From: Octopus sinensis | Lineage: Eukaryota | DNA: 64,000 nucleotides | NCBI RefSeq assembly: GCF_006345805.1 | Contig: NC_043001.1 | Span: 123,938,001-124,002,000, forward strand | Direction of reading: 5' to 3' | Shown: in pieces, positions 1 through 64,000 of the stretch | Numbering within the stretch: the stretch's first letter is position 1 | Layout: the number at the start of each line of letters is the position of its first letter | Position numbers and translations under genes: made by a program | Notes under the pieces: generated by a model | The model's input: the letters and a program-made list of their open reading frames with translations, nothing else | The model's database searches: none | What the model was told of the DNA's origin: nothing

Positions 1-313
1 TCCACACTGGGAAGATGTTGGGTATAAAGATATGTAGAGAAGAAAATAGCGTATTTGAGAGGAAGGAAAGGATGAACAATAGGGTAAGATTAGCAGTTCA
101 AAGAGTTCGCGACATAAAAATAAACAGTTTTAATATATAAATATGGGTAATAATTTCGAAGAAGTTAGTCAAATAGAAGCTCTCAAATCGTTTAGACTAA
201 TAATTTAAGGATAAAAATTATATATACATACGTTTATGAATTTGTGTTACAAGACTCAATGTGAAATCGTGTCTTGAAACAGATATTGTTTTATTTCGGG
301 ATGTTGGTCATTA

Positions 314-657
314 TTTTTTTGCCAAATAAACACACGCGGTATATATTCGTTCTTCACTCGTTTATTTCTGTGCTTATTCTAACTCATGTCCATTGCCCAG
401 AAATCTTTCGTCACACATATATGACCTCTTCAGCGACACACACTTTCCGTTTTCGTGTGTGCTCTTGCCCCACTTATTTCATTTTCATATTTCATGAAAT
501 GACTGGAGCAAGAGCACTCACGAAGATAGAAAGTGTCGCTGAAGCGGTTACAGATATGTGACAAAAGATTTCCGGAGGATGGACACGAGTTAGAATAAGA
601 ACAGTAATAAACGAGTAAAGAACGAAGATATAGTGTATGTTTATTTGGCAAAAAAAA
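314..657. repeat. Fold-back inverted repeat (MITE-like or long hairpin), about 165-bp arms
   Basis: 314-482 (tttttttgccaaataaac...gctcttgccccacttatttcat) is the reverse complement of 494-657 (atgaaatgactggagcaagagc...gtttatttggcaaaaaaa) at roughly 80-85% identity, with an 11-nt loop. Confidence 0.85.
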
Positions 658-1519
658 AAAAAAAAAACGAATACACACACAGACACACATTGCATACGCA
701 CATAATTATTATTTGGATGAAAATGAACCTGTATCTAGTTAAATGAGTTATCATATATTAAAGATTAGACAAAATGATACAAGAAAACGTGTATATGATA
801 AGATTTATATATCAGAAATATCTTAAAATTAATGATAGAACAAAGATGTCTTAATTACGGAGCGGTTGTTTACATGCAAATGTTTTTGTCTGGTCATTGG
901 TTTAAAGGTAATATAGTTATGTTATGAAAGTCGTAAAAGATGAGAATGTAGTAGAAATCATTACATTAAGTGAAAGTGAATTTAGCTCCGCTATATATTG
1001 TAAATCACTTAGTGTGGTTAGAAAGCAATGCAATTGTAAAATGGAAATAATGAAAATAATTCCAGAAACTATGTGGAGAAAGGATAATAATTATCGTATG
1101 TACTAGTTCTTAGGAAGTAAACATTTATAAAATATAAATATTTTAGTATTTAAGATGACTACGAGTAAAGGAATCGGTTTAGATCTATGAAATAAGTAAA
1201 GTAAAGTGCAAAATAAGTGAATATAAAATGAATATATATAAAAGATATAAATTATTTAAAGTGTTTCTATTTATAAATCGATCTAAATGTTTTCATTAAA
1301 TACTAAAACAATGTTATATATCAGGTTTAAATTTGATTATGGTATTACGCAATATAAGAGTGTTACAATACATTTAAGTACAGTGCTGGAGAAAAAAAAA
1401 AATGTTCTAGTATATTTGTCGTTAATTGCGTGATCCACAAACGATTCCTAGGTTGAAATGGATGATAAATATCATTGGCAAAATTACGCGGTTAAGAAAT
1501 TAACATATCTGAAATATTG

Positions 1520-1716
1520 GTATAAGGCCAACATTTTCGCAGAAGGGATGAGTCGATTACATCGACCCCAGTCTTCGACTAGTACTTATTATGTTGACCT
1601 CAAAAGGAGGACAGGCAAAGTCGACCTCGTTCGGATTTTGTTCTCAGAACATGGAGAAGGTCGAAATGTCGTTAAGCGCCCGAACTGCCATGCTAACGAT
1701 TCTGCTAGCTCGCCGA
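1520..1716 (-). mobile_element. tRNA-derived SINE, family A (diverged)
   Basis: Reverse complement matches the window consensus GGCGAGCTGGCAGAATCGTTAGCA...CTGGGGTCGATGTAATCGACT seen intact at 52831 and 55961. Confidence 0.8.
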
Positions 1717-2029
1717 CTTATAAGCAGGTCTTTTACATTGATGAGTAATTCTAATGAAACTAATAATAAAAAAGGACTAAAAAGAGCTGGAAGTATATTT
1801 TATAGATTTCAGAGGTACAAATTAGACATGGATTCAATGTTCGTTTCTGTAACTTTTATTATATGTAAGCGCGGATATAGTTTTTGGTAGATATTATGTT
1901 TGATTTCACAGAATCCTGAGTGATCACATAAATCTATCTTCCTAATCACTAGGATATTAATATGTATACATATACATACATCAACACACACACACACACA
2001 CACACACGACATAAGATACAAGTAAATTG

Positions 2030-3125
2030 ATAATTTATTTTCGAAGGCGGAAACCCTGGATAAATACGCTTACAAACAGCCGTTGAACTCCAACCCACAT
2101 CCCTTGAAGACCCCGGCCAAGTACTTTAACATTAATCCAAACTGCCCGTTAACAAATTGATCCCCCTTTTAGACACTTTTAAAGCTAAATGTACAACCAC
2201 GTATATATAAATATAAACAAACATTTGATTTTTTTATAAGCGAAGAAATGTGTATAGTAAGATACAAATAAGATGATAATTTATTTTCGAACGCAGAGAC
2301 GCCGATAGAACAGCAGAATCGTTGGGTAATTAACTCTCACAAAATGGAAAAAATTGTTAACAACCAGCCATGGGACTCGAATCCACATTTTATTTGTTTC
2401 AGTCTTTGGAAGATTATTGCCCGCTCAGATATGCAAAGCTATGCAGCGTTCCCTCCCGTTAATGTAGGATCCCGGCCGTTCTATAATCCTCCACTTGATA
2501 TCGTGTGGGAACCTTTCAACTTTGAAGTGCCACACGTGCTTGGCCAGGGATGTGACGAATCGTCTTTCCGAAATCCTGAAAGAAAAAATCTCTGGTTCTA
2601 CAGCCGCTTGATCGGATATATTTCCTGGCTTGAATGTTGGTTGTGTTCCTATTTCTGGCGCATCTTCAGGTGGTTCCAGACAAGTATATGTTCTTCTTAC
2701 CGCTGGTGTATTGTTACCATTACGAGGCGTGGTTATGGTTATATCGCTGCGACTTTTACCGTTATTAATTAATTGTTTAATGATTGATGTTGGGTGGTTG
2801 GAGCCTGTGCGTATGCATGAGGCTTCTTCATTTGGTTTGTGGAAGGGTTTAAATTTGCTGGCACTAAGGTTTATATTAATAACTAGAAAATAGACTTCTA
2901 TAATGGTTGTACCAAGTGTGGTTCTAAGATATTATTGGCTAAATGTTTTGCCCGCTTTTATTGTATACAATTCCCACGTCATCGTCCCTATATAATCCTA
3001 TGTTGGTTTCTTTTATCTCTTTCCCATGGATATCTAGGATATCGAGGCCTACAAGAACATCTGTCCCTGCATCGCTATAAGCTCCCCATTGCAACATCAA
3101 ATAGCTCATCCCCGTTCTTTTTTAA
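2030..3125 (-). mobile_element. Penelope-like element, decayed RT plus GIY-YIG region
   Basis: Minus-strand translation with frameshifts: KKNGDELFDVAMGS, GLYRDD, INLSASKFKPFHKPNEE..GSNHPTSIIKQL, then FRISERRFVTSLAKHVWHFK..IKWRIIERPGSY. These are PLE RT and GIY-YIG C-terminal motifs. Confidence 0.8.
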
Positions 3126-3252
3126 CCCAATAGGCATTAGGATGAAAAGTAAAGTCGACCTAGGCAAAATTTGAACCCGGAGAGTAAAGCCAGACGAAAT
3201 GGCACTAAACATTTCGCCCGGCCTGCTAATGTTTCTGCCAGCGCACCGCCTT
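3126..3252 (-). mobile_element. SINE family A (partial), abutting and truncating the PLE RT
   Basis: ggatgaaaagtaaagtcgacctaggcaaaatttgaac...tgctaatgtttctgccagcgcaccgcc is the reverse complement of the family A head. Confidence 0.75.
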
Positions 3253-3330
3253 GGCACACCAAAAATAAAGTTAAAATATAATAGACATATATGTTCGACA
3301 AATTATGCAAATCTATAAAATATGTGAGAA

Positions 3331-3378
<48 letters not shown>

Positions 3379-3619
3379 AACATAATAAAAGCTATAGTCC
3401 TACTTACTAACAATAGAAAGATATATATATGTCTATTGACTGATATATATGTCTATTATATCATTCAAATATTTTTAGTGTGTGTAATTTTGAAATATTT
3501 AGACATCTTTCGGTATTGAGCATTTTAATGAGACGGTTATTAGATATATTAATATTTACTCTTTGTGGCTCGGTTTATTGTGTAATGTTTTTGAATTGTT
3601 GAACCTATCTGATTTCTCA

Positions 3620-3723
3620 TCTTTAATATATATATATATACATACACACATACATACCTACATACATACATACATACATACATACACACATACACACATA
3701 TATATATATATATATAGAGAGAG

Positions 3724-3762
<39 letters not shown>

Positions 3763-3763
3763 C

Positions 3764-3800
<37 letters not shown>

Positions 3801-3880
3801 TATACATACATATAGATATAGATATAGATATATACTTATACACATATACACATATATATCTATATATAAATATATATATA
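3620..3880. repeat. Compound microsatellite (AT)n/(ACAT)n/(AGAT)n
   Basis: Direct reading; explains ORFs 3549-3905, 3623-3811 and 3658-3984. Confidence 0.95.
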
Positions 3881-4455
3881 ATGAGAATGAAGAAACGAAA
3901 AACATGAATGCTCAAATTCTTCATTCTCCTTTTTAACAATGTTGTACCATACACCCTAAGTAGCCAGGAAATAAGCTGTAACATCGGATATGAGCTAAAG
4001 TGAGTTAACCAAACAACGCACCATCTCTACGAAACAGCCTTGGAATTTTATTCAGAGAAACTCGGTATCTGCCTGGATATCATATCCTTCCTAATACTAT
4101 ATATATCTGTGTGAGTGTATGTGTGTGTGTGGATGTGTGTGTGTATGTGTGTGTGTGCATATATACATACATGTATGCGTTCTCATGTGTGTGGGGGCGA
4201 GTATATGTATGTGCGTGTATGGGCGCTAGCGTGTGCGGGTTTGTTAGACTGAGGTTATTATTGTAAATGTACTTTAAATCCAACAGGTGACAAATTGGTC
4301 TTGAGGTGACTGAAAACTGAGAACAATGTCAAATGTATTATAAATTTATGTTGTTTTGCGATCGCAACGTCCGCTTAACGACTTGTCTACTCCATTAAAT
4401 CTCTAAGGATTCGTATAATTCGACATATATATATATATGTATGTACGTATATCTA

Positions 4456-4542
<87 letters not shown>

Positions 4543-4849
4543 ATATATATATATATATATATATAGATAGATAGATAGGAGAAGAAGAAGAAGGAGAAGA
4601 GGGAGTAGGAAAAGAAGAGAAAGAATAAGAAAAATACAGGAGTGGCATGACAGTAGTAGGATGTTGGTAGAATCCTCTTAAATGGTCAAGTGGCCTAAAA
4701 GTGACCTGTTGTGGTTGTAATATTAAAGATTGGAATTGTTCTGAATAAATTCATGAGTAGTGACTGATCTGATTGTATCGGTTTGGATATTTGCGTGGGT
4801 ATTATTCTAATGCCCTTGTAGTATCCTCATTTGTACTGGATGCATTAAA

Positions 4850-5125
4850 AAAGAGTTTATATTTTGTGATAAAATATGACTCTTTACTAATGTGCTGATT
4901 ATAGGTTGCATCGTCCCTGAATTTATAGAGGGGAAAAATTCTGAAGCCGGGTTGTTCGTTAGCGGCGCAAATGTCGATGTTTCACTGAATGCTATTTTAC
5001 TGAATTCCAGAATTTTTATATGGGATCTATGTAGAGTCATCCTTTAGCACAGACTGTTTTTGGTTGGCCTATGTATTGCTCTCGACACCCTGAGTAAATT
5101 AATATATATGTTAGGTTTTCCGAAG
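4850..5125 (-). mobile_element. PLE GIY-YIG endonuclease fragment (second lineage)
   Basis: Minus frames: SENLTYILIYSGCREQYIGQ, MTLHRSHI, FRIFPLYKF..KESYFITKYKL. Confidence 0.7.
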
Positions 5126-5275
5126 CACGTGTGAAGCGGTTTATTTTGTTTTCCTACTCCCTCTTCTTTTACGTCTTCTTCTTCTTCTTCTTCTTCTCTT
5201 CTTCTTCTTCTTCTTCTTCTTCTTTCTTCTTCTTCTTCTTCTTCTTCTTCTTCTTTTTATTCTTCTTCTTTTTCT

Positions 5276-5309
<34 letters not shown>

Positions 5310-5310
<1 letters not shown>

Positions 5311-5482
5311 TTACAAATATACCGGATCAGCCAGAGCATCTTTCAAATGACGCTTCCTCAACTACCTGTCATCATTGAGAATCCCAGAGCGACGTTTTGT
5401 CACATCTCTGACCAGCCATATGTGGCACCTCAAAGATCAAGCGACGCCATATGACATCAGGTGAAAGATCATAGAACATCCA

Positions 5483-5569
<87 letters not shown>

Positions 5570-5970
5570 TAAATATATATATCTCAATGGCAAAATTTGC
5601 ATCGCAGAGAGAACAAAATTCTGAAGGACTATGCTAAGAATGGCGCGTTAAATGATAGTAAAGAAATTTCTCAAAATGTATTCTTATCAAATGCTACCTG
5701 CTGGAAAATTGGATCTCGCCGTTTGCTGTTTAGGCTAATATGACACTGTAAAGATTTTGATTATTGCTTCTATTTATCCTCTGTTCCAGGGGATATAAAC
5801 CGTCTTCAATAACGTTTTTATAGGTCAGCCCTTAGACCTCGTTGTCCTAGTATTTCCCCATGTCCGCGAGGTGAAAACTTTACTTTGTCTTTCTATAGAG
5901 TCTGATGAGCTGTCTACAAGGCTGTAGCTTTCGTGGATACGAAATCATTGGTCACTCTATGAGCAAAGTT
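5310..5970 (+). mobile_element. PLE 3' end: GIY-YIG C-terminus split by (TA)n, followed by 3' repeat region containing a hammerhead
   Basis: KYTGSARASFK*RFLNYLSSLRIPERRFVTSLTSHMWHLKD..YDIR*KIIEHPG, then (TA)n at about 5486-5582, then LNGKICIAER. Homologous to the minus-strand PLE at 2460-2600. Confidence 0.75.
5882..5969 (+). ncRNA. Type I hammerhead ribozyme (PLE-associated)
   Basis: Stem I ATAGAGT(5895-5901)/ACTCTAT(5954-5960), extended by ACTTTG/CAAAGT; core CTGATGA 5902-5908; stem II 5909-5940 closed by G-C; GAAA 5941-5944; short stem III; GTC cleavage triplet 5951-5953. Confidence 0.8.
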
Positions 5971-6222
5971 TAATTTTTGCTTTAATGCTTACTACTCTAT
6001 TCTTTAGTGCGTGCTTCTTTTTCTGATATATGTTATATTGACAATGCTTGACAGCTAAATCCACATGTTTCTTTTTTTCATATTTTCTCTCTTTATTTTC
6101 TCGTATTCCTTTCTGTTGAATAGCGTAGGCTCGAAACGTAGAAGACTTTTTCACAAGCGTCAAAAACTATTACACCTGCTTGTTGTTCATACATGTGTCT
6201 TTCGTTATTCGTTAAATTTCAA

Positions 6223-6261
<39 letters not shown>

Positions 6262-6589
6262 TGAGAGAAGGAGAGCGAGTGAGAGTGCGAAAGAGAGAGA
6301 GGGAGAGAGAGAGAGAGAGAGAGAAAGAAAACAACGATATTTTATTCCACACATGTAGAAATATAGTAAAAAGACGTTGAAAATGCAGTGGGATTCGTTT
6401 CGATTTTTATATTTAAACATTTTTAAACACTTATTCGGTTGTCTTGTTTTTATAGAGAACGTGACTGAAATTAGTATCTGTCTCGGATACCTTTTAATTG
6501 ATGGAAGATGATCACGTGATCAGGTTTTAAAAAGTTTGTATGTAGTCCACTACATCCCTTCTTTAATGACATGTGATAATAAGTTTGGC

Positions 6590-7310
6590 GCCGTTAGTTA
6601 AATCTCTCACTGTTGCGTGAACATGTCTTGTGACAATATGTAGCAATCAAGGCTGCCTGAGTTTGATCTGTCAAATGTAGGACGGTCTCGTGATCAGTGG
6701 TAATCTTAGAAATTTTTGTAGGTTTCCCATTTTGCCCGTGCGTTAATATGTGACTATATTTTTGCGCAGAAAATAAAGGCTGGCACAGTTGAATGAACAT
6801 GTCTAGTGACAATCCTAAAATAAGGTTCTCTAAATCTAATCTGTTGAGATGTAGATTGGACAGAAATTGTTTCTATGTAGCCTAATGTGTGAATAGTTAT
6901 AATTTGTATTTATATATGCAGGCTTCAAATTAGTCTATTAAATGTCTTTTTCGTTATTATTCAGCACTTATGTACATGTAGAATCTGCTAGTTAGTGTAC
7001 AACTGCTAGATGATTGTGTACATAGTTTAGGTTTTTTGCTGTATAAATTCAACATGTCAAGCAGTAGAATGCGTTCGTGTGGGAATAGCTGTTCGGGAAT
7101 GTAGCTTGTTATAGTTTATTCAGTCTTGGTTTGTACATTTTTATGAAAATATTTTGTTTTTTTATTCGTGTTTGGTTTATGGTATAGAGTAAACAAAGTT
7201 AAAGCGGAAAGACTTAGAGCTTGGGAGACTTATTTTCAGTACATGTGTCCATGTGTCCACATAGTGTTATCAGCTTAGTACTGGGGTCTCGTATTTGTTG
7301 TCTATGAATA
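6590..7310 (-). mobile_element. PLE 3' fragment (GIY-YIG C-terminus plus downstream sequence)
   Basis: Minus 7310-7130: QQIRDPSTKLITLCGHMDTC..PKL*VFPL..IFIKMYKPRLN, similar to 4850-5125. Extent of the downstream part is uncertain. Confidence 0.5.
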
Positions 7311-7606
7311 ATAAATACGTCTATCTTTAGGAGGAAGTTTTGTTTGACCTATGTCATCCTCGCTGCATCCTTTACATTTAATAGCATATTTTGACTTATT
7401 TTTGTACACACAGACACATACAAAAACACACACATATATATATATTGTAAAAAATATAGTATAAAATATGATAAAAAAGGACAATGCACAGAAATTGTAT
7501 TTTTGAAAAATATATTTATTGAATAATATACTTATATATTCGACCGGCTTCGCTTATGCATTTCATGCAAAGTAGTTAGTTGTAATGTTATAATTTCATA
7601 CTAACA

Positions 7607-7930
7607 TGTTGTCGTTCTATGTTGGTGCGACAACAGATATTATGTAAATAAATTGGTAAGTAAATAAATTTTAGGGGAGGTAATCAGGGATTGTTATTAT
7701 AAGTAGAGGAGATAAATCCTCCTCTTTGGTAAGTAAACTGATTTTATGTAGACTAAAAAAAATACATTTATTAATTCTTTCAACATAAAATGTCTGTGTA
7801 TGGCATCAAATTCAGGAACGAGAATGTACAGGACGTTTCTCAAGTTTAGTGTATAACGCTGTAGACATGTTGCTACAAAATTTGTGGTTTAGCAAAGTTC
7901 AGTGAGAGAAATGACTGTCGACTACTGACA
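7607..7930 (-). mobile_element. Candidate 3' LTR of a decayed LTR retrotransposon
   Basis: TG...CA bounded segment (tgttgtc...ctgaca) immediately preceded on the minus strand by the polypurine tract AGGGGAGAA (7931-7939). Confidence 0.4.
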
Positions 7931-9974
7931 TTCTCCCCTCATAAAAAATAAAGATAAACAAATTTAAAGGAAGGATTTGGTGGCCATCACCCGAATTTAC
8001 AAAATCAACGAGGATAGGGTGAATCCAAAATAACAAAACACCACGAAGTATTTTGTAAAATATTATTAACAATTCTCAGCATTAAAAAAAACAGCCCACA
8101 TACAAAGCAAATATATATGAATAAAAATAAAGCAATGCCACACCAGACGTGCAGCCACAATATTTACAAAGGTAACATACATATACAGTTCAGAAATTCG
8201 AACTCAGAATCCCGGTTTTACCAACGTGATTTCACAAACTTGTATCCTTAACTCTGGATTTACACATTTTGGTTTCACCAAAATTGACCTCACAAAACAA
8301 CTAGCCTCACAAATTTGGTTTTCAAAAAATATGTATTCCGGAAATTTGGATTTCATAAAATCTGGATTTCTATTTTAGTACAAATTTAGTTTTCGAACAT
8401 TGAATGTCGAGCCTTGGACCCAGAGTTGACACAGGAATTATTTTAAATCTAGCAAAATTTCTGGCGAATTCCCGGAGCATAAAATAAATCCATAAATGCC
8501 TAACATAAACACAAAGTGCATAATCAACTAAACTGATATTATACTGGCAAATGTTATGAACATCTAACAAGAATCTCTCAACACTTATATACATACAACA
8601 ATTCTGATACCTAAACGACCTGACGCCATCTTAGGAAATCACAAAACTAAATTGCATTGTTTTGATAAAATGAAGTAATAGGTATATTTCAAGCTAGGAT
8701 ATGTTTGAAAGAGAGACTCCCTCTAATAATTATCTCTTTTTTGCTTTCTGAGGAAATTTGAAGAGTACAAAATATTCTCAGTTGAAGACAGGAACATTAA
8801 TATGACATAGTTTCAATTTGGTCACCTGAAGGAATATATTAAAATTAGAATGGTATAAAGACCAACTTTGAAGCGATTAAGACATTCTCAAAGATATAAA
8901 GATGCGCAGTTGGAAAGAAAAATAAGCTTATTTAATTGCAAAACAAGGATAACTCGCATGCCAGTCATGTAGAAATTTCCATTAATAATCTGACTATTTC
9001 TCTGTGAACTTCTAAGAAATGCTACCATTGAATGTGAATAGACGATAACAAATACATGGGTGACATTTGTATAAAAGAAAGTGTAATTACGTAGTATTTC
9101 TCCTAAATAGAAAATTCTTTATCATCGATTTGGATTGTAGATGAATTTCAAGAAACAGCTACCAACTCCTAGAAATTTTTACATCAACAATATTTTGACA
9201 GACTTTATTCAAAACGAAAGCAAAGCGGCAATGGCTTAAGATCGATCTAAACTCACTTTGACGTCGCATAATATCACTTCAAAAGCATCCAAAAGCCACC
9301 AAGCATAGTATTGTATGCATGGAACAAAATTACATAAATGAGGTAAATAACATCAGCAAAAACTGAAAGAAGCTTTGTGGAGCGAATTACTTGATTGGTG
9401 ATTGTGAATACGAACGAAAGGAATTTGCGCAGCTCCACAACAAAGAAACATCAAATGAAAGGCCCTCTGCATATCAGCGAAAAACATATATATGCCTGTG
9501 TTGAAAGAAAACTTCAGTGCGACAACTATATAGGCAACTAAACAACTATATTAACAACCGATATATTATCTCGAACTTTGAAGGGTGTGCATTTGCAATC
9601 AAAGAATTTTAAATTACAAGAAGCTACCTTATGCACAAAATGAGAGCGATGAATGTATCGGATATAGGTATGGCAACTATATGTGACCCATATAATAAGC
9701 AGCTGATAGATTAAGCAGTTGATTGATCAAGATATTATTTACCTATGAAGTATGATGTTGCTAAAAAATGTATAATGCAGTTCAAGTAGCATCTTCAAGA
9801 TTGAAGTCTGAGAAGTTATCGAGAAGCAGGTGCCATACTCACCTACAACGCGAAATAATTCTGATGAAATGTTCAGCAGAGCAGACAGAATCATCTATGA
9901 CGGGGTGGGGGGAAGCACAGGAGTAGAAATTATCCGGCACGCAGTAACATAGTATTAAATATAAAAGAAGGAAA

Positions 9975-10105
9975 TATCTTTGGGTAAATAAGGAGAAATC
10001 TGTTGGATTATAACTTCAGATTTTACGTGTGCTTACTGAAACAATGTGTGATGTAATTAACTATTAGACTCGTGCAGTCGGGCTTCACAATCCAAAAATT
10101 AATAG
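9975..10105 (+). repeat. Left copy of an about 131-bp direct repeat flanking a SINE
   Basis: tatctttgggtaaataaggag...caatccaaaaattaatag recurs at 10477-10608 with about 4-5 differences. Confidence 0.92.
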
Positions 10106-10476
10106 GCGCAGGAGTGGCTGTGTGGTAAGTAGCTTGCTTACCAACCACATGGTTCCGGGTTCAGTCCCACTGCGTGGCACCTTGGGCAAGTGTCTTCTGC
10201 TTTAGCCTCGGGCCGACCAAAGCCTTGTGAGTGGATTTGGTAGACGGAAACTGAAAGAAGCCCGTCGTATATATGTATATATATATATATATGTGTGTGG
10301 GTGTTTGTGAGTCTCTGTTTATGTCCCCATTACTTAGCGGTTCGGCAAAAGAGACCAATAGAATAAGTACTGGGCTTACAAAAGAATAAGCCCCGGGGTC
10401 GAGTTGCTCGACTAAAGGCGGTGTTCCAGCACGGCCGCAGTCAAATGACTGAAACAAGTAAAAGAGTAAAAAAGAG
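10105..10476 (+). mobile_element. tRNA-derived SINE, family B, near full length
   Basis: GGCGCAGGAGTGGCTGTGTGGTAAGTAGC..GGTTCAGTCCC (A/B-box-like), internal (TA)/(TG) tract, 3' ...GGCCGCAGTCAAATGACTGAAACAAGTAAAAGAGTAAAAAAGAG tail. Confidence 0.9.
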
Positions 10477-10608
10477 TATCTTTGGGTAAATAAGGAGAAA
10501 TCTGTTGGATTATAACTTCAGATTTTACGTGTCCTTACTGAAACAATGTGTTATGTAATTAACTATTAGACTCGTGCAGTCGGGCTGCACAATCCAAAAA
10601 AATAATAG
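10477..10608 (+). repeat. Right copy of the about 131-bp direct repeat
   Basis: See 9975-10105. Confidence 0.92.
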
Positions 10609-10614
10609 ACATTT

Positions 10615-10990
10615 TGTTATCGTGATGCTTTAACGGTTGCAAGTCGACACCATAACGAAAGAACCTGACCAGGTTGATGTAAATACCAGAGATACTATGT
10701 CCCGGAGAGGGTGCTCTGGGTGTCGTGGTAAGTGCACTACAGAGGAATGTGTGCATTATGAGTGTTTCAAAGGGAAACGTGTGAGTCTGAAGTGCTTGGG
10801 CATAGGTTACATATAAAAGCAGTCAGATCCGAGGAACAAAGACCATTGTTGTAACAACAGAAAAGGCGAAGAAAAAACAGCTATTCTCTGGATGGAAGAT
10901 TACAGCCGTCCCTGTGAGTCTTTTTTGCGACAATAACTCATGTACGCTTGCTCTACATACACTCTACGTTATATAATCATGCAACAACGG
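10615..10990 (+). mobile_element. Possible solo LTR
   Basis: Begins TGTTAT, contains TATA-like catataaaagcagtcag, ends near ...caacaac. No clean TSD. Confidence 0.25.
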
Positions 10991-11169
10991 CATCTAGGTG
11001 TAGGAATTATAAACCACAGTAGACATTATCTAATATGTTTGCAATAGAGTGCATTCCCGTAGGAAGCGAAGAATCATCGAACCCGGACGAACTCACTCCA
11101 AAGTATCATGCAAACACAAATATATTTAGCATAAATATATTTCACATAAATTTTGATTTTTATAAAAAA

Positions 11170-11539
11170 CAGCAGTATCGCACGGCGTTGCTCGGGTTTG
11201 GAATTTTTGAAAAGTATAAATTTTCCATTATGTAGCTTGTTATTCTCTTTAAGTGAACATTTTTCTGGTTGAAATACACCAAAAAATGGTGACACAGTAG
11301 TCAAAAAATCGTAAAAAATAGGTATTTTCATTGAAAACAAGCACCTTTTTTATGTAAATAATTTTTGGTTTTAACATGGTCCGATTTGGGTTATTTCTTC
11401 TACGGAATGACGGACAAGTCTTCTTCTATCATACTCTCAATTTTGGTCAACTTCCGCCGCAGGGTCTCGGAGGAGATAGTATTAGTTGAAGGCTACCAAA
11501 CCTGCCACACACAGACAACTTCAGATTTATATATATAGA
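11170..11539 (-). mobile_element. Non-autonomous Helitron (370 bp)
   Basis: Minus strand: A|TCTATATATATAAA...AAACCCGAGCAACGCCGTGCGATACTGCTG|TTTT, that is a 5' TC, a 3' GC-rich hairpin and an eroded CTAG. Same 3' end as 43991-44385. Confidence 0.8.
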
Positions 11540-11899
11540 TTAGACTGCTTATGTTTAATTCCCACCCTAACTCAAAATGCTGACTGCACCCATATAGTGC
11601 TCTCCAATAACGTTACAAAAATAGCAGTCGGTGTTAAACCGTATCACTGTTATCTTGATTCGTATTACTAAGAATTTGGCGAAATTGTATCGACACAACC
11701 ACGCCTTCAGTGACTTAATAATAAATAATCAACCTCGAGTCGATAGCCTCATTAGACCGAAACTCAGCCAGATTGTCAAGGTGTTCAGGTTGATAATACA
11801 AGACTATAAGCCAGTTCGTCGAAGGATTAAACTTCAGCGGCCACTGGTATGTATATTCAGAAGACTGAAAAGAAGTTCTACGTAAAATGAAATAGCTTC

Positions 11900-11996
11900 C
11901 ACAAAGACACAAGGCACTCCGGAGTCTATAGCTCGAACCAACTTCATAATGATAGGGACTCTACCATTTCTAACCACTGGGCTACGAGCCTTCCGC
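11900..11996 (-). mobile_element. Decayed tRNA-like SINE head
   Basis: Minus: gcggaaggctcgTAGCCCAGTGGTTAG (A box)...GGTTCGAGCT (B box). Confidence 0.5.
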
Positions 11997-12254
11997 TTGA
12001 TTTGGAAATGCTATTAATAATTAGGCATGATTGAAAAGATTCGAACTTATTACTTGTTATCGATAACTATTGCAATATCGACGTGTTTGCCTCTGCGGCA
12101 GTCCGTCCTTGTCTGGACATATTTAGTCAGAAAAGATAAAACCACCAGCTGCTATTTCTTTTATTAGCTTCTTACTGATCTGGACCAAACTGACAGCTAT
12201 AATCCTGATATATACTTTACACACTCTGCTGAATCAATATCTTAAAAGCAATCA

Positions 12255-12397
12255 TCTCTCTCTCTCACTCTGTCTCTCTCTCTCTCACTCTGTTTCTCTC
12301 TCTCTCTACTCACTTTCTTTGTCTGTCTTAACTTTTCTCTCTCTCTCTCATATATATATGTATATATATGTATATATATATATATATTATATATATA

Positions 12398-12450
<53 letters not shown>

Positions 12451-12660
12451 CCTGTATATACCTATATATATATCTCTCTATATATATATTTACATATATG
12501 TATCTAAATCTTGTATGCATATGTGTGTCAATGTATGTGTGTGTATATTGGAATTTATGCATATGTATACATATAAATGTATATATTACATTTATATGCA
12601 TATACACACACACACGCACACACATATATGTATATTTGTATGTATATGCGTTTATGAGTA
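12255..12660. repeat. Compound microsatellite (CT)n/(AT)n/(GT)n
   Basis: Direct reading. Confidence 0.95.
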
Positions 12661-13303
12661 CATATAGCTATCGTTCCGTTTTCAGTAATTCATTAGGCCC
12701 ATCTCTGCCTCTCTCTATTCTCTCTCTCTCTTTTTCTTCCTCTACATCATTCTCACGCGGTTCTCTCGCCACCTCCGCCACCAACGCAATTTGCAACCTC
12801 CTGGCAAACCCATCTTCATTTTACTTCCGATATCTTTACATCTCCGTTTTCACTTCTTTCTTACCTTCGTTTTCTTTCCTTCCGATAAACCTCCTTCACT
12901 CACACCCCTTCTTCCCTCCCTGCCAACCATCCATCTTTTACTTAGCTTCCAATATTCTATAATTTACCTCTCTGTTTTTCTCCCAATAAATCCTATTCGA
13001 CTACGACCATTTCTTCTTCCATCAGTTTCTTACAAACTCTCTTATTTTCTTACCTATCCAACTTGGTATTTTCCTCTCTATATTTCACTTGATCTATGTC
13101 TTCAATATACCCTTGTGTTCTGGCTCGCTTTCTCTGTCTGTCTGTCTGTCTCTGTCTCTCTCTCTCGTTCGCTTTATTTTTCACACGCACTCATTTTCAC
13201 TTTTGTTTTCATTTCCTTACTGTCCATTCTCTGAAACTACGAATACCATTGAAAGATAGTATATATAAATACACACATATATATACATACATACACATAC
13301 ACA

Positions 13304-13340
<37 letters not shown>

Positions 13341-13357
13341 ATCTATCTATCTATCTA

Positions 13358-13428
<71 letters not shown>

Positions 13429-13447
13429 TTATCTGTATACATATATA

Positions 13448-13507
<60 letters not shown>

Positions 13508-13515
13508 ATATATTC

Positions 13516-13873
13516 TTTTATTCTTTCACTTCTTTCGGTCATTTGACGGCGGCCATGCAGGAGCAGCGCCTTTAGTTGAACAAATCGACTGCAGGACTTA
13601 TTCTTTGTAAGTATGGTACTTATTATATCAGTTTCTTTTGCAAAAAAACTAAATTTCAGGGACATAAACACACCAGCATTGGTTGACAAGCGATGGTGGA
13701 ACAAACTCAGACACACAACTACATATATATATATATATATATATAATATATATATATATACATACATACAACGGGCTTCTTTCAGTTTCCGTCTACCACA
13801 TCCACTCACAAGGCTTTTTTGGGCCTGAGACTATAGTAGAGGACACTTGCCTAAGGTGCCACGCAGTGGGACA
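13516..13873 (-). mobile_element. SINE family B (5' truncated)
   Basis: Reverse complement of family B, from cccactgcgtggcacc to the gaccgaaagaag tail, with an internal (TA)n. Confidence 0.85.
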
Positions 13874-13880
13874 TATTTAT

Positions 13881-13970
<90 letters not shown>

Positions 13971-15154
13971 TATTTATTTATATATATGTGTGTGCGTATA
14001 TATGTATGCATGTATGTATCCAGAACAGCTTTGCTATCTCTGCATTGTTTCTGTTACTAACCCTCAATACCTGACCTGCTTTATTCTTTAATTTCCTCTC
14101 CTGTCTTATTTTTCCTAGCTATAAATTTGGTTCAATCATGTATTCTTACGCTCTATTTTTTTTCTCTTCTGTCTTCTCCATCTTTTATTATCTTTCTCCA
14201 TCTCTCTCCCTGAGTCTCTCCCTCCCCTCTCTCTGTCTCTCTCTTCTGATATCCTTGTAACTTCTTTGGTTTATTTTTTTCCTTAAACGTAGAAACGTAA
14301 ATGCATAAACGTAGACACAGCTGCACGCTAACAATCTCAAAGGGCCGAATGCCAACGAAACAAACACAAAAAGTCGACAAACCTGACTAAACAATGCCTT
14401 TGTAGAAGGGAAGTAGTAAATAATACCTCCATATCTCAAGGACAGACAAGTTATATTGAAGTCAATGTAAAAAGCAGCAGAATGTATAGCTTAGGAAGGC
14501 TTCAACTGCTTAACTATTTCTCAATGAGCTTACTCTATGTCGAACTTCTAAATTTCTGTACTTGAGTAATCATATTTTTAGCACCAATCGACATAGTAAC
14601 GTCGCATATAAATTATTGAAGGTTTGCTGGTGTTTTAAGAAATAGTGTAGTATTACACGTCTTGACATACATACTTTAATAAAGGCCAGGTAAATAATAT
14701 TGTATGAAAGGTAACTTTCCCGAAAGCTGTATCAAAGAGACGATTTCTATATCTAACTGAAAGATTTCATTTAATTTATGTATTTATGTCGCTGTTATTT
14801 TTGAAAATGGCACATAATCAGCTAATTTGATGTTACTTTCTTTGAATTTGAAAGTATTTGTCCCAAGAGGGATAAATAAATAAATAAAATTTGTAAAGTA
14901 TCTGTCAGTTTCTTCTGGCGAGTCGTTTTAGATCACGATAGAAGTTAGATGAAACATTATCAAGATTTTAAGAGTGCAACATTTACCGCAAACGTATCAT
15001 CTCGGGAGGTGATTTAGCCGTTATTCAGAAACAACAATGATTTTCTTTTCTAATTGTTATAGGTCCTTATCGCGAGTAGACTAGACATCTGCCTGGGCTC
15101 CACAGTGGAACGTCAAAGATGTAGCAGTTGCGTGAGGCGTGTATGGGCTGCCCG

Positions 15155-15305
15155 AATATTAAGTTGGTAGTCATTTTCAGCTGAATAGACTGGAGCAAAT
15201 TCAAACGAAACAGACTTCTCATAGTTAAAATGCGTCGCCCAGTCCTAGAAACGAACTCACGGTTTTATGATGAGTCAAACCACAATTAGACCGCACTCGG
15301 CACTA
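15155..15305 (-). mobile_element. Highly diverged SINE (family D-like)
   Basis: Minus: ttgctccagtctattcagctgaaaatgactacc resembles 40970-41008. Confidence 0.35.
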
Positions 15306-16199
15306 TTAATAGGAAGCATCAAACGTCGTTGACTAAGTTCGTGGGGTATGCCTGACGAAGGAAAGATGAAATTTTACGTCAAATATTATAATGGGCACCA
15401 GTGCATTGTAAAAAGGAAAGATACAGACTTTGTTGATATCATTGTGCAGCAACGGCAGGAGAAGATATACTTCTAGAAAAACACTGTTGTAGAGATGATG
15501 GAGCACAAGCAAACATGGAAGAGACTAGTCAATAAGATACGAGTGCGCTTTTTACTAACACTCAATATTTCCGTGTATGATACGAAACTTCCACGTCGTT
15601 GACAGCCAAATGTAATTTGACAGAGATACACTGCAATGTTGTTGATGAAGTAAAGCCAAATAGACAGCAAATTAACCGAGTCACTTTTTCCCTGACACTC
15701 AGCGCTCAAAGCTGAAATCTAACCAATATCAGCTTTAATGTTAATTTTATCGGGTCGATAAAAAGCGTTCAAACCAAGAGCGATAAGTGACCGGAACCGA
15801 AAGAACCTTGGTTTAGATACCTTGTGGCATTACTTCTGGCTCATTACAATACTAGTTCAAAACTCGCAATAGCCTATATGAATGGTAGGCTTCATCCGTC
15901 GCTCAGTTCAAGGCCAGTATGTGGTCCTTAAGTACGTGTTCCAGGGTCCAATAATTTTCATACTATTCAAAACAGATGTCTGGTCTCAGGATACCTCTCT
16001 CACTCTCTAACTTCAGTCTGTGAGTGCCGGTAAAATGTCGTCGAGAAGGCCTTCCATCCTAATTAACAGATGTAAACAGCCTTACAAGTTAAACTGTAGC
16101 AGACAAAACAAATCTACATAATAAATAAAAACAAATTCACTTCCCTACGTTTTCACTGACCACTTCTAAACTGACTGTTTAAATATTCTAGTTAGAAAA

Positions 16200-16396
16200 G
16201 GCATTCAGCTGGCAATTTTTGTTAGCATGACGGGCAAAATACTTAGCAACATTTCATCCGTCTTCAAATTCTGAGTTCAAATTCTGCCGAGGTCAACTTT
16301 ATCTTGCAGCCTTTTGAAGTCAATAAAATAAGTACCGGTTGTAATCTCCCTACCCGCATCTCCAAAATTGCTGGCCTTGTACCAAAATTTGAAACC
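16200..16396 (+). mobile_element. SINE family A
   Basis: cagctggcaatttttgttagca...ctgagttcaaattctgccgaggtcaac...ccaaaatttgaaacc. Confidence 0.8.
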
Positions 16397-16412
16397 AATA
16401 TTCTGGAGAAAT

Positions 16413-16492
16413 GGCAGCGAGCTGGCAAAATCGTTAGCACACTGGAAAAAATGCTTCGCGGCATTTCGTCCGGCTTTACGTTCCAAGTTAAG
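16413..16492 (+). mobile_element. SINE family A 5' half (remainder probably at 17528-17585)
   Basis: gcgagctggcaaaatcgttagcac...ttacgttccaagttaa stops abruptly at PLE sequence; gactttgtctgtcatcctttcggg...tcgacgtaatagatt resumes at 17528. Confidence 0.7.
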
Positions 16493-17450
16493 TAAAGAAA
16501 GACTCAACTCTGAAAACAGAGAGGAAGTTGACACAGATCTTGATCAAGCACGAGGATCACTTTACACCAATGAAATACAGACAATTGACTCAACACTACA
16601 GTAAACTACCACACATGTATGATCTCCCTAAGATTCACAAGGATAGTATTCCATTAAGACCTATAGTGAGCTGTAGAGGTTCAGCATCTCATCCACTGAG
16701 CCGCTCCTTGTGGATATAATCAGTCCATTAGCAGGAAACTCAACATCATTCGTGTAGAAATCCGCCCACTTCACAGAATTGATCAAGGATACCCCCATTG
16801 AATCCAACCCGATGGTGAGTCTAGATGTGATAATTCCCAACTGACGAAGCACTATCGGTGATTCAAGAGAAACTAATGACAGACACCCATCTAAAAGAAC
16901 ACACTAGTATACCAATAAGAAACTTGATGGAAATGTTGACCTTCTGCATAGAAACTACCTACTTCAGTATGGGCACTGATATATATCGATGGGTTTATCT
17001 ATGGGTTCACCATTATCACCGATAATAACCAATATATACAAGGAATACTTTGAGAAATGATTTTAGGATCAGTACCACTAAAACCAACCCTATGGCTTCG
17101 ATATGCTGATGACACCAAGAAGATGTCTAAGTGCTGTCAGATCATTTGAACTCAATAAAGCTATCCATACAGTTCGCGATGGAAAAGGAAAAAGACAATC
17201 AGCTAGCGTTCCTGGACGTATTAATAATACGCACCAAGTATGGATTCAGGGCATCCGTATACCGCAAGTCAACCTTCACTGGACGATACTTCAACTTCAA
17301 TTCCCACCATCGATACCGTGTAAAGAGATGGATTGCTCAGTGCCTAAAACATCGAGCAAAGAATATCAGTAGTGATTGTGATACCTACCACGAAGCTAAG
17401 TAACAATCTATTAAGCAACAACTACCCGCAAAACACTATCCACTCCAACA
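16493..17450 (+). mobile_element. Penelope-like element reverse transcriptase pseudogene
   Basis: KLPHMYDLPKIHKDSIPLRPIVS, MGSPLSPI, WLRYADDT, IQFAMEKEKDNQLAFLDVLIIR..SVYRKSTFTGRYFNFNSHH. These are canonical PLE RT motifs, here with frameshifts. Confidence 0.9.
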
Positions 17451-17869
17451 AACAAGATGGGGTCAAATATCCGTCTAATGTAAATAGTGTACATAATTCC
17501 TCATCTCTTAAATATAGAATTGTGAAATCGACTTTGTCTGTCATCCTTTCGGGATCAGCACTGAAATCGACGTAATAGATTCCCCACTCAGTATTTCATA
17601 GATATCCACTTCACTCAGTATTTGTGAGCATAGTAGTATGCATTGTTATTCTCTCCTATGTCATATCATTTCTTCTGTTATTTCTTCCAGTTCTGTTTAT
17701 TTGTTTCTGATAATTTAAATACATTTATCAGCAATGTATGGCTGTTATTAAAACCTCGCTTTCGGTATCGCTGCACAGCATCTTCAACAAGTTTCTACTA
17801 CTACGGTTTCAGAAAAATCAATGGCTTGTAAGTGAATTTCATCACTTGAGAATCTGAAGAAAGCTCGTT

Positions 17870-17870
17870 C

Positions 17871-17945
<75 letters not shown>

Positions 17946-17987
17946 CTATCTATCTATCTACCTACCTATCATCTATCTATCTATCTA

Positions 17988-18048
<61 letters not shown>

Positions 18049-18069
18049 GTCTGTCTATCTGCCTGTCTG

Positions 18070-18115
<46 letters not shown>

Positions 18116-18116
18116 G

Positions 18117-18160
<44 letters not shown>

Positions 18161-18200
18161 GTCTCTGTCTCTCTCTCTCTATCTATCCATCTATCTATCC
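17870..18200. repeat. (ATCT)n array
   Basis: Direct reading. Confidence 0.95.
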
Positions 18201-18257
18201 ATGCGTATTCGTGTTAGTGTTTGAGTTGTGTTTCTTCAACAGCAACAATATGACAAC

Positions 18258-18420
18258 AGGTGTTGCTTTGCTCATGTTTCCATAACTTAGCGGCTCAACG
18301 TAAGAGTCCGATATAAGTACCAGATTTAAAACTATGTACTGGCGTCGATTTGTTCGACTTTACCCTTCAAGGCAGAGAACCAGCATGGCCACAGGCCAAC
18401 AAATTAAGCAAGTAAAACCT
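18258..18420 (+). mobile_element. SINE family B 3' half (diverged)
   Basis: taacttagcgg...gtcgatttgttcgact...ccagcatggcc matches the family B 3' region. Confidence 0.7.
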
Positions 18421-18908
18421 GAAAGGAAATATTTCTGATTGATAAATACTTAAAAGTTTTCACATAGCACGGCTGCAACTCAATGGCTAAAACCAATCAC
18501 AGAATAAACGAATAGTAGAATTCCTACATACTGGTAATCTGGAAATTTTCACATGAACTACACACTATATATATATTCCCTTCAGCAGATTTTCAAAGTT
18601 TGCCGTTAGTGTTTCCGACTGTCTTCATTCCTGCTGCCTCCGGCAGATGCTGGTGTTGTTACTGATGTCGCTGCTGACCACCGATATTTCTCATGCTAAT
18701 GTCGGCAGTATTACTCTGCCAAGTGCTCTTGTTGTTGTTATCGTTGTTATTGTTGTTTCCGTCGTTCGTTGTCTCTGCCGTTTTCTGTTGCAAACACTGT
18801 CGTTGCTGTTGTTGATGCTGCTGTCTTCTTCTTCTTCTTCTTCTTCTTCTTCTTCTTCTTCTTCTTCTTCTTCTTCTTCTTCTTCTTCTTCTTCTTCTTC
18901 TTCTTCTT

Positions 18909-19386
18909 CCAATCAGGACTCACGCCATTAGCCACAAAGAATAATCCCTAATTCGAGCCTACTCTAAGCTACTAAGAATGCACGTGGCAACTTGAAGGTC
19001 CACCCACCACACGCGATAGACTGGCGGTTGCACGGGCGCGAAAGCTACGTTGTTATTCTCATTCCGTAAACGGTGGTTTTCAACGGGTGGAGAGCAGAAC
19101 CATCCTGGGGTACTGAGGGTTCGCAATCTAGACTAGGGTCTGAAAGTTTACCAACACCGTATTGAGTTACACAATGGTTGCTCTGCTTTGTGGCAGAAGT
19201 AGAAAGAAAGAATGGGAAAAAGTTGTGGTGATAGAGTACAGCGGGGTTCACCCCCCACCGCCGGAGCCTCGTGGAGTTTAGGTGCTTTTGCTCAATAAAC
19301 ACTCACAATGCCCGGTCTGGGAATCGAAACCGCGTTCTTACGACCGTGAGTCCGCTGCCCTAAACACTAAGCCATTGCGCCTCCAC
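18909..19386 (-). mobile_element. tRNA-derived SINE, family C, with (GAA)n tail at 18826-18909
   Basis: Minus: GTGGAGGCGCAATGGCTTAGTGTTTAGGGCAGCGGACTC..GGTTTCGATTCCCAGACCGG (A and B boxes), ending ...gagtcctgattg(GAA)n. Confidence 0.8.
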
Positions 19387-19410
19387 TGATGCTGTTGTTG
19401 TTATTGTTCC

Positions 19411-19441
<31 letters not shown>

Positions 19442-19844
19442 GAAGTTGTTGCCATTGTGGTTCTTTTGGTTGCTATTGTATTACCTGTTTCTTGTTGTTT
19501 TTGCTTTAACTTTTATTGTTGTTAGTTTTGTTGTCGATAAGGTTGCAGCTGCTGTTGTTCATGTTGTTCCAATTATTTGCATTAGTAGTTGTTGCTGCTG
19601 CTGTTGAGATCAACGCCGCTGTTTTTACCACTGAAGCAATTTAAATCGTCAGCAATGCTGATGATAACTACTTTCTCTCTGCATTCTCATCGATTTTATT
19701 TCATTTCATTGTTGAGGGACTTTCCTTCATCATTAACACCAAATGGTCCTCTTATCCTTATGATATAAACTCACGCTTCTTCTGACACTGCAGTAGTCTA
19801 ATTTGGAGGTGATAAAAATCGACGCATCTTACTTTCATGGATTG

Positions 19845-19875
<31 letters not shown>

Positions 19876-19975
19876 TGATGATGATGATGAGATGATGATG
19901 ATGATGATGATGATGATGGTGATAATAATAATAAAAATAATGATGATGATGATGATAATAATAATAATAATAGTA

Positions 19976-20046
<71 letters not shown>

Positions 20047-20071
20047 AATAATAATAATGATAATAATAATG

Positions 20072-20116
<45 letters not shown>

Positions 20117-20205
20117 TAATAATAATAATAATAATAGAAGAAGAAGAAGAAGAAGAAGAAGAAGAAGAAGAAGAAAGAAGAAGAATGATAATAATAATAA
20201 TAATC
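19845..20205. repeat. (TAA)n/(TGA)n/(GAA)n array contiguous with the 3' tail of the adjacent minus-strand SINE
   Basis: Direct reading; the SINE ends ...gtagaaatg(ATT)n on its own strand. Confidence 0.9.
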
Positions 20206-20206
20206 A

Positions 20207-20513
20207 TTTCTACAATAAGGACACGACCTGAAATTTTGGGGGAGGAGTTAAGTCGATTACTTCGACCCCAATACTCAACGGGTACTTCATTTGAACTCAG
20301 AACGTAAAACACAGAGAGGAAAAACAAGGACAGATAAACGGACTAAGTCGATTATATCGACCCCAGTGCGTAACTGGTACTTATTTAATCGATCTCGAAA
20401 GGATGAAAGGCAAAGCCGATCCCGGCGGAATTTGAACTCAGAACGTAGCGGCAGACGAAATATCGCTAAACATTTTTTTCCGGCGTGCTAACGATTCAGC
20501 CAGCTCGCCACCT
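20207..20513 (-). mobile_element. SINE family A dimer with internal deletions
   Basis: Full first monomer with the ...tccgtttatctgtccttg tail, then a deleted second monomer with the ctcccccaaaatttcagg tail. Same order as 55961-56396. Confidence 0.8.
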
Positions 20514-20549
20514 TCATGAAAATAAATAAATAAATAAATAAATAAATAG

Positions 20550-20590
<41 letters not shown>

Positions 20591-20676
20591 TAATAATAAT
20601 GATAATAATACTGATAATAATAATAATAATAATGATAATAATACTGATAATAATAATAATGATAATAATGATAATA

Positions 20677-20740
<64 letters not shown>

Positions 20741-20879
20741 GAAGAAGAAGAGAAGAAGAAGAAGAAAGAAGAAGAAGAAGAAGAAGAAGAAGAAGAGAAG
20801 AAGAAGAAGAAGAAAAAGCAGCAGCAGCAGCAGCAGCAGTAGAGGAAGAAGAAGAACAACAACACAGACGACTTTACAT

Positions 20880-21556
20880 CCAGATAGAGTAAAGTCTTAA
20901 AATCGACATGACAGTGTTGACGAGTGTCTATACTGGTTAATATATCGGCATTATAAAATCAAAACGCTTGATAAGTGGTATAAGCATCACTCTGAGGTTG
21001 TAATTGAGGGGGAAAACGTTAACTTTTCTCCTGGGGATTTCCTCAACATACAGACAGAATAATCAAAGCTAATAAACCGAATATTATTGTGAAAGACCAA
21101 AACAATAAAATCAGTTTATTGATTGGCATGAATATCCCTTGTGATCATATTATTGCATCAAAAGAAAGTGACGAGCTCAGAAAATATACGAATTTGCTAA
21201 TTGGAATCGGGAAAATAAGGCATCTCAAAGCGATTACAAAATCCGTGATTGTAGGATTACTAGGAATGAACAAAGAGGAACTGAAAATTATTTGAGAATG
21301 ATCCCTGGCCTATCATTCCTACATGATGTACGAAAATTGTTTTAAATTGTACGTCACACGTATTGAGAAGTTATTGTCGCTGTGAGACGGGCTACCCTCC
21401 ATGAAAATAATTCCTTTTGCGTATCTTTGTTGGATTTTACAAATGAGCAATCTTCTGCGTTTATTTTAATAGCCTATCAAAGTATATAGTGAGGTTCTTT
21501 GCCCTAAGTGCCGGGAAGACTCCCAGCAAGAAATGGTAACAAAACTACAGGAATAA
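20880..21556 (+). mobile_element. R4/Dong-type RLE retrotransposon 3' fragment, subfamily F2
   Basis: RHDSVDECLYWL..WYKHHSE..DRIIKANKPNIIVKDQNNK..ELRKYTNL (decayed PD-(D/E)xK RLE domain); 3' UTR ends AAAACTACAGGAATAA. Confidence 0.8.
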
Positions 21557-21569
21557 GAAAACCCATTAT

Positions 21570-21953
21570 AATGACTTTAATCAGTTCAGCATTTCCCTTG
21601 GTGGCTGACAATATTTGTATCCCTAACCACGAGTACCATAGCCATGTATTGAGAGAAATTCTTTGAGGTTTGAATAATTCACCTCTGTTTCGTTCAGCAT
21701 CCTTATACAACCCTCATTCAGGGACCCTTTGAGCAGGATGGGCTACCCAACTTGAAGATAAAACTTAATTGGGCTCGACCTGCAAGGTCATGCAATCTTT
21801 ATCATGATATGATATCACCATGTTGTACATTTTTGGTTGTGATGCATGTGCCTGGTGTACCTTTATTATACCGGTAGCCATGATGGGTATATTGGGCTTG
21901 GTATATTTGTACCACAGTGTCAATTTAATGGCATATGCTACACTGTCACTCAA
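21570..21953 (+). mobile_element. TAA-associated about 550-bp element, 5'-truncated older copy
   Basis: Homologous to 35041-35598 from ...gactttaatcagttcagc to ...cactcaa(TAA)n. Confidence 0.8.
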
Positions 21954-21968
21954 TAATAATAATAATAA

Positions 21969-22018
<50 letters not shown>

Positions 22019-22029
22019 TGATAATGAAT

Positions 22030-22152
<123 letters not shown>

Positions 22153-22154
22153 TG

Positions 22155-23000
22155 CGTTTAAACAATTGACTGATAGGTGTGAACAAAAAACCTCCGCATG
22201 GCAAATATGTGGCCCGTAGCAAGCAAGTTGATGTAGACCAGGGCTTAAGGCAGAGAGTGAAGGCTTTATCTTGGTTGCCCAAGATCAGAGCTTGTTGACC
22301 AGGAACTATCAAGCCAATGTGAGGTAAAATGGTGTAGACCCAAAGTGCCAATACTGCAACGTTTGGCTAGACCACCCAATCTCTGGATGTAAGGTTTAGG
22401 ACCTGTAGAGTACAAATCAAGACATGACAAAGTTGGCCAACATCTAAACTGGATAAGTTGTCGGCATTATAAAATCAAAACTGCTGACAAATGGTACAAG
22501 CACCACTCTGAGGCTTCAACTGAAGAGGAATAGTAACTTTTCTTTGGGAATTCCCAGTATGTACAGAGCGGACCATCAAAGTAGATAAACCAGATATTGT
22601 TGTGAAAGACCAAAACAATAAAATCTGTTCATTAATTGACCTGAGCATACCCTATAACCATAATATCTCAGCAAAAGAATTTGACACGCTCAGAAAATAT
22701 AAAGATTTGTTCATCCAAACCGAAAAGATGTGGCATCTCAAGACGGTTACAATACCAGTAACTGTAGAAGCACTTGGAATGTTCGAAACGGGAACTGAAA
22801 ATAAATTATTTAAGCATGATCTCTGGCTTACAATCCATGCAGGAAGTACAAAAGATTGTCTTAACTAGTAAGTGACACGTATTGAGAGAAGCACCGTTGC
22901 TGAGAATTTTCTTCCCCCTTTACACCTCTATTTTCTTTGTTTATTTAAAAAAAAATTTTTATTTGTGTTTAATCTAATGGCCTACCAAAATAGACAGTAG
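22155..23000 (+). mobile_element. R4/Dong-type RLE retrotransposon 3' fragment, subfamily F2
   Basis: KPPHGKY, AESEGFILVAQDQSLLTRNYQ, PKCQYC, RHDKVGQHL, KPDIVVKDQNNKICSLIDLSIP..KYKDL..WHLKTVTIPV..ALGM; begins directly after (TAA)n. Confidence 0.85.
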
Positions 23001-23058
23001 AAACAAAATTGAAAGATGATGATAATGAAATGATAACAACAACAACAACAACAACAAT

Positions 23059-23152
<94 letters not shown>

Positions 23153-23327
23153 ACACCATATAGAAGAAATTGCCATAAAACCCAGTTTAGTACAGCTCCA
23201 GAAAACAATGTTATTAGGGGCAGCTAGGATACTTAGGAAGGTTCTTGGCATCTGAGATTACTTGTAACCCGATGTTAGGAACTTTTCTTTTCCGACAGTC
23301 TCCTCTGTTGTTGTGCATATGCGTGAT
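23153..23327 (+). mobile_element. R4/Dong-type extreme 3' end, subfamily F3 (copy 1)
   Basis: SLVQLQKTMLLGAARILRKVLGI* (cf. IQKIALLGTAHILRRTL at 37450-37500), a short 3' UTR, then (TAA)n. Confidence 0.75.
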
Positions 23328-23328
23328 G

Positions 23329-23417
<89 letters not shown>

Positions 23418-23486
23418 TATTATTATTATTATTGTTGTTGTTGTTGTTATTATTATTATTATATTATTATTATTATTATTATTATA

Positions 23487-23661
23487 ACACCATATAGAAG
23501 AAATTGCCATAAAACCCAGTTTAGTACAGCTCCAGAAAACAATGTTATTAGGGGCAGCTAGGATACTTAGGAAGGTTCTTGGCATCTGAGATTACTTGTA
23601 ACCCGATGTTAGGAACTTTTCTTTTCCGACAGTCTCCTCTGTTGTTGTGCATATGCGTGAT
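23487..23661 (+). mobile_element. R4/Dong-type extreme 3' end, subfamily F3 (copy 2, apparently identical)
   Basis: Repeat of 23153-23327 at a 334-bp offset. Confidence 0.75.
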
Positions 23662-23662
23662 G

Positions 23663-23747
<85 letters not shown>

Positions 23748-23780
23748 TCATTATTATTATTATTATTGTTGTTGTTGTTG

Positions 23781-23872
<92 letters not shown>

Positions 23873-24169
23873 TTGGTGGTGCTAGTAGTAGTAACGGCAG
23901 CAGTAGTACTAGTAGTTGTTATTGTTGGTTCACTTGAAATTTTCACCATTCAAATACCAACATCGCGCAAAAACATTGGTACGAATATAAAGACAGAATG
24001 CCTCCCAAAAATCATCATAGGATTGAACTGCAAGTGTTCCCTGCAGGTGTCTCCAAGCATGATCAGTAAACAATTGTAACCTTAGACTACTGACTTCAGG
24101 CATCTAACACTATCCATCATACCAAACAAAATAAGCTGAGTGTTTTCATTAAATGATAACAATAATCTT

Positions 24170-24420
24170 TTCTGCCATAGGGACAAAATCTGAATTTTTA
24201 GAGGAGTTAGTGTATTAGATCGACCTCAATGATTAACTGAGCGGAATATGAAATTGGAACGTAAATATCACTAAGAATTTTGTCCGACGTACAAGTCGAT
24301 TAGCTCCACCTCTTAGCTGGTACTTATTTCATCGGCCACGATAAACATGAGAGGCAATGTCAACTTTCGCGGAATTTGAGCTCAGAACATGAGGACAGAC
24401 GATTATTATCTCACCGCCTT
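24170..24420 (-). mobile_element. Diverged SINE family A (possibly a dimer remnant)
   Basis: ctggtacttatttcatcg...ggaatttgagctcagaac...ctcaccgcctta. Confidence 0.6.
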
Positions 24421-24653
24421 ATTACATGATAAACATTTATAATGGATTTTCTAAAGCTCTGCGCAGATGTTCGGTCTACATATCGAGATAATTCAAAGAA
24501 TTATTCATCAATATTGCACTTGGTAAAGCAGGTAACGTTGCATTAAAGACTCTTGAAGGATTGTCGTGAGTAATATTTTATCAAAGGTAATTGTCTTAGA
24601 TATACTAAACAGAAATTGCATTGTATACATAATCATAACTTTTGATATATATA

Positions 24654-24725
<72 letters not shown>

Positions 24726-25685
24726 ATATATATATATTAATATATTAACGATTCAAACGGAGGACATCTACACGGTCCGCTGTAAGTAATTGTTAACTCA
24801 CCCACATTTTTCACCAAATTGTCTGAAAAAGAGTGTAAAGTGGACGATAATATGGTACTGGGTGCATTATGAAAACCAAAACATTACATGGATATAGCTG
24901 GAATGTCTTTGGTGATAAGGATACCGAATAGGAGCTAATCTAGGTCTGAATACCAGCAAATGCGATATGTATTGTTAACTATGTCAAACAAACAGCTAAA
25001 GATGTATATTTGCAATTCAATGAACGTTAAGCGGCTGTGAATTAATGTGACAGGATAGAAAAAGAAAATAATGGCTGAATTAAAAATATGCCAACCAAAA
25101 GCCAACACAAAGATTGGATCCACAATGAATACAAAGTTGTAGCAACCTTTCAGATTTCAGAGCAGCCAATCCATCCATCCATACAAATGCATAAATGAAA
25201 AGGTAACATACAATGTTATGGAAATTTAATTCGCCTGTTGACAAATGTGAATGTGAGATAAAAGGTTAGGGCTAAAGTTTGACACAATGATACGAAGCAT
25301 CGTATGCACTTATTGCACTGACTTTAATTTTAGAATTACATATACGCAAATATAATGAATTGTACACAATGATATGAAGCGCAAAGAGTTAAAGACTAAC
25401 ATTCAAGCGTTGAAATTAAGAGAGAAGGTAAAAAAAGTATAACATATGTAGACATTTTTAAACTTCATTATTTAATTAAAGATATTTTGGAACGCTAAAA
25501 TTACGAGAGAATTGCAATATTTTCAAGTTGAAGAGACTAGAAGAAAAAGATTTTTATGCCCATAAAAGACGAAAACTCCGAATGAAACACACACACATAC
25601 ACACACACTACACTACATTACACCACACCTCACACACACATACAACTACACACACACACAAAATATTATCATGCGAGATAATCCT

Positions 25686-25834
25686 TTCTGTTATAGGCAA
25701 AAGGCCTGAAATTTTGAAGGAAAGGCTGAACCCTGAAAGAATGAGAGGAATTTGAACTCAGTACGTGAAGACGAATGAAGCGCCAGTCACTCTTTTATCA
25801 GGCGTGCTAACGATTTCACCTGACCACCGTCTTA
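25686..25834 (-). mobile_element. SINE family A (internally deleted)
   Basis: gaatttgaactcag...ggcgtgctaacgatttcacc. Confidence 0.65.
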
Positions 25835-25842
25835 ATCATTCT

Positions 25843-26054
25843 TTCAACTATAGGTACAAACACGTCTTAAAATTTTGGGGAAGGGCTCCGGTCGATTACA
25901 TCGACCCCAGTGTCCGAATGGTACTTATTTCATGGACCCCGAAAGGATGAAAAAGTTAGCCTTGGAAGAATGTGAACTCAGAACGTCAAGACGGACAAAA
26001 TGCCGCTAAACGTTCTGTCCGGCGTGCTAATAATTCTGCTTGATCGCCACCTTA
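25843..26054 (-). mobile_element. SINE family A
   Basis: gtcgattacatcgaccccag...gaactcagaacgtcaagacggac...ggcgtgctaataattctgc. Confidence 0.8.
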
Positions 26055-26559
26055 ACGACAGATAATAAAGTACAAAGATACCCGAAACTATGCGCACGTA
26101 GACACAAGAATCACGAGCACTCCCGCACATATATAAATATGTACGATAGATGAGACTAGGAGTTAACGTCATTGGCACTTCCGAGAGTATAATACTTTCC
26201 ACCGTTGCCGTGTACTATTTATATTGCCACGAACTTTCCAGGTGTTTTGGTTCATGTCGAAACATACTTGTTTCATCTGTCAGTCATGCAGATACCCCAT
26301 TGTAACCGGATGCAGCTAATATTCTTTTTTCAATATTTGATGAGGATTTGTTCTTTGCTGTCAGGTTTGTTCGTTACTTCACATGCATCATCTATTTCCA
26401 AAGTAGAGCAGTCTCTGCTTACGTCGCCTGTTCATGAATCACTACTCCTCGCTCCTTTTTATATCCAATGCATACGTGAGTGTGCTACAAGAATACAGTA
26501 TTTTTCTCTACTGGAAACTCTGTACGCTATCACCCTCGAGACGTCATGCATGAATCGCC

Positions 26560-28352
26560 GACGCTTCCATGTTTTAGGTACTTCCATTTGCCTCCTGATG
26601 GCTATACAGGGTCAACACCTAAAATGAAAAACATTTCAAACACTTATGCAAATTGATCAACTATCAATAGACAAGATACCTACCTCTATAGAATTGACAG
26701 AAGGATACAGACTGTATGTAGTGGTGGAGTATAGGTGGCCACGCTGCTATCTGTGCGGCAGCGAAGCGCATTTGAAAAAGAAATGTCCAACTGCTGCACA
26801 ACAACAAGAGTCACAACAACAACAACAACAATCACCATCACAATCAAAACACTCTGATAAAAAAAGGGTTACTACCCACACCACCATCTACACAGGAGAC
26901 GACAAAAGAAGCGTACCAACCAAAACGATCAACAATCGAAAATAAAATAACACCTGAAAAATACCACCACCAACAACAGCAAGAGCTAAAGGTACAGGAA
27001 ACCAAAAGAAGATACTAAATCTAATTCCCCCTCCCCTATTTCACATACACCTCACCACACAAACAATCAACAACCAGCATCAACGGAAACAACAGCATAA
27101 CCACTTACACAAACACACATAAAAGCTTATAATATGGCCTTACCCCACTTCCGATTGCAAAGAAATTTCGTCGGAAGACGAAAACACTGAGGAATGGCAA
27201 ATAACCAGAAAAGGAAGCAGGAAGTGGAGCAAAAAGAAGAACAAAAGTAAACACTAAGAAAGCAGGGAGATACACAACTCCCGAAGACATTTCGAACACT
27301 ACCACAAACAACGCTAACACCAACACCACGAAAGCGATGCTCACAGCCATAAACACTAAAAACACAGAGTTGATTTAATACATCAACTCAAAGACAAACC
27401 GAACAGAATATGACATCAAACAAGCAACCACCCACACACAACACCACCAGAACACATCAAAAGTTTGCACGTCACACCGACCTCGCACCACACACTAAAA
27501 TCGTCAAGTTTGGATGGTCTGCCCTACGAGCTTTAAAGTTGTATGCCAGACTTGTTTGGAGAGGTCTTGGCAGCAGTTACTGCAACAAAACGGGAGCATA
27601 CTCAGTTTTGTGGGCCGAGGAGCCGTAACGCTGCTGAAGAAAGATCCAAAAAAGGGGAAGGTAATAGGTAACTTTAGGCCCATCAATTTGCTCAATGTAG
27701 ATTTGAAAATTTAGGCTAAGGTGTTAGCCAAGAGGTTGGCGTTTGTCATCGAAAAACTGGTCGACAAGGCCCAAACGTGCTCCGTGCCGGGTCGGAGCAT
27801 CCATGACAACCTACACCTGATGTGCAACATCATAGACAGGGTAGTTAAAGAACTTGGCATTAGTGGGGCCCTGATCAATTTGGATCACTCCAAATTTTCA
27901 ATAGGGTAGATCATCGATAGTTTCAGGCTGTCCTCATAGCAGCCGGTTTCGGTCCCGTCTTTCGCGGCTGGATAGCTGCCTTGTACCGAGGCATCCTTTC
28001 GGTAATTCGCGTGAATGGGCATCTACCGAGACGTTTCGACATTACACGTTCGGTCCGTCAGGGATGCCTCTCTCGTCGCTTCTGTACCTGTTGAATCTCA
28101 ATCCACTACTGCGAAAGCTGGCGATACTGAGGGACATCCTGTGAGAATTGGTGTGCGGGACGAGCGTGTCTGTGTACGCAGACGACCTCACCGTCATAGT
28201 GTCTACCACGAGCACATCGAGCTGGGTGGCGGGGCACTACAAGGCTACGAAGCGGTTACGGAAGCAAAAAGTCAAACGAGAAAAGTCAGTGCGCTTGCGG
28301 CTCGGCACCTGGAAAAGTAAGCCCATGCCGCCCAGAAGCACCGTCAAACACC
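26560..28352 (+). mobile_element. Tx1/L1-clade LINE remnant: ORF1 zinc knuckle plus partial RT, APE domain not seen
   Basis: ORF1: CYLCGSEAHLKKKCP (CX2CX4HX4C). RT: LDGLPYE, NFRPINLLNVDLKI*AKVLAKRL, GRSIHDNL, SVRQGC, YADDLTV. Confidence 0.85.
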
Positions 28353-28359
28353 ATTAATT

Positions 28360-28950
28360 AATTTTCTCATTATATCAATTGTCACCGGCTTACCGGCTTC
28401 TTGTTATACTATCTTCGAACATGTTTTCCGCAGACCAGCAGAACCTAACGTGATTAAGACAAAAGTCACTGCCAACGTAGCATAAACGTGAAGCCACATC
28501 AATATTATAGACATTCTGACATTCCTTCAGTTCAGTATAAATGTGACGGCATTCAGCTGCGATATTTCCAGTGACCAGTATCGATTTTTGTGCCTCGGCT
28601 TTGATTACCAGTTCCACTGTGACGCATGCACACACGATTGTATAGTATGTTCTTAATGTTGATTGTTACACAACAGGATAACGCGTTTATATGAAGCAGC
28701 GTTTCATGCAGGTTGTGTGTCTGGATCTCTGAGCATTCAGTAGACATTTTCAGACTCCACCTGTTGTTATACCACACCGAGTGTTGTTTGCTTTCCTTGG
28801 CATGCCACTTTAACCGTTGGATACTTCCCTCGGAGCCAATGAAATTCAGTGTTGTATACATAAGAACAGCTCTTTGTTCTTTGTCGAAGATAGTGTAGGA
28901 GACGCCAATCAGTTGACCGGGCAAAATCCCATTCATTATATATAAACACG
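28360..28950 (-). mobile_element. Possible mariner-like transposase N-terminal remnant
   Basis: Weak similarity only (EQRAV; WSAE..ED..R.GKPVT-like). No TIR found. Confidence 0.25.
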
Positions 28951-29059
28951 TGCACACAGACACAAACTATATGTTCATACACACATACGTTTTTAGCACA
29001 CATTTCTTGATAGATAAGTATATGGATACATAAAAAGATATAAATGTTCACATATGGAT

Positions 29060-29289
29060 TAGCTATATACACACGCACGCACACACATACACACACATAT
29101 ATATATGTATATATATATATATATGTATATGCATATATATATATATATGTGTGTATATGTATACGTATGTATACATATTTACATATACATATATACATGT
29201 ATGTATATATATATAAATATGTATATATATATATATGTATATATGTATATATATATATATACATATATATATGTATATATATACATATA

Positions 29290-29330
<41 letters not shown>

Positions 29331-29500
29331 GCATATATACATATATACATATTTATATATATATATACATATACATATATAAATATCTGTATAGAGGTAT
29401 ATATGTATCTATAATATATATCTATGCATATATATTGGTATGCATATATATATGTATATGGAGAGAGAGAGAGAGAGAGAAAGAAAGAGAGAAAGAGAGA
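29060..29500. repeat. Degenerate (AT)n/(ATGT)n array with (AG)n
   Basis: Direct reading. Confidence 0.95.
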
Positions 29501-30589
29501 GAGAAGCCGTACAAAATTACTAGTCCTAGAATGTGTATATGTGTGTTCTTGTGTTTGGTCCGTCAATGAAACTGCCTGTTTATTTCCTGGAGAATCTTCA
29601 TTTTATCTATTTCATTTCAAGCTTCCCCCTGAATGAACAGAGAAATAATTCTATATGCCCCAAATCCATATGCTTCTTCTCTTTCTCTTTTTCTTTCTGT
29701 TTCTTTGTGGTATTGATGTACTTTGTTTCCTTGAAATCATCTCTGTATCCACTCCTAAATTTCAGCATCATTGAACTCTGACATGAACAGTTAAAGAGGA
29801 AACTTATATCCGTTTGGATACTTTCACTTTCATAAAGTATTTGTCCATGTGACAGCTTGTCAATACAATTCCTTCATATTGAATTCGGTATGGCCCATTG
29901 CTTGCGGCTGAATTCCTCTAAGATCCTTTTATCTTAAAGGCGGCATTATTGCTTTTGGCTAAAAGTAGTTTCAGCAATTTTGCTAGTTGAAAGTAATATA
30001 ATATCATAAGACGAAATTTCAAAGCGTGCTTGACTAATACGTAAAGAGCTTGAGATTACAGAAGCCAAACTTCAATTCTATTCTTCAGTACGTTCGTTTA
30101 TGTTACTCCTTTTCTCACCACATCACCACATCCATGACAAACACTACAGCCTATCACAGCAACTATAACAACAATAACCTTACTAACAATAACGATAACG
30201 GCGGTATGAAGTAAACAACAAAACAATAATGTTATTAAACAAGAAATAAAAATCTGACGGTTGATGTTTTCAAGCTTAAAAGAGCTAAAACTAAATCAAT
30301 ATGGTGCTTTTGGGAGAAAAAAAAAAGATGCGATTTATTCTTTCAATGCTGGAAAGCTGGAAAATAGAACGAAATTAAATCATAGGGAAAAAAATGAAAT
30401 AATGTAAAAAGATCACACTGCATCTTCTCCATGATAATTTAGTTTTCAAGGAAAATATGCATACGCCGAGTGGCTTCAGTCGATTTAAATACATCGATGA
30501 TAAAAGAAGATAACTTTGCTTGACAAATCTTTCAGTGCGTACGTTCCCAGGTATACATAATACGAGACAAATGTTTAAAAGATATATGT

Positions 30590-30970
30590 ATACGTATGTA
30601 TGTATGTATGTATGTATGTATGTATGTATGTATGTATGTATGTATGTATGTATGTATGTATGTATATATGTATGTATGTATGTTTTTATGTATGTATATG
30701 TATGTGTATGTATGTGTGTGTATGTATTGTCTGTATATGTTTGTGTGTATGTGTGTATGGATGCATGTATGTGTGTATGCATCTATGTGTGTGTATGTGT
30801 ATGTATATATGTATGTATATGTATGTAAGTGCATGTATGTGTATATATGTTTGTGCGTATGTACGTATGTATATGTGTGCGTATGTATGTATGTATGTAT
30901 GTGTATGTGTATGTATTTTTGTCTGTATGTATCTATGCATGTATGTGTATGTGTATGTATATCTATATGT
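30590..30970. repeat. (ATGT)n/(GT)n array
   Basis: Direct reading. Confidence 0.95.
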
Positions 30971-31649
30971 ATAGAAAGATGCATGCAATCCGAGTAGCAG
31001 AATACAAAGAGAAACATAAAAAGCAACCACTAGTATGGACTTCGGCATTTCCTTACCATTTTATTTGCCTGTTTTATACTTTTTGTTTTATTTCTTTTTC
31101 CTTAGACTCATAATTGCTTTTACGCATGCAGACGTACCAAAAACCAATTATGCTTCTTGTGCTATCACTTTCTAAAAGAATCACTGCATCGCAGTTCGTA
31201 ATGTGCATTTTCTCCATCTCTGCCTCCTCCTTCTCTCACTTTCTCTTTTTCCCTTCCTCTCTGTTCCTATACAATATCACTGTCCAAGAGTAAAACTCTA
31301 TCGACATAAGTCACGAGATATTTTTCTTTATAACAAAACATCAACTAAGACAAGGGAAGATTATTAATGAAGCCTTAACCGATATTAAACCATTTAAAGC
31401 AGATAGATATTTAAGTTAGGTAATTCATCGATTTCCAGATATGACAAATGAACAATCTATTCAACCACTGTACTACAACTTTTTCTGTGTCCATATTCGT
31501 GGGTCTTAAGGAGCGGAAGGCAACTCATTACTCATAGTTCATTTTTTTTTCTTTCACTGCATTCTCAAAGAAGGTGAGCAATCAACCGTTGCATCTTTGT
31601 CAGGGCCGAGATACCTTAGTTCATGTGTGGTTTTCTGCTGCTGCTGCTG

Positions 31650-31719
<70 letters not shown>

Positions 31720-31721
<2 letters not shown>

Positions 31722-31971
31722 AACCCCAAAGAATCCCCCCCAACACATGGCTATGATGCTCCCTCACTATTTCTGCTCGTGATCAGAGATGCACATATTG
31801 TCAGCCACTAAGGGACATGCTCAACTTGTTATGGTCAAACAACTGTGGTATTGACAGAATATTTGCTGTAGCCCATCTTTTATACCAAGACAAAACAACG
31901 TACATGATAACACGTCCAATCAGTTAAGATCAGAAGCCATGACAGCCACTGCCTGATAATACATCAGGGCA
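31720..31971 (-). mobile_element. TAA-associated element, 5' half
   Basis: Minus strand begins TGCCCTGATG right after (TAA)n and ends at a (TAG)n array. Confidence 0.85.
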
Positions 31972-32018
<47 letters not shown>

Positions 32019-32041
32019 TATTATTATTATTATTATTATTA

Positions 32042-32510
32042 TTAAGTGACAGAGCAGTGCATGCCATCAAAGTGACACTGGGGTAGAAATATACGAAGCC
32101 CAATATACCCATCATGACTACCCGTCTGATAAGGGTACACCAGGCACATGCATCACAACCATATGTGCGCGACATGGTGATCTCATATCACGATAAACAG
32201 CACATGACCTTGCAGGTGGGGCCCAGTTAGTATTTTCTTCAGGTTGAGTAGCCCATCCCGCTCAATAGGTCCCTGAATAAGGGTTGTTTAAGGATGTTGA
32301 AAGAACCACCCATGTTTCCAGAGGTGAATTATTCAAACCCCAAAGAATCCCTCTCAACACATGGCTATGATGCTCCCCCACTACTTCTGCTCGTGATCAG
32401 AGATGCACATATCGTCAGTCATTAAGGGACATGCTCAACTGGTTAAGGTCAAACAACTGACAAGCAAATCTGTGGTATTGAGCAGAATATTTGCTGTAGC
32501 CCATCTTTTA
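32042..32510 (-). mobile_element. TAA-associated element, 5'-truncated
   Basis: Reverse complement of about 35130-35598, bounded by (TTA)n on both sides. Confidence 0.9.
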
Positions 32511-32642
32511 TTATTATTATTATTATATTATTATTATATTATTATTATTATATTATATTATTATTATTATTATTATCATTATTATTATTATTATTATCAT
32601 TGTTGTTGTTCTTTTGTTGTTGTTGTTGTTTTGTTATTGTTG

Positions 32643-32829
<187 letters not shown>

Positions 32830-32844
32830 TTATTATTATTTAAT

Positions 32845-33057
32845 GTGGTGAACTGGCATAATCGTTAGCACGTCTGGTAAAGTACTTAACGGCATTTCGT
32901 CCGCCGTTACAATATTTTTTCAAATTCTTCCGAGACCGACGTCGCCTTCTCATCCTTTCGGGGTCGACAAAATAAATACATATTGAGAACCGGGGTCGAT
33001 GTACTCGACTAGTAAACTTGCCCAAAATTTCAGCCCTTTTGGTGAAATTCTGAAAAA
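32845..33057 (+). mobile_element. SINE family A
   Basis: ggtgaactggcataatcgttagcacg...ggggtcgatgtactcgact...cccaaaatttcagccc. Confidence 0.8.
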
Positions 33058-34250
33058 TTTCTGATGCAGTCATCACTGCCAATGTTATCCGCGTGTATTT
33101 GAAGATGCCACAATGAGTATTATTCCTTAATGGATGTCTCAATTCTTGTGAAACTTTATCTGTAGGTATACATCTGAGTGACTCAGCTCTGCGAAATGGG
33201 CATTGCGTTTCACCTTGATGAAATGATCGTTAACTAGTGGCAATGGATACTGATGTTTGTCCAATGTGTCATTTAGACTGGTGGGTTAAATGACACAGTA
33301 CGCACTTTACCGTTTAAACTTTTGCCGACTACGATTGGTGTCGCCTGCGTAAAGTACTTTATGAATTGAAAGACTCGATGCTTCAGTTCAGGCTCAATGG
33401 TTGGCAGAGCGGCGTGTAGCACACGTCTTTTTGGTTTGAAAAGAAGTCTGGCATCTGGATACAAATGAAGAATTGCCTTGTTTATAGTAGAGAACCTGGG
33501 GCTATTTCTGATTGCAATATCATATTTCTTCTGAAGATTAATGCATTCGCTCAATTTCATATCTGGTTTGACAAAGATAGAAGATAGTCTGTGTCACGAC
33601 CATAACGACCAGCAGCTTCTATATAAAATACAATTCACCAAGTGGCCACTGCTGTCTTCTTGAAGCCTTCTTAACCACTGATGTTGTTGGTTTGTGCATG
33701 GATGAACCGATAGCCTTCAAGATATGAGTTGATACAATTGTGTTCCCTGGTGCTGTATCATATATGCTGAGTTTTTCCCGTTCAATTTAAATTTCTCATG
33801 TTTTTGTTGTGATTGGAAATGATCGCCAACTGTGACAAATACCGCATTAAGGCGAAGAATTGATTGTCTCCGGCTACTGCTCAATCTGTCGCTTTGTGTG
33901 CCGTTCAGCTTACTTGCTCGATACTGGTTTTCCATGTGTTCAGTTCGTTTGTAAACTGAGCACTTTTAGCTTTTGTAAGGACAATATCTAACATAATGAC
34001 GTTCACCTGAATGACAGCAGACCGATGGTGGTTTGTTTCCTGAGCTCCTACTAGAGACGGAGTTTACCGGGAAGACGATATTAAAGGTGGGCGCTCTAAC
34101 ATCGCTGTGTCGTGTTTGAGGTGTTGGCAATCATGTGTGATTATTTGCAGTGTCATGCTTGCAGGTTCTCCTGTTTTATTCACTAATCTAATTCGCATGT
34201 AACTTTCAGTATGTGTCTATAATATGCAAATAACAAATGAGGCATTTGAA
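33058..34250 (-). mobile_element. Ty3/gypsy LTR retrotransposon gag-pol remnant
   Basis: Minus: CCHSGERHYVRYCP (knuckle), PDARLLFKPKR..IEPEL, ATPIVVGKSLNGKVR, LNDTLDKHQYPLP, DVYLQI, NTHCGIFKYTRI..ASEIFQ (gypsy RT domains 1-4). Confidence 0.75.
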
Positions 34251-34955
34251 TTATTTATCATTGCTTCCGTAGAAAAGCTATTTTCCGAACTCTGTGGGTT
34301 TGGAATAGAATGGTAGTTTAATAGGAAGATGTGCAAAATTTCGCCCTCGTCCTTTCACTCTCTCACTTTGTAACAGATAGCCAACAATGAGATTAAAATG
34401 CCAGGTTACAAATTATATTTTTAAACCTCATGTTAGAGCCAACTCCGTTCTGTTTAATGACATTTTGACGGTGCTGTTATCAATGTTGTTCTACATTCAT
34501 ACTGTTCGTCTTTGCATCTGATGTATAAATATTTTATGAACAACTTTCATATTATTTAATTGCCTCGTTCACTTGTCTGTCAATTTGAGACGTTGTTTCA
34601 TCTGAAGAATTATAAGCAATTGCCGACGAGAGAGGATTTTAAGCAACAGTTAGACCACCCAGACAGACTAGTTAAATGTCAACTAAAAGAAAGAAGACAC
34701 TGATAATATAATCGTATATGCAATGTCTCGTACATGGTTGTCACAGTGGGAATGCTATTGATATTAGGTCTGCTAGCTTAGTGCAACATCACAAATCCAC
34801 AGACTTCCCGTGTTCTACATTCTCTTTCATTCACTCAGTTTGCAGACCAACATCATATTTTCGCCTTCATGGTTTTAGAACAGTAATTATCATTAGGAAT
34901 CGTCTACTGTAAAATAATCATCATCAACGGTGTTGTCCACTATGTAATAAAGAAT

Positions 34956-35013
<58 letters not shown>

Positions 35014-35040
35014 TAATAATAATAATAATAATATTAATTG

Positions 35041-35596
35041 TGTCCTGATGCAGTACCAGACAGTGGCTCTCATGGCTTCTGATCCTAACTGATTGGAAGT
35101 GTTATTATGTACATTGTTTTTGTCTTGGTATAAAAGATGGGCTACAGCAAATATTCTGCTCAATACCACAGATTTGCTTGCTAGTTGTTTTACCTTAACC
35201 AGTTGAGCATGTCCCTTAGTGGCTGACGATATGTGCATCTCTGATCACGAGCAGAAATAGTGGGGGAGCATCATAGCCATGTGTTGAGAGGGATTCTTTG
35301 GAGTTTGAATATTTTACCTCTGGAAACATGGGTGGTTCTTTCAACATCCTTAAACAACCCTTATTCAGGGACCTTTTGAGCGGGATGGGCTACTCAACCT
35401 GAAGAAAATTCTAACTGGGCCCCACCTGCAAGGTCATGTGCTGTTTATCTTGATATGAGATCACCATGTCGCGCACATATGGTTGTGATGCATGTGCCTG
35501 GTGTACCCTTATCAAACGGATAGTCATGATGGGTATATTGGGCTTCGTATATTTTACCCCAGTGTCACTTTGATGGCATGCACTGCTCTCTCACTC

Positions 35597-35598
<2 letters not shown>
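35041..35598 (+). mobile_element. TAA-associated element, full length (558 bp)
   Basis: (TAA)n..TGTCCTGATGCAGTACCAGACAGTGG...GCACTGCTCTCTCACTCAA-(TAA)n. Confidence 0.9.
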
Positions 35599-35635
<37 letters not shown>

Positions 35636-35647
35636 TATAATAATAAA

Positions 35648-35682
<35 letters not shown>

Positions 35683-35764
35683 TAATAATAATAATAATAA
35701 TTAATAATGAAATAATAAATAAAATATAATAATAATAATAATAATAAGAAATAATAATAATAAA

Positions 35765-36217
35765 TGCCCTGTGCAGTACCGCAGTGGCTCTCATGGTTCT
35801 GATCTTAACTGATTAGAAGTGTTATCATGTACATTGTTTTTGTCTTGGTATAAAAGATGGCTACAGCAAATATTCTGCTCAATACCACAGATTTGCTTGT
35901 CAGTTATTGACCATAACCAGTTGAGCATGTCCCTTAGTTGGCTGACGATATGTGGCATCTCTGATCACGAGCAGAAGTAGTGGGGGAGCATCTTTTGAGC
36001 GGGATGGGTTACTCAACCTGAAGAAAATTCTAACTGGGCTCCACCTGCAAGGTCATGTGCTGTTTATCTTGATATGAGATCACCATGTCGCGCACATATG
36101 GTTGTGATGCATGTGCCTGGTGTATCCTTATCAGACGGGTAGTCATGATGGGTATACTGGGCCTCGTATATTTTACCCCAGTGTCACTTTGATGGCATGC
36201 TCTGCTCACTCACTCAA
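35765..36217 (+). mobile_element. TAA-associated element with an about 105-bp internal deletion
   Basis: Same termini; junction ggagcatc|ttttgagcggg. Confidence 0.9.
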
Positions 36218-36245
36218 TAATAATAATAATGAAATAATAATAATG

Positions 36246-37610
36246 AAATGAACTGACCAAAATAGATAGGAAATCAAGAAAAATAATGACAGGATCTAAG
36301 ATGCATCACCCAAAATCTGACATAGAAAGACTATATATACAACGTATAGAAGGTGGTAGAGGACTTATACAGCTGGAAAACTACTATAAAATAACCACCA
36401 TAGGACTGCAAAAATACCTACTTCAGAAGGAAGGAAAACTGATCCAGATAGCAGCAACAAAACACGAGCAAACAAAAAACTGTTCTCAGTATTTAAGGAA
36501 GCTGACAAATACAAACAAGAAATCATACCACCTAATAAATATAGAAGAAGAAGAAGAGAAGAAGAAGAGAAGAAGAAGAGAAGAAGAAGAAGAAGAAGAA
36601 GAAGAAGAAGAAGAGAAGAAGAAGAAGAAGAAGAAGAAGAAGAAAACAAAAACAAAAGCTATAAAACAAATGAAATCCAAACTAAAAATAGAACAATGAA
36701 CCATGATAAAACGATGGCAAGAAAAGCCCCTTCATGGTAAATACTGGACTAAACTAAACGCAAAAGAAATAGACAAAGAAAAATCCCAGCAATGGTTGAG
36801 AAGCTCAGGACTCAAAGCTGAGACAGAGGGATTTTTAATTGCAGCACAAGACCAAAGCCTCCCCACCAGAAATTACCAAAAACATGTAATGAAAAGAAAT
36901 ATAACAAGTAACTGCAGAATATGTGGAGATGGACAAGAAACAATAATGATTCTTTATTTGGACAAGAAACAATAAATCATATTATCTCTGGCTGCCCAGT
37001 CCTGGCTAAGAAGGAATATATTCACAGACATGACAGAGTTGGAACCTACATACACTGGAAGCTATGCCAACATTATGGAATAACAACAGAAAAAAGATGG
37101 TATAGGCACACACCAGAAAAGGTCACAGAAAACGAGAAAGCAACCATACTCTGGGATATGCCGATACACATAGATAGAGAAATTAAGGCCAACAGACCAG
37201 ATATAGTTGTCAGAGATCATGAAGACAACAAATGCTTTCTAATTGATGTATCAATACATGAAGATGACAACGTGTCTCTAAAAGAAATGGAGAAAATTTC
37301 AAAATACAAAGACCTGGAAATAGAGGTAACCAGAATGTGGAATCTAAAAACTGAAACAATTCCTAGCATAGTAGGTGCATTAGGTATGATAAAAAAATAT
37401 TCAGACAAATACACAACAAAAGCACCAGGACTTACAAACACATATAACATACAGAAAATTGCACTACTAGGCACTGCACACATCCTACGCAGAACACTTT
37501 CCATACAATAACCATCAGAGCATCACAACAAATCACAGCACATACCTAAGACACACAGAGCTGCGCTCGGTAGTGAAGTGAAAGCACGCTATAAAAATAA
37601 AACTACTGAA
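36246..37610 (+). mobile_element. R4/Dong-type RLE retrotransposon, subfamily F1, 5'-truncated, young
   Basis: NELTKIDRK..HPKSDIERLY..GGRGL, KPLHGKY, ETEGFLIAAQDQ, CRICG..ETINHIISGC (CCHC), RHD, RPDIVV..LIDVSI..EKISKYKDL (RLE), LLGTAHILRRTL*. One in-frame stop near 36697 and a frameshifting insertion near 36947; ends aaaactactgaa(TAA)n. Confidence 0.92.
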
Positions 37611-37644
37611 TAATAATAATAATAATAATAATATAATAATAATA

Positions 37645-37676
<32 letters not shown>

Positions 37677-37702
37677 TGATGATGATGATGATGACGATGA
37701 TC

Positions 37703-37797
<95 letters not shown>

Positions 37798-37800
37798 CAA

Positions 37801-38345
37801 TGCCCTGATGCAGTACCAGACAGTGGCTCTCATAGCTTCTGATCTTAACTGATTGGAAGTGTTATCATGTACATTGTTTTGTCTTGGTATAAAAGATGGG
37901 CTACAGCAAATATTCTGCTCAATACCACAGATTTGCTTGTCAGTTGTTTGACTTTAACCAGTTGAGCATGTCCATTAGTGGCTGACGATATGTGCATCTC
38001 TGATCACGTGCAGAAGTAGCGGGGAGCATCTTAGCCATGTGTTGACAGGGGTTTTGGGGGTTGAATAATTCACCTCTGGAAACATGGCTGTTTTGTTCAA
38101 CATCCTTAAACAACCCTTATTCAGGGACCGTTTGAGCGGGATGGGTTACTCGACCAGAAGAAAATTCTAAGAAGGGACCACCTGCAAAAGTTATGCGCTG
38201 TTTATCTTGATATGAGATCACCATGTCGCGCACATATGGTTGTGATGCATCTGCCCTTATCAGACGGGTAGTCATGATGGGTATACTGGGCTTCGTATAT
38301 TTCTACCCCAGTGTCACTTTGATGGCATGCACTGCTCTCTCACTC

Positions 38346-38347
<2 letters not shown>
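37801..38347 (+). mobile_element. TAA-associated element, near full length (547 bp)
   Basis: (TAA)n..TGCCCTGATG...CACTCAA-(TAA)n. Confidence 0.9.
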
Positions 38348-38398
<51 letters not shown>

Positions 38399-38439
38399 TA
38401 ATAATAAATAATAGCAGCCATATATCTTTTGCTTTAAAA

Positions 38440-40380
38440 TAACAGTCATCGCTGTATATCGCATCGTCAGGAAGTTCATAACGATGGATCATCATCTTGA
38501 TCTTCCTTGTGGTGTCCTTAATTGGATTGAATTCATATATATTCACTATATTTTAAGTCAGTCTACATCTTTATATTATCCCTCCATTTAATCCTTGGTT
38601 TTCCTCTTCTTTTCTCATTAACTTTTGCTTTCTGTTAACTTTGTCCAAAAATATTTTAGTTTTATTTCTTTGATGATATCTAATAAAAACATACTTCATT
38701 GATTTTGTTTTCTGGCAATGATATTCTGAAAAATCTTGTATACATCCACATTTCAAACGCTTATGATCTATCTTATAGTACTTTAGTTAATGTCTATTTT
38801 CCAGCTCAGTGTAATAGTGTGAACTATACCTAATATTTTAATAATCATTTTCTGGTTTCGATATTAATGTTTCTTGATGTTCGCGAGTCAGACCAATTTT
38901 TTACAAATGCCTTTCCATTCACTTCACTCCATCCCTTGATTTGTGCTTTTCACTCCTGTTTACTGATTGCACACATTCAAGGTATGTTATCTTTGGCGTT
39001 TATTCAAATGAATAAACCATCCCAATAATCTGTATTAGCTTTTGGTTTTCATATTTTTCTTTAATTACACCTATTGCTCACAGTCGATCTATGCATATGA
39101 TTTTCATATTCCCAAATTTTGTTTCTCTTATTCTCAAGTGTAATCATTGTATGTCTATAGTGCTTCTAAGTGAAATCTCTCTATGTATTCTATTGACACA
39201 GGTATGGCTGTGTAGTTGAGAAGTTTGATTCGCAATGAAAACCTCCTGATTCCACAGAGTGTAAAGTGTTCTACCCAATTGTACTCAGTGTTTCTTTTAA
39301 GCTGAAGAAACTATAAAATTTCTACTGATAGATAATACTCAATATTCTCATTTAGTAAAAACTATGCGTATTACTGTATATGAACTACGATATCATTGAT
39401 CAAGAAGAGTGGAAAATCGCGGAACTGAAGTTTGAATTTCTCATACACTATTGTCATTATGTGTAATATTTAGTTTAACGGAGTCGAACAGCAGACAGAA
39501 TCGGTAGCACGCCGAGCTAAATGCTTAGCGACATCTCGTCCGTCTTTATATTCTGTGTTCAACTTCCGCCGAGGCCAAGTTTATCTTTCATCCATTCGGG
39601 GTTGATAAAATAAGTACCAACAGAGCACTAGTGTCGATGTAATCGACTTATTCCCTAACTTGTGCCAAAATTTGAAAGCAATATTCAGGTTAAACGATAC
39701 TTGTCTCTTGTCAACTGTTTGTGCACGAAATACATTTGTACTCTGAGAGTGAGTTATTCAACGTTTTCCTTTGGTTTTCATTTATAAAAAATTGTAGTTT
39801 TACTGAATAACATTCCCCATATCATACTTCACGATAATATAATAAATTTTTCCCATCTTTCCAATACTGCACCTATATTTATATGTGGCATTACATCATC
39901 ATCCTACAATTCCCCACGTACTCTTTCCTTGCATCGCTTTTGTTCTCAAAGTAAAATTCCAATATGTATTCTATTGATTAAATTGTTGATTTAATTCATA
40001 CATTTATATTTATTCATTCTTCATATCTGAAAAACTTCAGTTATTCAGTCCAGACGTCTTCGCTTTAAATTCTTCTATCACGGTTGGAAGTCCGTTCCAT
40101 TCAACATTGTCTTGTTTTCTTTCCATTTTTCAAATATAATTTTCTTTGTAATTTTTTTTTGTCTTAGCATATTTTAAACAAAACTTTAATTTTGTTTCTC
40201 TCACACTTGTATGTTTACGCAATATTTTGATGTTATCTCCAATCCTCCTCTTCTATCATAGCTCAGACATTTAATTCCGTTATATTTCAATGTTATTCCC
40301 AATCGATCGACAACGTGCTAGTTAGTGGCATTCAGTCAGTTGTTTGTCTTCGTAACATTGGCTTCTTATTTACGCACCTA
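38440..40380 (-). mobile_element. Old RTE-clade LINE remnant, interrupted by a SINE
   Basis: Minus about 38860-38500: NIETRK..TLTK..AFEMW..RIS..KRRGKPRIKWRDNIK (RTE C-terminus). Upstream extent is weakly supported. Confidence 0.55.
39481..39682 (+). mobile_element. SINE family A
   Basis: cagaatcggtagcacgccgagctaaatgcttagcg...gtcgatgtaatcgactta. Confidence 0.8.
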
Positions 40381-40861
40381 GTCAGTTGAACAAAAGAAAC
40401 ACACACACGTTCACACATATACACGCACGCACAAACTCACACACACTCACACACACACACGCACACACACATAAACGAACATACGTACAAACGCACATCC
40501 GAAACACCGGTACGTCTACTTGGATAGGTATAATACTGTGTTCAGAAACGGGGTAAACGCTCACAATTAAGTACAGTTCATACAGTTTAGTGTTGGTTGA
40601 TGATTCTGCAATCCTAACTCCAAGGTTCATACTGCTTTTGTCTAAACAGTCAATTGAACATTCGGGAGTGTGAAAATGTTTGAGTTACGATTCAAGAAAT
40701 TTCAATTTCCAATACATACACGTTCTTTCGCAAGACACACACATACCCCCCCCACACACACACATACACACACATACAAAACACACATACACACATACAC
40801 ACACACACGCATTCTCGCACACACACACACACACACACCACACGCACAAACACATACATTT

Positions 40862-41020
40862 GACTGAAGGTATGTGGCCTAGTGGTTAAGATAAACAGCT
40901 CAGGATTGTAAGTTTGTGATTTCGCTTCAGCCGGCGTATTTTGTCCGAGCGCAAGACAATTTCTTTCACATTGCTGCAGTCCACTCAGAAGGCAAAAGTG
41001 AGTAGCTCTTACAAAAGACT
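40862..41020 (+). mobile_element. Diverged tRNA-derived SINE (family D)
   Basis: gtatgTGGCCTAGTGGTTAAG A-box head, then ttgctgcagtccactcag..gcaaaagtgagtag. Confidence 0.55.
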
Positions 41021-42856
41021 CTGTGATATTCTACTACGTGGGCTTCCAAGCTGTGTAGTGTCTCGCATGCCGACTCTCTTCTTGTGGTAACAAATCATCG
41101 TCTCCGGAGCTATTGGATCTGAAAAATGAATGTTCCTATTTTCTCTCGAATCATATTTCATTCTTATATACACAGTAGGGAAACGTTGGTGATGTAACCT
41201 TAATTAACTTTGTACGTTCTCTTAGTCAGGGTTGATCTCATTGGATAATGGAGTTCTATAATTTTCCTGCATGAATAAACATTTGCAATAGAATTACCTT
41301 TGATCATATGTTTACTCAATCGTGGCTTAACCGTAGCGAAAGTACGATACTAAAAACAATGGCAACCATGACAACAGTGATTCCGTAAAATAACTTTCAG
41401 AAGAATACGATAATGAGTATCTGTACGTTGATTTTGATTACATTTACATTGACGTTGTCGAGGTACATGCTAAATTTTATTGCAATATTTCACAATAAAA
41501 TGATGAGGATATCTTTCTGAGAACACCTTTCAGTTTAGAAACAATCACGTATTCAGTTGTAGCAATAGCTCCAGATTTGCATCTCCTGCAGCTTGAATTC
41601 GAGCCTCTAAAACCAAGAATGATTGATCAACTAAGAAAGATGCATCTGATAGGGGTGTCCTAAAATATTTCGTAAAGACTAGTATTTTATTTTGTTATAA
41701 GTACGCTAAAGAGAATATTAGAGAGAAATGTTAAATTGTAGACATAGTGAAAATCGATTACATGTTGGAATAAACTGTGATTGTTCTGAATAATTCACTT
41801 GTTAATCATGTATTTTAGGCAAAAATAGACTATATATTATGTGCATTGTATCACGCATTTTAACTTCCCTCAGTACGGGACCATGTAATATGTTCCATCG
41901 ATACAATGAAGTACAAGCCGTTGACAATTAGATTTTAAATCTAGTAACTCTTATTGACAGTTTGTTTCCTTATGCAAAAAAAATGGTTTGTTTTCATACA
42001 TCCATGGCAGCTTTTCTGATTTTAATATGAATGAATGATGTGAAGGATTTTTGGCTACTATCTCTAGCAGTTCTCTCAGTAAGTTATCTCCACAGGGTGT
42101 ATGTTACATCTCTGGTTAAAAGGTAGCTAAAATGGAAACTGAACTATATGAATCGTGTAATCATATGTTTAGTTGAATATGTATGGGAAAAACCTAAATA
42201 TGTCGGAAATTGTCTCTTGCTGGGATGTCAAGAGTATCAAAGTCAACCAATAGGAATATGTCCATATCTTCCACAACATGTAAAATAATTATTTGACATT
42301 CTGGGTTTGAACCTACATCTTAATTGAATTTATCATCCACTAGTGCGGGGTTAGATAAATTCAAGGAGTCAGTTGAATTAACTATGACACAGCAGCTAAA
42401 TGTCACTCGAATTATACCCTACCGATTTAAGCACTCATAAATAAACGGTTTCTGGAGGGCAGACTGTCTTGAGAAGAAGAGAAAGTCACTGATCATGCTC
42501 GATCAGAGCCAACCTGGCAAGGAACTGTATTAACAGCAAAGATTAATATTAGTCTTTTTGCGATGTCAATCACACTACTAGAAATGCAAGTAAATCCGAA
42601 CTTTAATTAGAAATTCATGTTGAATATGGAAGAACATCAGATAGTATCGTACGAGGTAAAATGTGTCAAAATGAAAGTTGGGATTCTTACATCTGCTTTA
42701 AATCATAAGTCTACTGAATTGACACGTAACAAAAGACATGACAAAATCAACAAGAGATACTCTTTTTCTCAAAGAAATTAATATAAACCTGCATAAATTT
42801 ACTCATAAATTAGTGTTCACTTGCGCAGGTTCTCACATACATGCATACATACATTC

Positions 42857-42887
<31 letters not shown>

Positions 42888-43451
42888 TATATACATACAT
42901 ATATGTATATATATATACATGTGTGTGTATGTGTATGCATGTAAACTTATATACATCCATACACATATACATATGATTGGTTGAGTTCTTGAATCATTAA
43001 GAAAGAGAGAAAACAATATCGTTATGATTCCTTCGAGAATATTTCTTTACGGTTTCCAGCATTACTGCTCCCGATTATTCTCACCACAAAAGTCAAACTC
43101 CCAGTGGAGCTCGAGACCAACCAAGACCATTACACCCACCATGGTGCAACACATGAAGTACTGCGAGAGCCTAAATATTGTAGTGAGTGACTAAACATTT
43201 CACTTTTAGAATTTAAGAAGACCCCCGCCCCCCGTAGCCAAGCGTAATTTTTAGGACCCTAGGAAACGAAAGACCCTCTTTAAGAGGCAACTAAATAACC
43301 ATAAGCCATCTATTACGATCTTAGAGAAGCTGGACATTGCGTCGCTGGTCGACAACATATAAGGTTTAAAAAATAATGTATGCCATACTGCACTAAACGG
43401 GATCGTCTGGAACATACCTCAACGAGGGCAGACGATTCATACTTTACTTGC

Positions 43452-43530
<79 letters not shown>

Positions 43531-43555
43531 ATATATATATATATTTACTTGCTCG

Positions 43556-43597
<42 letters not shown>

Positions 43598-43990
43598 ATA
43601 AATATTTTTGACGTCATAAGAATTTTTATAAACTTTCGAAAGAAAATGATATAATTCATTTTTGGAATAGTATATCCTCAAGTATACAATAGTGATGTAA
43701 AGAGTAGTCTCCAACCTATTCTCTCTATCTATATTTATATATATAAATATATATACATGTACACACAGGCACACACAAACACACACACACATGAAAGGAT
43801 ATACCAACACCCGTAATAGAAACCACTGCACAATACCAAAAGTCACTCCCTCACCATCTAGAATAAAGATCCAATACTGTCAGTTCATCGTATTATAGGA
43901 AGTACAGATTTAAAAGACATTAAATTAATTTTTTTTTTGAGAGAGAATTTATCCAGTAATTTGTTATTTTAGAAATGGTAGATGGAGTTA

Positions 43991-44385
43991 TCTTTATATA
44001 TAAAAGTGAGGTTGTGTGCTGTCTGTCTCCTACGATTTAGATTCCTAACTACTCCCACATTTTGCGGTGCAGTTTAACCAAAACCGGGTATCTTATAGTC
44101 GTGATTCATATCGAGCCCTTCTGGGTATTAGAGCGCGTCTACGATGTGTCTACGATTTAAAAAAAAATTGCCATCAATTTTTCCAATTTTTAATGCATTT
44201 TTGGCATATATAAGGGAAGTAACTCTCTAACAATTGATTATTAAATCTCAGAACTTAAAAAGCTACAGTAACACCCCCCCTTTGTGGTTAGCCATATTGA
44301 GATAGCTATTATATTTGACATCTCTGAAAATGCTTATATAGTTATTTCCCTTACAAACCCGAGCAACGGCGGGCGATACTGCTAG
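43991..44385 (+). mobile_element. Non-autonomous Helitron (395 bp)
   Basis: A|TCTTTATATATAAAAG...AAACCCGAGCAACGGCGGGCGATACTGCTAG|T, with a 5' TC, 3' hairpin plus CTAG, inserted in AT with no TSD. Confidence 0.88.
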
Positions 44386-44797
44386 TTTTTTATAAAGTGA
44401 ATTTCTGTCAAATTTTGTTAAAATTCAACTTTATTTAGTGCAGGATACCTTTCAAAGAGAAAAAAAAAGATGCTGGAGATGTATTACGATACGAGAAGTG
44501 GAGGTGTATGCATGAGACACCTGATGAACTCGCATCACGGCAAGAAACGTAAAGAGGGTCAGGTTTGTACAGTTCACTACATCACGCGAACGTGATCGGG
44601 AGAAAACAAAAAATTGAGTTTGAAATTAACTAACAATCACACAAATGCTGGTGTCCCAGAATAATCACAGCGCATGACTAGAATCACCGAAGGATAAAAT
44701 ATACACACAAACGTAAGCAAATATACACATATCCATATATGGTGTATGCGTGTGCGCATATACTTATATGTATATCTATCTATCTATCTATCTATCA

Positions 44798-44828
<31 letters not shown>

Positions 44829-44961
44829 CATCCATCTAATACAACTGAGCGTTATACTAATACATCTGTTTGTTTTGTACACCGCCTGTTTTCGTCTTTT
44901 GTTTTTTTCATAAACTCTCCCTATATATATATTATATATATATATATATATATATTATATA

Positions 44962-45006
<45 letters not shown>

Positions 45007-45360
45007 GTATGTATGTATGTATATATATAAAATAACTGTTTATGTATAAACGCATAGACACAGACATACACACATACATACATCTATAGATATAGTATTT
45101 GAATATTCAGATATAATTGTTACAAAGAAAAAGTTGGCATTTCGCAGTTTCGCCTAATAACCCTCACCGAGGTAACTGTCAACATTTTCCCTTTAAATGT
45201 GAAATAAGCATGTTACTGTGGTGAATAGTATTGAGTGATCTTTCAATTTAAAGTTTGAATGTTTCGAAACGAAACTATACACAGAAACAAAGTTTTAGAA
45301 TATATATATATATACAGATATATATATATATATTATCTTTATATGTAATCATGTATCATA

Positions 45361-45456
<96 letters not shown>

Positions 45457-45548
45457 ATATTTACACATATAAGTTAGATAGATAGATAGATAAATTCAAG
45501 CATGCATAATTGCATGCATATATATAGAGATATATGAAATGATGAACG

Positions 45549-45594
<46 letters not shown>

Positions 45595-45662
45595 ACATAT
45601 ATGTATGTATATATATATATATCTATATATATATATGTATATGTATGTGTATATATATATAC

Positions 45663-45709
<47 letters not shown>

Positions 45710-46319
45710 TACATATAAAAGTTTACACATATATGTCAATCTGTGTACGTATATGAGTGTCTGCATGTGGTGCATGTATATAGATATATGTCTATAAACA
45801 TAATGTTTTGAAATGCACTGCTAAAAAAAAAAGTAGAAAAATAAATATGGTATCTGCATTGATAATTTGAAATGTAAATAAAAGCTGAAGAAAATAACAT
45901 GTCAAAAGCGACGCCTGACCTTGTTTTTCAAAACTGCAACTCAGTAAATCATAACTGAATTAATCACACACATCAAACGCCGTTATAGATGATCACACCG
46001 CACAAAAATAATGATTATCTCCCCATAACCTCAAAGTAAAAATCCTACTTTTAATCTCTAGCATTTGACCGATGATTCTGTCATATGATCGTGGTATTTT
46101 TTGTTTCTTATTTCGTTCCTTATTTTTTTGGTTCATTCCGTTTTCTCTTTGTTTTTGGTGGTGATGGTGGTGGTAGTTGGGTTTCCTTTATCACCATAAC
46201 TAAATAGTCAAGCTAGTTTTTACATTTCTTTATATTTTATCGAGTATTAAATATTGAATTCTTTCGAATTGATCGATTAGCATAATGAAGCAGTACTAAC
46301 AGGTTATATACATATTCAT

Positions 46320-46341
46320 ATTCATATCTATCTATCTATCA

Positions 46342-46427
<86 letters not shown>

Positions 46428-46428
46428 G

Positions 46429-46479
<51 letters not shown>

Positions 46480-46510
46480 GTATCTATCTATCTATCTATA
46501 TATATATATG

Positions 46511-46605
<95 letters not shown>

Positions 46606-46620
46606 GTTTACGTACACATG
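46320..46620. repeat. (ATCT)n then (AT)n array
   Basis: Direct reading. Confidence 0.95.
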
Positions 46621-46629
46621 TATATGCAT

Positions 46630-46997
46630 AGGCGCAGGAGTAGCTGTGTGGTAAGTAGCTTACGTGGTTTCGGGTTCCGGGTTCAGTTCTAAACCATGTT
46701 CGTGGTACCTATAGCGTCGGGCCGACCAAAGCCTTGTGAATGGATTTGGTAAACGGATACTGAAAGAAGCTCGTTGTATATATGTGTGTGTGCATTTGCG
46801 TTTGTGCGTCTGTGTTTGCCCCCATCGCTTGACAAACGATGCTGGTATGTTTACGTCCCCGTACCTAGCGGTTCGGCAAAACAGACCGATATACTAAGTA
46901 CTAGGCTCACAAAGAATAAGGCCTGGGGTCGGTTTGCTTTACTAAAGGCGGTGCTCCAGCATGGCCGCGGTCAAATGACTGAAACAATAAATGAATA
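46630..46997 (+). mobile_element. SINE family B, near full length
   Basis: aggcgcaggagtagctgtgtggtaagtagc...ggccgcggtcaaatgactgaaac. Confidence 0.88.
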
Positions 46998-47396
46998 TAT
47001 TATATATATATATATTATATATATGCATATACATATGTATGCATGTATATATATATACATATATATACATACATATGTATATATATATACATACATATGT
47101 ATATATATGTATATATACATATATATGTATACACACACATACACACACACAAACAAATATATATATATATATGTATATAATATATATATATATATTATAT
47201 ATTATATATATATATATAATATATATATATATTATATATATATATATATATATACAACATCCCCTTACATCTGTGACTCACAACCACCTTTCAAGTGATA
47301 TCACATGATATCTTTTTTATAGCTTTAAATATATACAACATACAAATACATTTAAAAATATAACACCTACAGGTGAATACACACATATACATATAT

Positions 47397-47428
<32 letters not shown>

Positions 47429-47716
47429 TGTGTGTATATATATATACACACACATAGATAAATGCATACACCAACACACACATATATACGCACACACACA
47501 CACACACTTATATGTAAGGCACATATGAAACGGATTATAATTTCAAACATGATTCATCCATTAAGATTTTCTTTTCGTTCAGTGCGACACATTTAAGTTT
47601 TTTTATTTCAATAACGGCAATAAAGGTACTTAAATTTCTTTTTCGTTTTAATTTTGTTTCATACATACATTACGTACATACATACATACATACATACATA
47701 CTACTACTACTACTAT

Positions 47717-47758
<42 letters not shown>

Positions 47759-47964
47759 CCCTGCACTGCTGCTGCTGCTGCTGCTGCTGAATATGATACT
47801 GATTATATTAGTTCGCTATTGGTCACGAGGTCCCAGACCACAAACCTGCGAAGGAAAACTGTAACATTTAAATCTTTAAAAATATTGCGGATGTGTGTGT
47901 GTGTGTGTGTGTGTCTGTGTGTATGTTTGTGTGTGTTGAGATCAGTCTGTCTCTCTGACGTTTG

Positions 47965-49225
47965 CATGTATGCACGTAGGTTTTTCATTATTCACTTTTA
48001 TTTCAAGCATTCTTGCCAACGGGGAAAGAACGGGTTCTAACCTAGATACAATGCTCTTTGATTGGAGCTTTAGCAACATCAACAGCGTATTTTTGCATAT
48101 ATTTTGTTTATGTGTAGTAGCTGGAGTCAATGCTTTTGCAGATTTGTATGTTTTTATTCATATATATGTATGTCATTATTTACTTTTATTTCAAGATTTC
48201 TTCCCAGTAGAGAACGAGCCGGTTTCTAACCGAGATCCAAGGCTCCTTCGTTGGAAATCCAACATCAACAACAGGGTATTTTTGTACGTATGTATATATG
48301 TATATGGTGCAGATTTGTATGTTTTGTTTTATGAATGTCTGCTCACGCATATAGTTGTACGTCTACAGCTTTCACCTTTTTTTTTTTCTGAAGCCTAATT
48401 TCCCAAGATTGGAATCTATGCAGCGTGTTACATGTCCCAGTGCTTTAAAAATTACAGGTATAAATCTGAACTTGTAATCTTCGTACCTGCAAATTTCTCA
48501 ATAGTTCAGCGTAGGTATTCTCATTTTCACTGATCTTCACCTTTATGTTAACATCCGCTGGACAGCTGATTTCCACAATTGTATACAGTTCCTTTTCTCT
48601 ATCTCAAATCATTACTTGAAGTTTATTGTGCTTATATCTTATGGAGGTTTACACTGGGACATTCCACCTGTAGTCCTTTTTATTATGAGGGACTATGGCT
48701 TCTACCATACTGTGTGTTTTTATTTCTTTGTCCTTGGGGTTATCCGTTCGACGGATCTCGTTATACAGTGTCCTAGCTATAACTTCATATCTCATCGGTA
48801 GATATAACCGTAATGCCATTTTTGGACAACTGCTTATGATCAGGGTGATATCTTCGGGGTTAAGTCCAGAAAATCTACATCGGTTGTCACATTTTACTGC
48901 ATTTCCTGCATCTCCGTACCTTTTGTGCATCAGGTGTTTGGTTGGTATTTCATGTTCCCGGATTGCAAACGTATACCCTTCAAAGCAATAGGTAGTATTC
49001 TGATTGTTAGTCCATGACAGACTGCTTTGATGATCAATGTACTATCATCTCGAAGCTTTCTACGATCATATCTATGCAAGGTGTTCTGCTTACATATGCT
49101 CATCCTTGTAAGTATATCTTTTCTGTTTGTGTATGTATGTATGCCTCTTCTATTTTTTAATAATTATAGATCTTCCACCGAGGAGGAAACCGGTATCCAA
49201 CAAAGATACAAGGTTCTATCACATT
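47965..49225 (-). mobile_element. RLE-type non-LTR retrotransposon fragment with three copies of its putative 3' end
   Basis: Minus 49050-48390: FEGYTFAIREHEIPTKHL, CRFSG..EDITLIISSCPKM, MRYEVIA, RWNVPV, KISENENTYAELLRNL. The 3' unit (ggagccttggatctcggttagaaaccgg...aataatgacatacata) occurs at about 48345-48165, 48165-47965 and 49225-49120. Confidence 0.7.
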
Positions 49226-49469
49226 GTTACTGTTCCACTTACAGATTGGACTTGTAATGTACGAATCAGCCGGTCAATTTCTCTTTCTGAAAAACCCTTT
49301 TTATCCGGATTCTCCTTTAATCATTTACTAAAACAAAATAGTGCTTCCAATTATTATTGGTATGAATATGAATTCATAGTCTGAGTATAAATGCTGGAGG
49401 TTTCGAAGCAGTTGTCCATACTAATACGTTAAAACCAGACTATGTTTTAACTTTATTCAACTCATATTT

Positions 49470-49705
49470 GTGTGTCTGTGTATGTGTGAGTATTTGTGCC
49501 TGTGCTGGTACCCACCACCACCGCTTAACAGCCAGTATTAGTGTTTACGTGCGCGTAATCAAGCGGTCTGGCAAAAGAGACCTATAGAATGAATACTAGG
49601 CTTTAAAAGTATAAGTCCTCAGGGCGATTTGTTCGACTAAAACCCTTCATGACTGTGACCCAGCATGGCCTCAGTCAAATAACTGAAACGAGTAAACGAT
49701 AAGAT
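49470..49705 (+). mobile_element. SINE family B 3' half
   Basis: gcggtctggcaaaagagacc...gatttgttcgactaaa...cagcatggcctcagtcaaat. Confidence 0.75.
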
Positions 49706-50113
49706 ATAATAGATAAATAAATGAATGTAGAAGGGAGAGAAAGATGAATCTAATTAGAAAGTGAAGAAGAGTGGGGAGGGAAGCGAAGACGGGCAGCACG
49801 AAAAAATTAGAGGTAACGGTAGCTAAGTTATAAGTCAGTGAAAACTGACGACGTATCTCTAATACAGACACTCACAAACACAGGGTGGAAATGACAAGAA
49901 AGTGTACGCTAGGTAAAGAAATTAGATAGACAAATTATTTAATATACAGAAAAGGTAAAGGCCAAACAATGGTCATTCAACCACGGACAATAGCTGGTAG
50001 AAATAATGCTGACGAAATTCAATTTCGAAATTTTCATGTACATATATGTGTATATGTGTGTATGTAAGTATGCATGCATGTATATATGTATTCATGTATG
50101 TATTTATGCATGA

Positions 50114-50166
<53 letters not shown>

Positions 50167-51432
50167 TATATATATATGTGAGTGTATATTATATGTATAT
50201 TTGTATGCATGTATATATATATACATAAATTCAACTATATAAGCAAAAGGTGTATATACATACACACACATGCTTACATACATATATACACACATTTATA
50301 TAAGAGGAAATGAACTTGAAAATGCACACAGAATAAATTAGAATTATTTAGAATTTAATTATATTATAAGAATACACTTGACCTGTTTCACAATAGATTT
50401 TCAAAAGTGTACAGTGTAAAGTGTTGTATCACCGATTATGTCTATTCTTGCTGTTGTTATAAAAGTACTTTACTTCGCATCTCGTTATCTTTCTTATCCC
50501 ACACATTAATTGTTGTAGAATGTGTACTTGGGCTTGTTCTTAAGAAAAACAAAATCTATGTACAAGCTGTCATCTGTTTTTATTTACTTCATACCTCGTT
50601 ATCCCACTTATGCTATAGCTTAATTAGTGTAGAATATCCGCTTGGAAATTTTGTAGGGAACCCAACAGACACGGGGTATTGAAATGAAAGGGCGTTAAGA
50701 TTTGTCTCGTTGAGTTTATATTGAATGTCACTTCACATAACCAAGTAAATCATACTTCATTGCCAATTGTTATTTAATATTGCTATCGACTCAGGTGGAA
50801 ACATATCTAATCAGGCAAACTCACCCAACCTTTATGCCTGGATTCCTGTAAATAATACGAAAATATTTTCAAGATTTGATTCCTGGCAAATATTAACTTA
50901 ATTGGAGTGAAGAAGCAAAACGGAACTGGTCACCTCCAGGTTGTGAAAAATTAAATGAGTGTTTGAAACGAGCGCCCCCACCAAACCTCCTCCTTACATA
51001 TGCCCTATTTAAAAATAAGTCCAATCTAAAATATTCAATTTCCTTCTTATCCATTACACTACAATATTTTTGTTGAAGCAAACTGACTCACTTTCGATTA
51101 ATTTTAAGAATGCTGAAAAATCTATTAAACCAGCATTTTCATTAGTGTGACTTTCTTGCGCAGTTGCTACGTGAGCATAATACGCGAACGGATAGCGTCC
51201 TCAGCTAAATTCCTGCTTTATAAATAAACTATTCTAACAACAACGACCACAATAGACACAATACATGACACAACACCTTACATTATGTACTTTTGAAATT
51301 CTATTGCGAAATCGGTCAAATGTATTCCATAGTTTCAAATTCCAATTAATTCTAATTTATTTTGTGGGCATTTTCAACCCATTTCTTCTATTCCTGCACT
51401 TGATTGGATTAATAACAATTCATATATATATG

Positions 51433-51484
<52 letters not shown>

Positions 51485-51624
51485 CTATCTATCTATCTAT
51501 ATATATATATATATATATATTCATATGTTCTTAAAATTTAAATCTACATCTTTCTCTGTATATCTACCTTCTCTATAATGTTGCCACTTGATTTGAAAAC
51601 TTTTGTATTAATGGAAAACCTCTA

Positions 51625-51717
51625 TAATTGGCTGATGAGTACTCAGCATCTTAAATCTGTTGTAATACTTACAACATTTAATAAAATGATGTAGCACGAA
51701 ACGATTGTACCAAATTA
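51625..51717 (+). ncRNA. Type I hammerhead ribozyme with long stem II
   Basis: Stem I TAATTGG(51625-31)/CCAAATTA(51710-17); CTGATGA 51632-38; stem II GT..AC enclosing GCATC/GATGT and TGTTGTAA-tac-TTACAACA; GAAA 51698-51701; self-complementary stem III ACGATTGT; GTA triplet 51707-09. Confidence 0.75.
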
Positions 51718-51789
51718 CCGAAGTCATTCTTGTTGCTTATTTTGATTATATATATATATATATATGCATGTATATGTGTGTGTGTGTTC

Positions 51790-52083
51790 TTTTATGTATT
51801 TTAGTCATTTTGACTGCGGTCATACTGTAGCACGACCTTTAGTCGAATAAATCACCACCAGGTTTTATTCTTTGGAAGCCCAGTACGTATTCTATCGATC
51901 TCTTTTGCCGAACCGCTTAGTTACGGTTACGTAAACACACCAACATCAGTTGTCAAGCGATCGTGCTGGTGAGGGAGACAAACATACACACAGACATATA
52001 CATACACATACACACACACACACGCACTCACACACACACATATACAGGACATGCTTCTTTCAGTTTCCGTCTACCAAATCCAC

Positions 52084-52087
<4 letters not shown>
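51790..52087 (-). mobile_element. SINE family B (5' truncated)
   Basis: tttgactgcgg...ttttgccgaaccgc...cttctttcagtttccgtctaccaaatccactcac. Confidence 0.85.
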
Positions 52088-52118
<31 letters not shown>

Positions 52119-52246
52119 CAGTGTTCCTTTATAGGGAGGGTCTACAAAAGAGTAACCTATCCGTATTAGAAAGATGAAAGTATAAAATGAAACAACGCTG
52201 GTAAACATTATATAGATAAATTTGATTCTTGTTGGGAAAGAGTTCA

Positions 52247-52319
<73 letters not shown>

Positions 52320-52669
52320 CATACCTATATGTGTAAGTGTGTGTCCATGTCTGTGTGCGTGAGGATATATATAGAACTCCATTCAATCCAATCAATTCAA
52401 TGTAAGAGTGATAACATTAGAAAGAGAGTAATAATATCTAAGAAAAAATAATATATGCTACACATGTATGTAATATATATCCTGGCGATAAAATTCCATA
52501 TTTAAAAGATGAAAGGATAAAATGAAACAGCCCTTATAAAAATTATATAGATGAAATACGATACTTGGAATGAAACAGTTCAGGATTACAAAATATGGAA
52601 AAATAACTAACAAATTTGAAGTTATACTAAAAACAGTGAGGCAAATATAATGGCGAAAAGTGGCAACGC

Positions 52670-53620
52670 TAATGTTAATGCCGAGACAAATTATTCGCTG
52701 GTAAATTTTCGGAAATAAAAAACTTTGAAGAATGCCAACAACGGTTCAAATGTTCAGATTTCCTGGTAAATAATTTTTCATTGAAGCACAACGGGTATTT
52801 CATATTATAACGGTAGGATCCATGCTTGAAAGGCGATTTGGCAGAATCGTTAGCACTCCAGGTAAAATGCTTAGAGGTATTTCGTCGGCTGTTACGTTCT
52901 GAGTTCAAATTCCGCCGAGGTCAACTTTGCCTTTCATCCTTTCGGGGTCGATAAATTAAGTACCAGTTACGCACTGGGGTCGATGTAATCGACTTAATCC
53001 GTTTGTCTGTCTTTGTCCACTCTGCGTTTAGCCCCTTGTGAGTAGTAAAGAAATAGGTAGGATCCATGCTTGAATGGATTTGCATTTTCAACGATAGACC
53101 GCTGGATTTTAAAAAGACCAGAACCAGTTTATTTTAATTTCCATACATAATTTAATTAACATGTTAGTGATCTGTTTAAGGATATTTAAAGAAAATTTTC
53201 TGTTGGTAAAATCTTGTTTTGATGAAGTTTTCTGTGGTTCTGTTTTAAGTTTTTTTTTTTTTTCAACAAGACTTTATTATTGATTTGAACCTTAGCCGTA
53301 TAAACAACTCCTTTGATCAGTCAATTACACTTAAGAAAGTAGTGAATTGGTATTTGAAATTACATTTAGCTTCATTATCAGATCCGTCAGGTTTGGCAAG
53401 GCTTCTATTGTATTATTAACGAACGGGGCGATGTTTTTGGTCCAAGAAGAATTTCAGGGTTCTTCAATTAAGAATACTTAAGTTACTTATATTCCTGCAG
53501 AAATATAGCTGAAGAAATAAAAAAACAAATCCGCTCCATTAGTCCTAGTTCTAGCTTTGCGAGATCTTCCTGGGTTATTTTCACTTTTAACGTATCAAAT
53601 CTGTTCGGCAAGTCCGCTTA
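52670..53620 (-). mobile_element. PLE GIY-YIG region, interrupted by SINE A
   Basis: Minus: KGVVYTAKVQ, TENFIKTRFYQ, NANPFKHGSY|..PLCFNEK..NRCWHSSKF. The reading continues across the SINE once one TSD copy is removed. Confidence 0.7.
52831..53055 (+). mobile_element. SINE family A monomer with a 19-bp TSD
   Basis: GGTAGGATCCATGCTTGAA at 52812-52830 and 53056-53074. Confidence 0.93.
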
Positions 53621-54631
53621 TTCCTCAGTGCGTCATTCTATAACAAAGAGGCAATATTAAAAGCAGCCTCATCCGATGACAAGCAAGAGAATCGCTTGCC
53701 TATGTTACTAATTTCCTAAGTGTACAAGCCGTGTAATTAGAACCATATTAATGTAGAATAGTTTTTTCTTAGGTTTACATTAAGGTCTAAAATTATCGGA
53801 TTGCAAGTCTACACTGATATCTAAGAAGTTGAAACTACTATGGTTCGTCCCAACCGTAATCAATAAATCTAGACTCAAGCAATAAGTTTCTTCCTTAGCT
53901 TACTGAGCTTATTCAGTCCTGTTATGGGCAAAAATAAGGCCGTCCCTCTGACGTCAACATTGACTTTTATCCTTGAGTGAGAGATAAATAAAATTACCAC
54001 TCTAGAAACGGTCAACAAGCTGAATCGTGGGAGCATCGGGTGGGTTTATTCATGGTAACTCTTTGTCCGCTCAGTTCAAATGTACTTATGGACAAAATAT
54101 GTCTTCCATCATTCCGGATGGAATAAATTAGATGACCTTCAAGAACTGTCTGTGTATTATCTATCTTCCTTTTTCCTGATTTAAAACCTCACCGTGATTT
54201 CCTTGGACAGTACGCTTAATCCGTTGCCTGGTTTAACACAACCACCTCGTCGTTGGATGTCTTTAGAGGAATCATTTTTAAATATAAGCAATCGTGCTCG
54301 GTTTGGGGTTTGAGGATACATTCTTTCTCACTTACCACCAGTCTCAGAGACCTGTATATGTGAATGGCATTGCCTTTTCCCGCAAGAAATAATATAAACA
54401 GCATCGTGGATGAAGGCAACTATCCAACAAAGCATGCATCTCGATGAAGATCAGAGGAGTAGAGAAAATTCCGTCCGTGCCATACGAACACAGCTGGCAT
54501 CCCATAGATTCTGTTTGTTTCTTATACTAGCGATTTCTTAATGAGTTCGATGCAATGAGTTCTCATTAAAAGTAGATTTACGTTGGCAAGTGAACTTTTG
54601 ATCTTTAATGTGCTTATATAAACGTTAGCTT

Positions 54632-54691
<60 letters not shown>

Positions 54692-54696
<5 letters not shown>

Positions 54697-55029
54697 TAGA
54701 TGTATTTTTATAGCGTGCTTTCACTTCACTACCGAGCGCAGCTCTGTGTGCCTTGGGTATGTGCTGTGATTTGTTGTGATGCTCTGATGGTTATTGTATG
54801 GAAAGTGTTCTGCGTAGGATGTGTGCAGTGCCTAGTAGTGCAATTTTCTGTATGTTATATGTGTTTGTAAGTCCTGGTGTTTTTGTTATGTATTTGTCTG
54901 AATATTTTTTATCATGCCTGATGCACCTACTATGATAGGAATCGTTTCTGTTTTTAGATTCCACATTCTGGTTACCTCTATTTCCAGGTCTTTGTATTTT
55001 GAAAGTTTCTCCATTTCTTTTAGAGACAC

Positions 55030-55032
<3 letters not shown>
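54692..55032 (-). mobile_element. R4/Dong subfamily F1 3' fragment inside a (TAA)n array
   Basis: Near-identical to 37270-37610 (NVSLKEMEK..LLGTAHILRRTLSIQ* plus 3' UTR); (TTA)n on both sides. Confidence 0.92.
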
Positions 55033-55080
<48 letters not shown>

Positions 55081-55097
55081 GAAATTAACTAGACTAA

Positions 55098-55144
<47 letters not shown>

Positions 55145-55960
55145 TACACCACATACTATGTTACAAAACCAATGGTTTTGACGTGAAACAGTGTTGATTT
55201 GTTTATTACACGAGATATTATTGCTTTAGTGAAGCGTAATACTTGCAATTGATTCATAATAACTGGGTAAGACAATGTGGAGTCAGCAGAAGGTTTTTCT
55301 GAGAGTATAATGGGAAGGTATTTATATTCTGTAAATACTAATTTGTTACTTATAAACGACAGTTCATTCTCATGTATTACGCGATTTCATTGAGCGAGAA
55401 CCACTAAAGTATTTATTTTATTGGCCACCTCTCCAAAAAGGTAATGACAAAATACAACAAGGCTAAATTCGAATTAAGTCTGAAAATTCCATAATTAGGT
55501 ATACAAACCCATTTTTTCTTAAGTTGAAAACACTTTAAATCACTGCAAAACATTTGTTTCGAGAATTTAATGTTTCTGCTACTGCATCCTGCCATTTATT
55601 GTTGCCGTTGTGATAGAGATTCAGAGTATTATTTTTGTCACACCTAAGTTGCAAATAGTTTGAAATTTATATAAGTTCTCTACATATAATATACAAATGG
55701 CCTTAGTGAAAATGAAGATAAAAAAAAACAAATACCCTAGAGTTCACAGAATACTAACCAATGCTCTCTCAAATCACTTCCTACCGTCATAAAGTAGGTA
55801 GGACATATTGGAAATGTAGTTGTAGCAGACATACTATGCCTGAAATCAAGACAAAAAGGTTAGAGAGTGCTTCTGACTACCGTTCGGTTCAGTCATGGCA
55901 GAGCTGTTTGTTAACAATAGCAACAAGAGTCACAACATACTACTTTCATTTCTACTTTTA

Positions 55961-56396
55961 AGTCGGTGAGCTGGCAGAATCGTTAGCACGCCGGGCGAAA
56001 TGCGTAGCCGTATTTCGTCTGCCGTTACGTTCTGAGTTCAAATACCGCCGAGGTTGACTTTGCCTTTCATCCTTTCGGGGTCGATAAATTAAGTCCCAGT
56101 TATGCACTGGGGTCAATGTAATCGGCTTAATCCCTTTGTCTGTCCTTGCTTATCCCTCTATGTTTAGCCCCTTGTGGGCAATAAAAAAATAAGAAACGTT
56201 AGCACACCGGGCAAAATGCTTAGCGGTATTTCGTCAGTCTTTACGTTCTGTGTTCAAATTCCGCCGAGGTTAACTTTGCCTTTCATCCTTTCGTAGTCAA
56301 TAAATTAAGTAGCAGTTGCGTACTGTGGTCGATCTAATCGATTGGCCCCCTCCCCCAAAACTTTCTGGTTTTTTGCCTAGAGTACAAAAGATTATT
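55961..56396 (+). mobile_element. SINE family A head-to-tail dimer
   Basis: Monomer 1 at 55961-56192 ends ttagccccttgtgggcaataaaaaaat; monomer 2 at 56193-56396 ends ccctcccccaaaac...aaaagattatt. Confidence 0.9.
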
Positions 56397-58593
56397 GTCT
56401 ACTTTTAGTTAGCGTTCTTTGCAAATCTGAATCCTCATTTTGATGCAAGAAAAATAGAATTATTTAATTCTTATATTAGCGTAGCGGCACTCGACCTTAT
56501 GTAATTCGGCGATTCTTCCACATAATAGCATTTTAAAAACTCCCCCCACCTCCATCTCGTTTCACGAAAAAGAAAAAAAGGAAAGGAGAGAAAAGGTGGA
56601 TTATTACGCTTATTCTCATTTACAATCTCACCCAGTAAATGTGCTTTTTATATATTTGCCTGAATTATTGCCTCAGGTTTTAGATTTTTATGGAAATTAC
56701 TACAGAAGGTGGGAATGTAGATAATGATATTATATTGGGCCATGACGCGTCATTGGCTATATTTCTTCTTATATGTCATACAATGTTTTGTTCATTGTTC
56801 ATGTTTTCAGCCTAGCAAATACTTTATAACTTATTTAAAATATAATTATTTTAAATACTTCATGTGATAAAATCACAACCTCTCTAAACACTACCACCAC
56901 CACTTAGCATTCTTTTAACGTTTACCGTTCTATTTTATGACCAGGACGCCCAAGAAGACTCTATGTCCAGTTTAAGACCTACTGTAATCAAATCATAGAT
57001 ACAAAGTTGAATTACAATACTCAGTCGATTGGCGCTCGTGTTTGATTGTTACTTAATTTATGGATAATAAACAACAAGGACTAAAAATCTGTGCGATATG
57101 ACATGTTATCCTAAATAGACTCAGTTGATTGTGGAGAGAATTTGGTTTGGTACTCTGCTGTTTCTGAAACTCACAATAATAAATGTTTTTAGTAGCACAA
57201 AACATGAATATTCGAATAACGTCCTTCAAAACAAATTCTCAAAATTATTATAGGTTATCTTGAGCAGTATAGCCAATTATCTTTTAGATGTTATTTTATT
57301 AATTCATTGTCTAATCCAGATTAAAACGCTTCAAATCTCTTAGGTGATTTACAAGGAGCTAAAGATTGGCATTTATGTTTTGATAAATAGTGGGATGAAA
57401 TTCATAATAAATTACTTTGTTGGTATATTTGATTAATGGAACCACGTTATCAGACAAAATTTCCTTTCTGGTGACGGTTAATCCTTCTACGAAAAACGCA
57501 CTAATAAAGTTTGAAGAAGAGAAAAGTATTTGAAGATTTATATCATAAAAGATTAAGCTAATGATTTTTATCTGAACGCACGAAATAAGAAATCTAGTAA
57601 GACATAATTGATTGAAACGCAGATATAATGAGCGGACTTTTGTTCTTGGAACAACAGAAACGAGGCAGGAAAAATAAATGTATTTTACAAATTAAATAAG
57701 ACAGTTTGGTGGCACAGTCAAGTCTCAGATTCACTAAAGTTAAGGGTAGGACATTTGGTAACAAATCAGACCCCGGTTCAGCTAAAGAATTAGTAAAAGA
57801 ATTAGAACGCAGAACAAAATATTTTTTTTTGTTTTACTCTGAGGCCTGAGCTCGAATTCCACTGAGGACTTAAAATTCTTCCTGGGTCGACAAATGAATC
57901 ATTCCTTGACTCTAGTTTGGATAAATTGCTAGGGTTATGTTTGTGCTTGTCTCGGTTAGATGTGTTCCGAGATATTTTGGTAATGAAAAAATAAACCAAC
58001 AAAGCAAAAATAAATCTCTCAGTCATTGTGATCCACAGAAAGCATCGGCAACTGACAAACCACAGAATTGTTCCAACAGAAGACATTAAAATACGAGGAT
58101 AAACTATTTGTGATCTGTCTATCATCTTCGGTTTCGCTGAACTAACCCACATTATGCACCCTTATTTAAAGTATTTAACAGAAGTCAGAGCTGATACTCC
58201 TGTCATTCTCAGTCTGCTCTTCAAAGACAATTTTTCGCTGTACATTTTACCTCTTTGTTACAAAGTATATTCCCAAAATAAATCCTTTATTAAATGAATA
58301 TTGATTTTAATATTACCTTATAGCTGCGAGACAAAACTTATTGCTTGCAGCTCTCCTGCTATACCGTAGTAGTGAAACCAAAATTATCGCCTTCTGCTGT
58401 TATGGTACATCGTGGCAACTATATTAAAACTAATCGTCTTCAGCTGCCGAGAAAAATAAAATTTATGTGATATAAATAATGTGACAAGAAGATAACTTAA
58501 ACATGTAATATATGGGTGAAGAAATATCAGTAATAGACAGTAATAGAGTGTGAGTTAACTATATAAGAATATATATATACATATATATATATA

Positions 58594-58664
<71 letters not shown>

Positions 58665-58973
58665 TGTGAGATGGGTGCGTGTAGAATTCGAAGTTAATAA
58701 TGTAGACAGAGAAAAAAAAAGAAAAGATAGTGTGAGAAACAAAGCTAGATTGTGATTAGTTTATGGAATTTAAGAGAAATTGATTCCTGTGATATTAATG
58801 TGTATGAAAATTACAGCTGTCATCATAACCCGGACTGGTATGAAGCTGAATAATTAAAGAAGGTCAACGATAAATGACATTTACTCACTAATTCCTGTCG
58901 GTACATGACCGGGAGCTGACTAGCATCAATAAAGTACTATCTGCGGTTCCATTACATATATGTTCCCGCTACA

Positions 58974-58974
<1 letters not shown>

Positions 58975-59007
<33 letters not shown>

Positions 59008-59059
59008 AGTAGTAGTAGTAGTAGTAGTAGTATAGAAGTATTACTATTATTATTATTAT

Positions 59060-59094
<35 letters not shown>

Positions 59095-59142
59095 ATAATA
59101 ATTATAATGATGATGATAATAATAATAATATTAATGATGATG

Positions 59143-59186
<44 letters not shown>

Positions 59187-59210
59187 AATAATAATATAAT
59201 GATGATGATG

Positions 59211-59243
<33 letters not shown>

Positions 59244-59272
59244 TAATAATAATAATAATGATGATGATGATG

Positions 59273-59325
<53 letters not shown>

Positions 59326-59405
59326 TAATAATAATAATAATACTACTAATAATAATAATAATAATGATGATGATAATAATATTGATAATCATAAGAATAA
59401 TAATG
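58975..59405. repeat. (CGT)n/(TAG)n/(TAA)n/(TGA)n array
   Basis: Direct reading; contiguous with the tail of the SINE at 59405. Confidence 0.95.
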
Positions 59406-59615
59406 ATCCTTTCTATCAGCACAATGCCTGAAATTTGTAGGAACGCACTAGTCGATTAGATCGACCCCAATACGTAACTGATACTTAATTTATCGACCCC
59501 GAAACGATCAAAAGCAAAGTTGACCTCGGCAGAATTTGAACTCAGAACGTCAAGACAGACGAAATGCCGCTAAGCATTTTGATCGGCTAACGATTCTGCC
59601 AGCTCACCGCCTTCA
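59405..59615 (-). mobile_element. SINE family A with (ATT)n tail
   Basis: gtcgattagatcgacccc...gaatttgaactcagaacg...ctaacgattctgccagctcaccgcc; on its own strand it ends agaaaggatc(ATT)n. Confidence 0.88.
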
Positions 59616-59623
59616 TAGTAATC

Positions 59624-59671
<48 letters not shown>

Positions 59672-59672
<1 letters not shown>

Positions 59673-60181
59673 GTACCAGGCAGTGACTCTGTTGGCTTCT
59701 TATCTTAACTGATTGGCAATAGTATCATGTATATTGTTTTGTCTTCCTATAAAAGATGGGCTACAGCAAATATTCTGCTCAATATCACAGATTTTCTGGT
59801 TTGACCTTAGCCAATAGAACATGTCTTTTAGTGGCTGACAATATATGTATCTCTGTAGTGGGGGAGCGTCATAACCATGTGTTGAGACGAATTATTTAAG
59901 GTTTGAATATTTCACCTCTGAAAACACGGGTGTTCCGTTGAACATCCTTAAAGAACCCTTATTCAGGCACCATTTGCGCGGAATGGGCTACTCGACCTGA
60001 AAAAAATTCCAACTAGGCCCCACCTGCAAGGTCATACGCTTTTTGTCTTTTAATGAGATTACCATATCGCGCACATATGATTATGATGCATGTGCCTGGT
60101 GTACTATTATCAGACAGGTAGTCATGATGGGTATCCTGCGTTTCGTATATTTTACCCCAGTGTAACTGCTCTGTCACACAA
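59672..60181 (+). mobile_element. TAA-associated element, older copy
   Basis: (TAA)n-agtaccaggcagtgactc...ctgctctgtcacaca-(TAA)n. Confidence 0.85.
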
Positions 60182-60289
60182 TAATAATAATAATAATAAT
60201 AATGATAATAATAATAATAAAAATAGTAATAATAATGATGATGATGATGATGATGATGATCATCATCATCATCATCATCATTATTATTA

Positions 60290-60823
60290 TTGAGTCGTAG
60301 AGCAGCACATGCCATCAAAGTGGCGCTGGGGTACAAATATGAAACCACCCATCTGATAAGGCTACACAAGGTACATGCATCATATTCATATGTGTGTGAC
60401 ATGCTGAACTTTTATCAGGATAAACAGCGCACGACCTTGCAGCTGGGATTCAATTAGAATTTTCTTCAGTTCGAGTAGCCCATCCTACTCAAACTGTCCC
60501 TGAATAAATGTTATTTAAGGATGATGCAGGAAACACCCATATTTTCAACGCTGAATTATTCAAACCCTAAAGATTCCTCTCAACACGTGGCTTTGATGCT
60601 CCCCTAGTACTTTTTATTCTTGATCAGAGATGCACATACCGTCAGCAACTAAGTTACATGCTCAAGTTGTTAAAGCCAAGCAATTTACAAGCAAATCTGT
60701 GATATTGAGCAGAATTTTTTTCCGTAGCCCATCGTTGTTTTACACCAAGACAAAACCTGCACGGGTCAACAGTTCCTGTCATTTAAGATCAGAAGTCATG
60801 AAAGCTGCCTGATAGTGCATCAT
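60290..60823 (-). mobile_element. TAA-associated element, older copy, inverted relative to 59672-60181
   Basis: (TTA)n-ttgagtcgtagagcagcacatgccatcaaag...gatcagaagtcatgaaagctgcctgatagtgcatc. Confidence 0.8.
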
Positions 60824-60848
60824 CCTCATCATCATCATCACTATTATT

Positions 60849-60940
60849 AAAGCGGCAAGCTGGCAGAATCGTTAGCACGGCGGGCAAAATCTTTAGCGGC
60901 TTTTCGCACGTCATTACGATCTGAGGTCGACTTTTCCTGG
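60849..60940 (+). mobile_element. SINE family A (partial)
   Basis: gcggcaagctggcagaatcgttagcacgg. Confidence 0.75.
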
Positions 60941-61581
60941 TTTGTAATTAGATGAGGTTGAGTTATATTTCATGATTATCGTATATTGTGCTTTTCCGAG
61001 CTTTCAATTATTGTCGTGCAAGACTTCTGCTAGCGACTGTGGATTTGATGAAATCTAGAACACATGTTTCTGTTTTTAGTAAATAGTACTTTTTTTTTCT
61101 ATGGAAATTTTGATTTGAAATTTTCATTGATGAACGAATTTGTTTGAAATAATAATTATTCCACGGTCTGACGCATGCTGGGTATATGTTTCTCAAGCTG
61201 ATGTGAATAACTACGAGTGAGTAGCAGAAGGTGGTGTCTGGAAAAGCTGTTGAGGTATATATTCATGCTGGTCTGGGTGGTTTAAGGTGTAAAAGTTGTT
61301 TGATACACAAGCCGTTATATTACCGGTATTTCATCGATAAAACTTGGAAAAAGAAAACAAGGTGTCCTGCATTAAGACTTCTCCTAATAATGTTGAGATT
61401 GTTATAGGGTTGTAACTGGAGGAAGTAAACAGGGTAAGGTCAATGAGGTCAGTGGTGATAATATAGCAAATAATCAATCAGTCAGTCAGTTTGTCTGTCT
61501 GTCTGTCTATTTATCTATTTATCTATCTGTCTATCTATCTGTCTATCTCCCCCTCCCTCTCTTTTCGGTCTTAGTGTATTA

Positions 61582-61698
<117 letters not shown>

Positions 61699-61736
61699 TG
61701 AACATATGCATTCATATATTATTCATATATGTGTGT

Positions 61737-61772
<36 letters not shown>

Positions 61773-61843
61773 CGCAATAATACAATAAACATATACATAT
61801 ATATATATATGTGCGTATGTGCGTGTATATATGTATATATATA

Positions 61844-61876
<33 letters not shown>

Positions 61877-62293
61877 ATATCACATACGCACATATATATA
61901 TATATGTATATGTTTATTATATTATAGCGTTTCGTATTTCTGGATTCTCTTTTTAAAATTTCTATTTCTTGTTTACTGCCGTTTCCTATTAATTTCCGAA
62001 TGCCATTTGTGAGAGCTATTGTAGGATCTTGCATACGTTATAAGACTAACCCAGTTGTGAAAGTATCTCCGTAGTCTGATATATATAAATATAGAATAGT
62101 GTATGGTATGTTTTCTGGCAGTACAAATGTTTCCCGAATTATCACTACCTGAGTGCTCTGAATGCAACGAAAAGAAAAGAAAAAAAGAACTCTTCTGGTT
62201 CAAAAAATGTTTTAATGTCATTCGTGTTATATACCGAACATTTGGCTATTTTGATTTCATTATTACAAAATGCAATGTGTGTGCATATGTGCG

Positions 62294-62360
<67 letters not shown>

Positions 62361-63221
62361 CGCGTGTGTGCTCACCACACTACACGATGTGAGCAGACAC
62401 ACACATGGTTTAACTTGGTACACACACCACACACCCTCATGCACATTCCCCCAACCAAACGAGCACATAATATCTGAACACAGACTGTACATACATACAC
62501 ATTAACACACGCAACACACACACACGCACACATGCACACACGCACATACTCATATATGTAGTCTCTATTTAACTTCATGCATTTACTACTCTATCTCTCA
62601 TACATATTATCATATACTATATGCTAATATGTATACACATATCTACTCATATCTACCTCATATTATTTTCAACGATGGAAATAGCGACTTCGATCATCTC
62701 TTTCCATCGATATTCTGTGACATTTCAGCACTATCTTTTCCTATGGATCTCCTCAATATTTAGATCGTGAATCTACTAATCAATATCGTCATTTACATTG
62801 GACACTTCTTAATCCTTCAATCATCTGGTAACTAATAATATAGCCTGGATTAAGTATATTCCTTATTACTCCCTCTCCTAGCCAGCATGCGAATCTATAC
62901 TCAATGATAAAAGATCTATGTACTTAGCTATTCTAGAAACAGCTCTAAGAGACTTTACCTATTTGTTATAAATACTTCATGCTCTGTTTAAATTATGAAT
63001 TAAATGCTCTAAAGCGATAGCATATGTCTGGTTTGTTCATTCTCTGTTTTTAATATATACGTACCCGCTCAAGGATGAACCTCTATTTGCCATCTTTGAG
63101 AGGTAACTTCAATACTACCTTTTCTGAGTTGCACTTAAAACCAGTGGCAAACCAAACTGAACAGTTATATTTCATACCTATTAGTTTACGTAATCAAGTG
63201 TAAATTCTTTATATATAAGTA

Positions 63222-63707
63222 CAGGTGTTGGACAAAGTAATGGAAACACCTTGAAATTTCAAACAAATTAATTTTAATAAGGGGTAGGACCGCCTTTGGC
63301 AGTAATTATAGTTTCAATTGTATGAGGTATGGACTCGTACAAAGCTTTAATTGTTTCCAAAGGAATTTTTGTCCATTCTTCAGCTTAAAACAGTCTCCAG
63401 TTCTTGTAGCGATGATAGTGGAGGATAATAAATTCTTACCTTTTTTCTAAAATGCACCATAAATGGTCAATAATATTGAGATCTTACCTCTTCGTAAGTC
63501 CGACAAATCTTCCATTTTAATGAATTTTAATTACCTTCTTCTGGTGATATCTAAAAAGAAACAGCAATTTTTGAAATAATATATTGCGCAACATTAATAA
63601 TAAATGAAAAAACGTACAAATAAACAGCGTTTTGACGGTTTTATAGATATTTCAAAATTATGATGCTATAATGCTAGGTGTTTCCATTATTTTGTCCAGC
63701 CCCCGTG
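63222..63707 (-). mobile_element. Internally deleted Tc1 DNA transposon
   Basis: TIRs CAGGTGTTGGACAAAGTAATGGAAACACCT (63222-51) and its near complement (63676-63707), with TA on both sides. Minus strand encodes DLNIIDHLWCILEK and EEWTKIPLETIKALYESIP..AKGGPTPY* (Tc1 C-terminus). Confidence 0.88.
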
Positions 63708-63774
63708 TATATATAAATGCGTGTGTGTGTGTGCGTATGCATATGTATGTATATGTGTATGTATATATATGTAA

Positions 63775-63809
<35 letters not shown>

Positions 63810-64000
63810 CATATATACATATGAAGGGTTTAATAATACAGGCAAGAGCTTTCATATGCTCTCCTTATTTATAATAGGCTAAGAAATATTACCTCTAGTA
63901 AATGTATGAGTCCAGGTAATCTGAACTGAACAAGCTGTCACCAGTCAAACTAGTATATCCTTAGTATGGTTACCAAGTGAAGTAGGTATGTTGCTACAAC

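What the first reader, a model, noticed from the sequence alone, without database searches (positions are those of the whole stretch)
35041..38347. About 550-bp non-coding element with fixed ends that sits almost only in (TAA)n arrays (8 copies in the window)
Seen: copies at 21570-21953, 31720-31971, 32042-32510, 35041-35598, 35765-36217, 37801-38347, 59672-60181 and 60290-60823. Intact ends are constant (5' TGCCCTGATGCAG, 3' CACTCAA then TAA). Orientation follows the strand carrying TAA, there is no ORF, and I see no tRNA A/B-box head, unlike the window's SINEs. Truncated copies are mostly 5'-truncated, as expected for target-primed reverse transcription. Known: R4/Dong-clade RLE retrotransposons can target TAA microsatellites, and short internally deleted elements (SIDEs) parasitise R2 in Drosophila. 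Inference: this may be a Pol III-independent non-autonomous retroelement that borrows a Dong-type enzyme. Its 3' end does not match the F1-F3 3' UTRs here, so any partner lies elsewhere.
Basis: partly seen in the sequence, partly recalled or inferred. Interest (0 to 1): 0.8.

Follow-up and report, generated by a model that had tools for sequence, protein, structure and literature searches.

The report
Octopus TAA-microsatellite-specific non-autonomous retroelement
A 558-bp non-coding mobile element from an octopus genome sits only in (TAA)n microsatellites, in the same way as the Dong/R4-type LINE fragments beside it, so it is most likely a parasite of that LINE's enzyme; this is an uncharacterised example of a known kind of element, not a new kind.

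Summary
BLASTN and a profile search find exactly the eight listed copies of a ~558-bp element. Every 3' end reads ...CACTCAA followed by (TAA)n on the element's own strand, and six copies also have TAA repeats upstream. Three are clearly 5'-truncated, one is 3'-truncated, one has an internal deletion, and there is no ORF.

The host is an octopus. Translated element pieces match three Octopus bimaculoides gene models, and one fetched O. bimaculoides locus carries a full-length copy with the same ends and TAA flanks.

The only other transposable-element 3' ends that abut TAA arrays in the TAA sense here belong to 5'-truncated Dong/R4-like (R2-related, RLE-type) LINE fragments from at least four families. 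One of these families is about as young as the young element copies. Borrowing of a Dong-type enzyme is therefore the best-supported mechanism, but it is inferred, not shown.

The element shares no sequence with any local Dong 3' UTR or protein. I found no ribozyme, tRNA or 5S signal. Independence from Pol III is not proven.

One copy (21574-21953) lies directly behind a Dong 3' UTR. I read this as an independent insertion.

Verdict: a real, moderately interesting new member of a known kind.

The parts
35041..35598 (+). Full-length element copy (558 bp), used as the reference; TAA arrays on both sides
   Evidence: 97% identical to the majority consensus.
35765..36217 (+). Element copy with both ends intact and an internal deletion of about positions 233-332
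37801..38347 (+). Full-length element copy (547 bp); exact 5' TGCCCTGATGCAG and 3' CACTCAA followed by (TAA)n
32042..32511 (-). 5'-truncated copy (positions 90-558). The 5' junction lies at an internal TATAAAA next to the TAA array, which gives microhomology
31720..31971 (-). Copy with an intact 5' end that is 3'-truncated at position 267 and abuts a (TAG)n array
59672..60181 (+). Older copy (positions 12-558, 86% to consensus); TAA arrays on both sides
60290..60823 (-). Older, near full-length copy (positions 6-558, 83% to consensus); 3' end followed by TAA then (TGA)n
21574..21953 (+). Older 5'-truncated copy (positions 152-558). It directly follows the 3' UTR of Dong-like fragment Fa, with no TAA array upstream
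20901..21573 (+). Dong/R4-like fragment Fa: degraded RLE-domain ORF ending near 21380, then about 190 bp of 3' UTR
   Evidence: tblastn; sequence.
22188..23040 (+). Dong/R4-like fragment Fb (CCHC and RLE region plus 3' UTR), ending in (CAA)n then (TAA)n
36250..37608 (+). Dong/R4-like fragment Fc (5'-truncated, with an intact 196-codon C-terminal ORF). It is inserted in the same TAA array as three element copies, in the same orientation. Its 3' end reads ...ACTACTGAA followed by (TAA)n
   Evidence: A relative, P0018, aligns to solved R2 proteins across the RT and RLE regions.
54694..55030 (-). Dong/R4-like fragment Fe: a short 5'-truncated copy of the Fc family (96% identical to Fc), flanked by TAA arrays
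23152..23325 (+). Very short 5'-truncated Dong-like 3' end (Fg: ...LLGAARILRK plus about 70 bp of UTR), ending in (TAA)n. A second copy lies at 23487-23660 inside a 334-bp tandem duplication
   Evidence: the reading-frame assignment is by my inspection.
34957..35038 (+). (TAA)n array upstream of copy 35041, bounded on its left by unique sequence. This shows the element sits inside an array and does not merely carry a tail

Best explanation
This is a family of about 558-bp non-coding, non-autonomous non-LTR retrotransposons in octopus genomes. The copies were integrated by target-primed reverse transcription into (TAA)n microsatellites.

Proposed mechanism:
1. A master copy is transcribed from a defined 5' end (TGCCCTGATGCAG...) through ...CACTCAA into the downstream (UAA)n. 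The polymerase is unknown.
2. A Dong/R4-type LINE protein (reverse transcriptase plus C-terminal CCHC and restriction-like endonuclease), supplied in trans, nicks the TTA strand of a TAA array.
3. The (UAA)n 3' tail pairs with the nicked target and cDNA synthesis starts at a fixed register.
4. Synthesis either reaches the 5' end, which gives full-length copies with 0-3 extra bases at the junction, or aborts. Aborted copies are joined by microhomology and appear as 5'-truncated copies.

Shown: the family, its ends, its lack of coding capacity, its oriented restriction to TAA arrays, its truncation pattern, its presence in O. bimaculoides, and its co-residence with Dong-like LINEs.

Inferred: the RNA intermediate, the identity of the enzyme donor, recognition through the tail, and the polymerase.
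For: - Eight copies in the window and one in an unrelated O. bimaculoides locus share the same ends.
- Every copy with a 3' end abuts (TAA)n in the sense orientation. The chance probability is about 2e-19 if all eight are counted.
- Seven of the nine copies also have TAA repeats upstream. One such array is bounded by unique DNA.
- Copy density tracks TAA content: 8 copies per 2.07 kb of array in the window and 1 copy per about 0.3 kb in L003.
- As a control, only 4 of 15 fragments of the window's tRNA-type SINE touch TAA/TTA arrays.
- Three copies have 5' truncations with intact 3' ends. There is no ORF and no blastx similarity to Dong proteins.
- The only other transposable-element 3' ends that abut TAA arrays in the TAA sense are Dong-like RLE LINE fragments from at least four families. 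Their relatives align to solved R2 proteins across the RT and RLE regions.
- Fc and Fe are 96% identical to each other, while the young element copies are 95-98% identical to their consensus. This points to overlapping periods of activity.
- Dong elements are documented to target TAA microsatellites, including in a snail (PMC3812793). Dong-R4 has the largest base-pair coverage of recently active LINE insertions in O. vulgaris: 5 families, 1129 insertions, 4.7 Mb (PMC13282606).
- Three O. bimaculoides gene models contain exonised element pieces. Two of them also include the translated TAA flank.
Against: - The element has no detectable sequence similarity to the 3' UTRs of the three window Dong fragments tested, Fa, Fb and Fc (local-alignment z between -1.1 and 1.0). 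The usual signature of a LINE/SINE partnership is therefore absent.
- No full-length Dong was available, so 5' UTR homology is untested.
- Target-site duplications or deletions cannot be read inside a microsatellite.
- No transcript data were available.
- Shared target and orientation could also arise with another enzyme that uses TAA-tailed RNAs.
- The sample is only 150 kb of genome and nine copies.
Confidence: 0.6

Rival explanations
1. The element is an internally deleted derivative (SIDE) of a Dong/R4 family that is not represented in this window. It would share both UTRs with that parent and be recognised through the parent's 3' UTR, not merely through the TAA tail.
For: R2 and CR1 SIDEs exist (PMC3414825, PMC6740152). 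O. vulgaris has several recently active Dong-R4 families (PMC13282606), and only 5'-truncated fragments of four or five families could be examined here. The defined 5' end would then be the parent's transcription start.
Against: There is no similarity to the three local Dong 3' UTRs tested and no coding remnant. No parent was found. The only element-derived proteins in the 5.8-billion-cluster search were three host gene models.
Confidence: 0.2
2. It is simply the 3' UTR of an autonomous Dong-like LINE. The 'full-length' 558-bp copies would then reflect a preferred truncation point, and copy 21574-21953 behind fragment Fa would show the true upstream continuation.
For: Copy 21574-21953 follows the Fa ORF and UTR with no TAA array between them.
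Against: Five copies (four in the window, one in L003) start at the same base, each preceded directly by TAA repeats. Random truncation does not give that. The Fa junction is at element position 152, not position 1, and the sequence upstream of it has no similarity to element positions 1-151. Fa already has about 190 bp of 3' UTR before the junction, which is at or above the 70-135 bp of its relatives Fb, Fc and Fg. Its sister fragment Fb ends without the element.
Confidence: 0.06
3. It is a conventional Pol III-transcribed SINE whose head is too diverged or of an unrecognised type. It would be mobilised by Dong or by another LINE.
For: Octopus genomes hold hundreds of unclassified SINE families (PMC13282606). 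The Rfam search also failed to detect the tRNA-like head of the window's bona fide SINE, so negative searches are weak evidence. There is a weak A-box-like match at position 46.
Against: ARAGORN and Rfam found no tRNA, 5S, 7SL or snRNA. No A/B box pair with tRNA-like spacing exists in the first 200 nt. The consensus has T4 runs at positions 77 and 333, which would tend to terminate Pol III. At 558 bp it is at the long end for a SINE.
Confidence: 0.12
4. The TAA repeats are the element's own expandable 3' tail, as in RTE-type LINE/SINE microsatellite families, and the enzyme donor is a non-Dong LINE. The apparent targeting would come from tail-to-target annealing or from nested insertions into earlier tails.
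For: RTE elements generate microsatellite families (PMC2887409), and the octopus RTE has a microsatellite 3' UTR (PMC9115989). The window's tRNA-type SINEs carry (ATT)n tails.
Against: Upstream TAA repeats are present in seven of nine copies, including an 82-bp array bounded by unique DNA. The SINE tails are (ATT)n on the SINE sense strand, the opposite polarity. The only LINE fragments ending in sense (TAA)n here are Dong-like.
Confidence: 0.08
5. The copies arose by DNA-level duplication (a satellite-like or segmental process), not by transposition.
For: Five of the eight window copies cluster within 7 kb and are 91-97% identical to each other. A 334-bp tandem duplication exists nearby at 23117-23820.
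Against: The clustered copies differ in orientation, truncation point and internal deletion. Flanks beyond the TAA arrays are unrelated. A copy with the same ends lies in an intron region of an O. bimaculoides gene on another fetched locus, and pieces occur in two further genes.
Confidence: 0.02

Closest known systems
Dong (Bombyx mori) and DongAg/DongBg: R4-clade, restriction-like-endonuclease LINEs specific for (TAA)n
   Same: Insertion into (TAA)n with the TAA strand as the sense strand, 5' truncations, and a precise 3' junction. Dong-like fragments occupy the same arrays as the element (PMC3812793).
   Different: Dong is autonomous (RT plus CCHC plus RLE ORF). This element has no ORF and no nucleotide or protein similarity to the local Dong fragments.
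R2 SIDEs of Drosophila (short internally deleted elements; PMC3414825)
   Same: Non-autonomous, with no Pol III head. They depend on a site-specific RLE LINE and share that LINE's target.
   Different: R2 SIDEs keep the parent's 5' HDV-like ribozyme and its 3' UTR. Here no ribozyme was detected and no 3' UTR match to any available Dong was found. The target is a microsatellite, not rDNA.
Persaeus, a SIDE derived from the CR1 element Zenon in Lepidoptera (PMC6740152)
   Same: A headless, non-coding, high-copy derivative that relies on a LINE.
   Different: Persaeus shows clear homology to its parent and has no target specificity.
Classical tRNA-derived SINEs, including the octopus SINE present in this window (e.g. 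59405-59615, minus strand)
   Same: Short, non-coding, dispersed and LINE-dependent.
   Different: Those SINEs have a tRNA-like head with box A/B-like motifs and carry (ATT)n on their sense strand. Most are outside TAA arrays: 11 of 15 fragments. The element has no such head and is always at a TAA array.
RTE-associated microsatellite families of Lepidoptera (PMC2887409)
   Same: A repeat family whose copies are flanked by a microsatellite.
   Different: In those families the microsatellite is a 3' tail generated by the element. Here TAA arrays flank both ends and pre-exist.

Membership tests
Non-autonomous non-LTR retrotransposon (general) | No coding capacity | tested here: met
   The longest stop-free stretch is 68 codons in any frame of five copies. 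blastx finds only three host gene models that contain exonised element pieces.
Non-autonomous non-LTR retrotransposon (general) | Constant 3' end with variable 5' truncation (the TPRT signature) | tested here: met
   The 3' end CACTCAA is present in all copies that keep a 3' end. 5' ends fall at positions 1 (four window copies plus L003), 6, 12, 90 and 152.
Non-autonomous non-LTR retrotransposon (general) | Dispersed copies at unrelated loci | tested here: met
   A copy in O. bimaculoides CM046622.1 (L003:70547-71103) and pieces in two further gene models.
Dong/R4-dependent, TAA-specific element | Insertion within (TAA)n with the TAA strand as the sense strand | tested here: met
   All copies with a 3' end are followed by sense (TAA)n, and seven of nine have TAA upstream. 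The chance probability is about 2e-19.
Dong/R4-dependent, TAA-specific element | 3' end shared with the partner LINE | tested here: not met
   No significant local alignment with the 3' UTRs of Fa, Fb or Fc. Only the window's fragments could be tested.
Dong/R4-dependent, TAA-specific element | Mobilisation by Dong protein | not testable with these tools
   This needs a retrotransposition or in vitro TPRT assay.
SIDE (short internally deleted element) | 5' and 3' segments colinear with the UTRs of a full-length parent LINE | tested here: inconclusive
   The 3' end is not matched by local Dong fragments. No full-length octopus Dong (and so no 5' UTR) could be obtained. All Dong copies in the window are 5'-truncated.
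R2-type element with a 5' HDV-like ribozyme | A self-cleaving ribozyme fold at the 5' terminus | tested here: not met
   No Rfam ribozyme family matches at E<=10 on two copies. A permissive nested double-pseudoknot descriptor gave no more hits than shuffled sequence. No covariation was seen. A novel ribozyme class cannot be excluded.
Classical SINE | Head derived from tRNA, 7SL, 5S or snRNA with an internal Pol III promoter | tested here: inconclusive
   ARAGORN and Rfam are negative and there is no A/B box pair. However, the Rfam control on the window's genuine tRNA-type SINE was also negative.
Dong/R4 clade LINE (applies to the neighbouring fragments Fa-Fg, not to the element) | RT followed by a CCHC motif and a restriction-like endonuclease; TAA target | tested here: met
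   A zf-RVT hit just below Pfam's cut-off. Relatives (about 50% identity) carry RVT_1 and align to R2 structures over the RT and RLE regions. Fb, Fc, Fe and Fg end in (TAA)n. Phylogenetic placement within R4/Dong rather than other RLE clades was not tested.
Helitron / MITE / other DNA transposon | Terminal inverted repeats, or 5' TC with a 3' CTRR hairpin; no 5' truncation series | tested here: not met
   The ends are TGCCCTG... and ...CACTCAA with no inverted repeat, and a 5' truncation series is present.

The most novel reading that the evidence does not exclude
A Dong/R4-type restriction-like-endonuclease LINE may choose its template only through a (UAA)n 3' tail that pairs with the nicked TAA target. 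Any transcript ending in (UAA)n could then be copied. This headless element, unrelated in sequence to the LINE, would be a pure 'tail-mimic' parasite. That would make an RLE LINE a 'relaxed' enzyme analogous to L1 with poly(A), with the microsatellite acting as both address and recognition signal.
Probability: 0.25. Interest if true: 0.55.

Novelty: new member of a known kind. Interest (0 to 1): 0.35.

Why it matters
Non-autonomous partners of site-specific RLE LINEs are rarely described. R2 SIDEs are the main example, and SIDEs in general are called rare (PMC6740152). My limited literature searches found no described dependant of a microsatellite-specific Dong/R4 element.

If the partnership is real, it offers a natural test of how R4-clade enzymes pick their RNA template: by 3' UTR structure or by tail-to-target pairing.

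On the practical side, the family seems common enough to contaminate O. bimaculoides gene models, since three proteins carry translated pieces. It also fragments TAA microsatellites. Both points matter for octopus repeat annotation, gene annotation and microsatellite markers.

Tried and rejected
1. Rfam at gathering thresholds on the whole window and on L003, and at E<=10 on two copies, gave nothing relevant. The control on the window's tRNA-type SINE also gave nothing, so these negatives are weak.
2. ARAGORN found no tRNA.
3. A home-made HDV-like descriptor performed no better than shuffles.
4. RNAalifold on the 5' 110 nt and the 3' 160 nt showed no useful covariation. The whole-element MFE z-score is only about -2. 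Folds of the 3'-terminal 89 nt of the element and of the Dong UTRs showed no significant shared structure.
5. Two exact-pattern scans of the JGI metagenome contigs returned zero hits.
6. Exact look-up of the window's Dong ORF and of two UniRef octopus proteins found nothing on record. No more octopus DNA could therefore be fetched, and the window's species within Octopus was not determined.
7. Accession searches for GCA_024449705 and SRR7158634 in the paper library were uninformative.
8. Pfam scans of five other window ORFs gave nothing above cut-off.
9. Rejected: the Helitron, MITE and satellite readings, and the 'LINE 3' UTR with random truncation' reading. Reasons are given under the rival explanations.
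Full report
**Observation**

I read 34800-38600. I searched the window with copy 35041-35598 by BLASTN and later with an nhmmer profile built from all copies.

| Copy | Strand | Element positions | Note |
|---|---|---|---|
| 21574-21953 | + | 152-558 | 5'-truncated |
| 31720-31971 | - | 1-267 | 3'-truncated |
| 32042-32511 | - | 90-558 | 5'-truncated |
| 35041-35598 | + | 1-558 | full length |
| 35765-36217 | + | both ends | about 233-332 deleted |
| 37801-38347 | + | 1-558 | full length |
| 59672-60181 | + | 12-558 | 5'-truncated |
| 60290-60823 | - | 6-558 | near full length |

- Oriented flanks and the alignment show that every copy that keeps its 3' end finishes with CACTCAA, or a one- or two-base variant. 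Each is followed at once by (TAA)n on the element's own strand.
- Four copies begin with TGCCCTGATGCAG or a near variant, directly after TAA repeats. Zero to three odd bases sit at that junction.
- Six of the eight copies have TAA repeats upstream. For copy 35041 the upstream array (34957-35038) is bounded on its far side by unique sequence. The element therefore lies inside an array and does not merely carry a tail.
- TAA arrays make up 3.2% of the window.
- The probability that a random oriented position is followed by (TAA)4 in phase is 0.0047. Across the eight copies that gives about 2e-19.
- As an internal control, only 4 of 15 fragments of the window's tRNA-type SINE touch TAA/TTA arrays.
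- No frame of any copy is open for more than 68 codons.

**Host and dispersal**

The window's origin was unknown. I concatenated the stop-free translations of the element on both strands and searched the protein collection. Only three proteins matched, all Octopus bimaculoides gene models:
- a PP2A B-alpha subunit (P0132);
- a sushi-domain protein (P0133);
- a cGMP-dependent kinase (P0134).

All three contain translated element pieces. In P0132 the piece ends in ...ALSLNNNNNN, which is CACTCAA plus (AAT)n read in the sense direction. In P0134 it begins LLLLLSE..., which is the same junction read antisense.

The P0132 locus (L003, 85.7 kb of chromosome CM046622.1) holds one full-length copy at 70547-71103, 88% identical to copy 35041. 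Its 5' flank reads ...aaataataata|TGCCCTG and its 3' flank reads CACTCAA|(taa)10.

So the family is dispersed in an octopus genome with the same ends and flanks. Copy number scales with TAA content: 8 copies per 2.07 kb of array in the window and 1 copy per about 0.3 kb in L003.

I could not decide which Octopus species the window comes from.

**What shares the arrays**

tblastn with the ORFs next to the element finds several 5'-truncated fragments of LINEs. They carry a C-terminal CCHC motif and a PD-(D/E)XK-type region:
- Fa, 20901 to about 21573;
- Fb, 22188-23040;
- Fc, 36250-37608;
- Fe, 54694-55030 (minus strand);
- two very short 3' ends (Fg) at 23152-23325 and 23487-23660;
- a more distant fragment at 48396-49038 (minus strand).

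Fc gives a zf-RVT hit just below Pfam's cut-off. Its relatives at about 50% identity carry RVT_1. One of them, P0018, aligns to solved R2 proteins from the RT region through the endonuclease region.

Fb, Fc, Fe and Fg all end in (TAA)n on their sense strand. This is the Dong behaviour described for Bombyx, Anopheles and the snail Biomphalaria (PMC3812793). Dong-R4 is reported as abundant and recently active in octopus (PMC9115989, PMC13282606).

Going through every TAA array in the window, the only transposable-element 3' ends that abut an array in the TAA sense belong to the element and to these Dong-like fragments. The tRNA-type SINEs instead carry (ATT)n on their sense strand.

Fc and Fe are 96% identical to each other. 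The five clustered element copies are 95-98% identical to their consensus. The two families were therefore probably active over overlapping periods.

**What the element is not**

- It has no similarity to the 3' UTRs of Fa, Fb or Fc. Local-alignment z-scores lie between -1.1 and 1.0, against 6.8 for Fa versus Fb.
- It has no blastx similarity to 131 Dong-like proteins.
- Rfam gives nothing at gathering thresholds and nothing relevant at E<=10 on two copies. ARAGORN finds no tRNA.
- These negatives need care. The same Rfam search also failed on the window's genuine tRNA-type SINE head. I therefore scanned directly for box A and box B motifs. The element has no A/B pair with tRNA-like spacing.
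- The consensus has T4 runs at positions 77 and 333, which would hinder Pol III. Independence from Pol III is therefore plausible but not shown.
- An HDV-like nested double-pseudoknot descriptor at the 5' end gave no more hits than shuffled sequence.
- Alignment folding gave no covariation. Whole-element folding energy is only about two standard deviations below shuffles.
- There are no terminal inverted repeats or Helitron-type ends.

**The copy behind a Dong fragment**

In fact copy 21574-21953 follows fragment Fa directly, with no TAA array between them. This could mean that the element's 3' 400 bp is Fa's own UTR. I think an independent insertion is more likely, for four reasons:
- Fa's ORF ends near 21380. 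Fa therefore already has about 190 bp of 3' UTR before the junction, at or above the 70-135 bp of Fb, Fc and Fg.
- The junction is at element position 152, and nothing upstream resembles positions 1-151.
- The sister fragment Fb ends without the element.
- The last bases before the junction (ttataatg) look like the start of a TAA tail.

Both pieces are old (the element part is 85% identical to the consensus), so the question stays open. It is the first thing to check genome-wide.

**Mechanism**

I commit to the following, at about 0.6 confidence:
1. A master copy is transcribed from a defined start through CACTCAA into the downstream (UAA)n.
2. A Dong/R4-type protein supplied in trans nicks the TTA strand of a TAA array.
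3. The (UAA)n tail pairs with the nicked DNA and sets the register.
4. Reverse transcription runs to the 5' end or aborts. 5' joining adds a few bases or uses microhomology. For example, copy 32042-32511 is joined at an internal TATAAAA.

Shown: the anatomy, the oriented target restriction, the truncation pattern, the dispersal, and the co-residence and similar age with Dong-like LINEs.

Inferred: the RNA intermediate, the enzyme donor, recognition through the tail, and the polymerase.

**Comparison with known elements, and novelty**

It works like an R2 SIDE or a target-specific SINE, that is, a non-coding rider on a site-specific RLE LINE. It fails the SIDE and SINE membership tests that I could run: no shared 3' end with the available Dong fragments, no ribozyme and no Pol III head.

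My literature searches found no described dependant of Dong/R4. These searches are limited, and I had no access to Repbase or Dfam. The family is very likely already present as an unclassified entry in octopus repeat libraries. O. vulgaris alone has 893 recently active unclassified SINE families and 58 recently active unknown-repeat families (PMC13282606).

I rate it a new member of a known kind, with interest 0.35. The more novel reading is a pure tail-mimic that would reveal relaxed template choice by an RLE LINE. I give that about 0.25 probability.

Noticed in passing
window 20901-21953: A degraded Dong-like RLE ORF with about 190 bp of 3' UTR (Fa) is joined directly to element positions 152-558, with no TAA array between them. 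It is either an insertion at the very start of Fa's tail or a LINE-element chimera or parent.
   Followed up: partly
window 23117-23820: A 334-bp unit is tandemly duplicated (2.1 copies, 98% identical). Each unit consists of (ATT)n, then a very short 5'-truncated Dong-like 3' end, then (TAA)n. This gives head-to-head (TAA)n(TTA)n microsatellite junctions, an odd inverted-microsatellite arrangement at the 5' junction of a Dong insertion.
   Followed up: no
window 59405-59615 (-), 20204-20516 (-), 32847-33045 (+), 60849-60928 (+); L003 about 36219 and about 45930: The tRNA-type octopus SINEs carry (ATT)n, the opposite polarity to Dong and the element, at their 3' ends. In five of six inspected cases (TTA)n lies immediately upstream of the SINE head. 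SINE insertions and TAA/TTA arrays therefore seem linked in a second way, with the opposite orientation.
   Followed up: partly
window 48396-49038 (-): A more distant RLE-type LINE fragment (22-26% identity to Dong-like proteins, with a CCHC-like motif). It does not end in TAA. Downstream lie unrelated repeats and (CA)n, (CAG)n and (GTA)n arrays. It may belong to a different RLE clade.
   Followed up: no
O. bimaculoides proteins P0132, P0133, P0134; L003:70547-71103: Three annotated or UniRef O. bimaculoides proteins (a PP2A B-alpha isoform, a sushi/SVEP1-like protein and a cGMP-dependent kinase) contain translated pieces of this element, in two cases including the translated TAA array. These are probably annotation artefacts or exonisations.
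   Followed up: partly
L001 (Logan SRR7158634) and L002 (GCA_024449705.1, JAANSU013411523.1): Contigs from two other data sets carry Fc-family Dong 3' halves, 89% and 77% identical in DNA to the window copy. L001 ends ...ACTACTGAACAA followed by (TAA)n. The species could not be identified. No element-derived ORF from these data sets turned up in the protein search.
   Followed up: partly
whole window: Microsatellite load is extreme (109 TRF rows in 64 kb: AT, TATC, TCT, AAT, GTAT and others) at 34% G+C.
   Followed up: no
window 59380-59640: Rfam in permissive E-value mode does not recognise the tRNA-like head of the window's SINE. Negative Rfam or ARAGORN results should therefore not be taken as proof that a repeat in this genome lacks a Pol III head.
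   Followed up: yes
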